Shown here piece by piece: positions 1 through 64,000 of a stretch of DNA of 64,000 nt (its first letter is position 1; each line of letters starts with the position of its first letter). The notes below the pieces were generated by a model, which searched no databases, was not told the origin of the DNA, and saw nothing but the letters and a program-made list of their open reading frames with translations. This DNA comes from Chthoniobacterales bacterium (lineage in GTDB: Bacteria; Verrucomicrobiota; Verrucomicrobiia; Chthoniobacterales; Chthoniobacteraceae): positions 71,813 through 135,812 of the forward strand of contig JBBQZX010000013.1 in NCBI GenBank assembly GCA_038207335.1, written 5' to 3'. A program made the translations under genes and the position numbers.

Positions 1-918
1 GTGACTTCTCTCCACTTCACGCTCCCGCCCGAGTCGCCCACCACCCGCCTCGACCACTTCCTCTCCGCGCAACTCCCCACTCATTCCCGCGCCCGCATCC
101 AGACCCTCATCCGCGACGGCCACGTCTGCATCAACGCGGCCCCCGTCACCCGACCCGCGGAAAAACTGCGCGCCGGCGATATGGTCTTTTTCACCGAGCC
201 CGACGCCGTCCCGATCGACACCCAGCCCGAGGACATCGCGCTCGACGTCCTCTTCGAAGACCCCGACCTTATCGTCCTCAATAAACCCGCCGGCATCGTC
301 GTCCACCCCGCTGCGGGCAATTGGGACGGCACCCTCGTCAACGCCCTCCTGCACCACTGCGGCACCCTTTCCGCCATCGGCGGTGAACAACGTCCCGGCA
401 TCGTCCATCGCCTCGACAAAGAAACCAGCGGCTGCCTCGTCGCCGCAAAAAACGACCTCGCGCACCAGAGCCTCTCCGCGCAATTCGCCGGACGCGAGAT
501 CGTGAAAATCTACCTCGCTCTCGCGTCAGGCCACTTCGAGAAGAAGAGCGGCGTCATCGAGGCCGCGATCGGACGCCACCCCGTCGATCGCAAAAAAATG
601 ACTGTGCTCGAAAAGGGCCGCGCCGCCCGCACCGACTACCGCGTCCTCCGCGAGATTGGCACCGACTCCCTCGTCGAATGCACCCTCCACACCGGCCGCA
701 CGCACCAAATCCGCGTCCACCTCAAGCACCTCAGCCACCCGCTACTCGGCGACGCCGTCTATGGACGCCGCGGCCATTTCGAGCGCCAAATGCTCCATGC
801 CTGGCAACTCGGCTTCACCCATCCGCGCTCAGGCGACCGCCTGAAATTCCAAGCCCCGATCCCCGCCGACTTCATCGCCGCAGGCGTTAGCAGTTCAGAG
901 TTGAAAGTTGAGAGTTGA
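1..918 (+). CDS. rluD: RluA/RluD-family 23S rRNA pseudouridine synthase with N-terminal S4 domain
   Basis: S4 motif (RLDHFL...SRARIQTLI), NKPAG, GIVHRLDKETSG catalytic motif, TGRTHQIRVH, QMLHA; GTG start at window edge. Confidence 0.93.
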   Translation: MTSLHFTLPPESPTTRLDHFLSAQLPTHSRARIQTLIRDGHVCINAAPVTRPAEKLRAGDMVFFTEPDAVPIDTQPEDIALDVLFEDPDLIVLNKPAGIVVHPAAGNWDGTLVNALLHHCGTLSAIGGEQRPGIVHRLDKETSGCLVAAKNDLAHQSLSAQFAGREIVKIYLALASGHFEKKSGVIEAAIGRHPVDRKKMTVLEKGRAARTDYRVLREIGTDSLVECTLHTGRTHQIRVHLKHLSHPLLGDAVYGRRGHFERQMLHAWQLGFTHPRSGDRLKFQAPIPADFIAAGVSSSELKVES

Positions 919-971
919 GCGACGGAAATGGCGTGCTCCGCGCTCTTAACTCTCAACCGAAAACGCTCAAC
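886..971. repeat. Inverted pair of degenerate heptamer tandem repeats (GTTGAGA-like x5, then TCTCAAC-like x4)
   Basis: gttagca/gttcaga/gttgaaa/gttgaga/gttgagc at 886-920; tcttaac/tctcaac/cgaaaac/gctcaac at 944-971. Confidence 0.75.
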
Positions 972-976
972 CCGGT

Positions 977-1855
977 ATGCCATTCCCCGACGCCCTCGAA
1001 CTCGTCCACACTGCGCTCCGCGACCTGCGCGACAGCGGCGCCGAACTGCGCGCCGACCGCGACGCACTCGCCCGGCTCGCGCAGTTCCGCACTGCTCCGG
1101 CTCCTGTGGAAAAGCCCGCGCCCGCCGAGCCGCGGCCTGCTTTCAAAATCGAGTCGCCAGTCCGTACCGCAGCGCCTCCTCCGGCACCGCTGACGAAGAT
1201 AGAGTTCGCGCACATTGCCGTTCCTGTCGGCGGGAGCAAAGCCGAGCAACTTGCCGCTATACAAGGCCCAGCCTTGATCTGCACGCGATGTCCTCACCTC
1301 GCCGCGACGCGGACGCAGGTCGTCTTTGGCGTCGGAAATCCCGAGGCGGAGCTGATGTTCGTCGGCGAGGCGCCGGGTGCGGACGAGGATTTGCAAGGCG
1401 AGCCTTTCGTCGGAAAAGCTGGTCAACTCCTCACGAAAATCATCGAGGCGATGAGTTTCAAACGCGCCGAGATCTACATCGCGAATGTCCTCAAATGCCG
1501 GCCCGACATGCCTTCTGGCGACTCGGGAAATCGCAAACCACGGCGCGACGAAATGGCGACATGCCTTCCGTATTTGCAGCAGCAAATCGAGATCATCCGC
1601 CCGCGCGCTCTCGTCGCGCTCGGCGCCGTCGCGATGGAGGGATTGCTCGGCGAAACCCAGCCAATGGCGCGGCTGCGCGGACGCTGGCACGAGTTCGCCG
1701 GCATCCCTCTCATGGCCACCTACCACCCCGCATACCTCCTGCGAAACCAATCGCTCACCGAAAAACGAAAGGTCTGGGAAGACATGCTGCTCGTCCTCGA
1801 GCGTCTCGACAAACCGATCTCCAACAAGCAGCGCAATTATTTCCTGCGCGGCTGA
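977..1855 (+). CDS. Uracil-DNA glycosylase, family 4 (4Fe-4S)
   Basis: [42 protein letters not shown] motifs; Pro/Ala-rich N-terminal linker. Confidence 0.93.
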
Positions 1856-1982
1856 CGCCCGCTCAAAGGCCCGACCTCGACCAACTCCAAAACTCTTTGC
1901 CGTCCGAGAGCACGCGCGCATAATAGCCTCCTGACGGTGCCACCGCACGTCTCGGCGCCGCTTCCATTCCGACGTCCGCAAA

Positions 1983-2056
1983 GCGCCCGTAGCTCAGCTG
2001 GATAGAGCATCGGATTTCTAATCCGACGGTCGTGGGTTCAAATCCCGCCGGGCGCA
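1983..2056 (+). tRNA. tRNA-Arg, anticodon TCT (CCA not encoded)
   Basis: Acceptor GCGCCCG/CGGGCGC, D-arm GCTC-AGCTGGATA-GAGC, anticodon arm TCGGA-TT-TCT-AA-TCCGA, T-loop GTTCAAATC. Confidence 0.96.
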
Positions 2057-2066
2057 CTCCTCTCGA

Positions 2067-2927
2067 TCAGGCGAGAGCATTCCAGCCACTGAGGAAGGCG
2101 TCGATTAGCAGGGGGAGATCGTCGCTGTAGCCGCCTTCGAGGATGGCGGTGCTGGGGATCGCCGACTGCGCCATCCATTCTCCGCACGCGCGGTAGTCTT
2201 CGATGCCGAACGAAAGTGAGCAAAGCGGGTCGCGCATGTAGCCATCGAAGCCGGCGGAGACCAGGATGAGTTGAGGATCAAATTCCAGCGCGCACTCCCA
2301 GGACTGGCGCAGCACGGCGGATTGCCAGGCGTGGTCAGATTCGGCCGAGAGAGGGAAGTTGAAGCTGTTCCCGCGCGTCTGGGTGCCGGTGCCGGGATAC
2401 GCCGGGTGTTCATGCACCGAGACGTAGCGGAGCTGCGCGTGGCCTTCGCAGATGGCTTCGGTTCCGTTGCCATGATGCGCGTCGAAATCCCAAATGGAGA
2501 CGCGCGCGATGCCGCTGGCGAGAGCGTCGAGCGCCGCGATGGCGATGGAATTCAAATAGCAGAAACCCATCGCTTGCTCCCGCGTCGCGTGGTGACCAGG
2601 TGGCCGCATCAACGCGAAAGCCCGCTGGCCTCGCAGAGCCAGTCGGGCGCAGTCCATCGCGGCGCCGGCCGATCTCGCGGCGTGGTCGGAAATTCCGTCG
2701 TAGAAAGGCGTATCTGCATCGAACGCCTCCGCTACAAGCAAGCGCGCGAGGTGCCGCTCCGAGTGCGCGCGGAGAAGCGCCTCGCGCTCCGCCGCCGCCG
2801 GCGTTTGCCCCTCCCATTCGGGATGTGTCCGCCGCAGGTGCTCAGCCGTCCGAGTGACCCGTTCGGGCCTCTCGGGATGCCCGGTCGTGCCGTAGCTCGC
2901 GCAGCGTTCGTCGTAGAGAATCGTCAT
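2067..2927 (-). CDS. Histone deacetylase / acetoin-utilization AcuC-family amidohydrolase
   Basis: HPERPER, RPPGHHA, GFCYLN, DFDAHHGNGT, SAGFD, LEGGY; start placed at MTILYD. Confidence 0.92.
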   Translation of the reverse strand: MTILYDERCASYGTTGHPERPERVTRTAEHLRRTHPEWEGQTPAAAEREALLRAHSERHLARLLVAEAFDADTPFYDGISDHAARSAGAAMDCARLALRGQRAFALMRPPGHHATREQAMGFCYLNSIAIAALDALASGIARVSIWDFDAHHGNGTEAICEGHAQLRYVSVHEHPAYPGTGTQTRGNSFNFPLSAESDHAWQSAVLRQSWECALEFDPQLILVSAGFDGYMRDPLCSLSFGIEDYRACGEWMAQSAIPSTAILEGGYSDDLPLLIDAFLSGWNALA

Positions 2928-3150
2928 ATCCAGAAGATCGCAGCTCCCGGCCACGCGAGCGCCGCGTCCTCCGGCAGCGACGCCGCACTCTGCCGGTTTG
3001 CTGCTGCTGGATCGCTCATCGCGCTCCTTTCCCGACTGGAAGATCGCCCGCCCATCGCGATGTCCGCCATCGTCCGGTTGGAGAGGTTCGTAGCTGACAT
3101 TCGTGGAGGGTAAAAAATCGCATCGGCACAAACAGGAACCTCACGCGCTG

Positions 3151-3729
3151 CTAAGCGTCGATGTGGAAGTCGCCCTGCAGCCTTTGCAGTTTCTCTTTTT
3201 CCGAGGGAGGCAGCTCGCAGGCGTCGCGGATGAACTTCGCGCGCTCCTGTGGAGTCATGCCATCGATCTTGCTGACGAAATCCAGGATCTCTTTGTTGAG
3301 TTCGTGAAAGCGCATGAACTGCCGCTGCTGGAGCGCCACTCGGGCCTCCGCGGTCTTGGACTCATATTCCGATTCACCGATCGAAATGAGGGAAAGCGTC
3401 TTCGGGTCGTTGACGAATTTCTGCTTCAATCCCTCCAGCATTGCATGGCCACGCTGGTAGCGTCCCTCGAGGGTCGCCAGCAATTCGCGGGTGGAAGTCT
3501 CAGCTTGGGCGCTTTTGAGATAACCCTCGTAGGCGCTGAGACCGAGCGCCAGGACCGCGAAGGCAAAAGTCAGGATGAGGAAGATGATGAAAAGGCGATA
3601 CCGCTGGTCGCGCGTGAGGGACGCGAAGGCGGGGAGCTTTAGCCAGTTTTTGTAGAGTCCGTAGAAGACGAAGGCTCCGACGCCGGCGATGCCCGTGACA
3701 CTGACCACGATTTTCCAGAAGGCTTCCAT
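3151..3729 (-). CDS. Hypothetical membrane protein (two N-terminal TM helices, helical C-terminal domain)
   Basis: 192-aa ORF with two hydrophobic segments then a charged helical region; no family recognised. Confidence 0.7.
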   Translation of the reverse strand: MEAFWKIVVSVTGIAGVGAFVFYGLYKNWLKLPAFASLTRDQRYRLFIIFLILTFAFAVLALGLSAYEGYLKSAQAETSTRELLATLEGRYQRGHAMLEGLKQKFVNDPKTLSLISIGESEYESKTAEARVALQQRQFMRFHELNKEILDFVSKIDGMTPQERAKFIRDACELPPSEKEKLQRLQGDFHIDA

Positions 3730-3840
3730 GGCCGGAGGAGAGCAATTTTGGCGGAGGAATTCAAGCTCGCGGGATGGGGAAGACGGGGGCGTGGTTTGAG
3801 GTTGATGGGGAGGGGTGCCGCGGGGGATAAGGGCGGCGAG

Positions 3841-4575
3841 ATGTCCGATACTTTGCTGCTTTCACAGAAACCGATCGCCGCGCGGGATCGGCTGATTTTC
3901 GCGCTGGATGTGCCGACGAAGGCGGAGGCTTTGGAATGGGTGGAGCGGCTGGGAGAGGCGGTGACTTTTTACAAGCTGGGGTTGGAGTTCTGCATGAGCG
4001 GGAGTTATTTCGAGGTGATGGAGGAGCTGGTGGCGCGGGGGAAGAAGGTGTTTGCGGACCTGAAGTTTTCCGATGTGCCGGCGACGGTGCGCGGGGCGGT
4101 GGCGGCGCTGGCGGGGCATGGCGCGACGTATTGCACGCTGCATGGGACGAGTGGGGTGTATCGCGAGGTGGTGCCGGTGCGCGGGGCGATGAAGCTGCTC
4201 GCGGTGACCGTGCTGACGAGTGTGGATGCGGCGGAGGTGGCGGAGATGGGCTGGAGCGGGCCGGTGGAGGAGCTGGTGTCGCGGCGCGCGCGGGCGGCGG
4301 TGGAGGCGGGGGTGGATGGGCTGATTTGCTCGGGGCTGGAGGCGGGGCGGCTGCGGCGGGAGCTGGGGACGTTACCGGTGATTATCACGCCGGGGATTCG
4401 CGCGGCGGAGGAGCGGGGAGGGGATGACCAGAAGCGGACGATGACTTTGGCGGAGGCGTTCGGGGCGGGGGCGGATCATGTGGTCGTCGGCCGCCCGATC
4501 CGACGGGCAAAGGATCCGCGGGCGGCGGCGGAGGTGATGCAGGCGGAAATCGCGGGGATCTTTCCGGCGCGCTGA
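3841..4575 (+). CDS. pyrF: Orotidine-5'-phosphate decarboxylase
   Basis: IFALD, YKLG, DLKFSD (D-x-K-x-x-D), AVTVLTS, TPGIR, DDQKR, VVGRPI. Confidence 0.93.
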   Translation: MSDTLLLSQKPIAARDRLIFALDVPTKAEALEWVERLGEAVTFYKLGLEFCMSGSYFEVMEELVARGKKVFADLKFSDVPATVRGAVAALAGHGATYCTLHGTSGVYREVVPVRGAMKLLAVTVLTSVDAAEVAEMGWSGPVEELVSRRARAAVEAGVDGLICSGLEAGRLRRELGTLPVIITPGIRAAEERGGDDQKRTMTLAEAFGAGADHVVVGRPIRRAKDPRAAAEVMQAEIAGIFPAR

Positions 4576-4580
4576 GGTGC

Positions 4581-5483
4581 TCAGCTTTCGCCCGCCGGCT
4601 CGATGTGGACGAGCACGTCGGCGACGTCCGGGTTGGCATCGCGGATCGCGTCTTTGACGTCGTGCGCGATGCGGTGGCCTTCGCGGACGGTGAGCTCCGG
4701 CGCGACGGCGACGTGGATGTCCACGTAGAACTCCAGGCCCATCTTTCGCACGCGGCATTTCTCCAGCTCGACCACTCCGGGCACGACTGCGGCGGCGGCG
4801 CGGATGCTGTCCTCGAACTCCTTCGGCGGGGCGGAATCCATCACCTCGTGGAGCGCGGGGCGGAGGAGGCGCAGGCCATTCCACGCGATGAGCGCGCAGG
4901 CGAAAAGCGCCGCCCAGTCATCCGCCTGCTCCCATCCGGGACCGCCGATCAGAGCGATGCTGATGCCGATGAATGCAGCGCTGGACGTGATCGCATCGGC
5001 GCGGTGATGCCACGCGTCCGTCTTCACCGCGGCGCTGCCCATCGCATCGCCCGCGTGCAGCACTTTGCGAAAGAGCGTCTCTTTCACCATGACGACGACG
5101 ACGAGCACGAGCAGCGTGAACGGCGCGGGCGCGTGGTGCGGCGTCACGATCTCGCGCACGCTCTCCGCGGCGAGGCCGATGGCTGCGAGGACGACCGCGA
5201 TCGAGACGACGACAGCGGCGATGGGCTCGGCTTTTCCGTGGCCGTAGGGGTGCTCGTCGTCGGGGGGTGCGGCGGCGAGTTTCAGGCCGGCCCAGATGAT
5301 GAGTGAGGAGAAAATATCGAGCGCGGATTCGATGCCGTCGGCGATGAGGGCGTAGGAGTTGCCGATCACGCCGGAGACGATCTTGATGATCGAAAGCGCG
5401 ACGTTGATGAACACGCCGAGCAGCGCAAACCGCGCGCCGGACTCGAGCCGGCGTTGGATTGTGAGGCGGGCGGTGGCGGGCAT
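4581..5483 (-). CDS. Cation diffusion facilitator (CDF) family transporter
   Basis: SYALIADGIES, HPYGHGKAE, DAWHHRAD, C-terminal VLVHIEP dimerisation domain. Confidence 0.92.
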   Translation of the reverse strand: MPATARLTIQRRLESGARFALLGVFINVALSIIKIVSGVIGNSYALIADGIESALDIFSSLIIWAGLKLAAAPPDDEHPYGHGKAEPIAAVVVSIAVVLAAIGLAAESVREIVTPHHAPAPFTLLVLVVVVMVKETLFRKVLHAGDAMGSAAVKTDAWHHRADAITSSAAFIGISIALIGGPGWEQADDWAALFACALIAWNGLRLLRPALHEVMDSAPPKEFEDSIRAAAAVVPGVVELEKCRVRKMGLEFYVDIHVAVAPELTVREGHRIAHDVKDAIRDANPDVADVLVHIEPAGES

Positions 5484-5564
5484 CGCGCATTTGAAACACG
5501 AAGCCGCGAAGGCGCGAAGCGGAATGCGATTTCCCGCGTGGCGACTCTCGGCTAAAGAGCATGC

Positions 5565-6224
5565 ATGTCCGACATTCTCGACCTCCCGCAGCCGCGCAAT
5601 CACAAGCGCCTCTTCTTCGTGCTCGCGGTCGTCGCCGCGTTGCTCGTTGCGGGCGGTGTCGCGGGCGCGATGTGGTGGGCAAAGTGGAATCGCCTCGGCC
5701 CCATCGCGCCCAGCGGCGGCTTGTATTTCTTCCGCCGCGTCGAGTTGCCCGTGCCTTCCTTCCGCCAGGGCGATCCGCGCTGGGCCGATGACCTCCTCGG
5801 CCCCACGGACAACACCATCGGCGCGGAGGGATGCGCCATTTCCTCCACTGCCATGGTCCTCAGCTACTACGGCATCGACACCGACCCGCAGCGCCTCAAC
5901 GCCTTCCTCAACGACCACGACGGCTACACTCCGCAGGGCTGGCTCTACTGGGAAGCCGCCGCCACGCTCGCCCCGGACCGAGTCCGCCACGTCTATGAGG
6001 ACCTCCCATCCTACCGCCTCATCGACACCAATCTCCGCCGCGGCAACCCCGTCATCATCCGCCTCCGCTTCCCCAGCGGTGTCACGCACTTCGTCGTCAT
6101 CGCGGGCAAGAGCGGCTTCGACTACCTCACGCAGGACCCTGGCGCTGGCGCGAAAAAGGGCATCTATCCGCTGCGCCAGCTTACCGACAAAATCGAGGCC
6201 CTGCGGTTCTACGAAAAACTCTAG
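5565..6224 (+). CDS. Membrane-anchored C39-like (papain-fold) peptidase
   Basis: N-terminal TM; Q-x-D-P-R-W, GCAISS (catalytic Cys), HFVVI, DP. Confidence 0.78.
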   Translation: MSDILDLPQPRNHKRLFFVLAVVAALLVAGGVAGAMWWAKWNRLGPIAPSGGLYFFRRVELPVPSFRQGDPRWADDLLGPTDNTIGAEGCAISSTAMVLSYYGIDTDPQRLNAFLNDHDGYTPQGWLYWEAAATLAPDRVRHVYEDLPSYRLIDTNLRRGNPVIIRLRFPSGVTHFVVIAGKSGFDYLTQDPGAGAKKGIYPLRQLTDKIEALRFYEKL

Positions 6225-6311
6225 CCCCAACTTTCCGCGCGACATCCCCGCGCCGGCCGCGCTACCCTCCGCGCCTCGCATGGCAGCCCGCCGCTCTCTT
6301 CTTTCCCGTTG

Positions 6312-8024
6312 ATGGTCGCACTTGCGCGCCAGCTCCAGCGGCTTCCCGAGTCCACCCGCTCGATTCTCCTCACCGCCATCTACGGCCTCGTCGGCGGGCT
6401 CGCCGCAGTCGGCTTTGAGATCGGCATCAATCTCATCTACGCCAACACCTTCGTCCGCCTCTCGGCGTACTCCCCGGCCACCTTCGTCATCGGCTCCTTC
6501 GTCATCGTCGTCGGCTGCTCCGTCGCCGGCGCGTGGCTCCTCACCCGCTTCTGCCGCGAGGCCGCGGGCAGCGGCATTCCCCAGTTAAAGTTCGCCTTCT
6601 GGCAGGACTTCGGCCACGTCCCCATCAAGACAGTCTGGGTCAAATTCCTCGCCGGACTCCTCCACGTCGGCGGCGGCATGAGCCTCGGGCGTGAGGGCCC
6701 CAGCATCCACATCGCGGGCGGTGCCGCCTCGCAAGTCGCCGGCGCCCTCGGCGTCCCGAAGCAACGCCGGCGCCAGCCTGCCGCCGCCGGGGCCGCCGCC
6801 GGCCTTGCCGCCGCCTTCAACACCCCGCTCGCCGCCATCACCTTCGTCCTCGAGGAGATCGTCCAGAATCTCAACAGCCCCCTCGTCGGCAGCATCATCC
6901 TCGCCTCCGTCATCGGCGCCTTCATGGTCCACGCCATCATCGGCAGCCATCCGGCATTCGTCCTCCCGCAGATCGAGCACTCCACCTGGCGCGCGTATGT
7001 CTTCGTCCCGATCGCCTCCGCCTTTGCCGCCCTCGTCGGCATCGGCTTTGGAAAGGCCACGCTCTGGCTGAAGCGCACGGCCCGGGGGTGGACGAAGCTC
7101 CCCGCGCTTTTCCACCCGCTCATCGGCGGCCTCACCGTCTGGGCGCTCGGGGTCGCCGTCTTTCTGTGGAGCGGACGCCTCGGCGTCTTCGGGCTCGGTT
7201 ACGACGACCTCACCGCCGTCCTAAACGGCCAGCTCATCTGGCAGCTCGTCCTCGCCCTGCTGGTCGCCAAATGGATCGCCACCACCGTCTGCTACGGCAG
7301 CGGCGGCTGCGGCGGCATCTTCGCGCCGTGTCTCTTCCTCGGCGCCACCGCAGGCGCGGTCATCGCCAGCGGCGCCGCCCCGCTCCTCACCCTGGGCCTC
7401 GATGACCGCACCCTCCTTGCTGTCGTAGGCATGAGCGCCTGCCTCAGCGCCGTCGTCCGCGCGCCCTTCACCAGCATCCTCATCGTCTTCGAGATGACCC
7501 ACCAGTTCGAGCTCGTCCCTGCGCTCATGCTCGGCGCCCTCGTCAGCGAAGCCATCTCGCGCCTCTTCTCCCAGCACAACTTCTACGACGACGTCCTCAC
7601 CCAGGACGGCATCGTCCTCGTCCACGTCATCCCCCCGCGCGACCTCCGCTCCTGGCAGGCCTACCCCGTCTCCGCCATCGCGAATTTCCGCCCCGTCTTC
7701 CTCACCAGCTACGACCCCGCGCACCTCCAGGCCACGCTCGACGCCTCGCAGTTCCAGCGCTTCCCCTTCATTGAAAATGGCACCCTGATCGGCGCTGTCA
7801 CCCGGCTCGAAGTCGCCGAGGCCCTCGGCGTCGGGCGTCCGCCGCTCCTCGAGACAATCGTGACCTGCCGCCGCGCGCAGACCATCGGCGAAGTCGCGCG
7901 GCTCCTCATCGAGAGCCCCCTCGGCCTCGCCGTCGTTGTAGCCGAGGAGAAGCCCGTGGGCATCGTGACCCTCCATGACCTCCTCCGCGCCCAGGAGAGC
8001 CTCGCGGGCCGCAGCGAGCAGTAA
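6312..8024 (+). CDS. ClC chloride channel / H+:Cl- antiporter with C-terminal CBS domains
   Basis: GSGIP, GREGP, AAAFNTP, GGIFAP, VRAPFT; CBS-like C-terminus (GIVTLHDLL). Confidence 0.93.
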   Translation: MVALARQLQRLPESTRSILLTAIYGLVGGLAAVGFEIGINLIYANTFVRLSAYSPATFVIGSFVIVVGCSVAGAWLLTRFCREAAGSGIPQLKFAFWQDFGHVPIKTVWVKFLAGLLHVGGGMSLGREGPSIHIAGGAASQVAGALGVPKQRRRQPAAAGAAAGLAAAFNTPLAAITFVLEEIVQNLNSPLVGSIILASVIGAFMVHAIIGSHPAFVLPQIEHSTWRAYVFVPIASAFAALVGIGFGKATLWLKRTARGWTKLPALFHPLIGGLTVWALGVAVFLWSGRLGVFGLGYDDLTAVLNGQLIWQLVLALLVAKWIATTVCYGSGGCGGIFAPCLFLGATAGAVIASGAAPLLTLGLDDRTLLAVVGMSACLSAVVRAPFTSILIVFEMTHQFELVPALMLGALVSEAISRLFSQHNFYDDVLTQDGIVLVHVIPPRDLRSWQAYPVSAIANFRPVFLTSYDPAHLQATLDASQFQRFPFIENGTLIGAVTRLEVAEALGVGRPPLLETIVTCRRAQTIGEVARLLIESPLGLAVVVAEEKPVGIVTLHDLLRAQESLAGRSEQ

Positions 8025-8065
8025 GGGGACAGCGCGTCCGCCGAGAAAGTCGCCGCCCGGCCCAC

Positions 8066-8088
8066 GGCGGCCAGGATGGCCGCCCTAC
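8066..8088 (-). repeat. GTAG-type REP-like palindrome
   Basis: Minus strand reads GTAG-GGCGGCCA-TCC-TGGCCGCC. Confidence 0.6.
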
Positions 8089-8150
8089 AGCTTGCACTGC
8101 GGCGACCTTCGACGCCCGGGGACTCTCCGAGAAAAGCGGCCTGCGCGGGT

Positions 8151-8368
8151 GGGCAACGGTCGGACGCGGGACGTCAATGGCGGGACGCGGGAAGCGAGGG
8201 GTGGTACGCCGGAAGGCAAGCGTTGAATGCCGAAAGGCAGGCGTCGCGCGCATGAGATGGGCCGTTGAACGCCGGAAGGCAGGCGTTGTACGCCGGACGG
8301 CAATGGTGGCGTGATTGCCGGCAATGGCCGGACGCCGGAAGGCAATCGTGGGACGCCGGAAGGCAGGC
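8151..8368. repeat. Degenerate 21-bp tandem array, about 10 units (core ACGCCGGAAGGCA)
   Basis: Units start at 8151, 8172, 8193, 8214, 8235, 8256, 8277, 8298, 8319, 8340 with exact 21-bp period. Confidence 0.85.
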
Positions 8369-8386
8369 AAAGGATATTGTGTGCCA

Positions 8387-8486
8387 GTGGATGGCGTCGC
8401 TCCGCGCGCCATGCGTATCACCGCGCGATAGCGCCACTCTGAAAGTATGGCCTTCGGCGAGGTGAACGCATGGCGACGCCATCCAC
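8387..8486. repeat. Inverted REP-like doublet (GTGG-ATGGCG...CGCCAT units)
   Basis: GTGGATGGCGTCGC 8387-8400 is the exact reverse complement of GCGACGCCATCCAC 8473-8486; an inner imperfect IR is also present. Confidence 0.65.
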
Positions 8487-8561
8487 CATGCGCTGGCTAG
8501 ACTCGATGCCAGCGGTGGGCATGCCAGCGGAAGCGGTGGCGTGCCGGGGGTGCCGCTGGTG

Positions 8562-9749
8562 CTATTTTCGCCCCGCCCGCACGTCCATCCAGACGGCGAG
8601 GATGAGGACGAGGCCGCGGGCGATGTATTTTTTTTCGGGCTCGACGGCTAAGAGGGTCATGCCGTTGAGGAGGGTGGCCATGATGAGGGCCCCGGCGAGG
8701 ACGCCAAGGACGCTGCCGCGCCCGCCTTTGAGGCTGACACCGCCGATGACGCACGCGGCGACGGCGTCGAGCTCCATGAGGTCGCCGGTGGTGGTGGTGC
8801 TGGCTCCGGCGTAGGCGGTCTGGAGGTATCCGGTGAGGGCGACGATGGCGCCCATGCAGCCAAAGGCGCAGATGGTGATGCGCTGGATGGGGATGCCGGA
8901 GATGAGGGCGGCTTCTTCGCTGCCGCCGATGGCGTAGAGGTATCGTCCAAAAGGGGTGTATCGGGTGAGGACGTATGCGGCGGTGGCGACGGCGGCAAGG
9001 AGGAGGGCGGGGAGGGGGATGCCGCGGTATCGCGAGGTGAGGACGGTGAAAAGGAGGATGAGTTGGGCGGCGATGAAGAGGCGGAGGAGGGCGGGCTCGA
9101 GGGGGGGGGCGGCAGGACGAGGGGCTGCGATGCGGAGGGTGTCAGGGTGGCGGTCGGGGCTGGACGGGTCGGGGCCGGATGTGTGGCTGGCTGAGCGGAT
9201 GATTTTTACCCCGCGCCAGAGGAGGGCTGCGATGAGGAGGGCGGCGAGGAGCCAGCCGGCGAGGGGGGGGAGGTAGTAGGTAGTGAGGAGGGAGTAGAGA
9301 TTGGACTGGCCGCCGGGGACGATGGGGATGGTGTGGTTGTCGATGATGAGCCAGAAGAGGCCCTTGAAGACGAGGAGGCCTCCGAGGGTGATGATGAATG
9401 CAGGGATGCGCTGGCGGACGATGAGGGTGCCCATGGCGAGCCAGAGCACGAGGGCGGCGGCGATGCCAAGGAGCATGGCGACAGGCGCGGGCCAGTCGTG
9501 CCGCGTGATGAGGACGGCCGCGATGCCGCCGATGAGGCCGACGCCGCTGCCTGCGCTGAGGTCGATGTGCCCGGGGAGGATGACGAGCAACATGCCGACC
9601 GCGAGGATGGCGGTGATGGAGAAGTCGATGGTGAGGAGGGAGAGGTTGCGCGGGGAGATAAAGCCGAATGCGGGGACCTTCAGAGTGAAGAAGGCGGCGA
9701 GGGCGAGGAGGGCGAGGAGGAGTGAGAGGTCGCGGAGACGGGTGGACAT
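8562..9749 (-). CDS. xylH: Sugar (xylose-type, CUT2) ABC transporter permease
   Basis: GHIDLSAGS, IPAFIITLGG, FGRYLYAIGG, ELDAVAACVIGG. Confidence 0.85.
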   Translation of the reverse strand: MSTRLRDLSLLLALLALAAFFTLKVPAFGFISPRNLSLLTIDFSITAILAVGMLLVILPGHIDLSAGSGVGLIGGIAAVLITRHDWPAPVAMLLGIAAALVLWLAMGTLIVRQRIPAFIITLGGLLVFKGLFWLIIDNHTIPIVPGGQSNLYSLLTTYYLPPLAGWLLAALLIAALLWRGVKIIRSASHTSGPDPSSPDRHPDTLRIAAPRPAAPPLEPALLRLFIAAQLILLFTVLTSRYRGIPLPALLLAAVATAAYVLTRYTPFGRYLYAIGGSEEAALISGIPIQRITICAFGCMGAIVALTGYLQTAYAGASTTTTGDLMELDAVAACVIGGVSLKGGRGSVLGVLAGALIMATLLNGMTLLAVEPEKKYIARGLVLILAVWMDVRAGRK

Positions 9750-9761
9750 GATGTGGGAGGG

Positions 9762-11285
9762 TCAGGGCTGGGCGGGCGCACCCATGGCGGCGGCGATGAG
9801 GCGCTCCGGGGTGGCGTCGGCGCGGGTGAAGGTGCCGCCGATGCGACCATCGTGGAGCATGAGGATGCGGTCGCTCATGCCGATGAGCTCGGGGAGTTCG
9901 CTGGAGACGAGGAGGACGGCTTTCCCGGCGTCGGTGAGGCGGTTGATGAGTTCGTAGATCTCGAGCTTTGCGCCGATGTCGATGCCGCGCGTGGGTTCGT
10001 CGAGAAGGATGACGCTGGGCTCGGTGAGGAGGGCTTTGCCAAGGACGACTTTCTGCTGGTTGCCGCCGGAGAGTTTACCCGCGATGGCCGCGAGGCTGGG
10101 GGCTTTGATGCGGAGGGATGCGGAGAGGTCGGCGGCGGCGCGGGTCTCGGCGCTGGTGTCGATGAGGAGGCGAGGGGCGAATTTTGCGAGGGAGGCGAGG
10201 GTGAGGTTGAACGCGATGTCGTGGTCGAGGATGAGGCCGAGGCGGCGGCGGTCTTCGGTGACGAGGGCGATGCCGCGGCGGAGGATTTTGGCGGGCGGAA
10301 GGACGGGGAGTTCGCAGTCGCGGAGGTGGATGCGCCCGGCGGTGCGTGCGCCCCACGCGCCGAAGAGGTGCATGAGCAATTCGGTGCGCCCCGCGCCCAT
10401 GAGACCGCCGATGCCGAGGACTTCGCCTGGCGCGAGGGTGAAGGAGATGTCGTGCAGGCGGGCCTTGCCGGTGTGCGGGTCGGCGATGGTGAGATTTTCG
10501 ACGCGGAGGATGGCAGGCGAGAGGTCGGCGCGCGCGCGGCGGGGGAAGAGGTCGGCGATTTCGCGGCCGACCATGTGGCGGATGATCTCGCTTTTACTTG
10601 TGGCGGCGGTGTCGAGGGTGGCGATGGTCGCGCCGTCGCGGAGGACGGTGATGCGGTCGGCGATGGCAAAGACTTCGTCGAGCTTGTGGGAGATGTAGAT
10701 GCACGCGATGCCGCGCGCGCGGAGGTCGCGGAGGATGTCGAGGAGGACGCGGACCTCGTGCTCGGCGAGCGCGGCGGTGGGCTCGTCGAGGATGAGGATG
10801 CGGGAGTCTTTGCGGAGGGCTTTGACGATCTCGACGAGCTGCTTTTGCCCGACGCCGAGGCGGGAGCACTGAGCCGCGGGATCGATGTCGACGTTGAAGT
10901 TCGCCAGCACCGCGCCCGCCTCGCGATGCACGCGCGGCCAGTCGATGAGCCCGGCGCGCGTGGGCTCGGCGCCGAGGAAGATATTTTCGGCGACGGTCAT
11001 TTCCTCGACGAGGGCGAGCTCTTGGTAGATGACGGCGAGGCCCGCGCGAGTGGCATCGGCGATGGAGGAAAAGCGCGCGGTGTCGCCGCCGATGCGCAGC
11101 TCGCCGTCGTAGCTGCCATGAGGGTGGATGCCGGAGAGGAGCTTGATGAGGGTGGATTTCCCGGCGCCGTTCTCCCCGCAGAGCGCGTGTATTTCGCCCG
11201 GCCGCAGGTCGAAGGAAACATCGCTCAGCGCGACGACGCCGGGGAAGCGCTTGGTGATGGCGTGGGCGGAGAGGAGGGGGGACAT
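9762..11285 (-). CDS. xylG: Sugar (xylose-type) ABC transporter ATP-binding protein, two ABC domains
   Basis: GENGAGKSTL, GIHPHGSYDG, LDEPT x2, LSGGNQQK; start at MSPLLS. Confidence 0.88.
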   Translation of the reverse strand: MSPLLSAHAITKRFPGVVALSDVSFDLRPGEIHALCGENGAGKSTLIKLLSGIHPHGSYDGELRIGGDTARFSSIADATRAGLAVIYQELALVEEMTVAENIFLGAEPTRAGLIDWPRVHREAGAVLANFNVDIDPAAQCSRLGVGQKQLVEIVKALRKDSRILILDEPTAALAEHEVRVLLDILRDLRARGIACIYISHKLDEVFAIADRITVLRDGATIATLDTAATSKSEIIRHMVGREIADLFPRRARADLSPAILRVENLTIADPHTGKARLHDISFTLAPGEVLGIGGLMGAGRTELLMHLFGAWGARTAGRIHLRDCELPVLPPAKILRRGIALVTEDRRRLGLILDHDIAFNLTLASLAKFAPRLLIDTSAETRAAADLSASLRIKAPSLAAIAGKLSGGNQQKVVLGKALLTEPSVILLDEPTRGIDIGAKLEIYELINRLTDAGKAVLLVSSELPELIGMSDRILMLHDGRIGGTFTRADATPERLIAAAMGAPAQP

Positions 11286-11396
11286 CGCGGGGCGTGAGGA
11301 AGCCGGATCGGAGCGATTTTGAAAAGCACGGAGGCGGGCGACTCGGCGCGCAAATGTCACTTGCCGCGCGGACGGAACGCAGCATTGTCCGCCGCC

Positions 11397-12467
11397 ATGT
11401 CGCGCCCCGGACTCCACCCGCTCCGCGTCGCGCTCGCGATTTTCCTCGCCAGCGCAGTGGCGGCGATGGCGCAGCTCCCGGTGCGCGTGCTGGACTACAA
11501 CATTCACCGCGACATCGGCGCGACGGACTCGAATCTCGGGTCGCAGCCGGCGCTCGCGAAGGTGGTGAACTACTTGCGCCCGGATGTTTGGACGATCAAT
11601 GAGCTGGGTGGGAACAGCGTGACTTTCAACGAGACGAATGCGCGGACGGCACTCGTGAATTTCATCAACGGCAGTCTCACGATTTTCGGGGCGAATCCGC
11701 AGGTGGGCATCGACTACTTCGTCTATGTCGGCGAGCTGACGGACGGCTACATTACGAACGCGATCGTCTCGCGTTACCCGCTGCTCTCGACGCAGACTTT
11801 CTCCGATGCGGGCAACAGCTACGCGGCTCTGCGCGGGCTCACGATGGCGCTCGTCGATCTGCCGGGGGCGACCGATCTCGGGGTCTTCACGGCGCACCTG
11901 AAGGCGCAGAATAACACGGCGAGCGCAGAGCGCCGGCAGGCCGAAGCGGACACCGACGCGGCGACGGTGAGCGGGTGGATTTCCGGCCACATGAACACGG
12001 CAGCGGTGCTCACGGGCGACTGGAACGAGACGGAGGACGCAGGCGAAACGACGAACTGGAGCGCACACCAAATCGGCAACGCGCTGCCGAGCAACGGGAA
12101 GCCGTATCATCCGATCACGACGATGAAATCGACGGGGCTCTTCGATCCGCAGCCGCTGAGCATCGCGGGGAAGAAGGACACCATCGACTCCGCGAGTCCG
12201 AATGCGCGGTTCGACTACCTGCTCTACACGCCCGGATCGCTCAGTATCACGCGCAGCGAAATCTTCGACACGAAGCAATACTCCGCCTCCGCGCTCGCCG
12301 GGCTGAACTCCACGAACTCGACGAACTTCACCGCGGGCGACAGCGCGAGCGCGTCGGATCACCTGCCGGTCTTCGCGGTTTTTATGGTCGTGCCGGAGCC
12401 GTCGGTCGCGGTGTTTCTCGTCATGGGAATTTGCGCGGCTGGAGCGATGCGGCGGCGTCGCGGGTGA
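11397..12467 (+). CDS. Endonuclease/exonuclease/phosphatase (EEP) family protein with PEP-CTERM sorting signal
   Basis: Signal peptide; YNI, INE, HLKA, GDWNE, RFDY, SDHLPV; VPEPS-TM-RRRRG. Confidence 0.88.
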   Translation: MSRPGLHPLRVALAIFLASAVAAMAQLPVRVLDYNIHRDIGATDSNLGSQPALAKVVNYLRPDVWTINELGGNSVTFNETNARTALVNFINGSLTIFGANPQVGIDYFVYVGELTDGYITNAIVSRYPLLSTQTFSDAGNSYAALRGLTMALVDLPGATDLGVFTAHLKAQNNTASAERRQAEADTDAATVSGWISGHMNTAAVLTGDWNETEDAGETTNWSAHQIGNALPSNGKPYHPITTMKSTGLFDPQPLSIAGKKDTIDSASPNARFDYLLYTPGSLSITRSEIFDTKQYSASALAGLNSTNSTNFTAGDSASASDHLPVFAVFMVVPEPSVAVFLVMGICAAGAMRRRRG

Positions 12468-12674
12468 CGAAGCGGCGTCGTTTCGAGGGGCGAAAGTAAC
12501 GATTGCGCGAAGATGGCAGATGCCGTTTGCGCATCCCGAAATCCGCCGTAAAAGAAGCCCCGTCACCGCGCTCACTCGAGCCTCCGATGACCGCCGACAG
12601 CCCCCCGCTGGCGTTTACTTTCCGCGACCGCCAAATCCGCAATTTACTGCAAACAACACAAGCACTACGCCCGC

Positions 12675-15317
12675 ATGAAAAACGCACACATCATCCGACG
12701 CCAATCACGCCGCATCATCTCGACTCCAATCCACCGCGATCTTACTCGCTGGCTCAGCGGAGCGGTCCTTTCGCTGGGGTTCTTGTCAAGCGGCTATGGG
12801 GCGATCGTCGCTGGGTGGGATTTCAACCCTGTCTTGGCAGGAGGTGCATCTCCATTGGGCGCGAACACATTCCTTCCGAACGAAACAGTCGGCGGACTCA
12901 CTCGCGGCAGCGGGCTGACGAGCACGGGCACAGGCGGAGCGGACCGCGGCTTCGGGACTGCATCCTGGAACACCGCGGTGGATGCGGCTGCCGCTGTCGC
13001 GAACAATGACTTCATCACGTTCACGATCGCACCGTCAGCGGGATACATGCTTTCGCTGGATAGCTTCTCGCTTTTTCAATACCGGCGCTCGGCCACTGGC
13101 CCCACGAACGGCACGCTGCAATTTCAAATCGGCACCGGCGCATATTCCGATATCACGACGCTGAATTATACATCGACGAGCACCAGCGGCGCGTCGCTCC
13201 CGCTGATCGATTTGACTGGAATTCCGGCGCTGCAAAACGTTGCACCGCAAACCACCGTCACTTTCCGCATCTCCAATTACGGTGCGACGAGCACTGCAGG
13301 CACATTTTACCTTTTTGACGCCGGCACGGACCCTGGAGTCGACGACTTCGTGCTGAACGGCACACTTGGTCTGGTGCCGGCGATGGGCATTTTCTTCGGC
13401 ACGACCGGGCAGGGCGTAAATGCAGGCTCGACCGTCTTCGACACGACGACACTCGACTTTAACCCGACCAATGACGGATTGGGGACGGCGCGAGCGTTCG
13501 ACTCCAGCAAGACCGCGGTCTTCGGCGGCACCGCGGGCACGGTCACGGTCGGCACGGTTACCGCGAACGCCGGGCTGCAATTCACGACGACTGGCTACAC
13601 GCTGAACAGCGGCGCTCTCACTCTCGGCACGGTGCCCACGGTCGATGTCACAACTGTCGGCGCGGTGGGCACGATTAATAGCGCAATCTCCGGCGCGGCA
13701 GGGCTCACGAAGATCGGCCCGGGCATCCTCGCGCTCGGTGGTATCAATGATTTCACAGGGACTGCGACGATCAGTGCCGGGACGCTTAAAATTTCCACCG
13801 ATGAAAATCTCGGCAACCAGAACAACGCGATCGTGCTCGTCGCTGGCGGCACGCTTCAGGTCGCAACAGATGTGGCGCTCTCGCCGCTTCGCGCGCTCAG
13901 CGGGTCGGGCGGAATCGACGTGGCGGCGGGGAAAACGCTCACCCTTTTCGGGGTGGTGACTGCGACGGCACTCACGCTCCCAAGCGCCGGCACCCTCGAT
14001 CTTCAAAATCCGACCAACGCGATCAACGGCCTCACGATCAGCGCCGCGGCCACACTCACCGGCGCTGCAGTCTCGCTGCCCGGCGACATCACGGCGACGC
14101 AGTCAGCAGGCACCGCGACGATCGCGAATCCGCTCAACTTTGGCGGCACCTCGGGCACTATCCGCGTGCTCACCGTCGCCGATGGCTCGGCACCTGTGGA
14201 CTTGCTCCTGAGCGGCGACATCGTGAGTGCCTCGCGGCTCAGTAAACGCGGACCGGGAACGCTCCGTCTGACAGGAAACAATGGCGGCGTGGACGGCCTC
14301 ACCGGGATGACTGGCGGCACTCAGCTCGGCGTTGCGGGCACCGCTCCGATCGTCGGCGGGCGGCTCGTGATCGGCAATAAATACGCCATCGGCAGCGGCA
14401 GCTTGCAGTTCAACGATGGTACGCTCGAAGCAGAGTCCGACCTGACCGGAACGAACGCGCTCCCGGTCACGCTTTCCCTCGGCGCCGGGCAGGTGAATAG
14501 CGCGACTTTCACCGGCTCGGACATCGAGATCACAGGAGCAGTTTCCATGTTCCGCGCAACCGGTGTGGCGACTGGCTATGCGCATCGCATTACCGTTCAA
14601 AATCACCTCACCTTCTCCGGTTCATTCAACGCGAGCACGGGTTCTGGCGGCACAATTCCACTGCTGAGGATCGACGGCTCCGCATCCGGCGTGCTCACGC
14701 TTGCCGCTGCCTCCAATGCGGTCGCGGAAGGCTTCGTCGTGGACGGTCCCACGCTCGTTGTCGCGGGCTCACTGAGCGCGGATTTTGTGACGGTAAACTC
14801 CGGCGCTCTGCGCGCAGGCAATGGCTCCGCGTTTCACACGATCTTCGCCGGCGACGGCGTCGGCTCCAGCGACGCCACGCTCGCCTTCAACAGCGCGACG
14901 CCGGGCACCTCCACCGTCTCCACGGGTCTCTCGCTCGGCTCCGACGCCACACTGCAAATCCGCATCAACTCTGACCTCGGCCTCATCGACACCTTCTCCG
15001 TCGCCGGCGGCATCACGCTCGGCGATGCCGCCGGCCTGCCGATTCTCTCGTTGAATGTCCTCGGCTCCACTCCGCTGGCGCTGGGAACCGAGTTCACATT
15101 CTTGAATTCGCAGACCGCTGCCGATCCATTCATCGGCACATTTCGCAATCTTGCTGACCTCGCGCAAATCACCTCGAACGGCACCCGTTTCGAGATCGAC
15201 TACAACGCCGGCCCTGACCTCAACGACACGATCCTGCGCGTCATCCCCGAGCCCTCGAGCATCTTGCTTTTGAACCTCGGCGTTGTCCTCCTCGGCCTCC
15301 GCCGCAAGCGCGCATGA
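12675..15317 (+). CDS. Beta-helix (autotransporter-associated beta-strand repeat) surface protein with PEP-CTERM
   Basis: GLTKIGPGILAL / SKRGPGTLRLTG repeats, Gly/Thr/Ala-rich, IPEPSS-TM-RRKRA. Confidence 0.87.
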   Translation: MKNAHIIRRQSRRIISTPIHRDLTRWLSGAVLSLGFLSSGYGAIVAGWDFNPVLAGGASPLGANTFLPNETVGGLTRGSGLTSTGTGGADRGFGTASWNTAVDAAAAVANNDFITFTIAPSAGYMLSLDSFSLFQYRRSATGPTNGTLQFQIGTGAYSDITTLNYTSTSTSGASLPLIDLTGIPALQNVAPQTTVTFRISNYGATSTAGTFYLFDAGTDPGVDDFVLNGTLGLVPAMGIFFGTTGQGVNAGSTVFDTTTLDFNPTNDGLGTARAFDSSKTAVFGGTAGTVTVGTVTANAGLQFTTTGYTLNSGALTLGTVPTVDVTTVGAVGTINSAISGAAGLTKIGPGILALGGINDFTGTATISAGTLKISTDENLGNQNNAIVLVAGGTLQVATDVALSPLRALSGSGGIDVAAGKTLTLFGVVTATALTLPSAGTLDLQNPTNAINGLTISAAATLTGAAVSLPGDITATQSAGTATIANPLNFGGTSGTIRVLTVADGSAPVDLLLSGDIVSASRLSKRGPGTLRLTGNNGGVDGLTGMTGGTQLGVAGTAPIVGGRLVIGNKYAIGSGSLQFNDGTLEAESDLTGTNALPVTLSLGAGQVNSATFTGSDIEITGAVSMFRATGVATGYAHRITVQNHLTFSGSFNASTGSGGTIPLLRIDGSASGVLTLAAASNAVAEGFVVDGPTLVVAGSLSADFVTVNSGALRAGNGSAFHTIFAGDGVGSSDATLAFNSATPGTSTVSTGLSLGSDATLQIRINSDLGLIDTFSVAGGITLGDAAGLPILSLNVLGSTPLALGTEFTFLNSQTAADPFIGTFRNLADLAQITSNGTRFEIDYNAGPDLNDTILRVIPEPSSILLLNLGVVLLGLRRKRA

Positions 15318-15475
15318 GAGCCAATTGAGTGAGGCGGCATAGAAGAGCGGAGCGGGGAAATCTTCGCGAACGGCATCCTGCCGACCTCCCGCGCCTCGCT
15401 CCAATGCCGCACCCGCGCTTCTGCCAATCACCTCGACGCTGAAATATGGCGGTTCACTTTTTTCTTGCGCGCTGA

Positions 15476-15492
15476 ACTTTGCGTGACAAAGT
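15476..15492. promoter_or_regulatory. Palindromic operator ACTTTG-N5-CAAAGT
   Basis: Perfect 6-bp arms, 7 nt upstream of ATG 15500, just downstream of a TTGCGC -35-like hexamer. Confidence 0.7.
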
Positions 15493-15499
15493 AAAGCCC

Positions 15500-16204
15500 A
15501 TGACAGAACGCGCCGCAGCCGAGGAACATCTCCGCGTCATCCGCTCGCTGATGGAGCGCTCGACCATCTACCGCGCCATCTCCGCCGAAGCCGCCGCCGT
15601 CGGAGGCGTCCTCGCGATCATCGCTTCCTTCGCATTTGGAAACTGGCTGCCCTGGCGCGCGGATGCTGTATCGTCGGCAAGTGGTCTGGGCGCCGGGAAG
15701 TTCCTCGCGGTCTGGATCGCGACGTTGATCTTCGCCGCAGGCGCGAACCTGCTCTTTGTTTACCGCGCATCGACACGACGGAATGAGCCGTTCGTTTCGA
15801 GCGGAATGAAGCTCGCGATCCTGGCTTTGCTTCCCGGTTTCCTCGTCGCGGCTTGGCTGACATTTCACATCTTCTTCGGCGACGAGACCGCCTGCGTTCC
15901 TGTTTGGATCACTTGTTACGGATTGGCCTTGCTCGCTACGAAATCGTTTGCACCGAGTTCTTTGGTGAGGCTCGGCTGGGCCTTTCTGCTGGCAGGTCTG
16001 CTGTCCCTCGACGTAGTTACCTTCACCTTCGCAGAGTCTTTCTCGAAACTTCCGACGGGCGTTGAAATCGCTCGCGTCAGCAGGAACCATCTCGACATCG
16101 CGAACGGCCTCATGGCCGTTACCTTCGGCCTTTTCCACCTCATCTACGCTGCCTGCACTTGGCCGCGCGGTGCCGCGCGCGGCGAGCCCGTCGCGAAGCC
16201 ATGA
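15500..16204 (+). CDS. Hypothetical multi-pass membrane protein
   Basis: EHLRVIRSLMERS N-terminus, about 6 TM helices, FGLFHLIY near the C-terminus; adjacent to a wHTH regulator. Confidence 0.8.
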   Translation: MTERAAAEEHLRVIRSLMERSTIYRAISAEAAAVGGVLAIIASFAFGNWLPWRADAVSSASGLGAGKFLAVWIATLIFAAGANLLFVYRASTRRNEPFVSSGMKLAILALLPGFLVAAWLTFHIFFGDETACVPVWITCYGLALLATKSFAPSSLVRLGWAFLLAGLLSLDVVTFTFAESFSKLPTGVEIARVSRNHLDIANGLMAVTFGLFHLIYAACTWPRGAARGEPVAKP

Positions 16205-16208
16205 CCCG

Positions 16209-16505
16209 ATGTTCGACTTCGATAAACTCGACCGGACCATCCATGAAAAAGGTCGCCTCGGCATCATGACCCTCCTCGCCACGCGGCCGAGTTGGCCGTT
16301 CCAAGACCTCAAGGCGGAACTCGGCATGAGCGACGGAAATCTGGTCACGCATCTGCGCACGTTGCACCAGGCCGGCTATATCGCCGTCACCAAGGAAATC
16401 CTCGACCGGCCGCAGACGAGCTACTCTCTCACCGTGAAAGGGCGCGCCGCATTTCAGGAATATCTCGGCGTGCTCGAACAGATCGTGAAAGCCGGACGCC
16501 GCTGA
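16209..16505 (+). CDS. Winged-helix transcriptional regulator (ArsR/MarR-like, HTH_34 type)
   Basis: LDRTIHEKGRLGIM, FQDLK...SDGNLVTHLRTL...YI, T-x-Y-x-LT-x-KGR. Confidence 0.88.
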   Translation: MFDFDKLDRTIHEKGRLGIMTLLATRPSWPFQDLKAELGMSDGNLVTHLRTLHQAGYIAVTKEILDRPQTSYSLTVKGRAAFQEYLGVLEQIVKAGRR

Positions 16506-16521
16506 TTTTTTTTGCATTCAA

Positions 16522-16538
16522 ACTTTGCCACACAAAGC
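16522..16538. promoter_or_regulatory. Second operator copy ACTTTG-N5-CAAAGC
   Basis: Same motif and same 7-nt distance to ATG 16546; TTGCAT just upstream. Confidence 0.65.
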
Positions 16539-16545
16539 AGTCCCT

Positions 16546-17409
16546 ATGAAGATCAAAATCGCAACCCACTACGGAGTCTGCTTCGGCGTCCGCGATGCCA
16601 TCGCGCAGGCCGAGCAGCTCGCCGAAAACGTCCCGCTCACGATCCTCGGCGAGCTCGTCCACAACCCCGTCGTCCGTGACCGCCTGGCACGTCGCGGCGT
16701 CCGCGAGTCGCGCCTCGCGGACACAAGCAGTGCGAGCACATCGCACGTCATGATCACAGCCCACGGTGCATCCGACACCGCCCGCGAAGCATGGCGGCAA
16801 TCCGGCGCGACGGTCGCCGACGGCACATGCCCGCTCGTCCGCCACGCACACCAAAAGCTCGCGGCATTCGTTGCGCTCGGCTTCACGCCCGTAGTCATCG
16901 GCCAGCGCGGACATACCGAAGTCGAGGGGCTCATCGGCGATTTTCCCGGCGCATTGGTGCTGGAAAATGAGGCCGATATTCTCCACCTCCCACAAGCCGC
17001 GCGGCTCGGAATCATCAGCCAGACAACGCAACCGATCGACCGCGTCCGCGCGCTCGTCGAAGCGGTACGGCGTGCGCGACCGGGCAGCGAAATTCAATTC
17101 GCCGACACCGTCTGCCAGCCGACAAAAAACCGCCAAATTGCGCTGCAAAAACTGATTGCCGAATGCGACACGATCGTCGTGGTCGGTGGCCGCAATAGCA
17201 ACAACACGCGCCAGCTCGCCGCCGCCGCGCAGGCCGCCGGGCGCGCCACTTTCCACATCGAAAAGCCCGCCGACATTGATCCTGTCTGGTTCCGCGAGGC
17301 CCGCGTCGTCGGCATCACCGCCGGCACATCCACGCTGAAAGAAACGGTCGCGGAAGTCCGCAAACAGCTCGACGAGATCGCAGCGCAGTCCTCCATCGCA
17401 AATTCATGA
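16546..17409 (+). CDS. ispH: 4-hydroxy-3-methylbut-2-enyl diphosphate reductase
   Basis: GVCFGV, VHN, TAHG, TCPLV, GHTEV, SQTT, TVC, GGRNSNNT, TAGTST; all three Fe-S Cys present. Confidence 0.93.
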   Translation: MKIKIATHYGVCFGVRDAIAQAEQLAENVPLTILGELVHNPVVRDRLARRGVRESRLADTSSASTSHVMITAHGASDTAREAWRQSGATVADGTCPLVRHAHQKLAAFVALGFTPVVIGQRGHTEVEGLIGDFPGALVLENEADILHLPQAARLGIISQTTQPIDRVRALVEAVRRARPGSEIQFADTVCQPTKNRQIALQKLIAECDTIVVVGGRNSNNTRQLAAAAQAAGRATFHIEKPADIDPVWFREARVVGITAGTSTLKETVAEVRKQLDEIAAQSSIANS

Positions 17410-18974
17410 AAGATATCCCCGTTCCCGCTCCGCGCATGAGTTCGCCATACCCGCCACTATCTGCCCAGCCTCCGAAACCGCCCCAGCCGATCGGGAACAG
17501 TTTGCTCATCATGCTTGCGGCTCTTTGCATCGGGGACTTTTTACTTTGGCGCGCACGGCCCGGTCTTTCTCTCGCGATTTTCACCGCGATCCTGACGGTG
17601 CTCCTCGCCGCCGTGTGCGGCAGAAAAGCAAGCGCCGCGCGCGTGTGGTGCGCCGCGGGTCTGCTGCTGATCGCGTGCGTGCAGACCGCGATCGATATCT
17701 GCTTCACGAATGTGGCGGTCGTCATCGCTCTCCTGCTCATTTTGCTCGGTGAGACTTCGTTTGGAAAGCTCCCCGCCGGCTGGGCACGTTGGTGGGAGGC
17801 GTTCGTCTCGCTGTGCTGCGCGCCGGGCCGCTGGTTCTGGCTTGCGAACGCGCTGGCGCGACCTGCGGCCGCAGGCGGCGTGCCGGGGCGAAGTCATGCC
17901 GCGGCGGCGAGTCGCTGGTTTCGCATCCTCGCACCCGCAGCAGTGCTGACGGTGATCTTCGCGATCCTGCTGGGGCAGGGGAATGCGATCCTCGGCGCTT
18001 GGTTTTTTCGCGCGTGGACGGTATTCACGCGCTGGATTGCGAGCTTCGATCTCTCGGCTGAGCGGATCGTCTTTTGGGTCTTCCTCTCGACATTTTTGCT
18101 CGCGCTTTTTCGTCCGCGCCCCGGGCCGGACAAAGCGCGTCTTTTCACACAGCCGCCAGGCATCTGGCAGCGGGCCGACCCGACGCTCGCACGCTGGCAG
18201 AGCCTCGCGGTGCTCGCGATTTTGAACGTGCTCTTCTTTGTCGCGAACACGATCGACGCGATCTATCTCTGGCATAGTCAGCGAATCCCGGATGGCGTTT
18301 TGAACAAGGCGTTTGTCCACGCGGGAACGAACAGCCTCATAACCGCGACGATTCTCTCCGCGCTCGTGCTCTGCGCGATTTTCCAGCAGCAGAGAGCGCT
18401 CTCCAGGAACCGTGTCCTGCGCGGACTCGCGCACGTCTGGGTCGTGCAAAATCTCGTGCTCCTCGCCGGCGTCGGCCTGCGGCTCAAGCTCTACTACGAC
18501 GAGACGCATCTGCTCACGGCAACGCGAATTCACCTCGCGTGCTTTCTCGCTCTGGTCACGCTCGGCTTCCTTTTTCTCGTCCTCCACATCGAGCGCGGGC
18601 CGGATTTGCGGCGTCTCATTTGGAGAAATGCGGTGGCTGTTTTCGTCCTTTTTTACGCACTCCAGTTCATCGACACAACGGGCATCGCCGCGCGGTGGAA
18701 TGCGGGAAAATGGTTGCGCGATCCGGCGTGGGGCCTCGGCTACCCGTATCTCCTGGAGCAGGGTGAGGACGCGTGGCCGTCGTTGTTGAAAGTGGCGGCA
18801 GCGGATCGCTCGGAATCCTTTGTGGATGAGGCGCGGACGCAGGTCGGAGAGATTGCGTCCCGCGAGAGCAAGCGGCTGAGTCATCAGGATTGGCGAGAGA
18901 TTCAGTGGCGTCGCGACCGGAACGCGCGGGAGGTGATCGCCGCCGCCGCCGCAGTGGAGCGACTCGCCCGCTAA
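17406..18974 (+). CDS. DUF4153/DUF4173-like polytopic membrane protein
   Basis: Many TM helices; VHAGTNSL, RLKLYY...LTATRI pattern; overlaps the ispH stop (ATGA). Confidence 0.72.
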   Translation: MKDIPVPAPRMSSPYPPLSAQPPKPPQPIGNSLLIMLAALCIGDFLLWRARPGLSLAIFTAILTVLLAAVCGRKASAARVWCAAGLLLIACVQTAIDICFTNVAVVIALLLILLGETSFGKLPAGWARWWEAFVSLCCAPGRWFWLANALARPAAAGGVPGRSHAAAASRWFRILAPAAVLTVIFAILLGQGNAILGAWFFRAWTVFTRWIASFDLSAERIVFWVFLSTFLLALFRPRPGPDKARLFTQPPGIWQRADPTLARWQSLAVLAILNVLFFVANTIDAIYLWHSQRIPDGVLNKAFVHAGTNSLITATILSALVLCAIFQQQRALSRNRVLRGLAHVWVVQNLVLLAGVGLRLKLYYDETHLLTATRIHLACFLALVTLGFLFLVLHIERGPDLRRLIWRNAVAVFVLFYALQFIDTTGIAARWNAGKWLRDPAWGLGYPYLLEQGEDAWPSLLKVAAADRSESFVDEARTQVGEIASRESKRLSHQDWREIQWRRDRNAREVIAAAAAVERLAR

Positions 18975-19049
18975 GATTGCGGATTTCAGCGGGTCGTGAA
19001 TGATGCGGCTGCCGAATTCCCGGCAGCCCCAAAACACATCCCCAAATAC

Positions 19050-20474
19050 ATGACACCAAATCCGTTCCTCACATCACGCCGCGCCTTTTTGAAAGGGCTC
19101 ACCGTCACCACCGCTGGCGGCATCATTTTACCCAATATCCTCCGAGCGCAGGACGGCGTGCCGCCGAGCAAAAAGCTCGGCATCGCGTGCATTGGCGTTG
19201 GCGGAAAAGGCTGGTCTGACATGGAAGGTGCGGCGAAGGGAAATGAAGTCGTGGCCATCTGCGACGTGGACTCGAACAACCTCGCGAAGGCGGCGCAGAA
19301 ATTTCCCGGTGCACGGCAGTTTAGCGACTTTCGCAAAATGCTCGATGAAGTGAAATCGATCGACGCCGTGACGGTCTCGACGCCCGACCACGCGCACTAT
19401 CCGGCGGCGATGCACGCCATCGGACACGGTAAGCACGTCTGCATTCAAAAGCCGCTCGCCAATACGTTGTGGGAGGCGCGGCAGCTTCATCTCGCGGCGA
19501 AGAAAAAAGGGGTCATCACGCAGATGGGAAATCAGGGCCACACCTACGACGACAATCGCGTGGTGAAAGAGTGGATCGCCGCCGGTGCGATCGGAAAAGT
19601 GAAGGAAGTCCACGTCTGGACGAACCGCCCGATCTGGCCGCAGGGCAAAGAAGTGTCGTTCAAAAAGGGCGAAGTGCCCGCGAATCTCGACTGGCAGCAG
19701 TGGCTCGCCGCGACGCCCGATCACGACTACTCGCCCGACATTCATCCGTTCAAATGGCGCGGTTTCACCGAGTGGGGCGCGGGCGCATTTGGCGATATGG
19801 GCTGCCATCTCATCGACGCCGCTTCGTATGCGCTCGACCTCGGCGTGCCGCGTTACGTCACTTCGACGAAGGTCGATGACATCACGGACATCGCGTGGCC
19901 GACCGGCGCGATCGTGAAGATGGAATTCCCGAACGTGAAGGGTCACGGCGACGTGTCGCTGACTTGGTACGAAGGCAAAAAGCCGGACGGTTCGCCGTTC
20001 CTGCCGGAGTTCCCTGCGTCCGTCGATTTGAACGAATACTTCAAGGACAGCGATCCGAAGAAAAGCGGAAAAGCCACGGCGGGCGGCTGGTTCATCGTCG
20101 GCACCGAAGGCGTGATAATGAACAAATCCGACCAGGCGAAGAACCCGGAGATTTGGCCAAAACAGCGCCGCGAAGCCTTCCTCGCGCACCCGCCCGAGAA
20201 GACGCTCCCGCGCAGCCCGAAAGCCGGAAACCCGCAGGAGGAGTGGGCGCTCGCGATCAAGAACGGCAAGGCGTTCGATTTCATGTCGCAGTTCGATTAT
20301 TCCGTGCCGCTCACGGAGTTGACGCTCATCGGCGGGCTGTCGATGCACTTCGCCGGACAGCGGCTCGACTGGAATTCCGAGAAGCTCGAAGTGGCGAACG
20401 TCGCGGAGGCCAACAAATTCATCAAGCGCGCGAAATATCGCGACGGCTGGGAGTATTCGGCGGACAAAATCTAG
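19050..20474 (+). CDS. Gfo/Idh/MocA-family oxidoreductase with Tat signal
   Basis: SRRAFLK, IGVGGKG, STPDHAH, QKPL, QMGNQG, GDMGCH. Confidence 0.92.
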   Translation: MTPNPFLTSRRAFLKGLTVTTAGGIILPNILRAQDGVPPSKKLGIACIGVGGKGWSDMEGAAKGNEVVAICDVDSNNLAKAAQKFPGARQFSDFRKMLDEVKSIDAVTVSTPDHAHYPAAMHAIGHGKHVCIQKPLANTLWEARQLHLAAKKKGVITQMGNQGHTYDDNRVVKEWIAAGAIGKVKEVHVWTNRPIWPQGKEVSFKKGEVPANLDWQQWLAATPDHDYSPDIHPFKWRGFTEWGAGAFGDMGCHLIDAASYALDLGVPRYVTSTKVDDITDIAWPTGAIVKMEFPNVKGHGDVSLTWYEGKKPDGSPFLPEFPASVDLNEYFKDSDPKKSGKATAGGWFIVGTEGVIMNKSDQAKNPEIWPKQRREAFLAHPPEKTLPRSPKAGNPQEEWALAIKNGKAFDFMSQFDYSVPLTELTLIGGLSMHFAGQRLDWNSEKLEVANVAEANKFIKRAKYRDGWEYSADKI

Positions 20475-20503
20475 GCCCGCACCGCGACCTTTAGCAGTTC
20501 ACG

Positions 20504-20539
20504 ATGGGGCGGCCAGATTTCTGGCCGCCCCATTTTTTT
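20504..20539 (+). terminator. Rho-independent terminator
   Basis: 13-bp stem ATGGGGCGGCCAG/CTGGCCGCCCCAT, 4-nt loop, followed by a T run. Confidence 0.88.
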
Positions 20540-20565
20540 GCGTGAATGTCTCGAGCAGAAACCGC

Positions 20566-21546
20566 TCAGAATGCCCAACTCATCGTGGCGCGCAGGCGGT
20601 AATCCGGGACGGCTTGGATGCCCGAGTTGCCGCGGAATACTGGCGCGTCGAGTCCCACTTCGGCGGTGAAGTGGTCGCGCCACGTCCCCGCAAATTTCGG
20701 CCCGAGATAGACGGTGGTCACGGCCGTGTCCTCGGCTTTCGCACCCCGAAATTTGTCTTCGCCTTTCGTTTCCCCGGAGCAGACGAACTGCGCGCTGAAC
20801 GTCTCGTTGTCGCGGTCAAACAAAACGACACCGGGGCCGCCATTCCACAGAAAGTCGTTCGCGTATTGGTAGTCGAAATCACCTTCGCTGCGGATCGCAT
20901 ACTGCGCGTCCGCCGCGAAAAACGCGCGCTTCCATTTCACGAAAACGCTCCCGCCGACAATGCCGTCGATCGACCCCGAACCGAGTGCGAGGTCATGCCC
21001 ATGGATGCCGCTGGGTGTGAGTTCGTGCGAGTGCCCATCACTTTCACCGCCGGAATGGTCGTGGCCTTCCTCGCCCTCCTCAGCAATTCGGTCGCTGTCG
21101 CCGGTCGGAAATTTCACACCACCGCTGAGTTTAGCGACGAAAGTGAAATCTTCACCGCGCCGCTGAAACGGCACCCAACTCAACAGCAGCGACGTGTCGC
21201 CGATGCCGGAGACGTTGCCATTTTCGATGTGATCCTCAGCAGTGCGGCGGAAGCTGCGGTCGATGTAAGGCACATTCACTTGCAGCCCCAGCGAGCGCGT
21301 AAAGTTGAAGCCGACGAAGGCTTGCGTGATCGAGCTGTGGAGATCTTGCCGTTCCTCGTTGTCAATTTTACGGCCGTCGGATTGCAGCGTGCCGTAGCTG
21401 GTGAACTGCTCGGAGGTGCCGAGGTAAAAGCCGGCGCGCGGCTCCCACGGATGATTGACGATCGTGCAACCGCAGAGGTCGCAGGCTGCGAGACGGGTCG
21501 CGCCGAGGAGAGCCAGCGCGATGGTGGAGGTCAGAATGGTTTTCAT
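20566..21546 (-). CDS. Putative outer-membrane beta-barrel protein with CxxC and His-rich loop
   Basis: Signal peptide, ACDLCGC, SGIGD, VKFPTG, GHDHSGGESDGHSHE, GSGSID, aromatic C-terminus MSWAF. Confidence 0.75.
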   Translation of the reverse strand: MKTILTSTIALALLGATRLAACDLCGCTIVNHPWEPRAGFYLGTSEQFTSYGTLQSDGRKIDNEERQDLHSSITQAFVGFNFTRSLGLQVNVPYIDRSFRRTAEDHIENGNVSGIGDTSLLLSWVPFQRRGEDFTFVAKLSGGVKFPTGDSDRIAEEGEEGHDHSGGESDGHSHELTPSGIHGHDLALGSGSIDGIVGGSVFVKWKRAFFAADAQYAIRSEGDFDYQYANDFLWNGGPGVVLFDRDNETFSAQFVCSGETKGEDKFRGAKAEDTAVTTVYLGPKFAGTWRDHFTAEVGLDAPVFRGNSGIQAVPDYRLRATMSWAF

Positions 21547-21756
21547 TTTGTTGGAATTTGAGCGGCCATGATGGGCCGCGATGATTTTTGAGATGCTGCA
21601 GTTTTCTGCCCGCGCGCGAGCGCAGGCGTGGAGTGCGCTCGCATAGGCCGCGAGTCGGATGGAGAGCGCGCCGTCGCTCTCCGAGCGCGAGCAAAGGCAC
21701 CGAAGGCGCGGTGCCGGAAGAGCCGCGAAAAGCGGCCCGCCAAGGTGCTCCGACCG

Positions 21757-22140
21757 TTAGCTGAATCGAGGCGGCCTCAAAGCCGGTCGATCTGCGCGAC
21801 TCACCGCCGAAGCAGACTCGTGCGCCAGTTCGCGCGAGGTTGGTGATGGATAAAAAATACGGGCGGGTTGCTCGTGAATAATTTCGATTTTCCCCACAAT
21901 AGAAGGGGTCTCGTGCTTCCGTTCATTCGCGTGGCCGCGCTCGATCTTTTTGCACAGCTCGCAGGGGTGCGCGCCGTCGAATGTAGTCTTTACCGCCTCC
22001 GTCCACGAGCCCTCGCGCGACTTCTCAACGAGCATCGTCGTCCACGCCACCGATTGCACCACGACCCAGTGCGCACCACAGCCCGTGAGTAGGGCTGCAA
22101 TGAGCAGGAGACGACCGAATCGAGTGATGCACCGATTCAC
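21757..22140 (-). CDS. Small membrane-anchored CxxC protein with Pro-rich C-terminus (DUF2946-like)
   Basis: Hydrophobic N-terminus, DGAHPCELC, C-terminus RADRPALRPPRFS; GTG start. Confidence 0.65.
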   Translation of the reverse strand: MNRCITRFGRLLLIAALLTGCGAHWVVVQSVAWTTMLVEKSREGSWTEAVKTTFDGAHPCELCKKIERGHANERKHETPSIVGKIEIIHEQPARIFYPSPTSRELAHESASAVSRADRPALRPPRFS

Positions 22141-22188
22141 AACCGCTTCGTAAAAAAGCGGAACGGCCCCGTCAATACCTGCATCCGC

Positions 22189-22365
22189 TCAGGTTTCGTT
22201 CTCTGCGGGTACACCGCTGCGTTCTCGTTCCCCTTGGAGTTCTTTCACATCCTTCTCAATCAACGTGATGATGTAATTGCTCAACGACCTGCGATCCTTT
22301 TTCGCTCTGATTTTTGCGAGTTCCAAGAGATCTTCTGGGCAGCGAAAGGCGGTGTATTTGCTCAT
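22189..22365 (-). CDS. Small ribbon-helix-helix DNA-binding protein
   Basis: TAFRCPEDLLELAKIRAKKDRRSLSNYIITLIE fits the RHH beta-helix-helix pattern. Confidence 0.65.
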   Translation of the reverse strand: MSKYTAFRCPEDLLELAKIRAKKDRRSLSNYIITLIEKDVKELQGERERSGVPAENET

Positions 22366-22481
22366 TGATTGATCAATTCGCAAGCAGTTGTCCCTCGATT
22401 TCAAGGCAGCTCGCGGTTTGATAAAGATATCGCAACTGCCGGTGTGCGCGGTCGGGTGATCGCCCTCATTCGAGAGCGCAA

Positions 22482-23585
22482 TCACTCCTCGCGAGGCCGA
22501 TAGTTCGCCACGAACTCGGCGCGAAATTCCGCGAATGTTCCCGCTTCGATCTCATTCCGCACGCGCGCCATGAGGTTGAGATAAAAGTGGAGGTTGTGCA
22601 GCGTGATGAGACGAAGCCCGAGGATCTCCTCGGCCTTGACAAGATGCCGTAGATAGCCGCGCGAAAATTGCCGGCATGCGGGGCAGTCGCACCCGTCCTC
22701 GATCGGGCCTTTGTCGAAAATGAACGGCGCGTTTTTGAGATTGATTGTGCCGCCCGCGGTGAAGGCCGTGCCATTCCGCGCCAACCGCGTCGGCAGCACG
22801 CAGTCGAACATATCCACGCCGCGCGCCACCATTTCCACCATCTGCGGCGGCGTCCCGAGGCCCATCGCGTAGCGTGGCTTGTCTGCGGGTAGGAAGGGCT
22901 CGCTCGACTCCACCGCCGCCATCATCTCCACCTCCGGTTCGCCGACGCTAACCCCGCCGATCGCGTATCCGTCGAACCCGAGCGCCACCAGCGCCTCTGC
23001 GCTGTGCCGCCGGAGATCGGAAAAAGTCGCGCCTTGCACGATGCCGAATTTCATTCCTGGCGTCGGCACCTCCTTGCATTTCGCGGCCCACATCAGCGTG
23101 CGGTCGAGGCTCTTTGCGGCGTAGTCGTGCTCGCACGGGTAGGGGGGGCATTCGTCGAAAAGCATCGCAATGTCGCTGCCGAGGGTAGCCTGGATTTCCA
23201 TCGCCTCTCGCGGCCCGAGAAAGCATGGCGCGCCGTCGAGGTGATTCTGAAAATGCACTCCTTCGTCCGTGATCTTCCGCAGCCGCGCGAGCGAGAAAAC
23301 CTGAAACCCGCCGGAGTCCGTGAGGATCGGGCCGTCCCACGACATGAAATTGTGCAGTCCGCCAAAGTGCCGCATCACATCCATGCCGGGCCGGACGAAA
23401 AGGTGATACGTATTCCCCAAAATGACGTGCGCCTGGAGTTCTCGCAGCTCCGCGGGCGACACGCCTTTCACCGTTCCCTGCGTGCCGACGGGCATGAAGA
23501 TCGGCGTCTCGATCACGCCATGCGCTGTCGTGAGTCGGCCGCGTCGGGCTTTCGATTTTGGGTCAGTCGCGAGGAGTTGAAACAT
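22482..23585 (-). CDS. tgt: tRNA-guanine transglycosylase
   Basis: TPIFMPVGT, NTYHL, DSGGFQVFSL, GIVQG, DMFDCV, CDCPAC Zn site, HNL. Confidence 0.96.
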   Translation of the reverse strand: MFQLLATDPKSKARRGRLTTAHGVIETPIFMPVGTQGTVKGVSPAELRELQAHVILGNTYHLFVRPGMDVMRHFGGLHNFMSWDGPILTDSGGFQVFSLARLRKITDEGVHFQNHLDGAPCFLGPREAMEIQATLGSDIAMLFDECPPYPCEHDYAAKSLDRTLMWAAKCKEVPTPGMKFGIVQGATFSDLRRHSAEALVALGFDGYAIGGVSVGEPEVEMMAAVESSEPFLPADKPRYAMGLGTPPQMVEMVARGVDMFDCVLPTRLARNGTAFTAGGTINLKNAPFIFDKGPIEDGCDCPACRQFSRGYLRHLVKAEEILGLRLITLHNLHFYLNLMARVRNEIEAGTFAEFRAEFVANYRPREE

Positions 23586-23624
23586 TCGACTCGAAACCTA
23601 CCGCTCACGCCCCGCGCGGCAAGA

Positions 23625-24368
23625 TCACCGCAGTGCGCGTGCCGTTTCCTCCGTTTCCACGAGCGATAAAAACACGTCTTCCAGAGCCCCGCTTTCCGCA
23701 CTCGATCGCCGCAGCTCCGCGACCGTCCCGAGCGCGATCAACCGCCCGCGATGGATGATTCCCACACGATCCGCAACTTCCTCCGCCACGCTGAGCTGAT
23801 GCGTGGAGAGGAAAATCGTCATGCCAGCGCGCGAGCGATCCCGCAGCTCGTCTTTCACGATGCGCGCGTGCCGCGGATCGAGTCCCACCATTGGCTCGTC
23901 AATCACCAACACTCGCGGCTCGTGTAATAGCGCGGAGGCGATCACGAGCCGCTGCTTCGTCCCATGACTGAGGTTTTCGGTCAACTCATGCGCCGATTCC
24001 GCGAGGTGAAGCTTCTCGAACAACTCTCCAGTCCGTTGCGATACGAGTTTTCGATCAAGTTCGAAGATGTCGCCGACAAACCGCATGAATTCCGCCGACG
24101 TCAGCTTGTCGTAAAGGAATGGAAAGTCCGGCACGTAAGCGAGTTGCGCCTTCGCCCGCTCCGGCTCACGCTGGATGTCGAAGCCGCCGATCACGACTTG
24201 TCCCGAAGTCGGCTGGAGTAGTCCGGCGAGCATCTTGATCGTCGTAGTTTTCCCAGCCGCATTCGGTCCGAGAAACGCGAAAAATTCTCCCTGCTTGATC
24301 TCAAGATCCAGTCCCTCGACCGCAGTGAGTGCGCCGAAGCGTTTTGTGAGCGAGCGGGCTGAAATCAA
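23625..24368 (-). CDS. ABC transporter ATP-binding protein (ABC-2 exporter type)
   Basis: GPNAAGKTT, LSHG, IDEPMVGLDP, STH; TTG start. Confidence 0.9.
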   Translation of the reverse strand: MISARSLTKRFGALTAVEGLDLEIKQGEFFAFLGPNAAGKTTTIKMLAGLLQPTSGQVVIGGFDIQREPERAKAQLAYVPDFPFLYDKLTSAEFMRFVGDIFELDRKLVSQRTGELFEKLHLAESAHELTENLSHGTKQRLVIASALLHEPRVLVIDEPMVGLDPRHARIVKDELRDRSRAGMTIFLSTHQLSVAEEVADRVGIIHRGRLIALGTVAELRRSSAESGALEDVFLSLVETEETARALR

Positions 24369-24413
24369 GGTGTCATCAATGTTTGAGAGCGTTCGAGGCC
24401 GCCAGCTCTGAAT

Positions 24414-25160
24414 TCAAAATTCCCCGCTATCCGGCGTTAGCGTATAGCCCATGAATGTTTTCACCGCGAGGATTTGCCCGATCTGACTCACTTGAATTTC
24501 GAGCAGCGTCTGCCCGCTTTGCCGCACCGCAATGAGATAGGTCTCCACCTGCTCATCTCGCATTTTAAGTGACGACTGCTGCGCGATGACTTCCGGCTTC
24601 GCACTGTTTTTACCGCCAACAGTGCGCAGCAGCATCGGGTCCATTCCGAAGTGCTCCATCGCGGCCCGCGCTCCCGCTTCGTCGAGGGTGAAAGTCTCAT
24701 CCTCCAGCACCTCCTCGCGCGTTTTCCAAAGCACATGCGCCAGTCGCCCGCCCGCGTCGATCGTCAGGTCCACGCGATACGCCTCCGGTTCGTGCATCGT
24801 GAAGCCGAACGTCACACGCTGAAGCTCAAAGTCGTGATTCAGCGCGAACCCGCCGTCCCACGAAAACCGCTGCTTCGGCATTTGCGGGAAGCGCAGTTGC
24901 AGATTTCCGATGAACTCCAAAACGCGCTCGCCGCTCGCCACTTCGACCCGCGGACGCAGCCGCAGATAACCCACCCGCTGGCCATCGGAGACGATGTTCA
25001 AATCCGACGACTGCTCATGCAGAAAGAGCAGCTTCAGCACATGCTCGACCGGCACGATCGTGAGCCGCGACGCGCCCGGATGCAGCTCCGTCCGCACTAG
25101 CAGCGCCGTCATCGTGAGCCAAAAGGCGACGATCGAGAGCGGGAGGATCCGGGATAACAT
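24414..25160 (-). CDS. Hypothetical protein with N-terminal TM anchor
   Basis: ORF from [14 protein letters not shown], beta-rich body; co-oriented with the ABC ATPase. Confidence 0.7.
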
Positions 25161-25250
25161 TCGCGTGAAATAATGCACGCCGTGCCGCGCGTGTCGCCTG
25201 TTTGCTTCGTGGTGGACAGCTCCGCGCGGCATTTGCAGCATCGCCACCCG

Positions 25251-26045
25251 ATGCGCGAATACCTCGATCTCCTCCGTCTCGTGCACGATCGTGGAGTGGA
25301 AAAATCCGACCGCACCGGCACCGGCACGCGCTCGATTTTCGGGGCCCAGGCGCGCTTCGATCTCTCGCGCGGCTTTCCGCTGCTCACCACGAAAAAGGTG
25401 CACCTGCGCTCAATCATTCACGAGCTCCTCTGGTTTCTGCGCGGTGAGACGAACGTTAAATATCTCCGCGAAAATGGCGTCACGATCTGGGACGAATGGG
25501 CAGACGCCGAAGGAAATCTCGGGCGCGTCTATGGCGCGCAGTGGCGGGACTGGCGCACCGCCGACGGGCGCGCGCTCGACCAAATCGCGCAGGTGATTTC
25601 ACAGATCAAAAGCAACCCGGACAGCCGCCGCCACATCGTCACCGCGTGGAATCCCGGCGAGGTCGATCGCATGGCGCTCCCTCCGTGCCACGCTCTGTTT
25701 CAATTTCACGTCGCCGCCGGTCGTCTGAGCTGTCAGCTCTACCAGCGGAGCGCCGACATTTTTCTCGGCGTGCCTTTCAATATCGCCAGCTACGCGTTGC
25801 TCACGCTCATGGTCGCGCAGGTCTGCGATCTCTCGCCCGGCGACTTCGTCCACACATTCGGCGACCTTCATCTTTACTCGAACCACATCGACCAGGCGCG
25901 CCTCCAGCTTTCGCGTGAACCGCGACCGCTTCCGGCCATGACGCTGAATTCCGCGGTGCGCGAGATCGACGCGTTCACTTTCGAGGACTTCACGCTCACT
26001 GGCTACGATCCGCACCCCGGCATCAAGGCTCCCATCGCCGTTTGA
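25251..26045 (+). CDS. thyA: Thymidylate synthase
   Basis: [41 protein letters not shown]. Confidence 0.97.
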
Positions 26046-26052
26046 AATTGCG

Positions 26053-26637
26053 ATGAAAGCGATTGCCGCAATGTCGCTCAACCGCGTGATCGGCCGCGAC
26101 GGCGCGATTCCCTGGCATCTGCCCGCCGATTTCAAGTGGTTCAAAAAACTGACGCTAGGCGGCTTCGTCATCATGGGGCGTAAGACTTTCGCCAGCCTCG
26201 GGCGTCCGCTGCCTGATCGCACAAATGTCGTCCTCACGCGCACGCCGCGACGACTCGCCCGCGATCCGAAATTTCGCGAGACCTTTGGCCCCGCGATCGT
26301 CGGTGGATGGGTGCCACGCATCGGCCGCGCGGGATATCAACTTGGGTTCAATCGTCTTGCCGCGCGCGATGTCTGGCTCGTGAAAAGCCTTCCGAAGCTC
26401 GTTGCCGCCTTCCGCCGCGAGTTGCCGTCCCGTGAGGTTTTCGTCATCGGCGGTGCTGAAATTTACGCGCAACTGCTGCCTCACTGCACCGACCTGTATC
26501 TCAGCATCGTCCAGCGTGAAGTCGAAGGAGACGCGCATTTCCCGCCGTTCGAGGAGCGCTTTGAGAAAGTCGAAACCGTGCTGCAAGAGGCGGAATTCCA
26601 TGTTGTTCATTTCCGAAACCGTGAAATCACGCCATGA
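26053..26637 (+). CDS. folA: Dihydrofolate reductase (with internal insertion)
   Basis: IG...IPWHLPADF, MGRKTF, PLPDRTN, IGGAEIY, EGDAHFP; follows thyA. Confidence 0.92.
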   Translation: MKAIAAMSLNRVIGRDGAIPWHLPADFKWFKKLTLGGFVIMGRKTFASLGRPLPDRTNVVLTRTPRRLARDPKFRETFGPAIVGGWVPRIGRAGYQLGFNRLAARDVWLVKSLPKLVAAFRRELPSREVFVIGGAEIYAQLLPHCTDLYLSIVQREVEGDAHFPPFEERFEKVETVLQEAEFHVVHFRNREITP

Positions 26638-27302
26638 CAGCCGTGCCGCTTTGCTCATTGATCTTCGGCTGCCTCGCACTTCTTCACCCCACCATTTCCG
26701 TGGCTGAAAATCGCGCCGACTCGAAGCGAAACCCCGTCCTGCTGATTCACGGCATCAAAGATACAGGGCGAAAAATGGAACGGATGGCGCGATACCTCCA
26801 AGAGCGAGGCTGGGATGTCGAGACCATCACGTTGCGGCCGAGTTGGGGACAACTCGGCCTCGACGAACTCGCGCAGCAAATCGCGGCGCATACGGATGCC
26901 AAATTTGCGCGTGGACAGAAGTTCGACATCGTCGCATTCAGCATGGGCGGGCTGGCTGCGCGCTTTTATCTCCAGCGGCTCGGAGGCCTCGAGCGCGTGG
27001 AGCATTTCATCACCCTCGCGACCCCGCACCACGGCACGTGGATGGCCTACACGCTCCCAAACAAGGGTGGCCGGCAAATGCGTCCGCGCAGCGCATTTCT
27101 CCGCGACCTCGCAAGCGACGAAGCGCGATTGAGTCAGGTGAAGTTCATCAGCATCTGGACGCCGCTCGACCTGATCATCCTCCCGCCGCGCAGCTCGGAA
27201 ATCGCCTCCGCACGTAACGCCAAAATGTGGATCGCGCTGCACCCGCTCATGGTCTGGCAGCCGGGCCCGCTCCGCGCCGTCGCCGCCGCGCTCCGCGAAT
27301 GA
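26634..27302 (+). CDS. Alpha/beta-hydrolase, lipase class 2-like
   Basis: PVLLIHG, AFSMGG nucleophile elbow, TPHHGT, terminal H. Confidence 0.87.
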   Translation: MTAVPLCSLIFGCLALLHPTISVAENRADSKRNPVLLIHGIKDTGRKMERMARYLQERGWDVETITLRPSWGQLGLDELAQQIAAHTDAKFARGQKFDIVAFSMGGLAARFYLQRLGGLERVEHFITLATPHHGTWMAYTLPNKGGRQMRPRSAFLRDLASDEARLSQVKFISIWTPLDLIILPPRSSEIASARNAKMWIALHPLMVWQPGPLRAVAAALRE

Positions 27303-27308
27303 CGCGTC

Positions 27309-27692
27309 TCACCAAAGCGTCTTGATTTCGTAATCCCCAAATGCCCCGTCCGACGTGATGACAGTGAAACCCTCCACATCCGACTGCGCTATCAGCATCC
27401 GGTCGAATGGGTCGCGATGATGCAGCGGTAGCTCGGCGAGGCGCTCGGCATGACTGAGCCGGATCGGCAGCAGTTGGAGCCCATCCTGCATCTGGGCTTT
27501 CGCAAACTCAGCAATACTCATCTCCAAATCCAATTTCCCGATGCCAGACTTGATCGTCATCTCCCAAACGCTGGCGATCGAAAGCCAAATCTCCGATTCA
27601 CCGTCTTCGAGAATCTTGCGAGCACGACGGCTCAGTTTCTCAGGGTCGCGCCACGACCAAATGAGGACGTGAGTATCTGCGAGGTATCTCAC
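27309..27692 (-). CDS. vapC: VapC-family PIN-domain toxin
   Basis: LADTHVLIW, SIASVWEM, HHRDPFDRMLIAQ, TSD; GTG start overlaps the antitoxin stop. Confidence 0.92.
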   Translation of the reverse strand: MRYLADTHVLIWSWRDPEKLSRRARKILEDGESEIWLSIASVWEMTIKSGIGKLDLEMSIAEFAKAQMQDGLQLLPIRLSHAERLAELPLHHRDPFDRMLIAQSDVEGFTVITSDGAFGDYEIKTLW

Positions 27693-27973
27693 ATGTAGTC
27701 CTTGAAGTCCTCGAGCGGTGCGTCGAAATCCGGTGCCATCCATCCTTTGCCCCGACCCTTTCCCAAGACCCGAATTTTCTTTGCCGGCGCAGCGATCGGC
27801 CGGATTTCGGCGATCGGTTTGCCGTGCTTGGTTACGTAGAAAGTCTCCCCGTGCGCGACCTTTTGCAGGATCGAGGAAAGATGAGTTTTCGCCTCAAAGG
27901 CACCGACTTCCTGCACCCGTACCGAGACGATTTCTTCCTGCTCGTATTTCACCGGTTTTTGCTTCTCTTTCAT
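27689..27973 (-). CDS. Phd/YefM-family antitoxin
   Basis: VGAFEAKTHLSSIL, GE...VTKHGKPIA, C-terminal DFDAPLEDFKDY. Confidence 0.9.
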   Translation of the reverse strand: MKEKQKPVKYEQEEIVSVRVQEVGAFEAKTHLSSILQKVAHGETFYVTKHGKPIAEIRPIAAPAKKIRVLGKGRGKGWMAPDFDAPLEDFKDYM

Positions 27974-27976
27974 GCC

Positions 27977-27997
27977 GACTAGTCTGAACGACTGGTT
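27977..27997. promoter_or_regulatory. Probable TA autoregulatory operator (GACTAGTC palindrome plus degenerate copy GACTGGTT)
   Basis: Two 8-bp sites 13 bp apart directly upstream of the antitoxin ATG. Confidence 0.5.
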
Positions 27998-28016
27998 GAA
28001 ACACGCAACCCCCTTT

Positions 28017-29990
28017 TTAAGAAATCTGCGGCAGCAGGATCCCCAGCAGTTCGCTGATCTTCACCCGTTCCTGCTGTGCGTCGTCGCGATGGCGGAGCGT
28101 GACCGTCCCCGCCAAGTCCGGCCCGTTTTCGCCAATCGTGTCGAAGTCAATCGTGAGGCAAAACGGCGTCCCGACTTCATCCTGTCGCGCGTAACGCCGG
28201 CCGATTGCGCCCGTCTCGTCGTAGAAACAATTCATGTGCCGTTTGAGCGTCTCATGCACCTCGCGCGCCTTTGCCACGAGTTCCGGTTTGTTCTTGAGAA
28301 GCGGGAAGATGCCGACTTTCACCGGCGCGATGCGCGGATGAAATCGCAGCACTGTGCGCGATTCGGGCTTGCCGTTCACATCCACCTTTTCCTCCTCGTG
28401 ATATGCGGCAGCCAAAATCGCGAGCGCCAGCCGATCAAGGCCGGCAGAGGGTTCGATGACATGAGGCACGTAAAGCCCCTTGAAAAGTTTCTCGCAAAAT
28501 TCCGCTGCCGCCCCGCGCGCTTCTTCCTCGGGCTTCGCATTTTTCACAGCGCGCTCGACCCACTCCGCCGTTACTTTTGCGAATAGCGCGGACTTGGCCG
28601 CATCGTCGAGTTTGTTCGCCGCTGCGCGAAGTTCTTCGTCAAAGATTTCCTGCGTCTTGCCGCTGTGCTTTTGGTGCTGCGAAAGGTCGAACGACCCGCG
28701 CGCTGCGATGCCTTCGAGTTCGTCAGTGCCAAATGGAAACTTGAATAAAATATCCACGCAGGCGCGCGCGTAGTGGGCGAGTTCCTCTGGAGTCTGCCAG
28801 TGGTAATCGAGCACATCCATGTCGAGCCCGATGCTTGCGTAGTAGGCCGTGCGCTGCGCCACCCAGTATCGGTGCCACATCTCCCAACCCCAATTCGGCT
28901 GCGGCGCGGAGAGATCGGCGACGTCGCTCCACACAGCGACGGAGCCGTGCAGAAGCTGGATCGCCTCGTCCGGCGCGATGAAAAACTCGAGTTCCATTTG
29001 CTCGAATTCGCGCGAACGAAACGTGAAATTCCGCGGCGTCACTTCGTTGCGAAACGCCTTGCCGATCTGGCAAATCCCGAACGGCACTTTCTGCCGCGAC
29101 GAGTCCACGACATTCTTGAACTGCGCGAAGATTGCCTGCGCGGTCTCGGGGCGGAGATACGTCTTATCCGCCTCCGACGCCGTCGCGCCGACGAAGGTGT
29201 GAAACATCAGATTGAAGGGCCTTGGCTCGGTAAGCTGTGATCCGTTCTCAGGATTATAAGCACGGGTGTTCTCAACCTTCGCGGTTGTTTCGCCAGCCAG
29301 CGTCGGGTTGTTCAAACCGCGCATGGTGTAAAACTGCATGGCGACTTTACGCGCGCTTTCAGGCGGCTTTCCCTGTCCCAGCAGTACGCTGAAGGGAATT
29401 TCTCTCTCTGGGGAAAGGAAACTCTCGATCGAGTCCCGGCGGGAATCATCAACAGCGCGCCATGTGTCGAGAGTTGCTCGGAGAGCGCTCAGCCAGTCCG
29501 CGCTATTCTTTCGTGCCTTCTGCAGTTCGTTCCAGAATTGTTCCGAGTGGACATTCACTTCTTTGAGAATTGGGACGACATCGTTGTGATAGATTTTCCG
29601 GATGTCCTCGTCGCTTTGCTCACCGCTTGCGCCAGTCCACGAGTAAATAACTCCTGACTGCGGCTCAATGTGATCGGCACGAAAGCGCTTCTGCGTCACC
29701 AAGCAGTCGCTCATCGGGTCGCTGAATGTGTCCACGTGGCCGGAGGCTTTCCAGATCGCCGGGTGCATGATGATCGTGGCGTCGAGGCCGACGACATCCT
29801 CGCGTTCGCGAGTCATCGCGCGCCACCAGGTGTCGCGCAGATTGCGCTTCAGCTCCGCGCCGAGCGGACCGTAATCCCAGAACCCATTCAACCCGCCGTA
29901 GATTTCGCTCGATTGAAAAATGAAGCCGCGCCGCTTGCAGAGGCTGACGATTTTTTCCATGCGATTCGGTGCGGTGGCGGGCTGGCTCAT
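28017..29990 (-). CDS. glyQS: Glycine--tRNA ligase, homodimeric type, with large insertions
   Basis: LCKRRGFIF, YLRPETAQ, FRNE...FRSREFEQME, PHVIEPSAG, IGRRYARQDEVGTPF. Confidence 0.95.
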   Translation of the reverse strand: MSQPATAPNRMEKIVSLCKRRGFIFQSSEIYGGLNGFWDYGPLGAELKRNLRDTWWRAMTREREDVVGLDATIIMHPAIWKASGHVDTFSDPMSDCLVTQKRFRADHIEPQSGVIYSWTGASGEQSDEDIRKIYHNDVVPILKEVNVHSEQFWNELQKARKNSADWLSALRATLDTWRAVDDSRRDSIESFLSPEREIPFSVLLGQGKPPESARKVAMQFYTMRGLNNPTLAGETTAKVENTRAYNPENGSQLTEPRPFNLMFHTFVGATASEADKTYLRPETAQAIFAQFKNVVDSSRQKVPFGICQIGKAFRNEVTPRNFTFRSREFEQMELEFFIAPDEAIQLLHGSVAVWSDVADLSAPQPNWGWEMWHRYWVAQRTAYYASIGLDMDVLDYHWQTPEELAHYARACVDILFKFPFGTDELEGIAARGSFDLSQHQKHSGKTQEIFDEELRAAANKLDDAAKSALFAKVTAEWVERAVKNAKPEEEARGAAAEFCEKLFKGLYVPHVIEPSAGLDRLALAILAAAYHEEEKVDVNGKPESRTVLRFHPRIAPVKVGIFPLLKNKPELVAKAREVHETLKRHMNCFYDETGAIGRRYARQDEVGTPFCLTIDFDTIGENGPDLAGTVTLRHRDDAQQERVKISELLGILLPQIS

Positions 29991-30100
29991 AGGGGCGGGA
30001 AGGTGCGCAGGGGAGGGGAGGCGGCTCAAGATGAAAGTCTCCCCGGATGGCGCGCGAGTTCGCACTTCTGAGCATCCGCTTCTCGTGTATCTTCCCACGC

Positions 30101-31078
30101 ATGGCCCGATACGAAACCTACCGATCCAACGCCGCCGAAGCGCCACTCATGCGCAAATGGATTCTGCGCGCGCTGCTGATTTCGCTGCTGCTGCACGCCG
30201 CGCTCTTCGTGTTTTTTCAGCTCAAAAAGCTCGACCATTTTAACTTCAACGCCGGCGAGCAGCTCGCACCTCCACGCTTCGTCGTGAACAAAGTGACCAT
30301 CGATCCCAAGCTGCTACAGGATCCCGAGGAAATTCGCGTGAAGCTGCCGGCGAAATTGCCGAACCAGCGAATTGCGATCCCGAACGAGAAGCCGGAGATC
30401 AAAGAGATCGATCTCAAGCCACAATCGACCGAGATCGCTTCGCCGCTGCTCACGGACAAGCCGAAATCGACGCCGCTGGATTGGGACGCCATCGCAAAGA
30501 CCGACGCAGCGAGCGCCGGGCGCTCGGACAAAGAGCTCGGCTCAATCGCGACAGCGCTGCTGAACAACAGCGTGAAATCTCCGCGCCAGCCGACGATCAC
30601 ACTGCCGCCTGGGAGCAAGGATGGTGACGGTATCGGTGGCAACGAAGGTGTGCCTGGGCGGCAGTCGATTCAGGATGCGCTTGCGAATTTCGGTGCTCCA
30701 GGCGCGAGCGACAAGCCGGTCGCGATGCCCGGAGGCGCGCTTTTTTCACACGACCAAGCGGAACTCCGACCGGAGGCTCTCGACGCGCTCAAGAAGCTCG
30801 GCCAGCTCATCTCGCTTTACCCGGACGCGACTTTCGTTATCAGCGGGCATACGGATTGGACGGGCTCTCAGGATTACAATCTGCGGCTCAGTGAGCGGCG
30901 CGCGGAGGCCGTGCGGGACTGGCTCGTCGGCACTATGCACGTTGCTCCGGATCGGATTCAGACACTCGGGAAGGGCAGCGCCGATGCGATCGTCCCGGCG
31001 GAGAAAAGCGTCGATGAACAGCAGCCGAATCGGCGCGTCGAGATCGTGATCAAGACGAACAAGGCAACCAAGAGGTGA
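30101..31078 (+). CDS. Membrane-anchored OmpA-like peptidoglycan-binding protein with Pro-rich linker
   Basis: TM ending SLLLH; GHTD, YNLRLSERRAEAV, NRRVEI. Confidence 0.88.
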   Translation: MARYETYRSNAAEAPLMRKWILRALLISLLLHAALFVFFQLKKLDHFNFNAGEQLAPPRFVVNKVTIDPKLLQDPEEIRVKLPAKLPNQRIAIPNEKPEIKEIDLKPQSTEIASPLLTDKPKSTPLDWDAIAKTDAASAGRSDKELGSIATALLNNSVKSPRQPTITLPPGSKDGDGIGGNEGVPGRQSIQDALANFGAPGASDKPVAMPGGALFSHDQAELRPEALDALKKLGQLISLYPDATFVISGHTDWTGSQDYNLRLSERRAEAVRDWLVGTMHVAPDRIQTLGKGSADAIVPAEKSVDEQQPNRRVEIVIKTNKATKR

Positions 31079-31096
31079 CCGCGCGGCTCGGCTGAG

Positions 31097-31963
31097 GTGA
31101 TCGCTTCACGAAACGAAATTCGCGGCGAGGCAGTCGCGTGCCATTACGACGAACTCGACGAATTTTACCGCGACGTTTGGGGCGAACACGTCCACCACGG
31201 GCTATGGCTCCGCGGAAATGAATCGCGCGAAGTGGCGGTGCGCCAGCTCGTCGAACTCGTCGCCCGCGAGGCGCGAATCGAGCGCGGGAGCCGCGTCTGC
31301 GACATCGGCTGCGGTTACGGCGCGACGGCGCGGATGCTCGTCGAGGATCGCGGCGCGGAAGTCTCAGCGATCACGATCTCCCCGCGCCAGCACGCATTCG
31401 CTCAGACTCGCGCAGACGGGCGCGCGAATCCCGAGTGGCATCTCGGCGACTGGCTCGGCAACGATTTTCCCAGAGAGTCGTTCGATGCCGCATTCGCGAT
31501 CGAGAGTTCCGAGCACATGGCGGACAAGCCGCGCTTTTTCACCGAAGCGCTCCGCGTACTGCGCCCCGGCGCGCGGCTAGTCGTCTGCGCGTGGCTTTCC
31601 TCCGAGCATCCCAGCGCCCGCGCCGAGCGGTGGTTGCTGGAGCCGATTTGCCGCGAGGGGCGCATGCCCGGGATGGGGAGCGCGAGCGAATATCGGCGAC
31701 TCGGCGTCGAGGCTGGCTTCGAGTGCGAGCGCGTCGAAGACGTCTCCGATCGCGTCTCGCGCACCTGGCCGACCATCGTCCTTCGCTTTGTGGTAAAGCT
31801 CGCGAGCCGACCGAGCTATCTGAAATTCCTCTTCAACCGCCACGCGGGGAACCGCGTCTTCGCGGTCACGATCCTCCGCATCTGGATCGCCTACCGAGTC
31901 GGCGCGATGCGGTACGGCGTCTTCACTTTTGTGAAATCCGCAGCGCGCGCGGAAAACATTTGA
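31097..31963 (+). CDS. Class I SAM-dependent methyltransferase (tocopherol/sterol methyltransferase-like)
   Basis: HYD...WGEHVHHGLW, DIGCGYG, IESSEHM, RVLRPG. Confidence 0.87.
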   Translation: MIASRNEIRGEAVACHYDELDEFYRDVWGEHVHHGLWLRGNESREVAVRQLVELVAREARIERGSRVCDIGCGYGATARMLVEDRGAEVSAITISPRQHAFAQTRADGRANPEWHLGDWLGNDFPRESFDAAFAIESSEHMADKPRFFTEALRVLRPGARLVVCAWLSSEHPSARAERWLLEPICREGRMPGMGSASEYRRLGVEAGFECERVEDVSDRVSRTWPTIVLRFVVKLASRPSYLKFLFNRHAGNRVFAVTILRIWIAYRVGAMRYGVFTFVKSAARAENI

Positions 31964-31987
31964 CGCTCCCGAAGAGCGCGCTACTTT
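31960..31987 (+). promoter_or_regulatory. Candidate sigma70-type promoter for the riboswitch operon
   Basis: TTGACG 31960-31965, 16-nt spacer, TACTTT 31982-31987, about 10 nt before the aptamer. Confidence 0.5.
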
Positions 31988-31996
31988 CCGCGCTAC

Positions 31997-32154
31997 TTTC
32001 ATCAAGAGTGACCGAGGGACTGGCCCGTTGAAGTCACGGCAACCGCTCCGAAGCAGTTCAAACTGCGGCGGAGGACCAGGTGCCAAATCCAGCTCCAGCG
32101 CAGATTTTGCAAAGTCGCGAGACTTTCAAGAAAAGCGGTGGGGAAAAGATGAGA
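31997..32154 (+). ncRNA. SAM-I (S-box) riboswitch aptamer
   Basis: ATCAAGAG...GAGGGACTGGCCC..GAAG..CGGCAACC...GGTGCCAAATCC...AAGATGAG; P1 TTCATC/GATGAG. Confidence 0.92.
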
Positions 32155-32237
32155 CGGAGCTCGCAGCCTCTGCTGCGGGAATTCCATCGTCGCCGAATGA
32201 TCGCTTGCGATCTCTGGGTGAAAGCGACCACGCATCT

Positions 32238-33494
32238 ATGGACAAACCATTCTTCAGCAACCTCAAGTGCCGCGAGTGCGGCCAGCTTTACCCAAAGGAA
32301 GCGATCCACGTCTGCGACTTCGATTTCGGCCCGCTCGAGGCGGCTTACGATTACGAGGCGATCGGCGCGGTGCTCACGCGCAAAGTCATCGAGTCACGCC
32401 CGCAGTCCATGTGGCGATACCGCGAGCTGCTCCCGATCGACGGCGAGCCGACTGTCGGTGCGCAGGTTGGATTCACGCCGCTCGTGAAGGCCGACCGGCT
32501 CGCGAAGGTCCTCGGCATCCGTGAGCTCTACATCAAAAACGATACGGTCAACTACCCGACGCTCTCGTTCAAAGACCGCGTCGTCTCTGTCGCGCTGAGC
32601 CGCGCGCGAGAGCTGGGATTCACGACCGTCGCGTGCGCCTCAACTGGCAATCTCGCGAACTCCGTCGCGGCGAATGCCGCGAGCGCGGGCCTGAAAAGCT
32701 ACGTGCTCATCCCCGCCGATCTCGAGCAGGGGAAAGTGCTCGGCTCGCTCGTGTATGGCACGAACGTCGTCTCGATCCGCGGCGCCTACGACCAGGTGAA
32801 CCGCCTCTGCTCCGAGATCGCGGGCAAATACGGCTGGGGCTTTGTGAATGTGAACCTCCGTCCGTATTACGCCGAGGGGTCGAAGACGATGGGCTTTGAA
32901 ATCGCCGAGCAGCTCGGCTGGCGACTGCCTCAGCACACTGTCATCCCGATGGCCAGCGGCTCGCTCCTCACGAAAATCGACAAGGCGTACAAAGAGTTCA
33001 CGCAGCTCGGGCTGGTGGAAAATGCGCCTTATAAAGTGTATGGCGCGCAGGCCAGCGGATGCTCGCCGATCAGCACCGCGATGAAGCGCGGCACCGACAT
33101 CGTGAAGCCCGTGCCGAAGCCGCAGACCATCGCGAAGTCCCTCGCCATCGGCACCCCCGCCGACGGCTACTACGCGATCCACACGATGAAGCGCACCGGG
33201 GGCACCGCGGAGGAGTGCACCGACGAGGAGATTGTCGAAGGCATCCGCCTGCTTGCGGAATACGCGGGCATCTTCGCCGAGACCGCGGGCGGCGTCACTG
33301 TCGCATGCGCGAAGAAGCTCATCGCCAGCGGAGTCATCCCGAGTGGCGATAGCGCGGTGCTCTGCATCACCGGGCACGGACTGAAAACGCAGGAAGCCAT
33401 CCTCGACAAATGCGGCGCACCGCGTGTGATCAGCCCGAGCCTGCGCGAATTCGAAGACCAAATCTACCAACCCGACACCGCAGCCGCCGTGTGA
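32238..33494 (+). CDS. Threonine-synthase-like PLP enzyme (possible O-phosphohomoserine sulfhydrylase)
   Basis: N-terminal CRECG Zn-ribbon, PTLSFKDR (PLP Lys), ASTGNLA, EGSKT, ITGHGLK; lies under a SAM riboswitch. Confidence 0.88.
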
Positions 33495-33523
33495 AGCGGC
33501 CAACCTTAAAATCCCAAATCCCT

Positions 33524-33796
33524 ATGCCATCCGTCCTCATCCCCACACCGCTCCGCAAACTCACTAACGAACTCGAGACCGTGCAGGCCGCGGGCGCGAA
33601 CGTCGGCGAGCTCCTCGACAACCTCGACCTCGCATTTCCCGGCTTGAAGAACCGCGTGTGCGACGAGCAGGGAAACGTCCGCCGCTTCGTGAATGTGTAT
33701 GTCAACGGCGAAGACATCCGCTTCCTCGAGGAGCGCGCCACACCGGTCGCCGAGACCGATGAAATCAGCATCGTGCCCGCCATCGCCGGCGGCTAG
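33524..33796 (+). CDS. MoaD/ThiS/CysO-family sulfur carrier protein
   Basis: [20 protein letters not shown]-terminal PAIAGG di-glycine. Confidence 0.93.
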
Positions 33797-33804
33797 GCGC
33801 CCGC

Positions 33805-33832
33805 TCTCCATTCTCAACTCCCAACTCTCAAC
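33805..33832. repeat. Heptamer tandem repeat (TCTCAAC-like x4)
   Basis: tctccat/tctcaac/tcccaac/tctcaac. Confidence 0.65.
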
Positions 33833-33841
33833 CTTCCCAAA

Positions 33842-34090
33842 ATGGCTGAAGATAAAACACGTTTGTGGCTCATGTTCCCGACCCGGCTCATCACGCGGCC
33901 GATCGTCTGGGAGCTCGGCAAAAACTTCGAACTCGTAACCAACGTGCGGCAGGCGAGTGTGACGGATGAAGTCGGTCTCGTCTCGCTCTCGCTGGCGGGC
34001 GAGCGGGATGAGATCAAGAAGGCGATCGCCTGGCTCGAGGAGTTGGGAGTGAAAGTCGAACCCGTCGAGATCAACACGATCGAAGGGTGA
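33842..34090 (+). CDS. Stand-alone NIL-domain protein
   Basis: L-x-FP...PIVWEL...F...TNVRQA...G...LAGE..EIKKAIAWLEELGVKVE, typical NIL (ACT-like) pattern. Confidence 0.82.
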   Translation: MAEDKTRLWLMFPTRLITRPIVWELGKNFELVTNVRQASVTDEVGLVSLSLAGERDEIKKAIAWLEELGVKVEPVEINTIEG

Positions 34091-34112
34091 GTGCCGCTTC
34101 CCTGAGCGGCGG

Positions 34113-35108
34113 CTACACTTCGACTTGATCCGCTCGTGCGGGAGCGAGCCCGGCCTTTTTTATCGTCTTCAGAACGCCGAGGTAGCGGCCCAGGAAGGGG
34201 AGTCCGCCGAGGGCGGGGAGGAGGTATCGGGCGGTGCAGAGGAGCCCGAGGGCGAGGGCGGTGGGGGTGGCGAAGTAAGGGGCGTAGAGGGCGACGAGTG
34301 CGCCATCGCGCGTGCCGGCGCCGCCGAATGTGGGCACGGGGAGTAGCCCGGCGAGGATCGCGAGTGGGGAGAGCGCGAGGTTGCGGATGAATGGGACGCT
34401 GGCGCGGAGGGCGAGGATGAACATCCAGATTTGCAAGAGGTGCAGGAACCAGATGAAGACGGAGGTGGCCGTGACTTTGAAGAGACGCGCTTTGCTCGAC
34501 CAGAAGTAGTCGTGCATCTCACTCCATGAGCCCGCGAACTTTGCAAGCGTTGCGCCGATCTTTTTCGGCGCGAAGCGCTCGGCGAGATGGAAGAAAAATG
34601 TGGCGAAGCGCTTTGATCCGAGTAGCAGACAGCCGAGGGAAAACATTCCCACAACAACCGCGGTCATAAGCCAGAAGACAGCGTCTTTCCTCGGATAAAG
34701 CGCGAGGCCGAAGACGCACCAGAGCAGCAGCGAGAGCATGTCACACGACTTCTCGAAGACCACGAGAGAGAGCGCGAGCGAGCCGCTGAGTCCGCTTCGG
34801 TCGCGCATGAAGTAGGCCTTTGCGATGTCGCCCATCTTCGACGGGAGGATGAGATTCAGCACGCTGGCTACGAGGATGAGGCGGTTGGCTTCGCCGAAGC
34901 CGAGCTGGCCTGTGCGCGGCATGAGCTCTTGCAGGCGCCACGAGGTGAAGAGCGTGAGCGGGACGACCATGCCGAGGCTGATGGTCATCCAGTGGCCGTC
35001 GCAATTTCGGAAAATTGCTAGGAGCTGCGCGCGGTTTGCGGGGCCGATTTTCCAGTAGATGAACGCGAGGATCGCGACGCTGATGAGGAGCGAGAGGACT
35101 TTTTTCAA
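34113..35108 (-). CDS. Lysylphosphatidylglycerol-synthase TM / flippase-like membrane protein
   Basis: NLILPSKMGDIAK, EKSCD, P-x-x-GGAGTRD; TTG start. Confidence 0.82.
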   Translation of the reverse strand: MKKVLSLLISVAILAFIYWKIGPANRAQLLAIFRNCDGHWMTISLGMVVPLTLFTSWRLQELMPRTGQLGFGEANRLILVASVLNLILPSKMGDIAKAYFMRDRSGLSGSLALSLVVFEKSCDMLSLLLWCVFGLALYPRKDAVFWLMTAVVVGMFSLGCLLLGSKRFATFFFHLAERFAPKKIGATLAKFAGSWSEMHDYFWSSKARLFKVTATSVFIWFLHLLQIWMFILALRASVPFIRNLALSPLAILAGLLPVPTFGGAGTRDGALVALYAPYFATPTALALGLLCTARYLLPALGGLPFLGRYLGVLKTIKKAGLAPARADQVEV

Positions 35109-35111
35109 AAC

Positions 35112-36701
35112 TCAAAAGACGCGTTCGACGCGCAGCGGGTCGCCGTCGTTTAGGGAGCGCATCTGGTCGGTGAGATCTAGCCAGGGCTGGAGCTGGCCGG
35201 CCTGATACGTGCGGCTCATGACAACGTAGATGGAGGTCTGGAGAGCGCCGATGCCAACGGCGCGGACTTTGTCCCACGACGACGCGGTGAGTTCGTCGGT
35301 GACTTTCAGTTGGCCGCCTTGCCACGTGAGTGTGCGGGTGAATTTCAGCGGCGCGGATTTTTTACCGGTGATGAGGATGCGCTGGAGGATTTTGCGAATG
35401 AGATTCGGGAAGAAGCGGCCCGCGGTGAACATGAGGGCGCGCAGGACGATGAGGTTGAAGGTTGTCATCTGCTTGGCTTTCGCCCAGCCGAGCTTGCCGC
35501 GGATGGTGATGGCGTCGGGCGCGAGTTCGACGTCGTATTTTCCAACGAGGTGGGCCACGGCGTTGCGGATTTTCTTGCCGTCGATGACGACGGAGAATTG
35601 CGTGTCGGAGTGCGCGAGATGGCCGTCGGCGAAGTATTTGAAGACGCCGCCTTTGTTGAGTGCGAGGTAGAGCGCGGTGCCGCCGCGGCGGTCGATGACG
35701 ATGCCGGCGTTCTTGAAATGCACGCGTCCGTCGGGGCGGGGGACCGGCGTGGGACGTGCCGCGACGAAGTGCCGATACGCGAGCAGATAGCTCCAAGTGT
35801 GGTGACCGATGATGTGGTCATCGGCGTAACACGAGCCCAGCCCGGCGGAGAGCCCGGCGAGGAAGCGGTCGTTGATCTCGAGCGCCTCGGGGAAAAGCTC
35901 GCCGGCGAGTTCGAAGCCGTGTGGGAAAAAGTTGTAGGTGTTGCGGCTCGTGTATTCGCCACCGAATGAGCCGTCCGGATGCACGAACTCGCCCGCAAAC
36001 GTGATCGCCGTTTTCAGCGCCGCAGCGATTTTTTCGGAAGGCGCGAGCGCGTGGAGTTGTGCGAGTAGGCCGATCGTCAACGTGTGGTAGCCGGGGTCGC
36101 ATCCCTCGTATTCCTGAAACCATCCCTCCTCGTTTTGCCAGTCGAAGACGCGCGCCAGCCGCTTTGCCTTCAACTTGTCCCAGCGATCGCTGGAGAAAAG
36201 TCGGCCCGCTTTTTCCAGACACAAAACGATGAGGGCCTGATGATTCGTCAGCCGCCCGCTCTCGTGGTGACCGGCGAGCCAGTCTGCGCGCTTGCTGAAA
36301 AAGTCAAGCATCTCGGCGTCGTGGAGTTCGAGCAATTCGTAGCTCTCCATGCAGGCGAGCAGCGAGAAAGCAGCGGCACCAGCGGCTTTCTCGAATGGAA
36401 AATAATCGTCGCATGAGCCGTCGGGATGCGCGCTTCGGGCGGCGTAAAGAATGCCCGCCTCGACCCATTCCTTCATCGCCGACTGGAGATAAAACGCGTT
36501 GCCCGGAATCTCGAGCGAGTAGGCGAGCGCCAGCGGCCAGACGAATTCCGCCGCCATGCCGCTCGGGAAATCGATGATCTTGTAGTGCCAGAAATTCCGA
36601 TCGAAGCAGCCGTAAGTCGGCGAGTGCGCGTTGCGATCCTGGAGCGTCAGGATTTTCGGAATCTGCGCCAGAGCCTCGCGGGCAAAGAGGTCGCGGTTCA
36701 T
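35112..36701 (-). CDS. Uncharacterised protein, probable alpha/alpha-barrel N-terminus plus beta-rich C-terminus
   Basis: 529-aa ORF in an operon with GT2 and a flippase; repeated HPDGS/QNEEGW/HPDGSF turn motifs. Confidence 0.75.
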   Translation of the reverse strand: MNRDLFAREALAQIPKILTLQDRNAHSPTYGCFDRNFWHYKIIDFPSGMAAEFVWPLALAYSLEIPGNAFYLQSAMKEWVEAGILYAARSAHPDGSCDDYFPFEKAAGAAAFSLLACMESYELLELHDAEMLDFFSKRADWLAGHHESGRLTNHQALIVLCLEKAGRLFSSDRWDKLKAKRLARVFDWQNEEGWFQEYEGCDPGYHTLTIGLLAQLHALAPSEKIAAALKTAITFAGEFVHPDGSFGGEYTSRNTYNFFPHGFELAGELFPEALEINDRFLAGLSAGLGSCYADDHIIGHHTWSYLLAYRHFVAARPTPVPRPDGRVHFKNAGIVIDRRGGTALYLALNKGGVFKYFADGHLAHSDTQFSVVIDGKKIRNAVAHLVGKYDVELAPDAITIRGKLGWAKAKQMTTFNLIVLRALMFTAGRFFPNLIRKILQRILITGKKSAPLKFTRTLTWQGGQLKVTDELTASSWDKVRAVGIGALQTSIYVVMSRTYQAGQLQPWLDLTDQMRSLNDGDPLRVERVF

Positions 36702-37693
36702 CGGTATTCCATGCGCTTCACGCGGAGTTGAATGTCTTCGAGGAGTTTGCGGTTCACTGCGACGACGTCGGCGACGATCCCGAAAATCCAGAGCTGCACT
36801 CCGATGAGGATGAAAATCGCCGCGAGAATGAGGCTCGGCACGCGGGCGCGCTCCGGCGTGCTTTCATAGAGGACGATCCAGCGCACGCCGATCGCGAAGC
36901 CGAGCCCGAATGGCACCGCGCCGACACATGTGAAAAAGCGCAGCGGCTTGTACGTGATGAAGATGCGCATGATCGTGAGGATCGAGCGCTGGATGTAGCT
37001 GCTCATCGACTTCATCAAGCGCGACGGACGCAGGAATTCATTGGTGCGGATCGAGACAGAGCGGACGGACATGCCTTTTTGCCCGGCTTGGATGATCGTC
37101 TCGAGCGTGTAGGTGTATTGCGAGAAGACGTTGAGTTGCATCGCGGCGTCGCGAGTCATCGCGCGGAAGCCGCTTGGCGCATCGGCCACATCGGTTTTGC
37201 TCGCGACGCGGACGACCCAGCTCCCGGTCTTTTGCAGCGCCTTTTTGAGCGGGGAAAAGTGGGCGATTTCCGAGATAGGCCGCTCGCCGACGACGATCTC
37301 AGCTTCGCCCGACAAGATCGGTGCGATGAGTTTTGGAATGTCGTCGGCGCAATACTGATTGTCGGCATCGGTATTCACGATGATGTCCGCGCCCGCCCGC
37401 AGACAGGCGTCGAGCCCCGCAATAAAGCCTCGCGCGAGCCCCTGATGCGATCCGAGATCGACGATGTGATCGACCCCGCACGTCCGCGCGACGGCGACGG
37501 TTTCGTCGCTGCTCCCGTCATTGATAATGAGCCACTCGACCGAGTCCACGCCGGCGACCGTGCGCGGCAGCGCGCCCAGCGCGATGGCGAGGGTGCCCGC
37601 CTCGTTGAAGCACGGCATCTGGATGATCAACTTTTTCAAGGCGCGCGATGCTGCCCCGCGCGGCGCAGACGGTGAAGTAAACTTTTTGAGCAT
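36698..37693 (-). CDS. Glycosyltransferase family 2 with C-terminal TM helices
   Basis: PCFNE, NDGSSD, TDADNQY, DAPSGFRA; true start may be TTG at 37639. Confidence 0.9.
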   Translation of the reverse strand: MLKKFTSPSAPRGAASRALKKLIIQMPCFNEAGTLAIALGALPRTVAGVDSVEWLIINDGSSDETVAVARTCGVDHIVDLGSHQGLARGFIAGLDACLRAGADIIVNTDADNQYCADDIPKLIAPILSGEAEIVVGERPISEIAHFSPLKKALQKTGSWVVRVASKTDVADAPSGFRAMTRDAAMQLNVFSQYTYTLETIIQAGQKGMSVRSVSIRTNEFLRPSRLMKSMSSYIQRSILTIMRIFITYKPLRFFTCVGAVPFGLGFAIGVRWIVLYESTPERARVPSLILAAIFILIGVQLWIFGIVADVVAVNRKLLEDIQLRVKRMEYR

Positions 37694-37781
37694 CGCCGAG
37701 TGGCCGGGTGCGATTGACGGAGCTATGAGTGGCTGCTAGGTTCCGCGCACTTTTCCGAGAAACCCCTGGTCTATAGCTCCC

Positions 37782-38384
37782 ATGCTCGATCGCCAAGTCC
37801 TCGTCCTCAACCGCCTGTGGCAGGCGATCAATGTCTGCTCCGTGAAGCGGGCATTCACGCTGCTTTGCGCGGGTCATGCACAGGTCGTGTATGCGGATGA
37901 GGAGAAGAACTTTCTGACGCACGATTTCGAGAGCTGGCGCGACTTTTCCACACGCGAGCCGCACGAGGAGATGGTGCATACGATCTCGTTCAAGATCCGC
38001 ATCCCGAGTGTGATCGTGTTGCTGCTCTTTGATCGGATGCCGCGGAAAGAGGTGAAGTTCACCCGCTACAACATCTTCGAGCGCGACAAGAATACGTGCC
38101 AATACTGCGGCAAGGTCTTCGATCGCAAGGAGCTGAATCTCGACCACGTCATCCCGCGCGACAAAGGCGGGGGGACGACTTGGGAAAATATCGTTTGCTC
38201 GTGCATCCCGTGTAACACGCGGAAAGGCAACCGCCTCGCACATCAAGTTGGGATGCACCTCATCCGCAAGCCGGTGCGGCCAAAGTGGCGGCCGTTCGTG
38301 CACATCACCTTCGACACCCAGCTCCATGAGAGCTGGCGGCACTTCATCGACCTGGCGTATTGGAACGTCGAGCTGGGCGACTAG
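37782..38384 (+). CDS. HNH endonuclease family protein
   Basis: VLVLN, RDKNTCQYCG, DHVIP..KGG..TWENIVCSCIPCN..K. Confidence 0.92.
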   Translation: MLDRQVLVLNRLWQAINVCSVKRAFTLLCAGHAQVVYADEEKNFLTHDFESWRDFSTREPHEEMVHTISFKIRIPSVIVLLLFDRMPRKEVKFTRYNIFERDKNTCQYCGKVFDRKELNLDHVIPRDKGGGTTWENIVCSCIPCNTRKGNRLAHQVGMHLIRKPVRPKWRPFVHITFDTQLHESWRHFIDLAYWNVELGD

Positions 38385-39914
38385 CTACTCAGTGGCTACG
38401 TGGCCGCGGATGTCCATGGGGACGAGGGCGGGACGCAGCATGGTGAGGATGGGCTGGGGAAAGACTCCGAAGAAGATGGTGCCGAAGATGAGGGCGCCGA
38501 TAGTCAGGCGGGTGAGGGGGGCGATCTGGATGCGGGTGTCGTCGGTGGGCTCGCTCCAATACATCGCGGCGACGATGCGGAGGTAGTAGTAGAAGCCCGC
38601 GCCGACGGTGATGACGCCGATGGCGACGAGGACGAAGTGGTGGGCTTTGACGGCGGCGGCGAAGATGAGGAGCTTGCCTAGGAAGCCCGCAGTGAAAGGG
38701 ATGCCGGCGAGTGAGAGCATCGCGATGAGCATTCCGAAGGCTAGGAACGGGGAGCGTTTTCCCAGGCCGTTGAAATGGATGATGTCGTCGCCGCGCGAGT
38801 GGTTTGCGACCACGACCATGACTAGGAACGTGAGCAGCGTCATGAGCATGTAGCCGGCGAGGTAGAAGGCGACGGCGGTGTCGCTCGTGCCGAAGCTCGT
38901 GGGAGCTGCGCCGATGCTGGCGACGCCGATGAGCAGGTAGCCTGCGTGAGCGATGCTGGAGTAGGCTAGGAGTCGCTTGAGGTTGTCCTGCGGGAGCGCG
39001 GCGAGGTTGCCGTAAAGGAGACTTAGTGCGGAGAGGACGACCAGCGTGGCGATGATTTTCGGGCCGATGAGGGGCAGGCTGATGAAGGGCTGGAGGACGC
39101 GGATGAGGACGATGAAGCCGGCGGCTTTGGACCCGATGGAGAGGAAGGCGGTGATGGGTGTGGGTGCGCCTTGATAGACGTCGGGGACCCAGAATTGGAA
39201 GGGGGCGGCGGCGACTTTGAAGCCGAGGCCGACGAGGACGAGCATGAGGCCGAAGAGGAGGGCGGTCTCGGAGCCGTGGAGGCGTCCGCCGAGTGCGAGC
39301 ATGTCTGGAAGCGCGTGGGAGATTCGGACGAGGTTGGTTTCGCCAGTCAGGCCGAAAATCCAAGTGATGCCATAGACCAGGAAGCCGGTGCTGAGTGCGC
39401 CGAGGATGAGATATTTCACCCCGGCCTCGAGCGATGTGCTCTGGCGGCGCATGTAGGCGACTAGGATGTAGAAGCTGATGGTGACGAGTTCCAGCGAGAC
39501 GAAGATGAGCAGGAAGTCGATCGCCGATGCCATGAACATGAGGCCAGCACAGGTGAAGATCGGCAGGGCAAAGAACTCGCCGGTGCCTGCGCCGGGCTCG
39601 ATTCCCGGCACGGCGCGGCTGAGGACGCCGCGGTATTCGCTGGCCATGACCAGCACGACGATGGTTGTCAGGAGGGCGATCCTTTTGAAGAAGAGAGCCG
39701 TGGAATCGGCGGTGTAAAAGGAATTGGCAAGATCGACGCCGGTATCGCCGGATGTGAAGAATGACCACGCGAAGACAACGGCGAGGACGAAGATCGAGGT
39801 CTTCACCATCCAGCGCTTGTCAGGGCCTTTGGCGAAGGACTCGGCAAAAAGAAGCGCGATGCCGAGGAGTAGGACGACGACTTCAAGAGTGAGCGGTGAA
39901 AGCGGAGCGGGCAT
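38385..39914 (-). CDS. nuoN: NADH-quinone oxidoreductase subunit N
   Basis: EAGVKY, FKVAAAPFQFWVPDVYQGAP, KRLLAYSSIAHAG. Confidence 0.95.
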   Translation of the reverse strand: MPAPLSPLTLEVVVLLLGIALLFAESFAKGPDKRWMVKTSIFVLAVVFAWSFFTSGDTGVDLANSFYTADSTALFFKRIALLTTIVVLVMASEYRGVLSRAVPGIEPGAGTGEFFALPIFTCAGLMFMASAIDFLLIFVSLELVTISFYILVAYMRRQSTSLEAGVKYLILGALSTGFLVYGITWIFGLTGETNLVRISHALPDMLALGGRLHGSETALLFGLMLVLVGLGFKVAAAPFQFWVPDVYQGAPTPITAFLSIGSKAAGFIVLIRVLQPFISLPLIGPKIIATLVVLSALSLLYGNLAALPQDNLKRLLAYSSIAHAGYLLIGVASIGAAPTSFGTSDTAVAFYLAGYMLMTLLTFLVMVVVANHSRGDDIIHFNGLGKRSPFLAFGMLIAMLSLAGIPFTAGFLGKLLIFAAAVKAHHFVLVAIGVITVGAGFYYYLRIVAAMYWSEPTDDTRIQIAPLTRLTIGALIFGTIFFGVFPQPILTMLRPALVPMDIRGHVATE

Positions 39915-39920
39915 GACTAA

Positions 39921-41426
39921 TCAGCGTGGGAGCAGCGCCTCGATGCTGGGCTTGAGAAAGGCAAGGACGCTCGATGGGAAGAAGCCTGCGATAAGGAGCG
40001 CGGCGAGGAGCAGGATGACTGGCATCTTGATCGCGAAGGTGGCAACTGGCCACGCGGTAGATTCTTTTTTCAACGGGCCGAGGAAGACCGCGCGATAGGC
40101 TCGCAGCATATAGACTGCGGAGATGACGACGCCCCAGAGTGCGAAGATCGTGGCGAGGCGATAGTTCGATGTGAAGGCGGGGGCGGCGCCGGGCTGATAG
40201 GCTCCGAAGAAGACCATGAGTTCGCTGGCGAAGTTCGCGAAGCCGGGCAGGCCGATCGAGGCGAAGGCCGCGCAGCCGAAGGCCGCGCCGAGGAAAGGCA
40301 TGGTCTTTCCCAATCCGCCGAGTGTGGCGAAGGAAAGCGAAGGACTTTGCGGGCGGAGTTGGCCTGTGATTGCAAAGAGCGCGGCGATGGAAAGGCCGTG
40401 CGCGAACATGAGGAGTGCAGCGCCGCTGAGGCCGACAATATTGAAGGCGGCGATGCCCAGGAAGATGTAGCCCATGTGCATCACGCTCGAGTAGCCGAGC
40501 ATGAGGTCGAGCTTGTGCTGCGCGATGGTGACGAAGCCGATGTAGATGATATTGGCGACCAGCAGGAGAAGGAGCAGCCATGCCCAATGCTGGGCGCCCG
40601 CGGGGAGCAGGGGAATCGAGAGGCGGATGAGGCCGTAGAGTCCGAATTTTTTCAGGACGCCTGCGTGAAGCATGGCGGCGGGAGTGGGCGCGGAGGCGTA
40701 GGCGGTGGGAGCCCAGGAGTGGAAGGGGAACAGCGAGATGAGTGTCCCGAACCCAACGAGCAGGATGAAGTAGGGGCGGATTTGCGCTGCGACTGGGATG
40801 AGCGGCTGGCCGGTCGCGGCGAGATGCGCGGCAGCGGCCTTTTGCAGCGCGATCATGTCGAAGCCGCGGGTGAAGGTGTCCCACTTGGCGGGGATGGCGT
40901 TGTAGAGATCGATCAGACCGATGAGCAGCACGAAGCTGCCGAGCGCGAGATAGATGGTGATCTTCCACGCGGCGGTCTGTCGCTCGCCGGAGCCCCAGAG
41001 GCCGATGAGCAGGAACGTGGGGATGAGCGCGAGTTCGTGGAATGCGTAGAAGAAGAATAGGTCTGCCGATGCAAAGGCGCCGGTCGCGCCGGCGGCGATG
41101 AAGAGTAGGCAGGCGTAGAAGAGGTTCTCGCGCCGCTCGAAGCGCGGCGTGATCCAGACTGCGGCGAAGGTGACGATCGCCGTGAGGAGAAGCATGACGA
41201 GGCTGAGGCCGTCCGCGGCGAGGCGGTAGCTCAGGTTCCACTCCGGCACGATGGGGGAGGAGGAGACGAACTGGTATCCGCCGGCTGCCTTGTCATAGCT
41301 CAGCAGGGCGAAGAGCGTGAGGAGCAGGCTGGCGGTGGAGGCGACGAGGGAGGTCTTGCGGCCGGGCGCGCCTAGCAGGATCGCCAGCGCGGCTAGGTTG
41401 GGGATGAAGATGAGAAGATTGAGCAT
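39921..41426 (-). CDS. nuoM: NADH-quinone oxidoreductase subunit M
   Basis: DGLS, FPFHSWAP, YSSVMHMG, GLPGFANF; position between nuoL and nuoN. Confidence 0.94.
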   Translation of the reverse strand: MLNLLIFIPNLAALAILLGAPGRKTSLVASTASLLLTLFALLSYDKAAGGYQFVSSSPIVPEWNLSYRLAADGLSLVMLLLTAIVTFAAVWITPRFERRENLFYACLLFIAAGATGAFASADLFFFYAFHELALIPTFLLIGLWGSGERQTAAWKITIYLALGSFVLLIGLIDLYNAIPAKWDTFTRGFDMIALQKAAAAHLAATGQPLIPVAAQIRPYFILLVGFGTLISLFPFHSWAPTAYASAPTPAAMLHAGVLKKFGLYGLIRLSIPLLPAGAQHWAWLLLLLLVANIIYIGFVTIAQHKLDLMLGYSSVMHMGYIFLGIAAFNIVGLSGAALLMFAHGLSIAALFAITGQLRPQSPSLSFATLGGLGKTMPFLGAAFGCAAFASIGLPGFANFASELMVFFGAYQPGAAPAFTSNYRLATIFALWGVVISAVYMLRAYRAVFLGPLKKESTAWPVATFAIKMPVILLLAALLIAGFFPSSVLAFLKPSIEALLPR

Positions 41427-41441
41427 CGCGGATGGGTCGTC

Positions 41442-43268
41442 TTATTTCGCGAAGACCATAAAGTAGATCAGCGCGACGACGCCGATGCCGAAGAGAAACG
41501 AGTAGGCTTGCAAATTTCCCCACTGAAGGAAGCGCAGAACAAAGCCCGCGCCCCACGCGCCGCCGCTGAGACCGCGGACGCCGATGCCGTCAAGAATCCA
41601 CTTGTCGAACCATGCAAGGATGCGGGCGAAGAGGTCTTGAGTTCCAGCGATGAGCGCGGCGTAGAGTTCGTCGATGTAGAACTTGTTTTTGAAAAGCGGG
41701 ATGAGGATCGGGTCTTTCGCTTTGCCTGAGTAGAGCACGTAAGCTCCCCCGGTTCCGGCTAAGAAGGAGAGGGTCGCGAGGATCATGACCGGGACGGAGC
41801 CTCCGCCTTCGTGGAGGAGATGCAAAGTGTGGGATGATACTTCGCCGAGGGCGTAGTTTTGAATCCACGGCCAACCTGCGATGACGGAGAAGAGGCCTAG
41901 GATCATGAGCGGTCCGGTCATTGCGATCGGGCCATCGTGGCCGTGCGCGGCGGCGTCGGTGCGCGACTTTCCGAGGAAGACGACAACGAACAGACGCGTC
42001 ATGTAGAAGGCGGTGAGGAAAGCGGTGAACAGGGCCAGCGCGAAGATCGCGGTGTTGTGCTGCCAGGCTGCGAGTAGGATGAGGTCTTTTGAGAAGAAGC
42101 CGCTGAAGAAGGGGCAACCGATGAGAGCCAGGAAGCCCGCGGTGAAGGTGAGGAAGGTGACGCGCATCCGGCTGCTGAGGCCGCCCATGTGCCAGATGTT
42201 TTGCTCGTGGTGGAGCGCGTGAATGATGGCGCCTGCGCCGAGAAAGAGCAGGGCCTTGAAGAAGGCGTGCGTGAACAAGTGGAACATGGCCGCGCCGGGA
42301 GCTGCGAGGCCGATGGCGCTGATCATGTAGCCAAGCTGCGAAAGGGTGGAGTAGGCGAGGATGCGTTTGATGTCGTCCTGCTGCGTGGCCATGAGCGCGG
42401 CGAAGACGGCAGTGACTATGCCGATCCATGCGATGACTGTCTGCGCGTCGGGCGAGAGCGCGACGAGGAAGTAAACGCGGGCCAGCATGTAAACGCCGGC
42501 GGCGACCATGGTGGCGGCGTGGATGAGCGCGGAGACGGGCGTCGGGCCTTCCATCGCGTCGGGAAGCCAGACGTGGAGGGGGAGTTGCGCTGACTTGCCG
42601 ACTGCGCCGCAGAAGACGAGGAGTGTCGCGGCGGTGAGGAAGTCGGCGGAAAGGTTCAAGGTGCCGATTTTCGCGGCAATCTCAGGGAACACAACGGAGC
42701 CAGTGGCGCTCCAAACCATAAGGATTCCCAGCATGAATCCGAAGTCGCCGATGCGGTTCGTGATGAAGGCTTTGTTTGCCGCGGCGGCGGCTGAGTCTCG
42801 CGTGAACCAATGGCCGATAAGCAGGTAGGAGCTGACGCCGACGAGTTCCCAGAAGATGAACATCATCGCAAAGTTGTTTGCGAGGACGATGCCTAGCATC
42901 GAGAACATGAAGAGCGACAGGTTGCCAAAGTAACGGGACTTGGCTTCGTCGTGCTCCATGTAGATGAGCGAGTAGATGTGAATGAGCGCGCCGATGCCGG
43001 TGACGACGAGCAGCATGAGCCGACTCAACGGGTCGATGATGAAGCCGATCGGGATGCGAAGCGCGGGACCGAAGTCGAGCCACGGGACTTCGATGGGAGC
43101 GCCGGATTGGCCGGAGAACCAGATGCCGACGGCTGCGAGAAGGCCGAAGCACGCGGAAAGGACGGAGACGGTCGCGCTCGTGCCGGAGGAGCGCCGGAGC
43201 ACGAGATGGATGAGCGCTGCCGAGACGAGCGGATTGAGCAGGATGAACCAGGGAAGATGCGGATCCAT
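41442..43268 (-). CDS. nuoL: NADH-quinone oxidoreductase subunit L
   Basis: NRIGDFG, GKSAQLPLHVWLPDAMEGPTPVSALIHAATMV, HAFFKALLF. Confidence 0.96.
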   Translation of the reverse strand: MDPHLPWFILLNPLVSAALIHLVLRRSSGTSATVSVLSACFGLLAAVGIWFSGQSGAPIEVPWLDFGPALRIPIGFIIDPLSRLMLLVVTGIGALIHIYSLIYMEHDEAKSRYFGNLSLFMFSMLGIVLANNFAMMFIFWELVGVSSYLLIGHWFTRDSAAAAANKAFITNRIGDFGFMLGILMVWSATGSVVFPEIAAKIGTLNLSADFLTAATLLVFCGAVGKSAQLPLHVWLPDAMEGPTPVSALIHAATMVAAGVYMLARVYFLVALSPDAQTVIAWIGIVTAVFAALMATQQDDIKRILAYSTLSQLGYMISAIGLAAPGAAMFHLFTHAFFKALLFLGAGAIIHALHHEQNIWHMGGLSSRMRVTFLTFTAGFLALIGCPFFSGFFSKDLILLAAWQHNTAIFALALFTAFLTAFYMTRLFVVVFLGKSRTDAAAHGHDGPIAMTGPLMILGLFSVIAGWPWIQNYALGEVSSHTLHLLHEGGGSVPVMILATLSFLAGTGGAYVLYSGKAKDPILIPLFKNKFYIDELYAALIAGTQDLFARILAWFDKWILDGIGVRGLSGGAWGAGFVLRFLQWGNLQAYSFLFGIGVVALIYFMVFAK

Positions 43269-43269
43269 G

Positions 43270-43593
43270 CTAGAACTTGAGCGTGCTGATGTCCTCGACA
43301 TGCGTTGTCTGTCGTGCGCGGAAAAGCGCGACGATGATGGCGAGGCCTACGGCGACTTCGGCGGCGGCGACTGTGATGATGAAGAAGACGAGGACTTGGG
43401 CGTTGTAGTTTGGCAAGCCGGCGGCGTTCACATTGAAGCGGCTGAAGGCGACGAGGGAAAGGTTGGCGGCGTTCAGCATGAGCTCGAGGCACATGAAGAT
43501 GGTGATGATATTCCGCCGGAGCAGAACGCCGGCGAAGCCTGTGGCGAAGAGCAGGCCGCTGACGAGGAGGTAGTCGTTGAGTGTCAGCGTCAT
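43270..43593 (-). CDS. nuoK: NADH-quinone oxidoreductase subunit K
   Basis: RRN...[18 protein letters not shown]. Confidence 0.95.
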
Positions 43594-44093
43594 TTGAGCT
43601 CTCGCTTTGATAGGATGACGACGCCGACGGTGGAGACGAGGAGCAGGACGCCGACGACTTGGAAGGGGAGATTGTGCGTGGTGAAGAGGGTCATGCCGAC
43701 TTCACGAACGTCGTCGATTTTCTCGGCGCGCAGGGCGGGGAAAGGAGTGGCGCCGAGTGAGAAGCGCTCAAGGACGATGATGAGTTCGGCGACGAAGCCG
43801 AGGGTGACGAGTCCGCCGCCCGCGGATGCGAGGAGATTGAATTTACGGCGCTGCTCGGTCTTCAAATCGAGCAGCATGATAATGAAGAGGAAGAGCACCA
43901 TGACCGCGCCGGCATAGACGAGGACTTGGATGACGGCGACGAAGTAGGCATCGAGGCCGACGAACAAGGCGGCGAGGCAAAGGAACGAGACGACGAGACT
44001 CAGCGCGCTGGCGACTGGGTTGCGGTTGATGACCACGGAGACTCCGAAGAGGATCATCAGCGCGGCAAAGAACCAAAAGAGAATGGGAGACAT
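43590..44093 (-). CDS. nuoJ: NADH-quinone oxidoreductase subunit J
   Basis: [27 protein letters not shown]. Confidence 0.95.
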
Positions 44094-44179
44094 CTGAACT
44101 AAGGATTTGGAATTTAGAATTTAGGAAGTGCGGAGCACGCGCTGCCTCGATACGCTAAATTGTTCATTGCAGAATTGGA

Positions 44180-44710
44180 TCACTTGTCCGGGTTCCATTT
44201 GTGAATGAGTCCGTCGAAGACTCCTCCCAGCTCGTAGAGCTTCTTTTTGTCGTGAACCATCTCGGCGCGGGTCACGCCGGTGATTGCGTAGTCTTTGCGG
44301 AGGAAGATGGCTTGCTCGGGGCAGACTTCCTCGCACATGCCGCAGTAGATGCAGCGGATCATGTCGATGTCGAAGGCTTGCGGGCGCTTCTCGACTTTGG
44401 CGAATTTGTTGTCCGATGGGATCTCCTCGGGCTTGATCGTGATGGCGCGGGGCGGGCAGATGAACTCGCAAAGCTGGCAGGCGACGCAGCGCTCGCGGCC
44501 GTGCTCGTCGGTGACGAGTGTCGGTGCGCCACGGTAGTGCTCCGGCATGCTGGCGTCCCACTTCTGCTCGGGATATTGCATGACGACCTTGGTTTCACCT
44601 TTAAGCATCCGCTTGAGGTGCTTGAAGGTGATCGCCATGCCGGCAACGATGCTCGGGAGGTAGATTTTCTCCCAGAAGGTGAGCTTGGGGCGTGGGACGG
44701 TATAGGCCAT
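44180..44710 (-). CDS. nuoI: NADH-quinone oxidoreductase subunit I
   Basis: CVACQLCEFICP and CIYCGMCEEVCP, two [4Fe-4S] motifs. Confidence 0.96.
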   Translation of the reverse strand: MAYTVPRPKLTFWEKIYLPSIVAGMAITFKHLKRMLKGETKVVMQYPEQKWDASMPEHYRGAPTLVTDEHGRERCVACQLCEFICPPRAITIKPEEIPSDNKFAKVEKRPQAFDIDMIRCIYCGMCEEVCPEQAIFLRKDYAITGVTRAEMVHDKKKLYELGGVFDGLIHKWNPDK

Positions 44711-44719
44711 TGCGCGGGA

Positions 44720-45883
44720 CTAGGTGAAGGCCAGAATGGCTGCGGTGATGAAGATATTCACCAATGCGATTTCAAAGAGGTAGAGCCAGCCGAGCTTCAT
44801 GAGCTGGTCGTAGCGAAAGCGGGGCAATGTCCAGCGCACCCAGATGAAGATGACCAGAAGGAGCGCTACTTTCGCGAAGAAGACGGTAATATTCACAATA
44901 CCCCAAACCCATGCGGGTATGCTGTGAAGGAAATCGAAGCCACCAACTACAGTGTTATTCGCAACATAGGGAATGAATGGGAGGTGCCAGCCGCCGAGGA
45001 AGAGGACGACGATGAGTGCGGAGCCGGCGATCATCGCGGTGTATTCGCCGAGGAAGAAGAGGGCGAATTTCATCGAGGAATACTCGGTGTGGTAGCCGGC
45101 GACTAGCTCGGTTTCGGATTCGGGGAGGTCGAAGGGGAGGCGGTTTGTCTCCGCGAACATCGAGATGGTGAAGGTGACGAATGCCAGGAAGATGGGCAGC
45201 CACAGGAGTAGCTCGCGGAAGCTCAGTGCGCCGTCGGTGAACGGGAGGAGCATCCAGCCGTGGAGGACTTGGTAATCGACGATGCGGCTGAGTCCGCTCG
45301 AACTGGCGACGAGCAGGACAGGAACGGCACTGAGGCCCATGCAGAGCTCGTAGCTGATCATCTGCGAGGTGCTGCGGATGCCCCCGAGGAAGGAATATTT
45401 AGAGTTCGATGACCAGCCGGCCAGGACAATGCCATAGACGCTGACGCTGGAGATGGCGAACATGAAGAGCAGGCCGACGTTGATGTCGGCGACTACCATT
45501 TTCACTCCCAGGAACTCGCTGCCAAATGGGATGGCCGAAAGGGTGACGAGCGCCGGCATCATGGCGAGCGCGGGGGCGAGCCAGAAGTAGGGCTTGTTGA
45601 CGTGGCCGGGTGTGAAGTCTTCCTTTAGGATGAACTTCAAAGCGTCGGCGACGGGCTGGCCGAGGCCGCCGAGCCACGGGGAGAAGTCTTTCTTGAATCC
45701 TAGCAGTGTCAGGGGAAAGCCAGTGCGATTCGGGCCGACGCGATCTTGGATCAATGCGCTGACGCGGCGCTCGGCATAGACGGTGTAGCTCACCATCGGC
45801 AGCACGACGAGGAAGATCAGGAAAATCGTCTTCGCGAGCGAGGTGAGGATCAGGAACCACGGGATGGAGCTGAAGAGGTCCAT
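44720..45883 (-). CDS. nuoH: NADH-quinone oxidoreductase subunit H
   Basis: ERR...QDRVGPNR, AETNRLPFDLPE, RWTLPRFRYDQLM. Confidence 0.96.
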   Translation of the reverse strand: MDLFSSIPWFLILTSLAKTIFLIFLVVLPMVSYTVYAERRVSALIQDRVGPNRTGFPLTLLGFKKDFSPWLGGLGQPVADALKFILKEDFTPGHVNKPYFWLAPALAMMPALVTLSAIPFGSEFLGVKMVVADINVGLLFMFAISSVSVYGIVLAGWSSNSKYSFLGGIRSTSQMISYELCMGLSAVPVLLVASSSGLSRIVDYQVLHGWMLLPFTDGALSFRELLLWLPIFLAFVTFTISMFAETNRLPFDLPESETELVAGYHTEYSSMKFALFFLGEYTAMIAGSALIVVLFLGGWHLPFIPYVANNTVVGGFDFLHSIPAWVWGIVNITVFFAKVALLLVIFIWVRWTLPRFRYDQLMKLGWLYLFEIALVNIFITAAILAFT

Positions 45884-45884
45884 G

Positions 45885-47561
45885 TTACTTAGCTGCCGCG
45901 ACGGCTTTGGCGGCTTCCTCGGTTTTCGGTTGGAGGAGTTGCACGCCCAGGTCGCCGATTTTACTCAAGCTAAGGTTCGCGAACTCTGCGTACTCGCTGC
46001 TCATTGCCTTGAAGGTGTCCTCGATCGAGGCGAGGCCGTTTCCGCCGCCGAGCGAGGCGAGGAGATCGCGCAGGATTTCCCAGTCATCGCGGGCTTCGCC
46101 GGGAGGATTGACGGCGCGGTTGAGGCGTTGCAGGCGGCCGTTGAGATTGATGAGCGATCCGCGCTTTTCCACCCAACCGCTGGAGGGGAGCAGCACGTCG
46201 GCGTGAGGCGTGGTCTTGTTTGGGAGAAGGTCGATCGCGATGACGGCGCACTTCGCCAGCTCGGCTTCGCTGAGGCCGCACTTGGTCGCATCTTCAAAGC
46301 AGATGAGGGCTTTGATCTTGCCGCTTTTCACGCCGTCGGCGAGGCGCTGGAGGCGGGAGCCGGGCTTCGAACCGCACAGGGCGAATAGCTTTGCGCCGGA
46401 GGTGTTTGGGTTGCGGTCGGCGGGGATGAGGATGCCGTCGGGCTCGCCGGTTCGCGGGAGGATGTCGTGCTGCTTTTGGATGCCGAGGGCGTCGATGAGA
46501 CGGGCGCACAGGAACATCTCTTCGTTCGTCATGCGCGCGGAGGCGATCATGGCGACGGACTCGCTCGGGCAGGCTTTGAGAATCTGCGCGGCGATGGAGA
46601 CCGCGGAGCGCCAATCGACGGGCTGGCCTTTGACCATCGGCGTCTTGAGCCGTTTAGGGTCCTGAATGTATTTGAAGTTGAGACGGTGCGAGTCGGGAAG
46701 CCAAACGCCGTTGACGTCGTTGTTCTCGCGGGGCGTGATGCGGTAGATCGTGCTCTCGCGGGCGCCGACGGTGATGTTACTGCCGAGGCCGTCGTTCACG
46801 TCGATGGTCTTGGTTTCTTGGAGAAACCAGACGCGCATCTTGAAGCGGAAGTCGCTGGAGGTGAGGGCTCCGACGGGGCAGATATCGACGGTATTGAGCG
46901 AGTAGTTGGAATCGAGCTGGCGGTCGGGATGACACGCGATGGTGGAGAAGCTGCCGCGATCGACGAAGCCTAGCACGTCGTCGTTGGCGACTTCTTTCAT
47001 GAAGCGAATGCAGCGCGAGCAAAGGACGCAGCGCTCGGCGTCGAGCGTGACACGCGGGCCCAGTTCGATGTTCTTGGGTTTCTTGACTTTGCGCTCGAGG
47101 AAGCGGGAACCGGCGTTGCCATATTCGACGGAGAACTCCTGCAAGCGGCACTCGCCGGCCTGGTCGCATATTGGGCAGTCGAGCGGATGGTTGATAAGTA
47201 GGAATTCCATCACGCCCTGTCGGCATTCCTGGACCATTGGGGAGTTGGTGCGGACTCCCATTCCCTCGGAAACGTCCTGTGCGCAGGAGATTTGCGGGCG
47301 GGGAATCCACGCGATCTCGGGCTTTCCGTCCGCGCCGATCACGGGCTTGCGATCGGGGGTCATCTTCGGCATCCCGAGTTCGACGAGACACATGCGGCAG
47401 TTGCCGGGCGAGCTGAGTTTCGGATGGTAGCAGTAACGCGGGATGAATTTCTGCGCCTGCGAGCACGCTTCGATGAGGCGCGTGCCTTTCGGGAATTGCA
47501 TCCAGACTCCGTCGATTTGGACGTTGAGCATCTGGATTTCGGTGGAGACGGCGGCGCTCAT
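45885..47561 (-). CDS. nuoG: NADH-quinone oxidoreductase subunit G (short form, 558 aa)
   Basis: CYHP..GNCRMC, NHPLDCPICDQAGEC, CVLCSRC, DICPVGAL. Confidence 0.93.
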   Translation of the reverse strand: MSAAVSTEIQMLNVQIDGVWMQFPKGTRLIEACSQAQKFIPRYCYHPKLSSPGNCRMCLVELGMPKMTPDRKPVIGADGKPEIAWIPRPQISCAQDVSEGMGVRTNSPMVQECRQGVMEFLLINHPLDCPICDQAGECRLQEFSVEYGNAGSRFLERKVKKPKNIELGPRVTLDAERCVLCSRCIRFMKEVANDDVLGFVDRGSFSTIACHPDRQLDSNYSLNTVDICPVGALTSSDFRFKMRVWFLQETKTIDVNDGLGSNITVGARESTIYRITPRENNDVNGVWLPDSHRLNFKYIQDPKRLKTPMVKGQPVDWRSAVSIAAQILKACPSESVAMIASARMTNEEMFLCARLIDALGIQKQHDILPRTGEPDGILIPADRNPNTSGAKLFALCGSKPGSRLQRLADGVKSGKIKALICFEDATKCGLSEAELAKCAVIAIDLLPNKTTPHADVLLPSSGWVEKRGSLINLNGRLQRLNRAVNPPGEARDDWEILRDLLASLGGGNGLASIEDTFKAMSSEYAEFANLSLSKIGDLGVQLLQPKTEEAAKAVAAAK

Positions 47562-47622
47562 TTTAAGCAGAAAAACGGAAAAGCGGGAAAGCTAGGAATG
47601 TTAGATGTGTTATCCTTAAACA

Positions 47623-49644
47623 TTAGCGAGTGGACGCTGCTCCCATGACTCCGTTGTCGCGTTTGCCGGGATAGGTCAGGATCGGGGCGTCCTTTTCCAG
47701 CTCGTCGGGCGTATATTCGGGCGGCATCGGGGGCGGGATGGGCTTCTGGGCGCGGGCGGCAAACTCCTCGCCGAATTTCGCCAGGAAGCTTTGCGTCGGC
47801 CACGAGCAGGCTTCGCCAAAAGCACAGATCGTCTTGCCGGCGATGTTGTCGGCGACGTTTTTTAGCACTGCCGGGTCGCGCGAGACGCCGCCGCCGTCGA
47901 GCATCCGGTCGGTGATCTTTTTCATCCAAAGCGAACCCTCGCGGCAAGGGGTGCATTGGCCGCAGGACTCGTGGGCGTAGAATTCGTTGATATTATTCAG
48001 CGTCTCCACCATGTCGCGCGAGTCATCCATGACGATGACGCCGCCGGAGCCAGCCATCGATCCGCACGCGGCGAGGGTATCGAAGTCCATCGGGATGTCT
48101 TCCAGCGCGATCTCCATGTCCTTTACTTTGAACTTCTCGCCGGCGCGCAAGACCTTCGCCGATGAGCCTCCGGGGATCACGGCCTTCAGGGTGCGCCCGG
48201 CCTTCAGTCCTCCGCAAATGTCATTGATGAGTTCGCCCATCGTCACGCTGCCTACTTCCACTTCGTAGTAGCCCGGCTTTTGCACGTCGCCGCTCACGCA
48301 AAGGATGCGCGTTCCGGTGTTATTCGGACGCCCGATCTTGGCATACTCCGCGCCGCCCATCTTCACGATGTGCTTCACGTCGCACAGCGTCTCCACATTG
48401 TTTACGATCGTCGGGCATTGGTAGAGACCCAACACCGCAGGGAAGTAAGGCGGCTTGATGCGCGGGTAGGCGCGCTTGCCTTCGAGCGACTCGATGAGCC
48501 CCGTCTCCTCGCCGCAGATGTAGGCTCCCGCGCCGCGATGCACGTAGATTTCGCAGTCGAATCCCAGACCTAAGATGTTCTTTCCGAGAAAGTTGCGCGC
48601 GCGGGCTTCTGCGAGAGCTTTCTCCAGAATTTGCGCGCCTTCCGGGAACTCTCCGCGGATGTAGATGTAGGCCAGCTTCGCCCCGACCGCGAAGCATGAG
48701 ATAATCATCCCCTCGAGTAGCTGATGCGGGTCTTGGTGGATGATGTAGCGGTCTTTGAAAGTCCCCGGCTCCGACTCATCCGCGTTGCAAATGAGGTAGG
48801 TTGGCTTCAGCCCGCCGGGCTTGATGAACCCCCACTTCACGCCACACGGAAATCCCGCGCCGCCGCGCCCGCGCAAGCCACTCGCCTTCACCTCGCTCAC
48901 GATCTCATCGGGCTTCATCGCCAGCGCCTTCTTTAGTTCCGAGTATCCGCCATCATTGAGATAGGTCTCGATGTCGTTCTGCCACCCCTCGCGGTCGATG
49001 TTCTTGAAGACGACACGCTTCTCGCGCGGATGCGGCGCTTTCACCTGCGGCAGGATGGCATCCGACCGAGTGAGGCCTAGCAAAGCCGCCGCGTCCTTGA
49101 GTGCGATGTTCTCCTTGAGAAGGTCATTCACCATCGCGACCGGAGCCGAGCCGCAGCTCGCGAGGCATTCCACGAATTCGATCGAATACTTGCCATCCGG
49201 CGAGACACTCACCGGGTTGCCATGACCGGCATTGTGGACATCGGTGTGCGCCGCCTTATCCACGCCGTGAGAATGCCCGGCATCGCCAGCCTCACCTTCA
49301 TTCATCGCATGGCCTGTCGGCGGCGACGCGATCCCCGCGGCCTCTGCTATCGCGTCACGCAGCGCGTAGCTCCCAGCCATCGCGCAGGAGAGTGTGCGGC
49401 AGACGCGGATGTGCGTCTTTCCGGCCGGCACGCGGCGGAACATCGGGTAGAAAGTCACCAGCTCCAGCACATTGATCGGCTGCAGCTCGAGCTTCTGCGC
49501 GATCCAAGTCACCGCTTCATCCGAGACAAAGCCGAAGTGCTCCTGCCAAAGGTGCAGCAGCGGCAGCGACGCGCTCCTTTTCGACACGGGATAATGCGTG
49601 ATCGCCTCATCGATCTTCGATAACAGCTCGGCAGGAATCGTCAT
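47623..49644 (-). CDS. nuoF: Fused NADH-quinone oxidoreductase subunits E and F
   Basis: N-terminal NuoE (TFYPMF, CRTLSC, ECLASC) in frame with NuoF (GLRGRGGAGF, NADESEPG, YICGEET, ESCGQCTPCREG, TICAF). Confidence 0.93.
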   Translation of the reverse strand: MTIPAELLSKIDEAITHYPVSKRSASLPLLHLWQEHFGFVSDEAVTWIAQKLELQPINVLELVTFYPMFRRVPAGKTHIRVCRTLSCAMAGSYALRDAIAEAAGIASPPTGHAMNEGEAGDAGHSHGVDKAAHTDVHNAGHGNPVSVSPDGKYSIEFVECLASCGSAPVAMVNDLLKENIALKDAAALLGLTRSDAILPQVKAPHPREKRVVFKNIDREGWQNDIETYLNDGGYSELKKALAMKPDEIVSEVKASGLRGRGGAGFPCGVKWGFIKPGGLKPTYLICNADESEPGTFKDRYIIHQDPHQLLEGMIISCFAVGAKLAYIYIRGEFPEGAQILEKALAEARARNFLGKNILGLGFDCEIYVHRGAGAYICGEETGLIESLEGKRAYPRIKPPYFPAVLGLYQCPTIVNNVETLCDVKHIVKMGGAEYAKIGRPNNTGTRILCVSGDVQKPGYYEVEVGSVTMGELINDICGGLKAGRTLKAVIPGGSSAKVLRAGEKFKVKDMEIALEDIPMDFDTLAACGSMAGSGGVIVMDDSRDMVETLNNINEFYAHESCGQCTPCREGSLWMKKITDRMLDGGGVSRDPAVLKNVADNIAGKTICAFGEACSWPTQSFLAKFGEEFAARAQKPIPPPMPPEYTPDELEKDAPILTYPGKRDNGVMGAASTR

Positions 49645-50006
49645 GGCGCGGGAGTGGATTTCGTCGGCGGCTGCTCCGGCTTCGCGTCGAGATGCGACAC
49701 GCGGGAGATGAGCTTGTTGTCGAAAAAGTGAAGCTCAAGAGTCTCGCCATCCTGCTTGTAGTAGTAGCGAAGGACCTCAACCTCCTTCTTCTGAGTCTCG
49801 AGCGGCAAAATCTTCGTCTCGATGCGAGTCGGCTGGCCTAGGATCGACTCCACCTCTTTCGGGCTCACCGCGCCCTTGCCCGCACTCTCCGCCGCCTGAA
49901 ACTCAGTATTCACCACATCGATGTTGGCATTCGTGATGCGTGGTCCGCAGGCCGATAGGGCGGCGGAAAAGCTGATGACGAGAAGGCTGAGGGCCATTGT
50001 GCGCAC
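49641..50006 (-). CDS. Small hypothetical lipoprotein
   Basis: Lipobox LSAC; SPKEVESILGQP motif reminiscent of BamE/DUF3862-like folds; ATGA overlap with nuoE/F. Confidence 0.7.
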   Translation of the reverse strand: MRTMALSLLVISFSAALSACGPRITNANIDVVNTEFQAAESAGKGAVSPKEVESILGQPTRIETKILPLETQKKEVEVLRYYYKQDGETLELHFFDNKLISRVSHLDAKPEQPPTKSTPAP

Positions 50007-50054
50007 GTTGGGAGGCGGAGAATCCCTGCACCAGCAAAACGGCGCAAGGCCAAT

Positions 50055-50072
50055 TTGTGAAAAATTTCACAA
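50055..50072. promoter_or_regulatory. Rex-type operator TTGTGAA-N4-TTCACAA
   Basis: TTGTGAAAAATTTCACAA; 8-bp perfect arms, AT-rich island upstream of the nuo block. Confidence 0.78.
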
Positions 50073-50102
50073 GCCCTCTTGGCGAAATGCGAAAATCGCA
50101 AT

Positions 50103-51740
50103 TCACTGGCCTTGGCGGGCGAGCGTGGCGGCGCGTCTATACTGAGCTCGGAAGCGGTCGGCGAGTTGTTTGGCGAGTTGGACTTCGGTGATCTTTTTGC
50201 CGGAGAGCGCGTCTTTTATCGGGCCGGATGCGGCGTCGTAATCGACGGCGCTGACGTCGGTGAAGACGGCCATGGCGTCGGGGGGGAAGTGGGCGGCGGC
50301 GAGGGCGCGCCATGAGTCGGCGAGTTCGTCGTGGGTGTCGATGCACATGACGCGAAAGATGAATGCGATGGGGCGGAAGAGCGGGCCGGTCCACTTTTCG
50401 TGGTAGGTGAACGTGCGGGCGAGTTCGTAGGGGTTCACGCCGGGGTCGCTGCGGAGGGAGGCGAAATCGTCGGCGTAAAGAGTGGGCAGGATGGGGAGGC
50501 GGCGGAGGGCGTAGTGCTCGGGGCCGCCGGGGGTGCCGGGCTTCCAATTCCAGAGGCGCTGGCCCTCGGGGGAGAGGACGAAGGCGATGAATGCGCGGGC
50601 GACTTCGGGATGGGGTGCGCCGCGGAAGAGGCCGATGGGATCGACGCCGACGCTGGTGCCGCCGATGGCGTTTTCGTAGATCATGGGCGAGGTGCCGTCG
50701 GGGCGGTGCATGGACTCGGCCTGGAAGCGGGCGTAGAAGTCAATGCTCATGCCGGCGGCAGCTTCGCCAGAGCCGACGTCGAGGGCGATCTTCGTGGAGG
50801 CGTCGGTGAAGTATCGGGCGTTGGCGCCGATCTTCATAAGGAGCTGCATGGCGCGTGTCCAGCCGTCGCGGATTTGGCGGGCTTCGGCTTCGGCACGGAG
50901 CTTTGGGAGGGCGGTGGTGGCGCTATTTTCTAAGATGACGGCGTCGTGCTGCGCTTCCTGCATTTGCTGCTGGATGAGCATCTCGAAGGCTTTGTTGACG
51001 GAGCTGCTTTGGGTGGGATTGGCGAGGGCGATTTCGCCGAGGTATCGCGGGTCGGCGAGGTCGCTCCAGTGCGCAGGCGGGGCGGCGATGCCGACCCGAT
51101 GGAGGGCGTCGGTATTCGAGCAGATGCCGAATGAGGAGACGACGGTGCCGATCCAGCGGCCCTGCGGGTCCCAGAAGGGCTCGCCGCTGACGCTCTGCGG
51201 GATCATGGCATCGTTGAAGATCTCCGGATTCGCGGCGATGAAACCGCTGTCCACGAGGTATCCGGCGCTGGCCTGCGACTGGAAATCGTAGGCGCCCCCG
51301 CCGAAGAAGAGGTCGATGCCGCAGCCGACGTCGGAGGCTAGAAAGGCGCGCCGGGCGGCTTGCTCGGGGGTGTCGTCGGCGGGCGCGGCGGGGAGGGGGA
51401 GCTTGGCGTTTGAAAAACCGCGCTCGATGTTGGAACTCCAGTCGCGGCCGAGGGTGCGGGTCCAGTAGTCGCGGAATGAGGCGACGAATTCGCTGGCGGT
51501 GTAGCGAGTGATCTCGCTAGTGCCGCCGGGAGTGCGGAAATCGACGGCGACGCGCTGGCCGGTCTCTGCGAAATAGTGCGCGGCGAATGCGCGGCCAAAT
51601 TCGTAGCGGATGGATTCGTTGTGCGGGGTGACGATGACGACGGTCTGCGTGGCATCGGCGGGAGCGTCGTGTTTTCCGCGGAAAATAATCGGCGCAACAA
51701 CGACTGCGACGAGCGTGAAAAGAAGCAGGAAATTCTTCAC
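50103..51740 (-). CDS. ABC transporter substrate-binding protein (Fe3+/AfuA-like family)
   Basis: N-terminal anchor, TPHNE, DLFFGGG, WSDL.DP...I.LANPTQSSS, ARAFIAFVLSPEGQ. Confidence 0.83.
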   Translation of the reverse strand: MKNFLLLFTLVAVVVAPIIFRGKHDAPADATQTVVIVTPHNESIRYEFGRAFAAHYFAETGQRVAVDFRTPGGTSEITRYTASEFVASFRDYWTRTLGRDWSSNIERGFSNAKLPLPAAPADDTPEQAARRAFLASDVGCGIDLFFGGGAYDFQSQASAGYLVDSGFIAANPEIFNDAMIPQSVSGEPFWDPQGRWIGTVVSSFGICSNTDALHRVGIAAPPAHWSDLADPRYLGEIALANPTQSSSVNKAFEMLIQQQMQEAQHDAVILENSATTALPKLRAEAEARQIRDGWTRAMQLLMKIGANARYFTDASTKIALDVGSGEAAAGMSIDFYARFQAESMHRPDGTSPMIYENAIGGTSVGVDPIGLFRGAPHPEVARAFIAFVLSPEGQRLWNWKPGTPGGPEHYALRRLPILPTLYADDFASLRSDPGVNPYELARTFTYHEKWTGPLFRPIAFIFRVMCIDTHDELADSWRALAAAHFPPDAMAVFTDVSAVDYDAASGPIKDALSGKKITEVQLAKQLADRFRAQYRRAATLARQGQ

Positions 51741-51752
51741 GACGCGATGGGA

Positions 51753-52817
51753 TCAGCGCGGAAGGATGACGACATCGCGGGGATCGACGGCGGCGAAAAG
51801 CGTGCGCTCTTCCGAGCTGTCGAGGAAGCGCGGATTGAGCTCGTAGATGCTGATTTCATGCGGGCCGGCGGCGAATCGATACTGCGCCATTTCGCCGAGA
51901 TAGACGCGCTCGGAGATGTGACCGGAGAGGACGTTGAAGCCGCGCTTTTCCTCGGAGATGCGCCAGCTCTCGGGGCGGATGGAAAGGGTGCAGCGGTCGC
52001 CGGGCTGCCAGCGGTGCGCGGTGCCGGTGGCGTGGAAATTGCCGAGCGCGGTGGTGACGATGAGCGCGTCGTCGGCGCTGTCGGTCACGGTGGCGTCGAT
52101 GAAATTGCTCTCGCCCATGAAGTCGGCGACGAAGCGCGATCCGGGGCGGCGATACAGCTCGGCGGGCGTGCCGATTTGGCGGATGCGGCCAGTCTGCAAA
52201 ATGGCCATGCGGTCGGCGACGGAGAGCGCTTCTTTCTGGTCGTGCGTGACGTAGATCGCGGTGAGGCCGGACTCTTTGCAGATGCGACGAATTTCGCCGC
52301 GCATCTCGAGGCGGAGCTTGGCGTCGAGATTGGACAGCGGTTCATCGAGGAGCAGAAAACGCGGACGGATGACGAGCGCGCGGGCGAGGGCGACGCGCTG
52401 CTGTTGTCCGCCGGAAAGCTGATGGATGCTGCGTTCGCCGAGCTCGGCCATGCGCACGGAGCCGAGCGCGGCGGCGACTCGCGCGTCGATTTCGGTACGC
52501 GGCACGCGGCGCTCCTCGAGGCCGAAGGCGACGTTTTTCGCGACGCTGAGGTGAGGCCAGAGCGCGTAACTTTGAAACATCATCCCGGTCTCGCGCCGAT
52601 GCGGCGGGACTCGCGTGACGTCTTCGTCGCCGAACAAAATGCGGCCTTCCTCCGGCAGGAGAAAACCGGCGATGCAGCGCAGGAGCGTGGTCTTCCCGCA
52701 GCCGCTCGGGCCGAGGAGAAAAAAGATTTCGCCGGGCTCGATGCGGAGATCGACGCGATCAAGCGCGAGCGTCGGGCCGAAGCGCTTGGTGAGATTTTCG
52801 ATCGTGAGCGAGGTCAT
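51753..52817 (-). CDS. ABC transporter ATP-binding protein (FbpC/PotA-like, TOBE domain)
   Basis: GPSGCGKTT, FQSYALWPH, LSGGQQQR, DEPLSNLD, VTHDQ. Confidence 0.92.
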   Translation of the reverse strand: MTSLTIENLTKRFGPTLALDRVDLRIEPGEIFFLLGPSGCGKTTLLRCIAGFLLPEEGRILFGDEDVTRVPPHRRETGMMFQSYALWPHLSVAKNVAFGLEERRVPRTEIDARVAAALGSVRMAELGERSIHQLSGGQQQRVALARALVIRPRFLLLDEPLSNLDAKLRLEMRGEIRRICKESGLTAIYVTHDQKEALSVADRMAILQTGRIRQIGTPAELYRRPGSRFVADFMGESNFIDATVTDSADDALIVTTALGNFHATGTAHRWQPGDRCTLSIRPESWRISEEKRGFNVLSGHISERVYLGEMAQYRFAAGPHEISIYELNPRFLDSSEERTLFAAVDPRDVVILPR

Positions 52818-52910
52818 GCGCGGCGCCGTTTCTCGACGGTCGGCGCGCTGCGGGAAAGGACAGAAATTTCCTCGCGGACGGCGGGGCGGCACAGCTATCT
52901 ACGTGCACCC

Positions 52911-54113
52911 ATGATACGTCGAGACTACCTCATCGTCGGCGCCGGCGTCGGCGGAGCCAGTGTGTGCGAGGGCATCCGCGAGCATGACAAAAAGGGGACG
53001 ATCATGATGGTCGGCAATGAGACGGTGCCGCCGTATCGGCGGCCGATGCTGATCAAATCGTGCCTCGGGAAATCGTCGCCGGCGCTGGAGAAATTTCAGC
53101 ACACGGACTGCGCGCATTTGGAGAAGAGCAAAGTCGATCTGCGGCTGGAGACGATCGTGACGCAGTTCAATCTGGAGCGGCGGATCGCAGTGCTCGGGAC
53201 GGGGCAGGCGGTGGAATTTCGCAAGGCGTGTCTCGCGACGGGGAGCCGCGCGCGGAAGCCGCAAGTCGCGGGCGCAAATCTCGGGAATGTCTTTTATCTG
53301 CGGTCGCTGCGGGACGTGCTCGCGCTGCGCGAGACGGCGGAGACGGATCACAATATGGTCGTGGTCGGCGGTGGCTGCATCGCGGCAGAAATCGCGGCGG
53401 TGCTGTCGGCGATTCCGAAGGCGAACGTGTCAGTGATTCATCGCGGCAAATCGATCTGGAATCGTACGCTCGACGAGGAGACTGCGGCGTGGCTGACGGC
53501 GCAATTTTCGGCGCACGGCGTGAAGATGCTGATGGGCGAAACGTTGAATGGATTCGAGGGGCGCACGGCGCTGAAAAATGTGCAGACGAAGAGTGGGCAG
53601 CGATACCCGGCGGGGCTCGCGGTGGTGGCGATCGGCGTGGAGATGAATCTCGGACTCGTGGCGAATACGCCGCTGAGCTATCCGCACGGGACGCCGGTGA
53701 GCGAGTATCTGGAGACGGATGAAAAGGGCATCTTCGCGGTGGGTGACATCGCGGCGTATCCCGACAAAATCCTCGGCGGCGTGCGGCGGGTGGATCATGT
53801 GGAGTGCGCGATCGCGCAGGGGCACATCGCGGGCGCGAACATGACGGGGAAGAAGCGGCAGAAGTTCGAGTGGGTGCCGCATCGGAGTTCGACGCTGTTC
53901 GATTTGCGGTTCGATTTCGTGGGGGATTTCTCGCGTCCGGCGGGACGAGTGGAGATCGAAGGAGATCGCGCTAAAAAGAAATTCGTGGTGCGGCATTTTC
54001 ACGGCACGACGCTACTGGGCATGGTGCTGTGCAATCAGTCGGCGGAGAAAGTGGAGGCGGCGAAAGGTGAGGTGCGGTGCGCGCCGCGGGAGATGAGAAA
54101 GCACGTTCCGTAG
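52911..54113 (+). CDS. FAD/NAD(P)-dependent oxidoreductase (ferredoxin-reductase-like)
   Basis: IVGAGVGG, PYRRP, LATGS, VVGGGCIAAE, AVGDIA. Confidence 0.87.
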   Translation: MIRRDYLIVGAGVGGASVCEGIREHDKKGTIMMVGNETVPPYRRPMLIKSCLGKSSPALEKFQHTDCAHLEKSKVDLRLETIVTQFNLERRIAVLGTGQAVEFRKACLATGSRARKPQVAGANLGNVFYLRSLRDVLALRETAETDHNMVVVGGGCIAAEIAAVLSAIPKANVSVIHRGKSIWNRTLDEETAAWLTAQFSAHGVKMLMGETLNGFEGRTALKNVQTKSGQRYPAGLAVVAIGVEMNLGLVANTPLSYPHGTPVSEYLETDEKGIFAVGDIAAYPDKILGGVRRVDHVECAIAQGHIAGANMTGKKRQKFEWVPHRSSTLFDLRFDFVGDFSRPAGRVEIEGDRAKKKFVVRHFHGTTLLGMVLCNQSAEKVEAAKGEVRCAPREMRKHVP

Positions 54114-54179
54114 TCCGACCCGGCGGTTTGCTTGCCAACGCTGCCGCTTGAGCCGTGAATGCGCGGCCCCATTGAATTT

Positions 54180-55199
54180 ATGTCAAACGCCACACTTTCC
54201 TCCCCGCTCCCGAAAGACGATGTCGCCGCGATCGACGAACTCCGCGAAGTCTATGGCCGGCTCGGCGGTGAGTTAAAAAAGATCATCGTCGGGCAGGACA
54301 AAGTCGTGGAGCAGCTCGCGATTTGCCTTTTCGCGCGTGGCCATGCGCTGCTCATGGGCGTGCCGGGGCTCGCGAAAACACTGCTCATTTCGCGCCTCGC
54401 TGAGACGATGTCTCTGAGCTTCAGCCGCATTCAATTCACGCCCGACCTCATGCCGATGGACATCACCGGCACCGACATTTTGCAGGAACTGCCGGGCGGA
54501 AAACGCGCGTTCGAATTCGCGAAAGGGCCGGTCTTTGCGAACATCGTGCTCGCCGACGAGATCAACCGTGCGCCCGCCAAAACACAGGCTGCGATGCTCG
54601 AGGCGATGCAGGAACATCGTGTCACCGTCGCGGGCCGCACGTATCCGCTCGACGCGCCATTCTTCGTCCTCGCGACGCAAAATCCGATCGAGCAGGAGGG
54701 GACTTATCCGCTGCCCGAGGCGCAGCTCGACCGGTTCATGTTCATGATCGGTGTTGATTATCCGTCGCGCGCCGAGGAGATCGCAATCGCCCGCCAAACC
54801 ACTGGCATGGCTCTTCCGCAGCTCGAGCACATTTTGCATGGGGAGAAAGTGCTGGCGTTTCAGGACCTCGTCCGACGTGTGCCGGTGCCGGATCATTTGT
54901 ATGAATTTGCGGTCGATCTCGTCCGCCGCACGCGCCCGCTGAGCAGCGAATCTCCCGCCTGGCTGAAGCCGCTCGTGAGCTGGGGCGCGGGGCCACGCGC
55001 GGTGCAATATCTCATCCTCGGAGCGAAAGCGCGTGCCGCGCTGCTGGGGAGCTACGTCGTGCGACTGGAGGACATCATGGAGGTCGCGGATCCGGTGCTG
55101 CGGCACCGCGTGATGACGACGTTCACGGCCGAGAGCGAGGGCGTGACGAGCCGGGATTTGACGAAGCGACTCGTCGAGGAGTTGAGTAAAGCGGCCTGA
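54180..55199 (+). CDS. MoxR-family AAA+ ATPase
   Basis: IVGQ, GVPGLAKT, RIQFTPDLMP, LADEINR, ATQNPIEQEGTYPLPEAQLDRF. Confidence 0.95.
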   Translation: MSNATLSSPLPKDDVAAIDELREVYGRLGGELKKIIVGQDKVVEQLAICLFARGHALLMGVPGLAKTLLISRLAETMSLSFSRIQFTPDLMPMDITGTDILQELPGGKRAFEFAKGPVFANIVLADEINRAPAKTQAAMLEAMQEHRVTVAGRTYPLDAPFFVLATQNPIEQEGTYPLPEAQLDRFMFMIGVDYPSRAEEIAIARQTTGMALPQLEHILHGEKVLAFQDLVRRVPVPDHLYEFAVDLVRRTRPLSSESPAWLKPLVSWGAGPRAVQYLILGAKARAALLGSYVVRLEDIMEVADPVLRHRVMTTFTAESEGVTSRDLTKRLVEELSKAA

Positions 55200-55216
55200 T
55201 TTCACCTCGCTGAAAC

Positions 55217-56119
55217 GTGGCAGGGGACAAACGCTCTTTCCTTGATCCAGCGGTGCTCGGACGACTGATGGCGCTGCCGCTACACGCCCGACACGCGATG
55301 CTCGGGAGCGTCTCCGGCAAGCATCGCAGCCCGGTGCGCGGGTCATCGCTGGAGTTTGCGCAGTATCGAAAATACGTGCCTGGCGACGATACGCGGCGGC
55401 TCGATTGGCGGACCTGGGGACGCAGTGATCGCTTCTATATTAAGGAGTTCGAAGCCGACACGAACCTGCGGCTTTGCCTGCTCATCGACGCGAGCGGGTC
55501 GATGGATTTCGGGCCGAAAGCCGCGACGCGTCTCGACTACGCGCGCAAGCTCGCGGGCACACTCGCCTACCTCGGCGCGCAGCAGGGCGATGCGGTCGGG
55601 CTGTGGAGCGTGGCGCAGACGGCGGTGGAGATTCCGCCGAAGCGTGGGGCGACTCATCTCGGGCTCGTGCTCGATCAAATGGCGGGCATCCAGCCGGTCG
55701 GCGGGACGACGCTGCTGAGCGCGCTGCACGATGCGGCGGAGAAGATTCGGCAGCGCGCGCTCGTCGTCATTTTGTCCGATCTTTTCGTCGCGCCGGCGGA
55801 GCTGAAATCGGCGATCCAGCATCTGCGTTTTCGCAAGCACGATGTCTGCGCGTTTCATCTGCTCGATCAAACGGAACTCGATTTCGACTTCGACCGCCCG
55901 GCGCGATTCATCGACATGGAGGGCGGCGAAGCGGTTCTCGCGGACCCTTCGCTCATCGCGCGAAATTATCGCGAAGCCGTCCGCATTTATCTCGCTGAGC
56001 TGGACGAAGTCGTGCGCACGACCGGCGTCGATTATCACCGGGTGAAACTACACGAGCGCTACGACGACGTGCTCGTGCGCTTCCTGCTGGGGCGCACTCC
56101 GAAACGCTCCGCACGATGA
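55217..56119 (+). CDS. DUF58 domain protein (vWA-like)
   Basis: G.H.S..RG.S.EF..YR.Y.PGDD.R.LDW, DASGSM, LSD. Confidence 0.92.
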   Translation: MAGDKRSFLDPAVLGRLMALPLHARHAMLGSVSGKHRSPVRGSSLEFAQYRKYVPGDDTRRLDWRTWGRSDRFYIKEFEADTNLRLCLLIDASGSMDFGPKAATRLDYARKLAGTLAYLGAQQGDAVGLWSVAQTAVEIPPKRGATHLGLVLDQMAGIQPVGGTTLLSALHDAAEKIRQRALVVILSDLFVAPAELKSAIQHLRFRKHDVCAFHLLDQTELDFDFDRPARFIDMEGGEAVLADPSLIARNYREAVRIYLAELDEVVRTTGVDYHRVKLHERYDDVLVRFLLGRTPKRSAR

Positions 56120-58122
56120 CTTTCCTCGCGCCCGCGCTGCTCATCGTCCTGCCGCTAGCGGCGCTGCCGGTGGTCATTCACCTCATCCATCTCTACCGGC
56201 GGCGGCAGGTGAAGTGGGCGGCGATGATCTTCCTCCTTGCGGCGCAGCGGATGAACAAAGGGCTCTCGCGGCTGCGCCAGGTCCTCATCCTCGCGCTGCG
56301 CGTGCTCGCGGTCGCGGCGATCCTTTTCGTCATCACGCGGCCGCTCGCCGGCGGCTGGCTCGGGCTCACGGGCGGCGCGCCGGATACCGTGCTCGTTCTG
56401 CTCGATCGCTCGGCGAGCATGGAGCAGCAAAACCCCGCGACCGGCTCCAGCAAAAGATCCGCGGGCCTTCGCAACATTTCCAAGGCGATCACCGATGCCG
56501 TCGGCACGCGCTCGCATCTCGTCCTGCTCGACAGCGCGACGCTCAAACCTCAGCCGCTCGAAAAGGCCGAGACCCTCCTCGATTTGCCGCAAACCGAGCC
56601 GACCGAAACCGCCGCCGACATCCCCGCGATGCTGCAAGGCGCGCTCGATTTCATCACCGCGAACAAAAGCGGGCGCACCGACGTGTGGCTGCTCAGCGAC
56701 TTGCAGCAGAGCGATTGGGACGCATCGGGCGGACGCTGGGAGACGCTGCGCGGGGCCTTTGCCACGCTGCCCGGCGTGCGCTTTCACCTCCTCTGCTATC
56801 CCGAGCAATCGCCCGACGATCTCGCGGTGAATGTCGAGCGCGTCGTGCGGCGCGAAACGAGCGAAAAGGCGGAGCTGCTGCTCGATCTGCGCGTCACGCG
56901 CCCCGCCGGACTGCCCGCGGCCGACGTGCCTGTGCGCTTCGTCGTCGGTGGCGCGACGACCACGATGAAGGTCGAACTCAAGGAAAACGAGACGCTGCTG
57001 CAGGCCCACGCGATCCCGATCGACAAAGCCGCGAAGCGCGGCTGGGGCCGCGTCGAACTGCCCGCCGATGCTTGGCCTTCGGACAATGTTTCGTATTTCG
57101 TCTTCGACGAACCGCCCGCGCTGCACTCAGTCATCGTCTCCGACGACGAAGCGCAGTGGGGACCGCTGAAGGCCGCGCTCTCCGCCGCCGCCGACCCTTC
57201 ACGCAAATACGAAGTGACCGTCCTAAGCCCGAAACGCGCTGCGGAAATCCCGTGGGAAGACACCGCGCTCGTCGTGTGGCAGGCGCCGATCCCGCGCGCG
57301 GACGACGTAATCGCGAGGCAGTTGCAGAGCCACGCCGCGGGCGGGCGGGCGCTCATTTTCCTGCCGCCGGATTCGCCCGAAAACACCGCGATCTTCGGAC
57401 TCCGCTGGAGCCAGTGGGAAAATGCGCCGACCGAAAAAGCACAGGCCCTCGAGTGGTGGCGCAACGACTCCGACCTGCTCGCAAACACGCGCGACGGCGC
57501 GGCGCTGCCAGTCGGCGCGATGGAAGTCACGCGTCGCTGCGGCATCGCGGGCGAAGGCGTTCCGCTCGCGCGAGTCGCAGGGCAAAATGTCATCCTGATG
57601 CGCGCCACGCAGCCTGTCGGCGCGCGCGTCTATTTCCTCGGCACGCTGCCCGGCCCCGGCGCATCGAGCCTCGCGCGCGACGGCGTCGTCATGTTCGCCC
57701 TCCTCCACCGCGCGCTCGACGAAGGCGCGCAAACGCTCGGCAAAGCGCAGCAGCGTTTCGCCTCCGCGGGCGCGCTCGGCAGCGATCCGGCCTCGTGGCA
57801 TTCGGTGGAAAACGAGAGCACGCTGACCTCCGTGAATCTCCCGCTTCGCGCGGGCATCGTGCAGTCCGGCGACCGCCTCATCGCGCTCAACCGCCCGCCC
57901 GCCGAAGACCGCCCGCAATCCCTCTCCACTCCCGCCCTCAGCGAACTCTTCGCCGGCCTCGATTTCCGCATCCTCACCGACACCCTCGAAGACGGCCGCA
58001 GCCTCACCAACGAAATCTGGCGCACCTTCCTCCTCGCCATGGCCGCCGCCCTTCTCGCCGAAGCCCTCCTTTGCCTGCCGCCGAAACGAGACAACGTGCG
58101 CGAGGAAGTGCAGCGCGCGTGA
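56116..58122 (+). CDS. BatA N-terminal / vWA domain membrane protein
   Basis: MTFL.P...PVVIHL, DRSASM MIDAS, SDLQ, C-terminal IWR-TM. Confidence 0.88.
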   Translation: MTFLAPALLIVLPLAALPVVIHLIHLYRRRQVKWAAMIFLLAAQRMNKGLSRLRQVLILALRVLAVAAILFVITRPLAGGWLGLTGGAPDTVLVLLDRSASMEQQNPATGSSKRSAGLRNISKAITDAVGTRSHLVLLDSATLKPQPLEKAETLLDLPQTEPTETAADIPAMLQGALDFITANKSGRTDVWLLSDLQQSDWDASGGRWETLRGAFATLPGVRFHLLCYPEQSPDDLAVNVERVVRRETSEKAELLLDLRVTRPAGLPAADVPVRFVVGGATTTMKVELKENETLLQAHAIPIDKAAKRGWGRVELPADAWPSDNVSYFVFDEPPALHSVIVSDDEAQWGPLKAALSAAADPSRKYEVTVLSPKRAAEIPWEDTALVVWQAPIPRADDVIARQLQSHAAGGRALIFLPPDSPENTAIFGLRWSQWENAPTEKAQALEWWRNDSDLLANTRDGAALPVGAMEVTRRCGIAGEGVPLARVAGQNVILMRATQPVGARVYFLGTLPGPGASSLARDGVVMFALLHRALDEGAQTLGKAQQRFASAGALGSDPASWHSVENESTLTSVNLPLRAGIVQSGDRLIALNRPPAEDRPQSLSTPALSELFAGLDFRILTDTLEDGRSLTNEIWRTFLLAMAAALLAEALLCLPPKRDNVREEVQRA

Positions 58123-58149
58123 CGCCTTTTTTGAGCGCGGGAACTTCGT

Positions 58150-58408
58150 GGGCGTATGCGGGCGCGCACGCGGGTATCAAGTCGATCACGCTCGGCGAGG
58201 CGGCTGATCTCTTCGTCGCGGCGAAGGTGTCGGATACCTACGTGAAGGGGCTGCGGCGTTACTTCGCTCGCTCAAGCAGCAGTTCGGACGGTGCCCCATC
58301 GCGGATGTGACGACGCAGCAACTCGACCGGGTGTTGCAGTCGATCAACGTGGGTGTGGGGACGAAGAACAACATCCGGCGGACGCTCGTGACCTTGTTCA
58401 AGTGGGCG
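58150..58408 (+). pseudogene. Frameshifted fragment of a tyrosine-recombinase core-binding (SAM-like) domain
   Basis: Joining two frames near 58270 gives ITLGEAADLFVAAK...YVKGLRRYFAR/LKQQFG..PIADVTTQQLD....GTKNNIRRTLVTLFKWA; no start codon or catalytic domain. Confidence 0.6.
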
Positions 58409-58723
58409 CCGATGATCCGCGGCAACCCGAAAAAGGGTGAAGTCTATGGCTACACCGGATGGGCCAATGACTCCGGCTACCTGTCGCTTCACAACCCCTC
58501 CGACGAGGCACGCGAGTTCCAAATCGTCTTGGATCGAGCGCTCGGACTGCCCAAGTCCGCAGCCAGCAAAGGCACATCGTATCTCGTCTCGTCGCCTCTC
58601 GCAGTGGACGCGGGCGCGCTGCCGAAGACGACTACCGCAGGGCAAACCTGCACGGTCACACTCCCACCTCGCGCGATCCGCATCCTGGAATTTACCAACA
58701 CCACTTCCGGCCCGGTGCGATAA
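58409..58723 (+). pseudogene. 3' fragment of an unrelated gene (beta-sandwich C-terminus, glycoside-hydrolase-like) fused in frame to the integrase remnant
   Basis: GNP..GEVYGYTGW...GYLSLHNPSD...TVTLPPRAIRILEF resembles C-terminal domains of carbohydrate-active enzymes. Confidence 0.4.
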
Positions 58724-58733
58724 GCGCCATCTC

Positions 58734-58762
58734 CTCGTTCCCAAGTAAGGCTTTGGGAATGC
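58734..58762. repeat. REP-like hairpin
   Basis: CTCGTTCCCAAG-TAAGGC-TTTGGGAATGC; a second small palindrome GCAAC-TGC-GTTGC follows. Confidence 0.5.
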
Positions 58763-58807
58763 AAACTAACGGCTGGCAACTGCGTTGCGGGCAGGGAGCG
58801 TGAGCCC

Positions 58808-58930
58808 ACCTAACGATGCACTGCACCGAGCCGTGCGGGGCGTTTTGCGACTGTTTTCGCCGCCGCTTTTCCAGCCGCTGTGCAGGGGCCGCGCTGCGCT
58901 GCGCGGTCGCTGAGCTTGAGAATGTGAGAG
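58808..58930 (+). mobile_element. Degenerate integron attC-like site
   Basis: R'' ACCTAAC (RYYYAAC), L''-like ACTGCACCG, distal CGGTCGCTGAGCTT, R' GTGAGAG (departs from GTTRRRY at positions 3 and 7); 123 bp. Confidence 0.55.
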
Positions 58931-59214
58931 GCAGAGTTTCGGCGACCACCTATGGCGTGATTTCGACAGTTGTTCTCCTCTTCGTGGCTGCCGCGACCTT
59001 CTTCTTGACGCCGTTTCCTCCCGAATGACCGCAGCCTTCCAGTCAACAGCTCCAGCGAGCCGCTTGAGACGCGGCGAAAGTTGATTGCGGCGGTGGCTTT
59101 CCATGGCGGGTGAAATGACCTGCGTTCTTCTCAAAAGTGATGTCTCGCGCAAGAGCTTGCGTGAAAATGCAGACGAGGCTTGCGGGCACGGATGCTGCGA
59201 GGGTTTTCTGCATC

Positions 59215-59715
59215 ATGCCCCGCCTCGCCCTCCTGTTCGCCATGCCGCTCGCCATTTTTCTAAGCGGCTGCGCCTCCCCGTCCTACCAATACCGCTTTAT
59301 CCCCGGTCGCACGGCCACCGTGCAGGATGGCATCGCCACCGCGCCCGCCTCGGCGCCCCCGGCCGTGCAGGCCGCCGTGGCCGCGGGCAACCGAATCGCC
59401 GGGCTGCCTTATGAATATGGAGGGGGTCACGGGAGCGGCATCGACTCGGGCTACGACTGCTCCGGCGCGACCTCCTACCTGCTGCGAGCCGCGGGCCGAC
59501 TCGATTCGCCGATGCCGTCCACGGGTTTTCGCCGCTACGGCAGCAGCGGCGAGGGGAAGTGGATCAGCATCTATGCGCGAAAAGGGCACGTCTTTCTCGT
59601 GGTCGCCGGCGTCCGCTTTGACACGGGTTGGGGCGCGGGTTCGCACGGTCCGCGATGGACCACCGCGAACCGCCCGGCGAAGGGCGCGGTGATCCGGCAC
59701 CCGACGGGCTTGTAG
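59215..59715 (+). CDS. NlpC/P60-family peptidoglycan endopeptidase lipoprotein
   Basis: Lipobox LSGC; PYEYGGGH, YDCSG, HVF...DT. Confidence 0.85.
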   Translation: MPRLALLFAMPLAIFLSGCASPSYQYRFIPGRTATVQDGIATAPASAPPAVQAAVAAGNRIAGLPYEYGGGHGSGIDSGYDCSGATSYLLRAAGRLDSPMPSTGFRRYGSSGEGKWISIYARKGHVFLVVAGVRFDTGWGAGSHGPRWTTANRPAKGAVIRHPTGL

Positions 59716-59796
59716 CTTCACGCGGCATCGGCTCCGCGGCTGAGGAAGCGCGCGGCCGCTGTTGCCGGAGGGGCGGGGGAGGGGCATAATTTGGGC

Positions 59797-62700
59797 ATGT
59801 CCGCCGATTCGTTCGTCCATCTCCATTTGCACACGGAATACTCGCTCCTCGATGGGGCGAATCGCATCCCGGAGGTGATGAGGAAGGCGAAGGAATTTGG
59901 GATGTCGGCGGCGGCGATCACGGATCATGGGAACCTTTTCGGGGCGATCGATTTTTTCCAGCAGGCGAAGAAGGCAGGGATCAAGCCGATCATCGGGTGC
60001 GAGGCCTATATGGCGCCGGGGAAGCACACCGATAGGACTGCGAGCAGCGGGCGGGATGCGGCGAGTCACTTCACGCTGCTGGCAAAGGATGAGCAGGGCT
60101 ACAAGAACCTGGTGAAGCTGGTCTCGATCGCGCATCTCGACGGGGTCTATTACAAGCCGCGCATCGACCGGGAGCTACTGGCGCAGCACAGTGCGGGGCT
60201 CATCGGCATGAGCGGGTGCCTGAAAGGTGAGGTGCCGCAGGCGATCGCGGCGGATAACTATGCCAAGGCGCTGGAGACGGCGGCGACCTATCGCGACATT
60301 CTCGGTGCGGAGAATTTCTTCCTCGAGATGCACGACCACGGGATCGAGCAGCAGATCAAGGTGAACAAGGTCCTGCCGCGAATCTCAAAGGAACTCGGGC
60401 TGGGTCTCGTGGCCGCCAACGATGTGCATTTTCTCGATCGCAGCAAGCATGAGGCGCATGACGTGATGATCTGCATCGGCACGGGATCGAACGTGGCGGA
60501 TGAGCGGCGGATGAAGTATGTGCCGGAGCTCTACCTGAAGTCTCCGGCGGAGATGCGGCACTTGTTCCGAGATCACAAGGAGGCTTGCGATAACACGCTG
60601 GCGATTGCAGAGCGGTGCAACCTGGAGATCGAGTTCAATGTCCCAAAGTATCCGAACTACACGCCTCCGGAAGGGATCACGCAGAATGCCTATCTTCGCC
60701 AGATTTCCGAGGAAGGTGTCCACCGCAGGTATGGCTCGCAGGCGGACTCGACGGAGGTGCGGGAGCGCATGGAGCGCGAGATCGCGTTGCTCGAGACTCA
60801 GGGCTTCGTGAACTACTTTCTGATCGTGTGGGACTTCATCGCCTGGGCAAGAGAGCAAGGCATCCCGGTCGGTCCGGGGCGTGGCTCGGCGGCGGGCTCG
60901 ATCATCGCCTATGTCATGGGTATCACGGACATCGATCCTTTGAAGTTCAAGCTGCTGTTCGAGCGGTTCCTCAATCCCGAGCGGGTCAGCCCGCCGGATA
61001 TCGACGTGGACTTTTGCCAGAACCGCCGCGGGGAGGTGATCGACTACGTGCGCAAGAAGTATGGTGAGCGGGCGGTGTCGCAGATCGTGACCTTCGGCAC
61101 GATGGGCGCGAAATCGGTGGTGCGCGATGTGGGTCGCGTGCTGGGCTGGAGCTATGGCGATGGGGATCGGATCGCGAAGATGATCCCGAATGAACTGGGG
61201 ATAACGCTCGCGGGGACCGACGAGAAGAACAAGGAGACTGGCGAGATGGAGCACAAGGGGGGGGCGATCGACAAGAACCCTGAGCTGAAGAAAGCGGTGG
61301 AAGAAGAGAGCGCGGTGAAGCAACTCTGGGAGTATGCGACTACCTTGGAGGGACTGACCCGCGGGGTAGGTGTCCACGCGGCGGGCGTGGTGATCAGCGA
61401 CCGAGACCTATCGGAATACATTCCCCTGACACGCGCCAATGACGGCTCGATCGTGAGCCAGTATGCGATGGGTCCTTTGACAGACCTAGGGATGCTGAAG
61501 ATGGACTTCCTAGGTCTCAAGACGCTGACAGTCATCGACGATGCGCTGAAGCTCATCCATCGGAAAGAGCCGAGCTTCGACATCGCAATCATCCCGCTCG
61601 ATGACCAGTCGAGCTTTGACATGCTGAACAAGGGGGAGACGATCGCGGTGTTTCAGTTGGAGTCCGGCGGCATGGTGGGTGTCTGCAAGCAGTTCGATAT
61701 CAGCGACATCGAGGATATCAACGCGATCCTGGCACTTTATCGACCGGGGCCGATGGACCTGATTCCGGACTACATCAAGCGCAAGAAGGGCAAGGCGAAG
61801 ATCAAGTATGCGCATCCGCTGTTGGCGACGATCTGCGCGGATACCTATGGCATTTTCATCTACCAGGAACAGGTCATGGCAGCCGCCTCGGTGCTGGCAG
61901 GTTACTCGCTCGGCGGCGCGGATTTGCTGCGGCGCGCGATGGGGAAGAAGGACAAGGCGAAGATGGCGCAGGAGCGGGAGAAATTCGTCACCGGATGCAA
62001 GGCGGTGAACGACATCGAGGAGAAGAAGGCCAATGAAATTTTCGACTTACTCGAGAAGTTCGCGGGCTACGGCTTCAACCGCTCACACTCGGCGGCTTAC
62101 GCGTGGGTGAGCTACCAGACGGCCTACCTGAAGGCGAACTATCCGGTGGAGTTCATGGCGGCGGTGATGAGCAATGAGATCAACAACACGGACAAGATCA
62201 GCGTCTTCGTGGCTGAGTGTGCGCGGATGGGGATCACGATCCTGCCGCCGGATGTGAACAAGAGCGGGCTGAAATTTACGCCGGAGGATGTGAGCGATGA
62301 AGGGGTGCAGGCCGCAAAGCTGGCGCGCAAAGTGAAGCCCGCGGAAGAGGTGCCGGTTGCAGAGGATGCGGATGGAGTGCCGTGGGAGGAGGAAGCTCGG
62401 TTCGAGGATTTGCCGGCGAGTCCGGAAGTGGTGCCAGTATCGCGCATTCACATCGGCTCGATCCGATACGGATTGGCGGCAATCAAGAATGTGGGCGAGG
62501 CGGCGATGGAAGCGACGATTGCGGAGCGCGATGCTTCGGGAACGTTCAAGTCGCTGGAAGATTTCGCCGCTCGCGTGGACTCGAAGAAGCTGAACAAGAA
62601 GTCGGTCGAGTGCCTCGTGAAGTGTGGCGCGTTCGATTGGACGGGCGAGGAGCGCTCGCAGCTTTTCGCCGAGATCGACGGCGCACTCGGCGCTGCCGCG

Positions 62701-63420
62701 AGCGCGCATCGCGATCGCGCGTCGGGACAGAGTTCGCTGTTCGGAGATTTCGAAGTCGCGCCCAAACCGGCTCGGCGGGCCGCCAATTCCGTGCCGCCGT
62801 GGAGCGTCTCGGAGATGCTCGCTTTTGAAAAAGAACTACTCGGCTTCTACGTGACCGGGCATCCGCTCGACGAATACCGGCATGAGCTCGAAAAGCCGCG
62901 CTACACGCCGATCGCGAAGCTTGGCGAGGCGGAGGACAAGAGCACGCCGACGATTGCGGGCGCGCTGGCGTCGGTGGAGAAGAAATTCACGAAGAAGGAT
63001 GGAAAGCCTTTTGCGGTCGTTGTGCTGGAGGATTTGTCGGGTGGGATGGAGGTGATGATTTGGGGCGAGGTGTTTTCGAAATGCGGGCAGCATCTGGAGC
63101 CGGGCGGAGTCGTGGCGATCACCGGGCGGCTCGATAAGCGCGATGAGCCGCCGAGGCTCGTGGCAAATGATGTGAAGCCGCTCAAGAAACCCGCGCCGCG
63201 CGAGAAGCCCGTGGTGCTCAATTTTCAATGTGGAAAAGCGACGGAGGCCGACCTCGTGACGCTGCACGAAATCCTCGCGGACAGCCCAGGCACACGGAGT
63301 GTGACGGTGCGCTTCACGGGCGAGGATGGGCGGCAGTGCCTGCTCGTGCCGCGGAATGAATTTCGTGTCGCGTGGACGCCGGAGACGCAGAGCCGGCTCG
63401 CGCGCTGGGTGGAGAATTGA
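59797..63420 (+). CDS. dnaE: DNA polymerase III alpha subunit
   Basis: PHP HLHLHTEYSLLDG, GPGRGSAAGS, PPDIDVDF, KMDFLGL, YGFNRSH, OB-fold C-terminus. Confidence 0.97.
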   Translation: MSADSFVHLHLHTEYSLLDGANRIPEVMRKAKEFGMSAAAITDHGNLFGAIDFFQQAKKAGIKPIIGCEAYMAPGKHTDRTASSGRDAASHFTLLAKDEQGYKNLVKLVSIAHLDGVYYKPRIDRELLAQHSAGLIGMSGCLKGEVPQAIAADNYAKALETAATYRDILGAENFFLEMHDHGIEQQIKVNKVLPRISKELGLGLVAANDVHFLDRSKHEAHDVMICIGTGSNVADERRMKYVPELYLKSPAEMRHLFRDHKEACDNTLAIAERCNLEIEFNVPKYPNYTPPEGITQNAYLRQISEEGVHRRYGSQADSTEVRERMEREIALLETQGFVNYFLIVWDFIAWAREQGIPVGPGRGSAAGSIIAYVMGITDIDPLKFKLLFERFLNPERVSPPDIDVDFCQNRRGEVIDYVRKKYGERAVSQIVTFGTMGAKSVVRDVGRVLGWSYGDGDRIAKMIPNELGITLAGTDEKNKETGEMEHKGGAIDKNPELKKAVEEESAVKQLWEYATTLEGLTRGVGVHAAGVVISDRDLSEYIPLTRANDGSIVSQYAMGPLTDLGMLKMDFLGLKTLTVIDDALKLIHRKEPSFDIAIIPLDDQSSFDMLNKGETIAVFQLESGGMVGVCKQFDISDIEDINAILALYRPGPMDLIPDYIKRKKGKAKIKYAHPLLATICADTYGIFIYQEQVMAAASVLAGYSLGGADLLRRAMGKKDKAKMAQEREKFVTGCKAVNDIEEKKANEIFDLLEKFAGYGFNRSHSAAYAWVSYQTAYLKANYPVEFMAAVMSNEINNTDKISVFVAECARMGITILPPDVNKSGLKFTPEDVSDEGVQAAKLARKVKPAEEVPVAEDADGVPWEEEARFEDLPASPEVVPVSRIHIGSIRYGLAAIKNVGEAAMEATIAERDASGTFKSLEDFAARVDSKKLNKKSVECLVKCGAFDWTGEERSQLFAEIDGALGAAASAHRDRASGQSSLFGDFEVAPKPARRAANSVPPWSVSEMLAFEKELLGFYVTGHPLDEYRHELEKPRYTPIAKLGEAEDKSTPTIAGALASVEKKFTKKDGKPFAVVVLEDLSGGMEVMIWGEVFSKCGQHLEPGGVVAITGRLDKRDEPPRLVANDVKPLKKPAPREKPVVLNFQCGKATEADLVTLHEILADSPGTRSVTVRFTGEDGRQCLLVPRNEFRVAWTPETQSRLARWVEN

Positions 63421-63468
63421 GCAGCGAGTTGCTTCGACAGGCCCGATCGTTGCATGTCATCCTGAGCT

Positions 63469-63927
63469 ATGGAATTGACCGCCGAACAAAAACAAAGTGT
63501 CGCCGCCTGGATCGAGGACGGCGCGAAGCTGTCGGAGATTCAGCAGCGCCTCAGTCAGGAATTTGACGTGCATCTGACTTACATGGATGCGCGCTTTTTG
63601 ATCGACGACATGAAACTCGCGATCAAGGAAGCGCCGGAGCCGCCAGCCCCTGTGGAGGAGCCCGCCGCAGAGGCGGCTGAGATGCCGGTGGATGCGGCGT
63701 CGCCCGGCAGTGGAGCCGTGTCGGTGAAAGTCGATACCATCACGCGGCCCGGCTCGCTGGTGAGCGGCACCGTGACTTTCAGCGATGGCAAAGACTCCGC
63801 GTGGTATCTCGATCAGACCGGCCGACTCGGAATGGTGCCGGGCGAGGCCGGCTACCGTCCGCCGGAGCCGGACATCGCGGAGTTTCAAGCCATGCTCGAG
63901 CAGGAGCTGGCGAAGCTGGGAATCTAG
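63469..63927 (+). CDS. Conserved-looking hypothetical protein
   Basis: 152-aa ORF, helical N-domain, acidic Pro/Ala linker, WYLDQTGRLG; codon usage typical of the window. Confidence 0.75.
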   Translation: MELTAEQKQSVAAWIEDGAKLSEIQQRLSQEFDVHLTYMDARFLIDDMKLAIKEAPEPPAPVEEPAAEAAEMPVDAASPGSGAVSVKVDTITRPGSLVSGTVTFSDGKDSAWYLDQTGRLGMVPGEAGYRPPEPDIAEFQAMLEQELAKLGI

Positions 63928-64000
63928 TGCTCCCGGCTGGGAGCAAATTCGCAAAATCGCCCGCCGCTCGCGACCGGGCATCGAAAACTCGCGCTTGACG

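Follow-up and report, generated by a model that had tools for sequence, protein, structure and literature searches.

The window, that is, the whole stretch of 64,000 nucleotides of Chthoniobacterales DNA that was analysed, carries a three-gene operon under a SAM-I riboswitch, consisting of the following features:

31960..31987, + strand: likely sigma-70-type promoter, TTGACG (31960), 16 nt, TACTTT (31982), read from the sequence
31996..32155, + strand: SAM-I (S-box) aptamer, RF00162, 66.7 bits, E 2.4e-13
32156..32237, + strand: expression platform, hairpins without a U-tract
32238..33494, + strand: PLP enzyme ORF, ATG start, 418 aa, PALP E 2e-64
33524..33796, + strand: sulfur carrier ORF, ATG start, 90 aa, ThiS family, ends IAGG
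33842..34090, + strand: stand-alone NIL ORF, 82 aa, Pfam NIL E 2e-10, sole domain

All three genes lie on the + strand, with 29 nt between enzyme and carrier and 45 nt between carrier and NIL. The sequence-only reading had described a ThrC-fold enzyme, a MoaD/CysO-like carrier ending in GG and an 82-aa NIL-only protein in the same orientation, which the domains, lengths and strand bear out. Its S-box was confirmed by an RF00162 match spanning the full model (1-108) and scoring well over the gathering score of 44.4 bits; this aptamer is the only SAM-I found in the source genome. The minimum free energy fold of the aptamer is a four-way junction, with a z of -2.6 for 31990-32260. No intrinsic terminator was found on the + strand of the leader, and the constrained ON and OFF folds of the leader, 1.6 kcal/mol apart, gave no clear switch. 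The promoter-like hexamers of the earlier reading are present, and a consensus scan returned 0 sites. TTGAC is found 39-45 nt 5' of the aptamer core in 74/74 related loci with room, and because this spacing is kept, the hexamers exceed chance.

The gene set is conserved as a unit. The aptamer precedes the enzyme in 78 of 80 related genome loci, the other two having <135 nt upstream. The carrier adjoins the enzyme in 73 of 77 related loci with room, and NIL is adjacent in 43/71 such loci (46/80 overall), a conservation on which the earlier reading had made its claim depend. The co-occurrence of aptamer, enzyme, carrier and NIL exceeds chance. We do not count the methyltransferase gene that lies upstream (31097-31963) as part of the module, since no neighbour family from outside the module occurs in more than 12 of the 80 loci. 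No relative was found among the viral contigs searched.

The enzyme, annotated as a second threonine synthase in Chthoniobacterales genomes, has a ThrC fold with K112 as the PLP lysine. It scores above the cut-off of the ThrC model TIGR00260 (277.2 vs 167.1 bits) and under the cut-offs of five other ThrC models. In the alignment to T. thermophilus ThrC, from which the numbering is taken, the equivalents of T88, R160 and N188, which we take to be phosphate-site residues, are L, Y and S in the enzyme, whereas the separate ThrC of the source genome has T, R and N. As a proxy for MetM of Streptomyces albulus we used a Nonomuraea homolog, a single close actinobacterial match from a plasmid collection; none of the 9 representatives looked up by cluster led to a Streptomyces accession. 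The window enzyme is 55.7% identical to this homolog and matches its motifs, and the Nonomuraea locus likewise has a SAM-I riboswitch and a GG carrier in the same gene order. In a tree of 82 rows from a quick search, a 58-row clade (SH-aLRT 98) joins the two enzymes, and one clade of the window enzyme with ThrC was rejected in a test on 28 of those 82 rows (p-AU 5.8e-7). With the S. albulus sequence represented by the Nonomuraea proxy, the enzyme is most likely of the MetM type, a predicted homocysteine synthase using O-phosphohomoserine.

On another reading the enzyme would be bifunctional, or would serve chiefly as a second threonine synthase/deaminase, with homocysteine coming from another, unrecognised route. 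The exceeded ThrC cut-off and a fold shared with the solved ThrCs fit it. So does a Microcystis (cyanobacterial) homolog, 51.6% identical to MetM, which is reported to have shown threonine synthase and deaminase activity in vitro and to have replaced MetM incompletely in cells (PMC12172450). Moreover, two reduced genomes of 0.9 Mb keep enzyme, carrier and MoeZ, and no MetH or MetE domain was detected in either.

The content of the source genome (94.7% complete) argues against a second threonine synthase. The earlier claim of homocysteine rather than threonine had been staked in part on the enzyme not being the only ThrC of its genome, and a second, canonical ThrC indeed lies directly after homoserine dehydrogenase (G000:C27). 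The ThrB model was matched above its cut-off, with no match to ThrB_alt, and a MetH-size frame and a CysK-like gene are present. Neither full-length Cys/Met PLP enzymes (MetB/MetY type) nor MetX, MetA or DUF39 were found in this 94.7% complete genome; of the genes which the sequence-only reading had singled out, metX, metY and metB are thus missing from the matches and the MoeB/MoeZ activator is there as MoeZ. In a survey of 151 genomes of the order, 103 with the enzyme and 48 without, neither MetX nor a PF01053 enzyme was found in 59/103 enzyme-bearing vs 2/48 enzyme-less genomes, counts that come from kin and are not independent. Mutual exclusion with other homocysteine routes is partial, because a PF01053 enzyme occurs in 43 of the 103 enzyme-bearing genomes and a MetX-like gene in 15. 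In a sample of the phylum, a second ThrC-like gene accompanies the ortholog in 9/9 other genomes, and at five metagenome loci (L175, L181, L182, L183, L185) a canonical thrC follows NIL in the same cluster. Weighed with the control by a SAM riboswitch, the altered phosphate-site residues and the rejected ThrC grouping, this renders a bifunctional or mainly threonine-forming enzyme improbable. Genome content, tree and profile support homocysteine as the predicted product.

The carrier (33524-33796) has a ThiS/MoaD fold and a free C-terminal GG, is 50% identical to the Nonomuraea carrier, and is predicted to be a MetO-like sulfur carrier; 73 of 75 carrier matches from related loci end in GG. MoeZ, with E1 and rhodanese domains, is encoded at G000:C2:117293-118477, unlinked to the operon. 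As judged by eye, the source genome has a second, MoaD-like carrier beside a MoaE-like gene. The search for Mec (JAB) in the source genome gave one match, below the cut-off and RadC-like by eye. JAB matches occur in 6 of the 151 genomes of the order, and a cluster-linked JAB used as query, with no positive control, had no match in 10/10 genomes.

Enzyme and carrier could instead make another sulfur amino acid, either cysteine from phosphoserine or cysteate. Many distant clusters contain CysM-like genes, sulfite reductase and rhodaneses, and the carrier is similar to CysO-type carriers. However, the enzyme reaches only 60.5 bits with the cysteate synthase model TIGR03844 (cut-off 324.9), the source genome has its own CysK-like gene, the CysM-like gene of the distant clusters is a separate one beside the enzyme, and SAM control indicates methionine. 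We regard this alternative as very improbable.

We return to homocysteine, and consider it probable that the operon makes it from O-phosphohomoserine by the MetM/MetO route, switched by SAM. In the predicted pathway, Hom and ThrB, the genes of which were found, would supply O-phosphohomoserine. MoeZ, which must serve MoaD too, would adenylate and thiocarboxylate the GG end of the carrier, a pairing suggested by the presence of its gene. Judging from ThrC chemistry and from the summaries of MetM given in other papers, the PLP enzyme would then eliminate phosphate and add the carrier sulfur at C-gamma, not water at C-beta. Homocysteine would be set free without a Mec/JAB peptidase, which is mostly missing from the order. 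Finally, MetH would methylate homocysteine, and SAM would turn the operon off, as expected of this known riboswitch class. Points against the route are the TIGR00260 score above cut-off, the Microcystis homolog, the missing Mec and the partial exclusion. Further points are the 0.9-Mb genomes without MetH/MetE and the 4/77 loci without an adjacent carrier.

The third gene product, NIL, is modelled with a pLDDT of 90.6, and its best fold matches are MetN. Its N34 aligns with MetN N295, mutation of which abolishes methionine binding, as stated in PMC6233128 where it treats this residue. The equivalent Asn is kept in 45/46, 66/71 and 61/67 NILs of three sets, and the equivalents of MetN P281, N295 and A299 are retained in the window NIL. 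R36 is nearly invariant in NILs and stands in place of MetN I297, so the ligand may differ from that of MetN; a conserved C-terminal tail extends past the NIL domain. Small NILs occur in 80/103 enzyme-bearing and 0/48 enzyme-less genomes of the order survey, again counts among kin that are not independent, for which reason Fisher p-values are left aside. The two 0.9-Mb genomes, which keep enzyme, carrier and MoeZ, show neither NIL nor the riboswitch. The gene is unlinked to the operon in 24 of the 80 NIL-bearing genomes; 20 of these unlinked copies were examined, and their neighbours are unrelated and no SAM aptamer accompanies them. Among 120 longer carrier matches listed, 71 are carrier-GG-NIL fusions, with a JAB protein encoded in the fusion clusters L137, L142 and L155, and a MetM-like gene lies upstream of carrier and NIL in 56 of 59 metagenome loci with room. 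Since 23 of the 103 enzyme-bearing genomes have no NIL, NIL is likely an accessory to the MetM/MetO route, and the scaffolding role considered in the sequence-only reading becomes less likely for the same reason. No NIL was found in the 9-kb Nonomuraea locus.

NIL might also be a mere passenger, the split-off half of a DUF39-pathway NIL/ferredoxin or of a MetN transporter. Automatic names such as "L-aspartate semialdehyde sulfurtransferase ferredoxin" or "ABC-type methionine transport ATPase" point that way, and a NIL/ferredoxin protein functions in homocysteine synthesis of Desulfovibrio (PMC5764234, in the part concerned with it). Yet the source genome has no detected DUF39, and its only NIL is the one in the window, so that no MetN there has one. 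The protein has no cysteine or Fe-S motif, small NILs are missing from all enzyme-less genomes, and the unlinked copies remain 65-84% identical. We deem a passenger highly unlikely.

A more serious competitor is a carrier-binding chaperone or adaptor that guards or presents the thiocarboxylated carrier and directs the sulfur of the shared MoeZ between MetO and MoaD. The carrier is the fusion partner in the listed proteins, in the order carrier-GG-linker-NIL, and no NIL-enzyme fusion was found among 16 long enzyme homologs scanned. The nearly invariant R36 and the conserved tail suggest a docking surface, and the MoaD-like carrier beside the MoaE-like gene would provide the second destination. 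The retained Asn and Pro of the methionine-binding site of MetN speak against an adaptor, as do the 23 enzyme-bearing genomes without NIL, ten of which were fetched and all ten have a GG carrier. We hold an adaptor to be rather unlikely. A feedback sensor with methionine or a related metabolite as its ligand has, in our estimation, about an even chance. Such a sensor, probably a dimer like the MetN C2 domain, would damp carrier or enzyme and thereby give fast feedback at the O-phosphohomoserine branch point, while other routes place such feedback on homoserine acylation. More broadly, and tentatively, with the odds slightly against it, we propose that NIL is a third MetM/MetO component in several phyla. 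It would be a trans-acting sensor of methionine or a related metabolite, produced either separately or within a carrier-GG-NIL polyprotein that a JAB peptidase would cut, exerting fast feedback on sulfur-carrier chemistry at that branch point, with the Chthoniobacterales running the route without Mec.

For many Chthoniobacterales, namely the 59 of 103 sampled enzyme-bearing genomes in which no other homocysteine route was seen, the module would close a gap in methionine synthesis. Should NIL be a sensor, a sulfur relay based on a thiocarboxylate would be under the control of a free regulatory subunit; we found no description of such control in the literature covered, which comprised sources other than Burroughs 2009, on the E1 superfamily, and Hasebe 2024. 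The module would then also offer a direct test of the ligands of isolated NIL domains, and with Mec missing, product release by MetM becomes open to testing.

Among known systems, the DUF39 pathway shares a NIL domain linked to homocysteine synthesis (the NIL/ferredoxin proteins MA1822 and DvMF_0262), but the module differs from it by having no ferredoxin domain, no genomic DUF39, and another enzyme and substrate. By sequence as well as by fold, the 82-aa NIL is best matched by the C2 domain of MetN from the E. coli MetNI transporter (3DHX, 3TUZ). Unlike that domain, NIL stands alone or, in fusions, follows a sulfur carrier instead of an ABC ATPase, and it has Arg at I297 and the conserved C-terminal tail. 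The enzyme resembles ThrC from Aquifex (2ZSJ), Thermus (1UIM/1V7C) and B. subtilis (6CGQ) with TM 0.77-0.78 by query and 33-35% identity, has the PLP lysine motif and likely the same substrate. It departs from ThrC in the T88/R160/N188 equivalents, an extra N-terminal Cys-rich segment, its separate clade, its SAM control and its link to a carrier, in a genome that has its own ThrC.

The closest parallel is the MetM/MetO/MoeZ/Mec homocysteine route, first described in 2024 for Streptomyces albulus, with A0A059WBP2 as MetM and A0A059W7F4 as MetO (Hasebe et al., AEM 90:e01247-24), as presented in passages of PMC13759103 and its supplement, PMC12172450 and bioRxiv 2026.09.15.751699. Both have a ThrC-homologous enzyme, an adjacent carrier, an upstream SAM riboswitch (for S. 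albulus metM as given in PMC12172450), a genomic MoeZ and a supply of O-phosphohomoserine, and the window enzyme shares its clade with the actinobacterial SAM-I- and carrier-linked homolog. In contrast to S. albulus, no Mec was found here, the C-terminal GG of the carrier is free, the phylum is another one, and a third gene, NIL, is present, which is not among the four steps that GapMind lists for the route. The enzyme-carrier pair most likely represents the published MetM/MetO route, as the sequence-only reading had said, and the novelty lies in the NIL part. The core chemistry is already published, and what sets this operon apart is that it would work with no Mec and with an extra NIL protein.

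The module is real and well conserved. Its elements in the window are:

31996-32155, + strand: SAM-I aptamer, full-length match to the Rfam model at 66.7 bits
32238-33494, + strand: PLP enzyme, 418 aa
33524-33796, + strand: carrier of the ThiS/MoaD family, 90 aa, C-terminus IAGG
33842-34090, + strand: NIL-only protein, 82 aa

The sequence-only reading had named an S-box aptamer followed by a co-oriented ThrC-fold PLP enzyme, a GG carrier and an 82-aa NIL-only protein; the Rfam scan bore out the aptamer, and all three genes were present on the + strand. The genome-wide search of the window's genome (G000) found only this SAM-I aptamer. The promoter-like hexamers also held up: TTGACG-16 nt-TACTTT lies 5' of the aptamer and, though the promoter scan of the window called nothing, TTGAC recurred 39-45 nt ahead of the core of the aptamer in all 74 related loci that had room for it. 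The leader contained hairpins without a U-tract, and its constrained folding gave no clear switch. A SAM-dependent methyltransferase gene (31097-31963), which is no conserved neighbour, overlaps the -35 hexamer with its end. Elsewhere in the window lie a tRNA whose anticodon reads UCU (1983-2056) and two short genes resembling, by eye, a PIN-domain toxin and a Phd-type antitoxin (27309-27973).

The window enzyme passed a broad ThrC model (277 bits, cut-off 167), stayed under the cut-off of five other ThrC models and was far under the cysteate synthase model. Its predicted structure (pLDDT 93.5) matched solved ThrCs at 33-35% identity. By alignment count, it carries L, Y and S at the positions of T88, R160 and N188 of T. 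thermophilus ThrC, which we take to be phosphate-site residues; a second ThrC of G000 has T, R and N there. A phylogeny had been proposed; in a quick tree of 82 proteins the window enzyme fell outside the ThrC clade and shared a clade of 58 rows (SH-aLRT 98) with a protein of Nonomuraea gerenzanensis. An AU test on 28 of the 82 rows rejected its grouping with ThrC (p 5.8e-7). The N-terminal CxxC...CxxD segment (window 32268-32325), CxxC...CxxC in the Nonomuraea homolog, is a possible zinc ribbon. Among the homologs scanned were also fusions of a ThrC-like protein with a LeuA allosteric domain (P0240, P0241, P0264) or a PadR domain (P0245, P0253).

The second ThrC of G000 (completeness 94.7%) is 36% identical to the window enzyme and lies directly 3' of the homoserine dehydrogenase gene. 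G000 also contains ThrB, a MoeZ-type E1+rhodanese protein, a MetH-size frame and a CysK-like gene. Searches of this genome did not find MetX, MetA, MetE, DUF39 (another homocysteine pathway), a Mec-type JAB protein or full-length MetB/MetC/MetY/MetZ-type enzymes, three weak partial matches looking by eye like aminotransferases. Such a gene set makes O-phosphohomoserine supply and homocysteine methylation possible, with no other recognised step joining them. The sequence-only reading had suggested looking for a second thrC, for metX/metY/metB and for a MoeB/MoeZ activator, and each search came out in its favour.

The titles of the 80 best relatives were mostly Chthoniobacterales/Spartobacteria or wider Verrucomicrobiota. 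The enzyme was found in 103 of the 151 genomes of the order. In 59 of the 103, searches found no MetX and no full PF01053 enzyme (Cys/Met PLP enzymes), as opposed to 2 of the 48 enzyme-less genomes. Exclusion of other routes is only partial, since a PF01053 enzyme occurred in 43/103 and a MetX-like gene in 15/103. In a phylum sample (n=251), the ortholog was present in 10 genomes, with a second ThrC-like gene in all 9 besides G000. The proposal that the enzyme makes homocysteine rather than threonine is favoured by the tree, gene content and order profile, while passing the broad ThrC model speaks against it. JAB matches in 6/151 genomes indicate that the module in this order nearly always operates Mec-free; the carrier, ending in a free GG, would need no trimming. 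All 17 genomes of one family (f3, e.g. G048, G271) have PF01053 enzymes but no MetX and no enzyme of the window type; a MetA search of two of them gave no match. In four loci (L037, L045, L056, L057), the riboswitch and the enzyme gene are followed by neither carrier nor NIL. A conserved ~150-aa protein family lies on the same strand in 12/80 loci, a median of ~400 nt after the enzyme (L065:6635-7096, L046:6583-7053); L046 has it behind the carrier, at the place of NIL.

NIL matches occurred in 89/151 genomes; nine with frames of 347-416 aa were set aside as MetN-like on size and score only. The remaining 80 were found in 80/103 enzyme-bearing and 0/48 enzyme-less genomes, so the conservation of NIL with these genes, on which the earlier proposal hung, was upheld. 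The enzyme-less genomes comprise 7 families, 5 of which also contain genomes with both genes. Fifty-six NILs were operon-linked and 24 unlinked. The 20 unlinked copies examined were 65-84% identical to the window NIL and lay among unrelated neighbours, and no SAM aptamer was found at these 20 loci; that NIL is kept even outside the operon speaks for a function. In one lineage, a protein of ~117 aa whose start resembles a signal peptide separates carrier and NIL or directly precedes an unlinked NIL (L066:6660-7013, L067:6673-7026, L074, L080, L116).

Twenty-three enzyme-bearing genomes, belonging to 3 families, lacked NIL; the 10 of them examined all keep a GG carrier. Two NIL-less genomes of 0.9 Mb also lacked the riboswitch, which fits a joint loss of regulation, probably in one event; methionine synthase domains (MetH, MetE) were not found in either. 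These single-contig genomes, G090 (L123:3746-5300) and G114 (L124:3695-5249), have the enzyme, GG carrier, MoeZ, ThrB and a second ThrC. From size and order, we would guess that they are reduced endosymbionts, which may hand homocysteine to the host; for such symbionts, PMC7857533 counts methionine among the pathways that lack genes.

The best matches of the predicted NIL structure (pLDDT 90.6) were MetN C2 domains. NIL N34, kept in 45/46, 66/71 and 61/67 NILs of three sets, aligns with MetN N295, whose exchange to Ala made methionine binding undetectable (PMC6233128); P20 is kept in 46/46, 70/71 and 67/67. We predict, at about even chances, that NIL is a feedback sensor. At the position of MetN I297, NILs carry an almost invariant R36, and the ligand or a docking surface may therefore be different. 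The main rival reading, a carrier adaptor, we consider less probable.

Among the longer carrier relatives listed, 71/120 were carrier-GG-linker-NIL fusions. Source labels and Atlas clusters, with taxa for few members, suggest hosts outside the phylum: Nitrospirota, Myxococcota and Thermodesulfobacteriota, with Chloroflexota for free NIL. Scanning metagenomes with the fusion alignment yielded 80 loci; NIL lay no further than 1.6 kb from the carrier in 67 of them (14 fused), a share inflated by this query. The enzyme was absent from the query, and a MetM-like gene lay just upstream in 56 of 59 carrier+NIL loci with room. A JAB gene, which cleavage after GG would need, occurred in 3 of 6 fusion clusters with neighbours scanned, and SAM-I in 4 of 14 carrier-NIL loci scanned. 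An Rrf2-family regulator adjoins the enzyme-carrier-NIL genes in the distant clusters L137, L142, L155, L168 and L206; no SAM riboswitch was found in the four scanned (L137, L142, L155, L206). Proteins P0303-P0420 include tandem carriers (of the 120 listed, 29 are double and 2 are triple) and, by Pfam labels, carrier-E1 and carrier-PLP enzyme fusions.

The Nonomuraea gene is 55.7% identical to the window enzyme, with SAM-I upstream and a GG carrier (50% identical) downstream; NIL was not found in this 9-kb locus. For metM-metO of S. albulus, such an arrangement has been reported (cited here after PMC13759103, PMC12172450 and bioRxiv 2026.09.15.751699). By this proxy, not the S. albulus sequence itself, the window enzyme and carrier appear to belong to the MetM/MetO family. 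GapMind 2026 (PMC13759103, Table 2, supplement S1D) gives MetO, Mec, MoeZ and MetM as steps and threonine synthase as a frequent misannotation of MetM. However, for a Microcystis protein with 51.6% identity to MetM, PMC12172450 reports threonine synthase and deaminase activity in vitro and only incomplete MetM function in cells, which counts against a pure MetM reading of the window enzyme. We predict with good confidence that the core chemistry is the known MetM/MetO route. The literature covered, which did not include the likeliest sources (Hasebe 2024, Burroughs 2009), did not describe NIL together with MetM or MetO, a weak negative; by term, the pairing was unmentioned in PMC13759103 with supplements, PMC12172450, PMC1779556 and PMC2948915. 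The window locus would work like MetM/MetO but differs from the listed route in that the component Mec was not found and a third gene, NIL, is added, for which we file it as a variant. New relative to the known route are the form without Mec and the presence of NIL with its predicted role.
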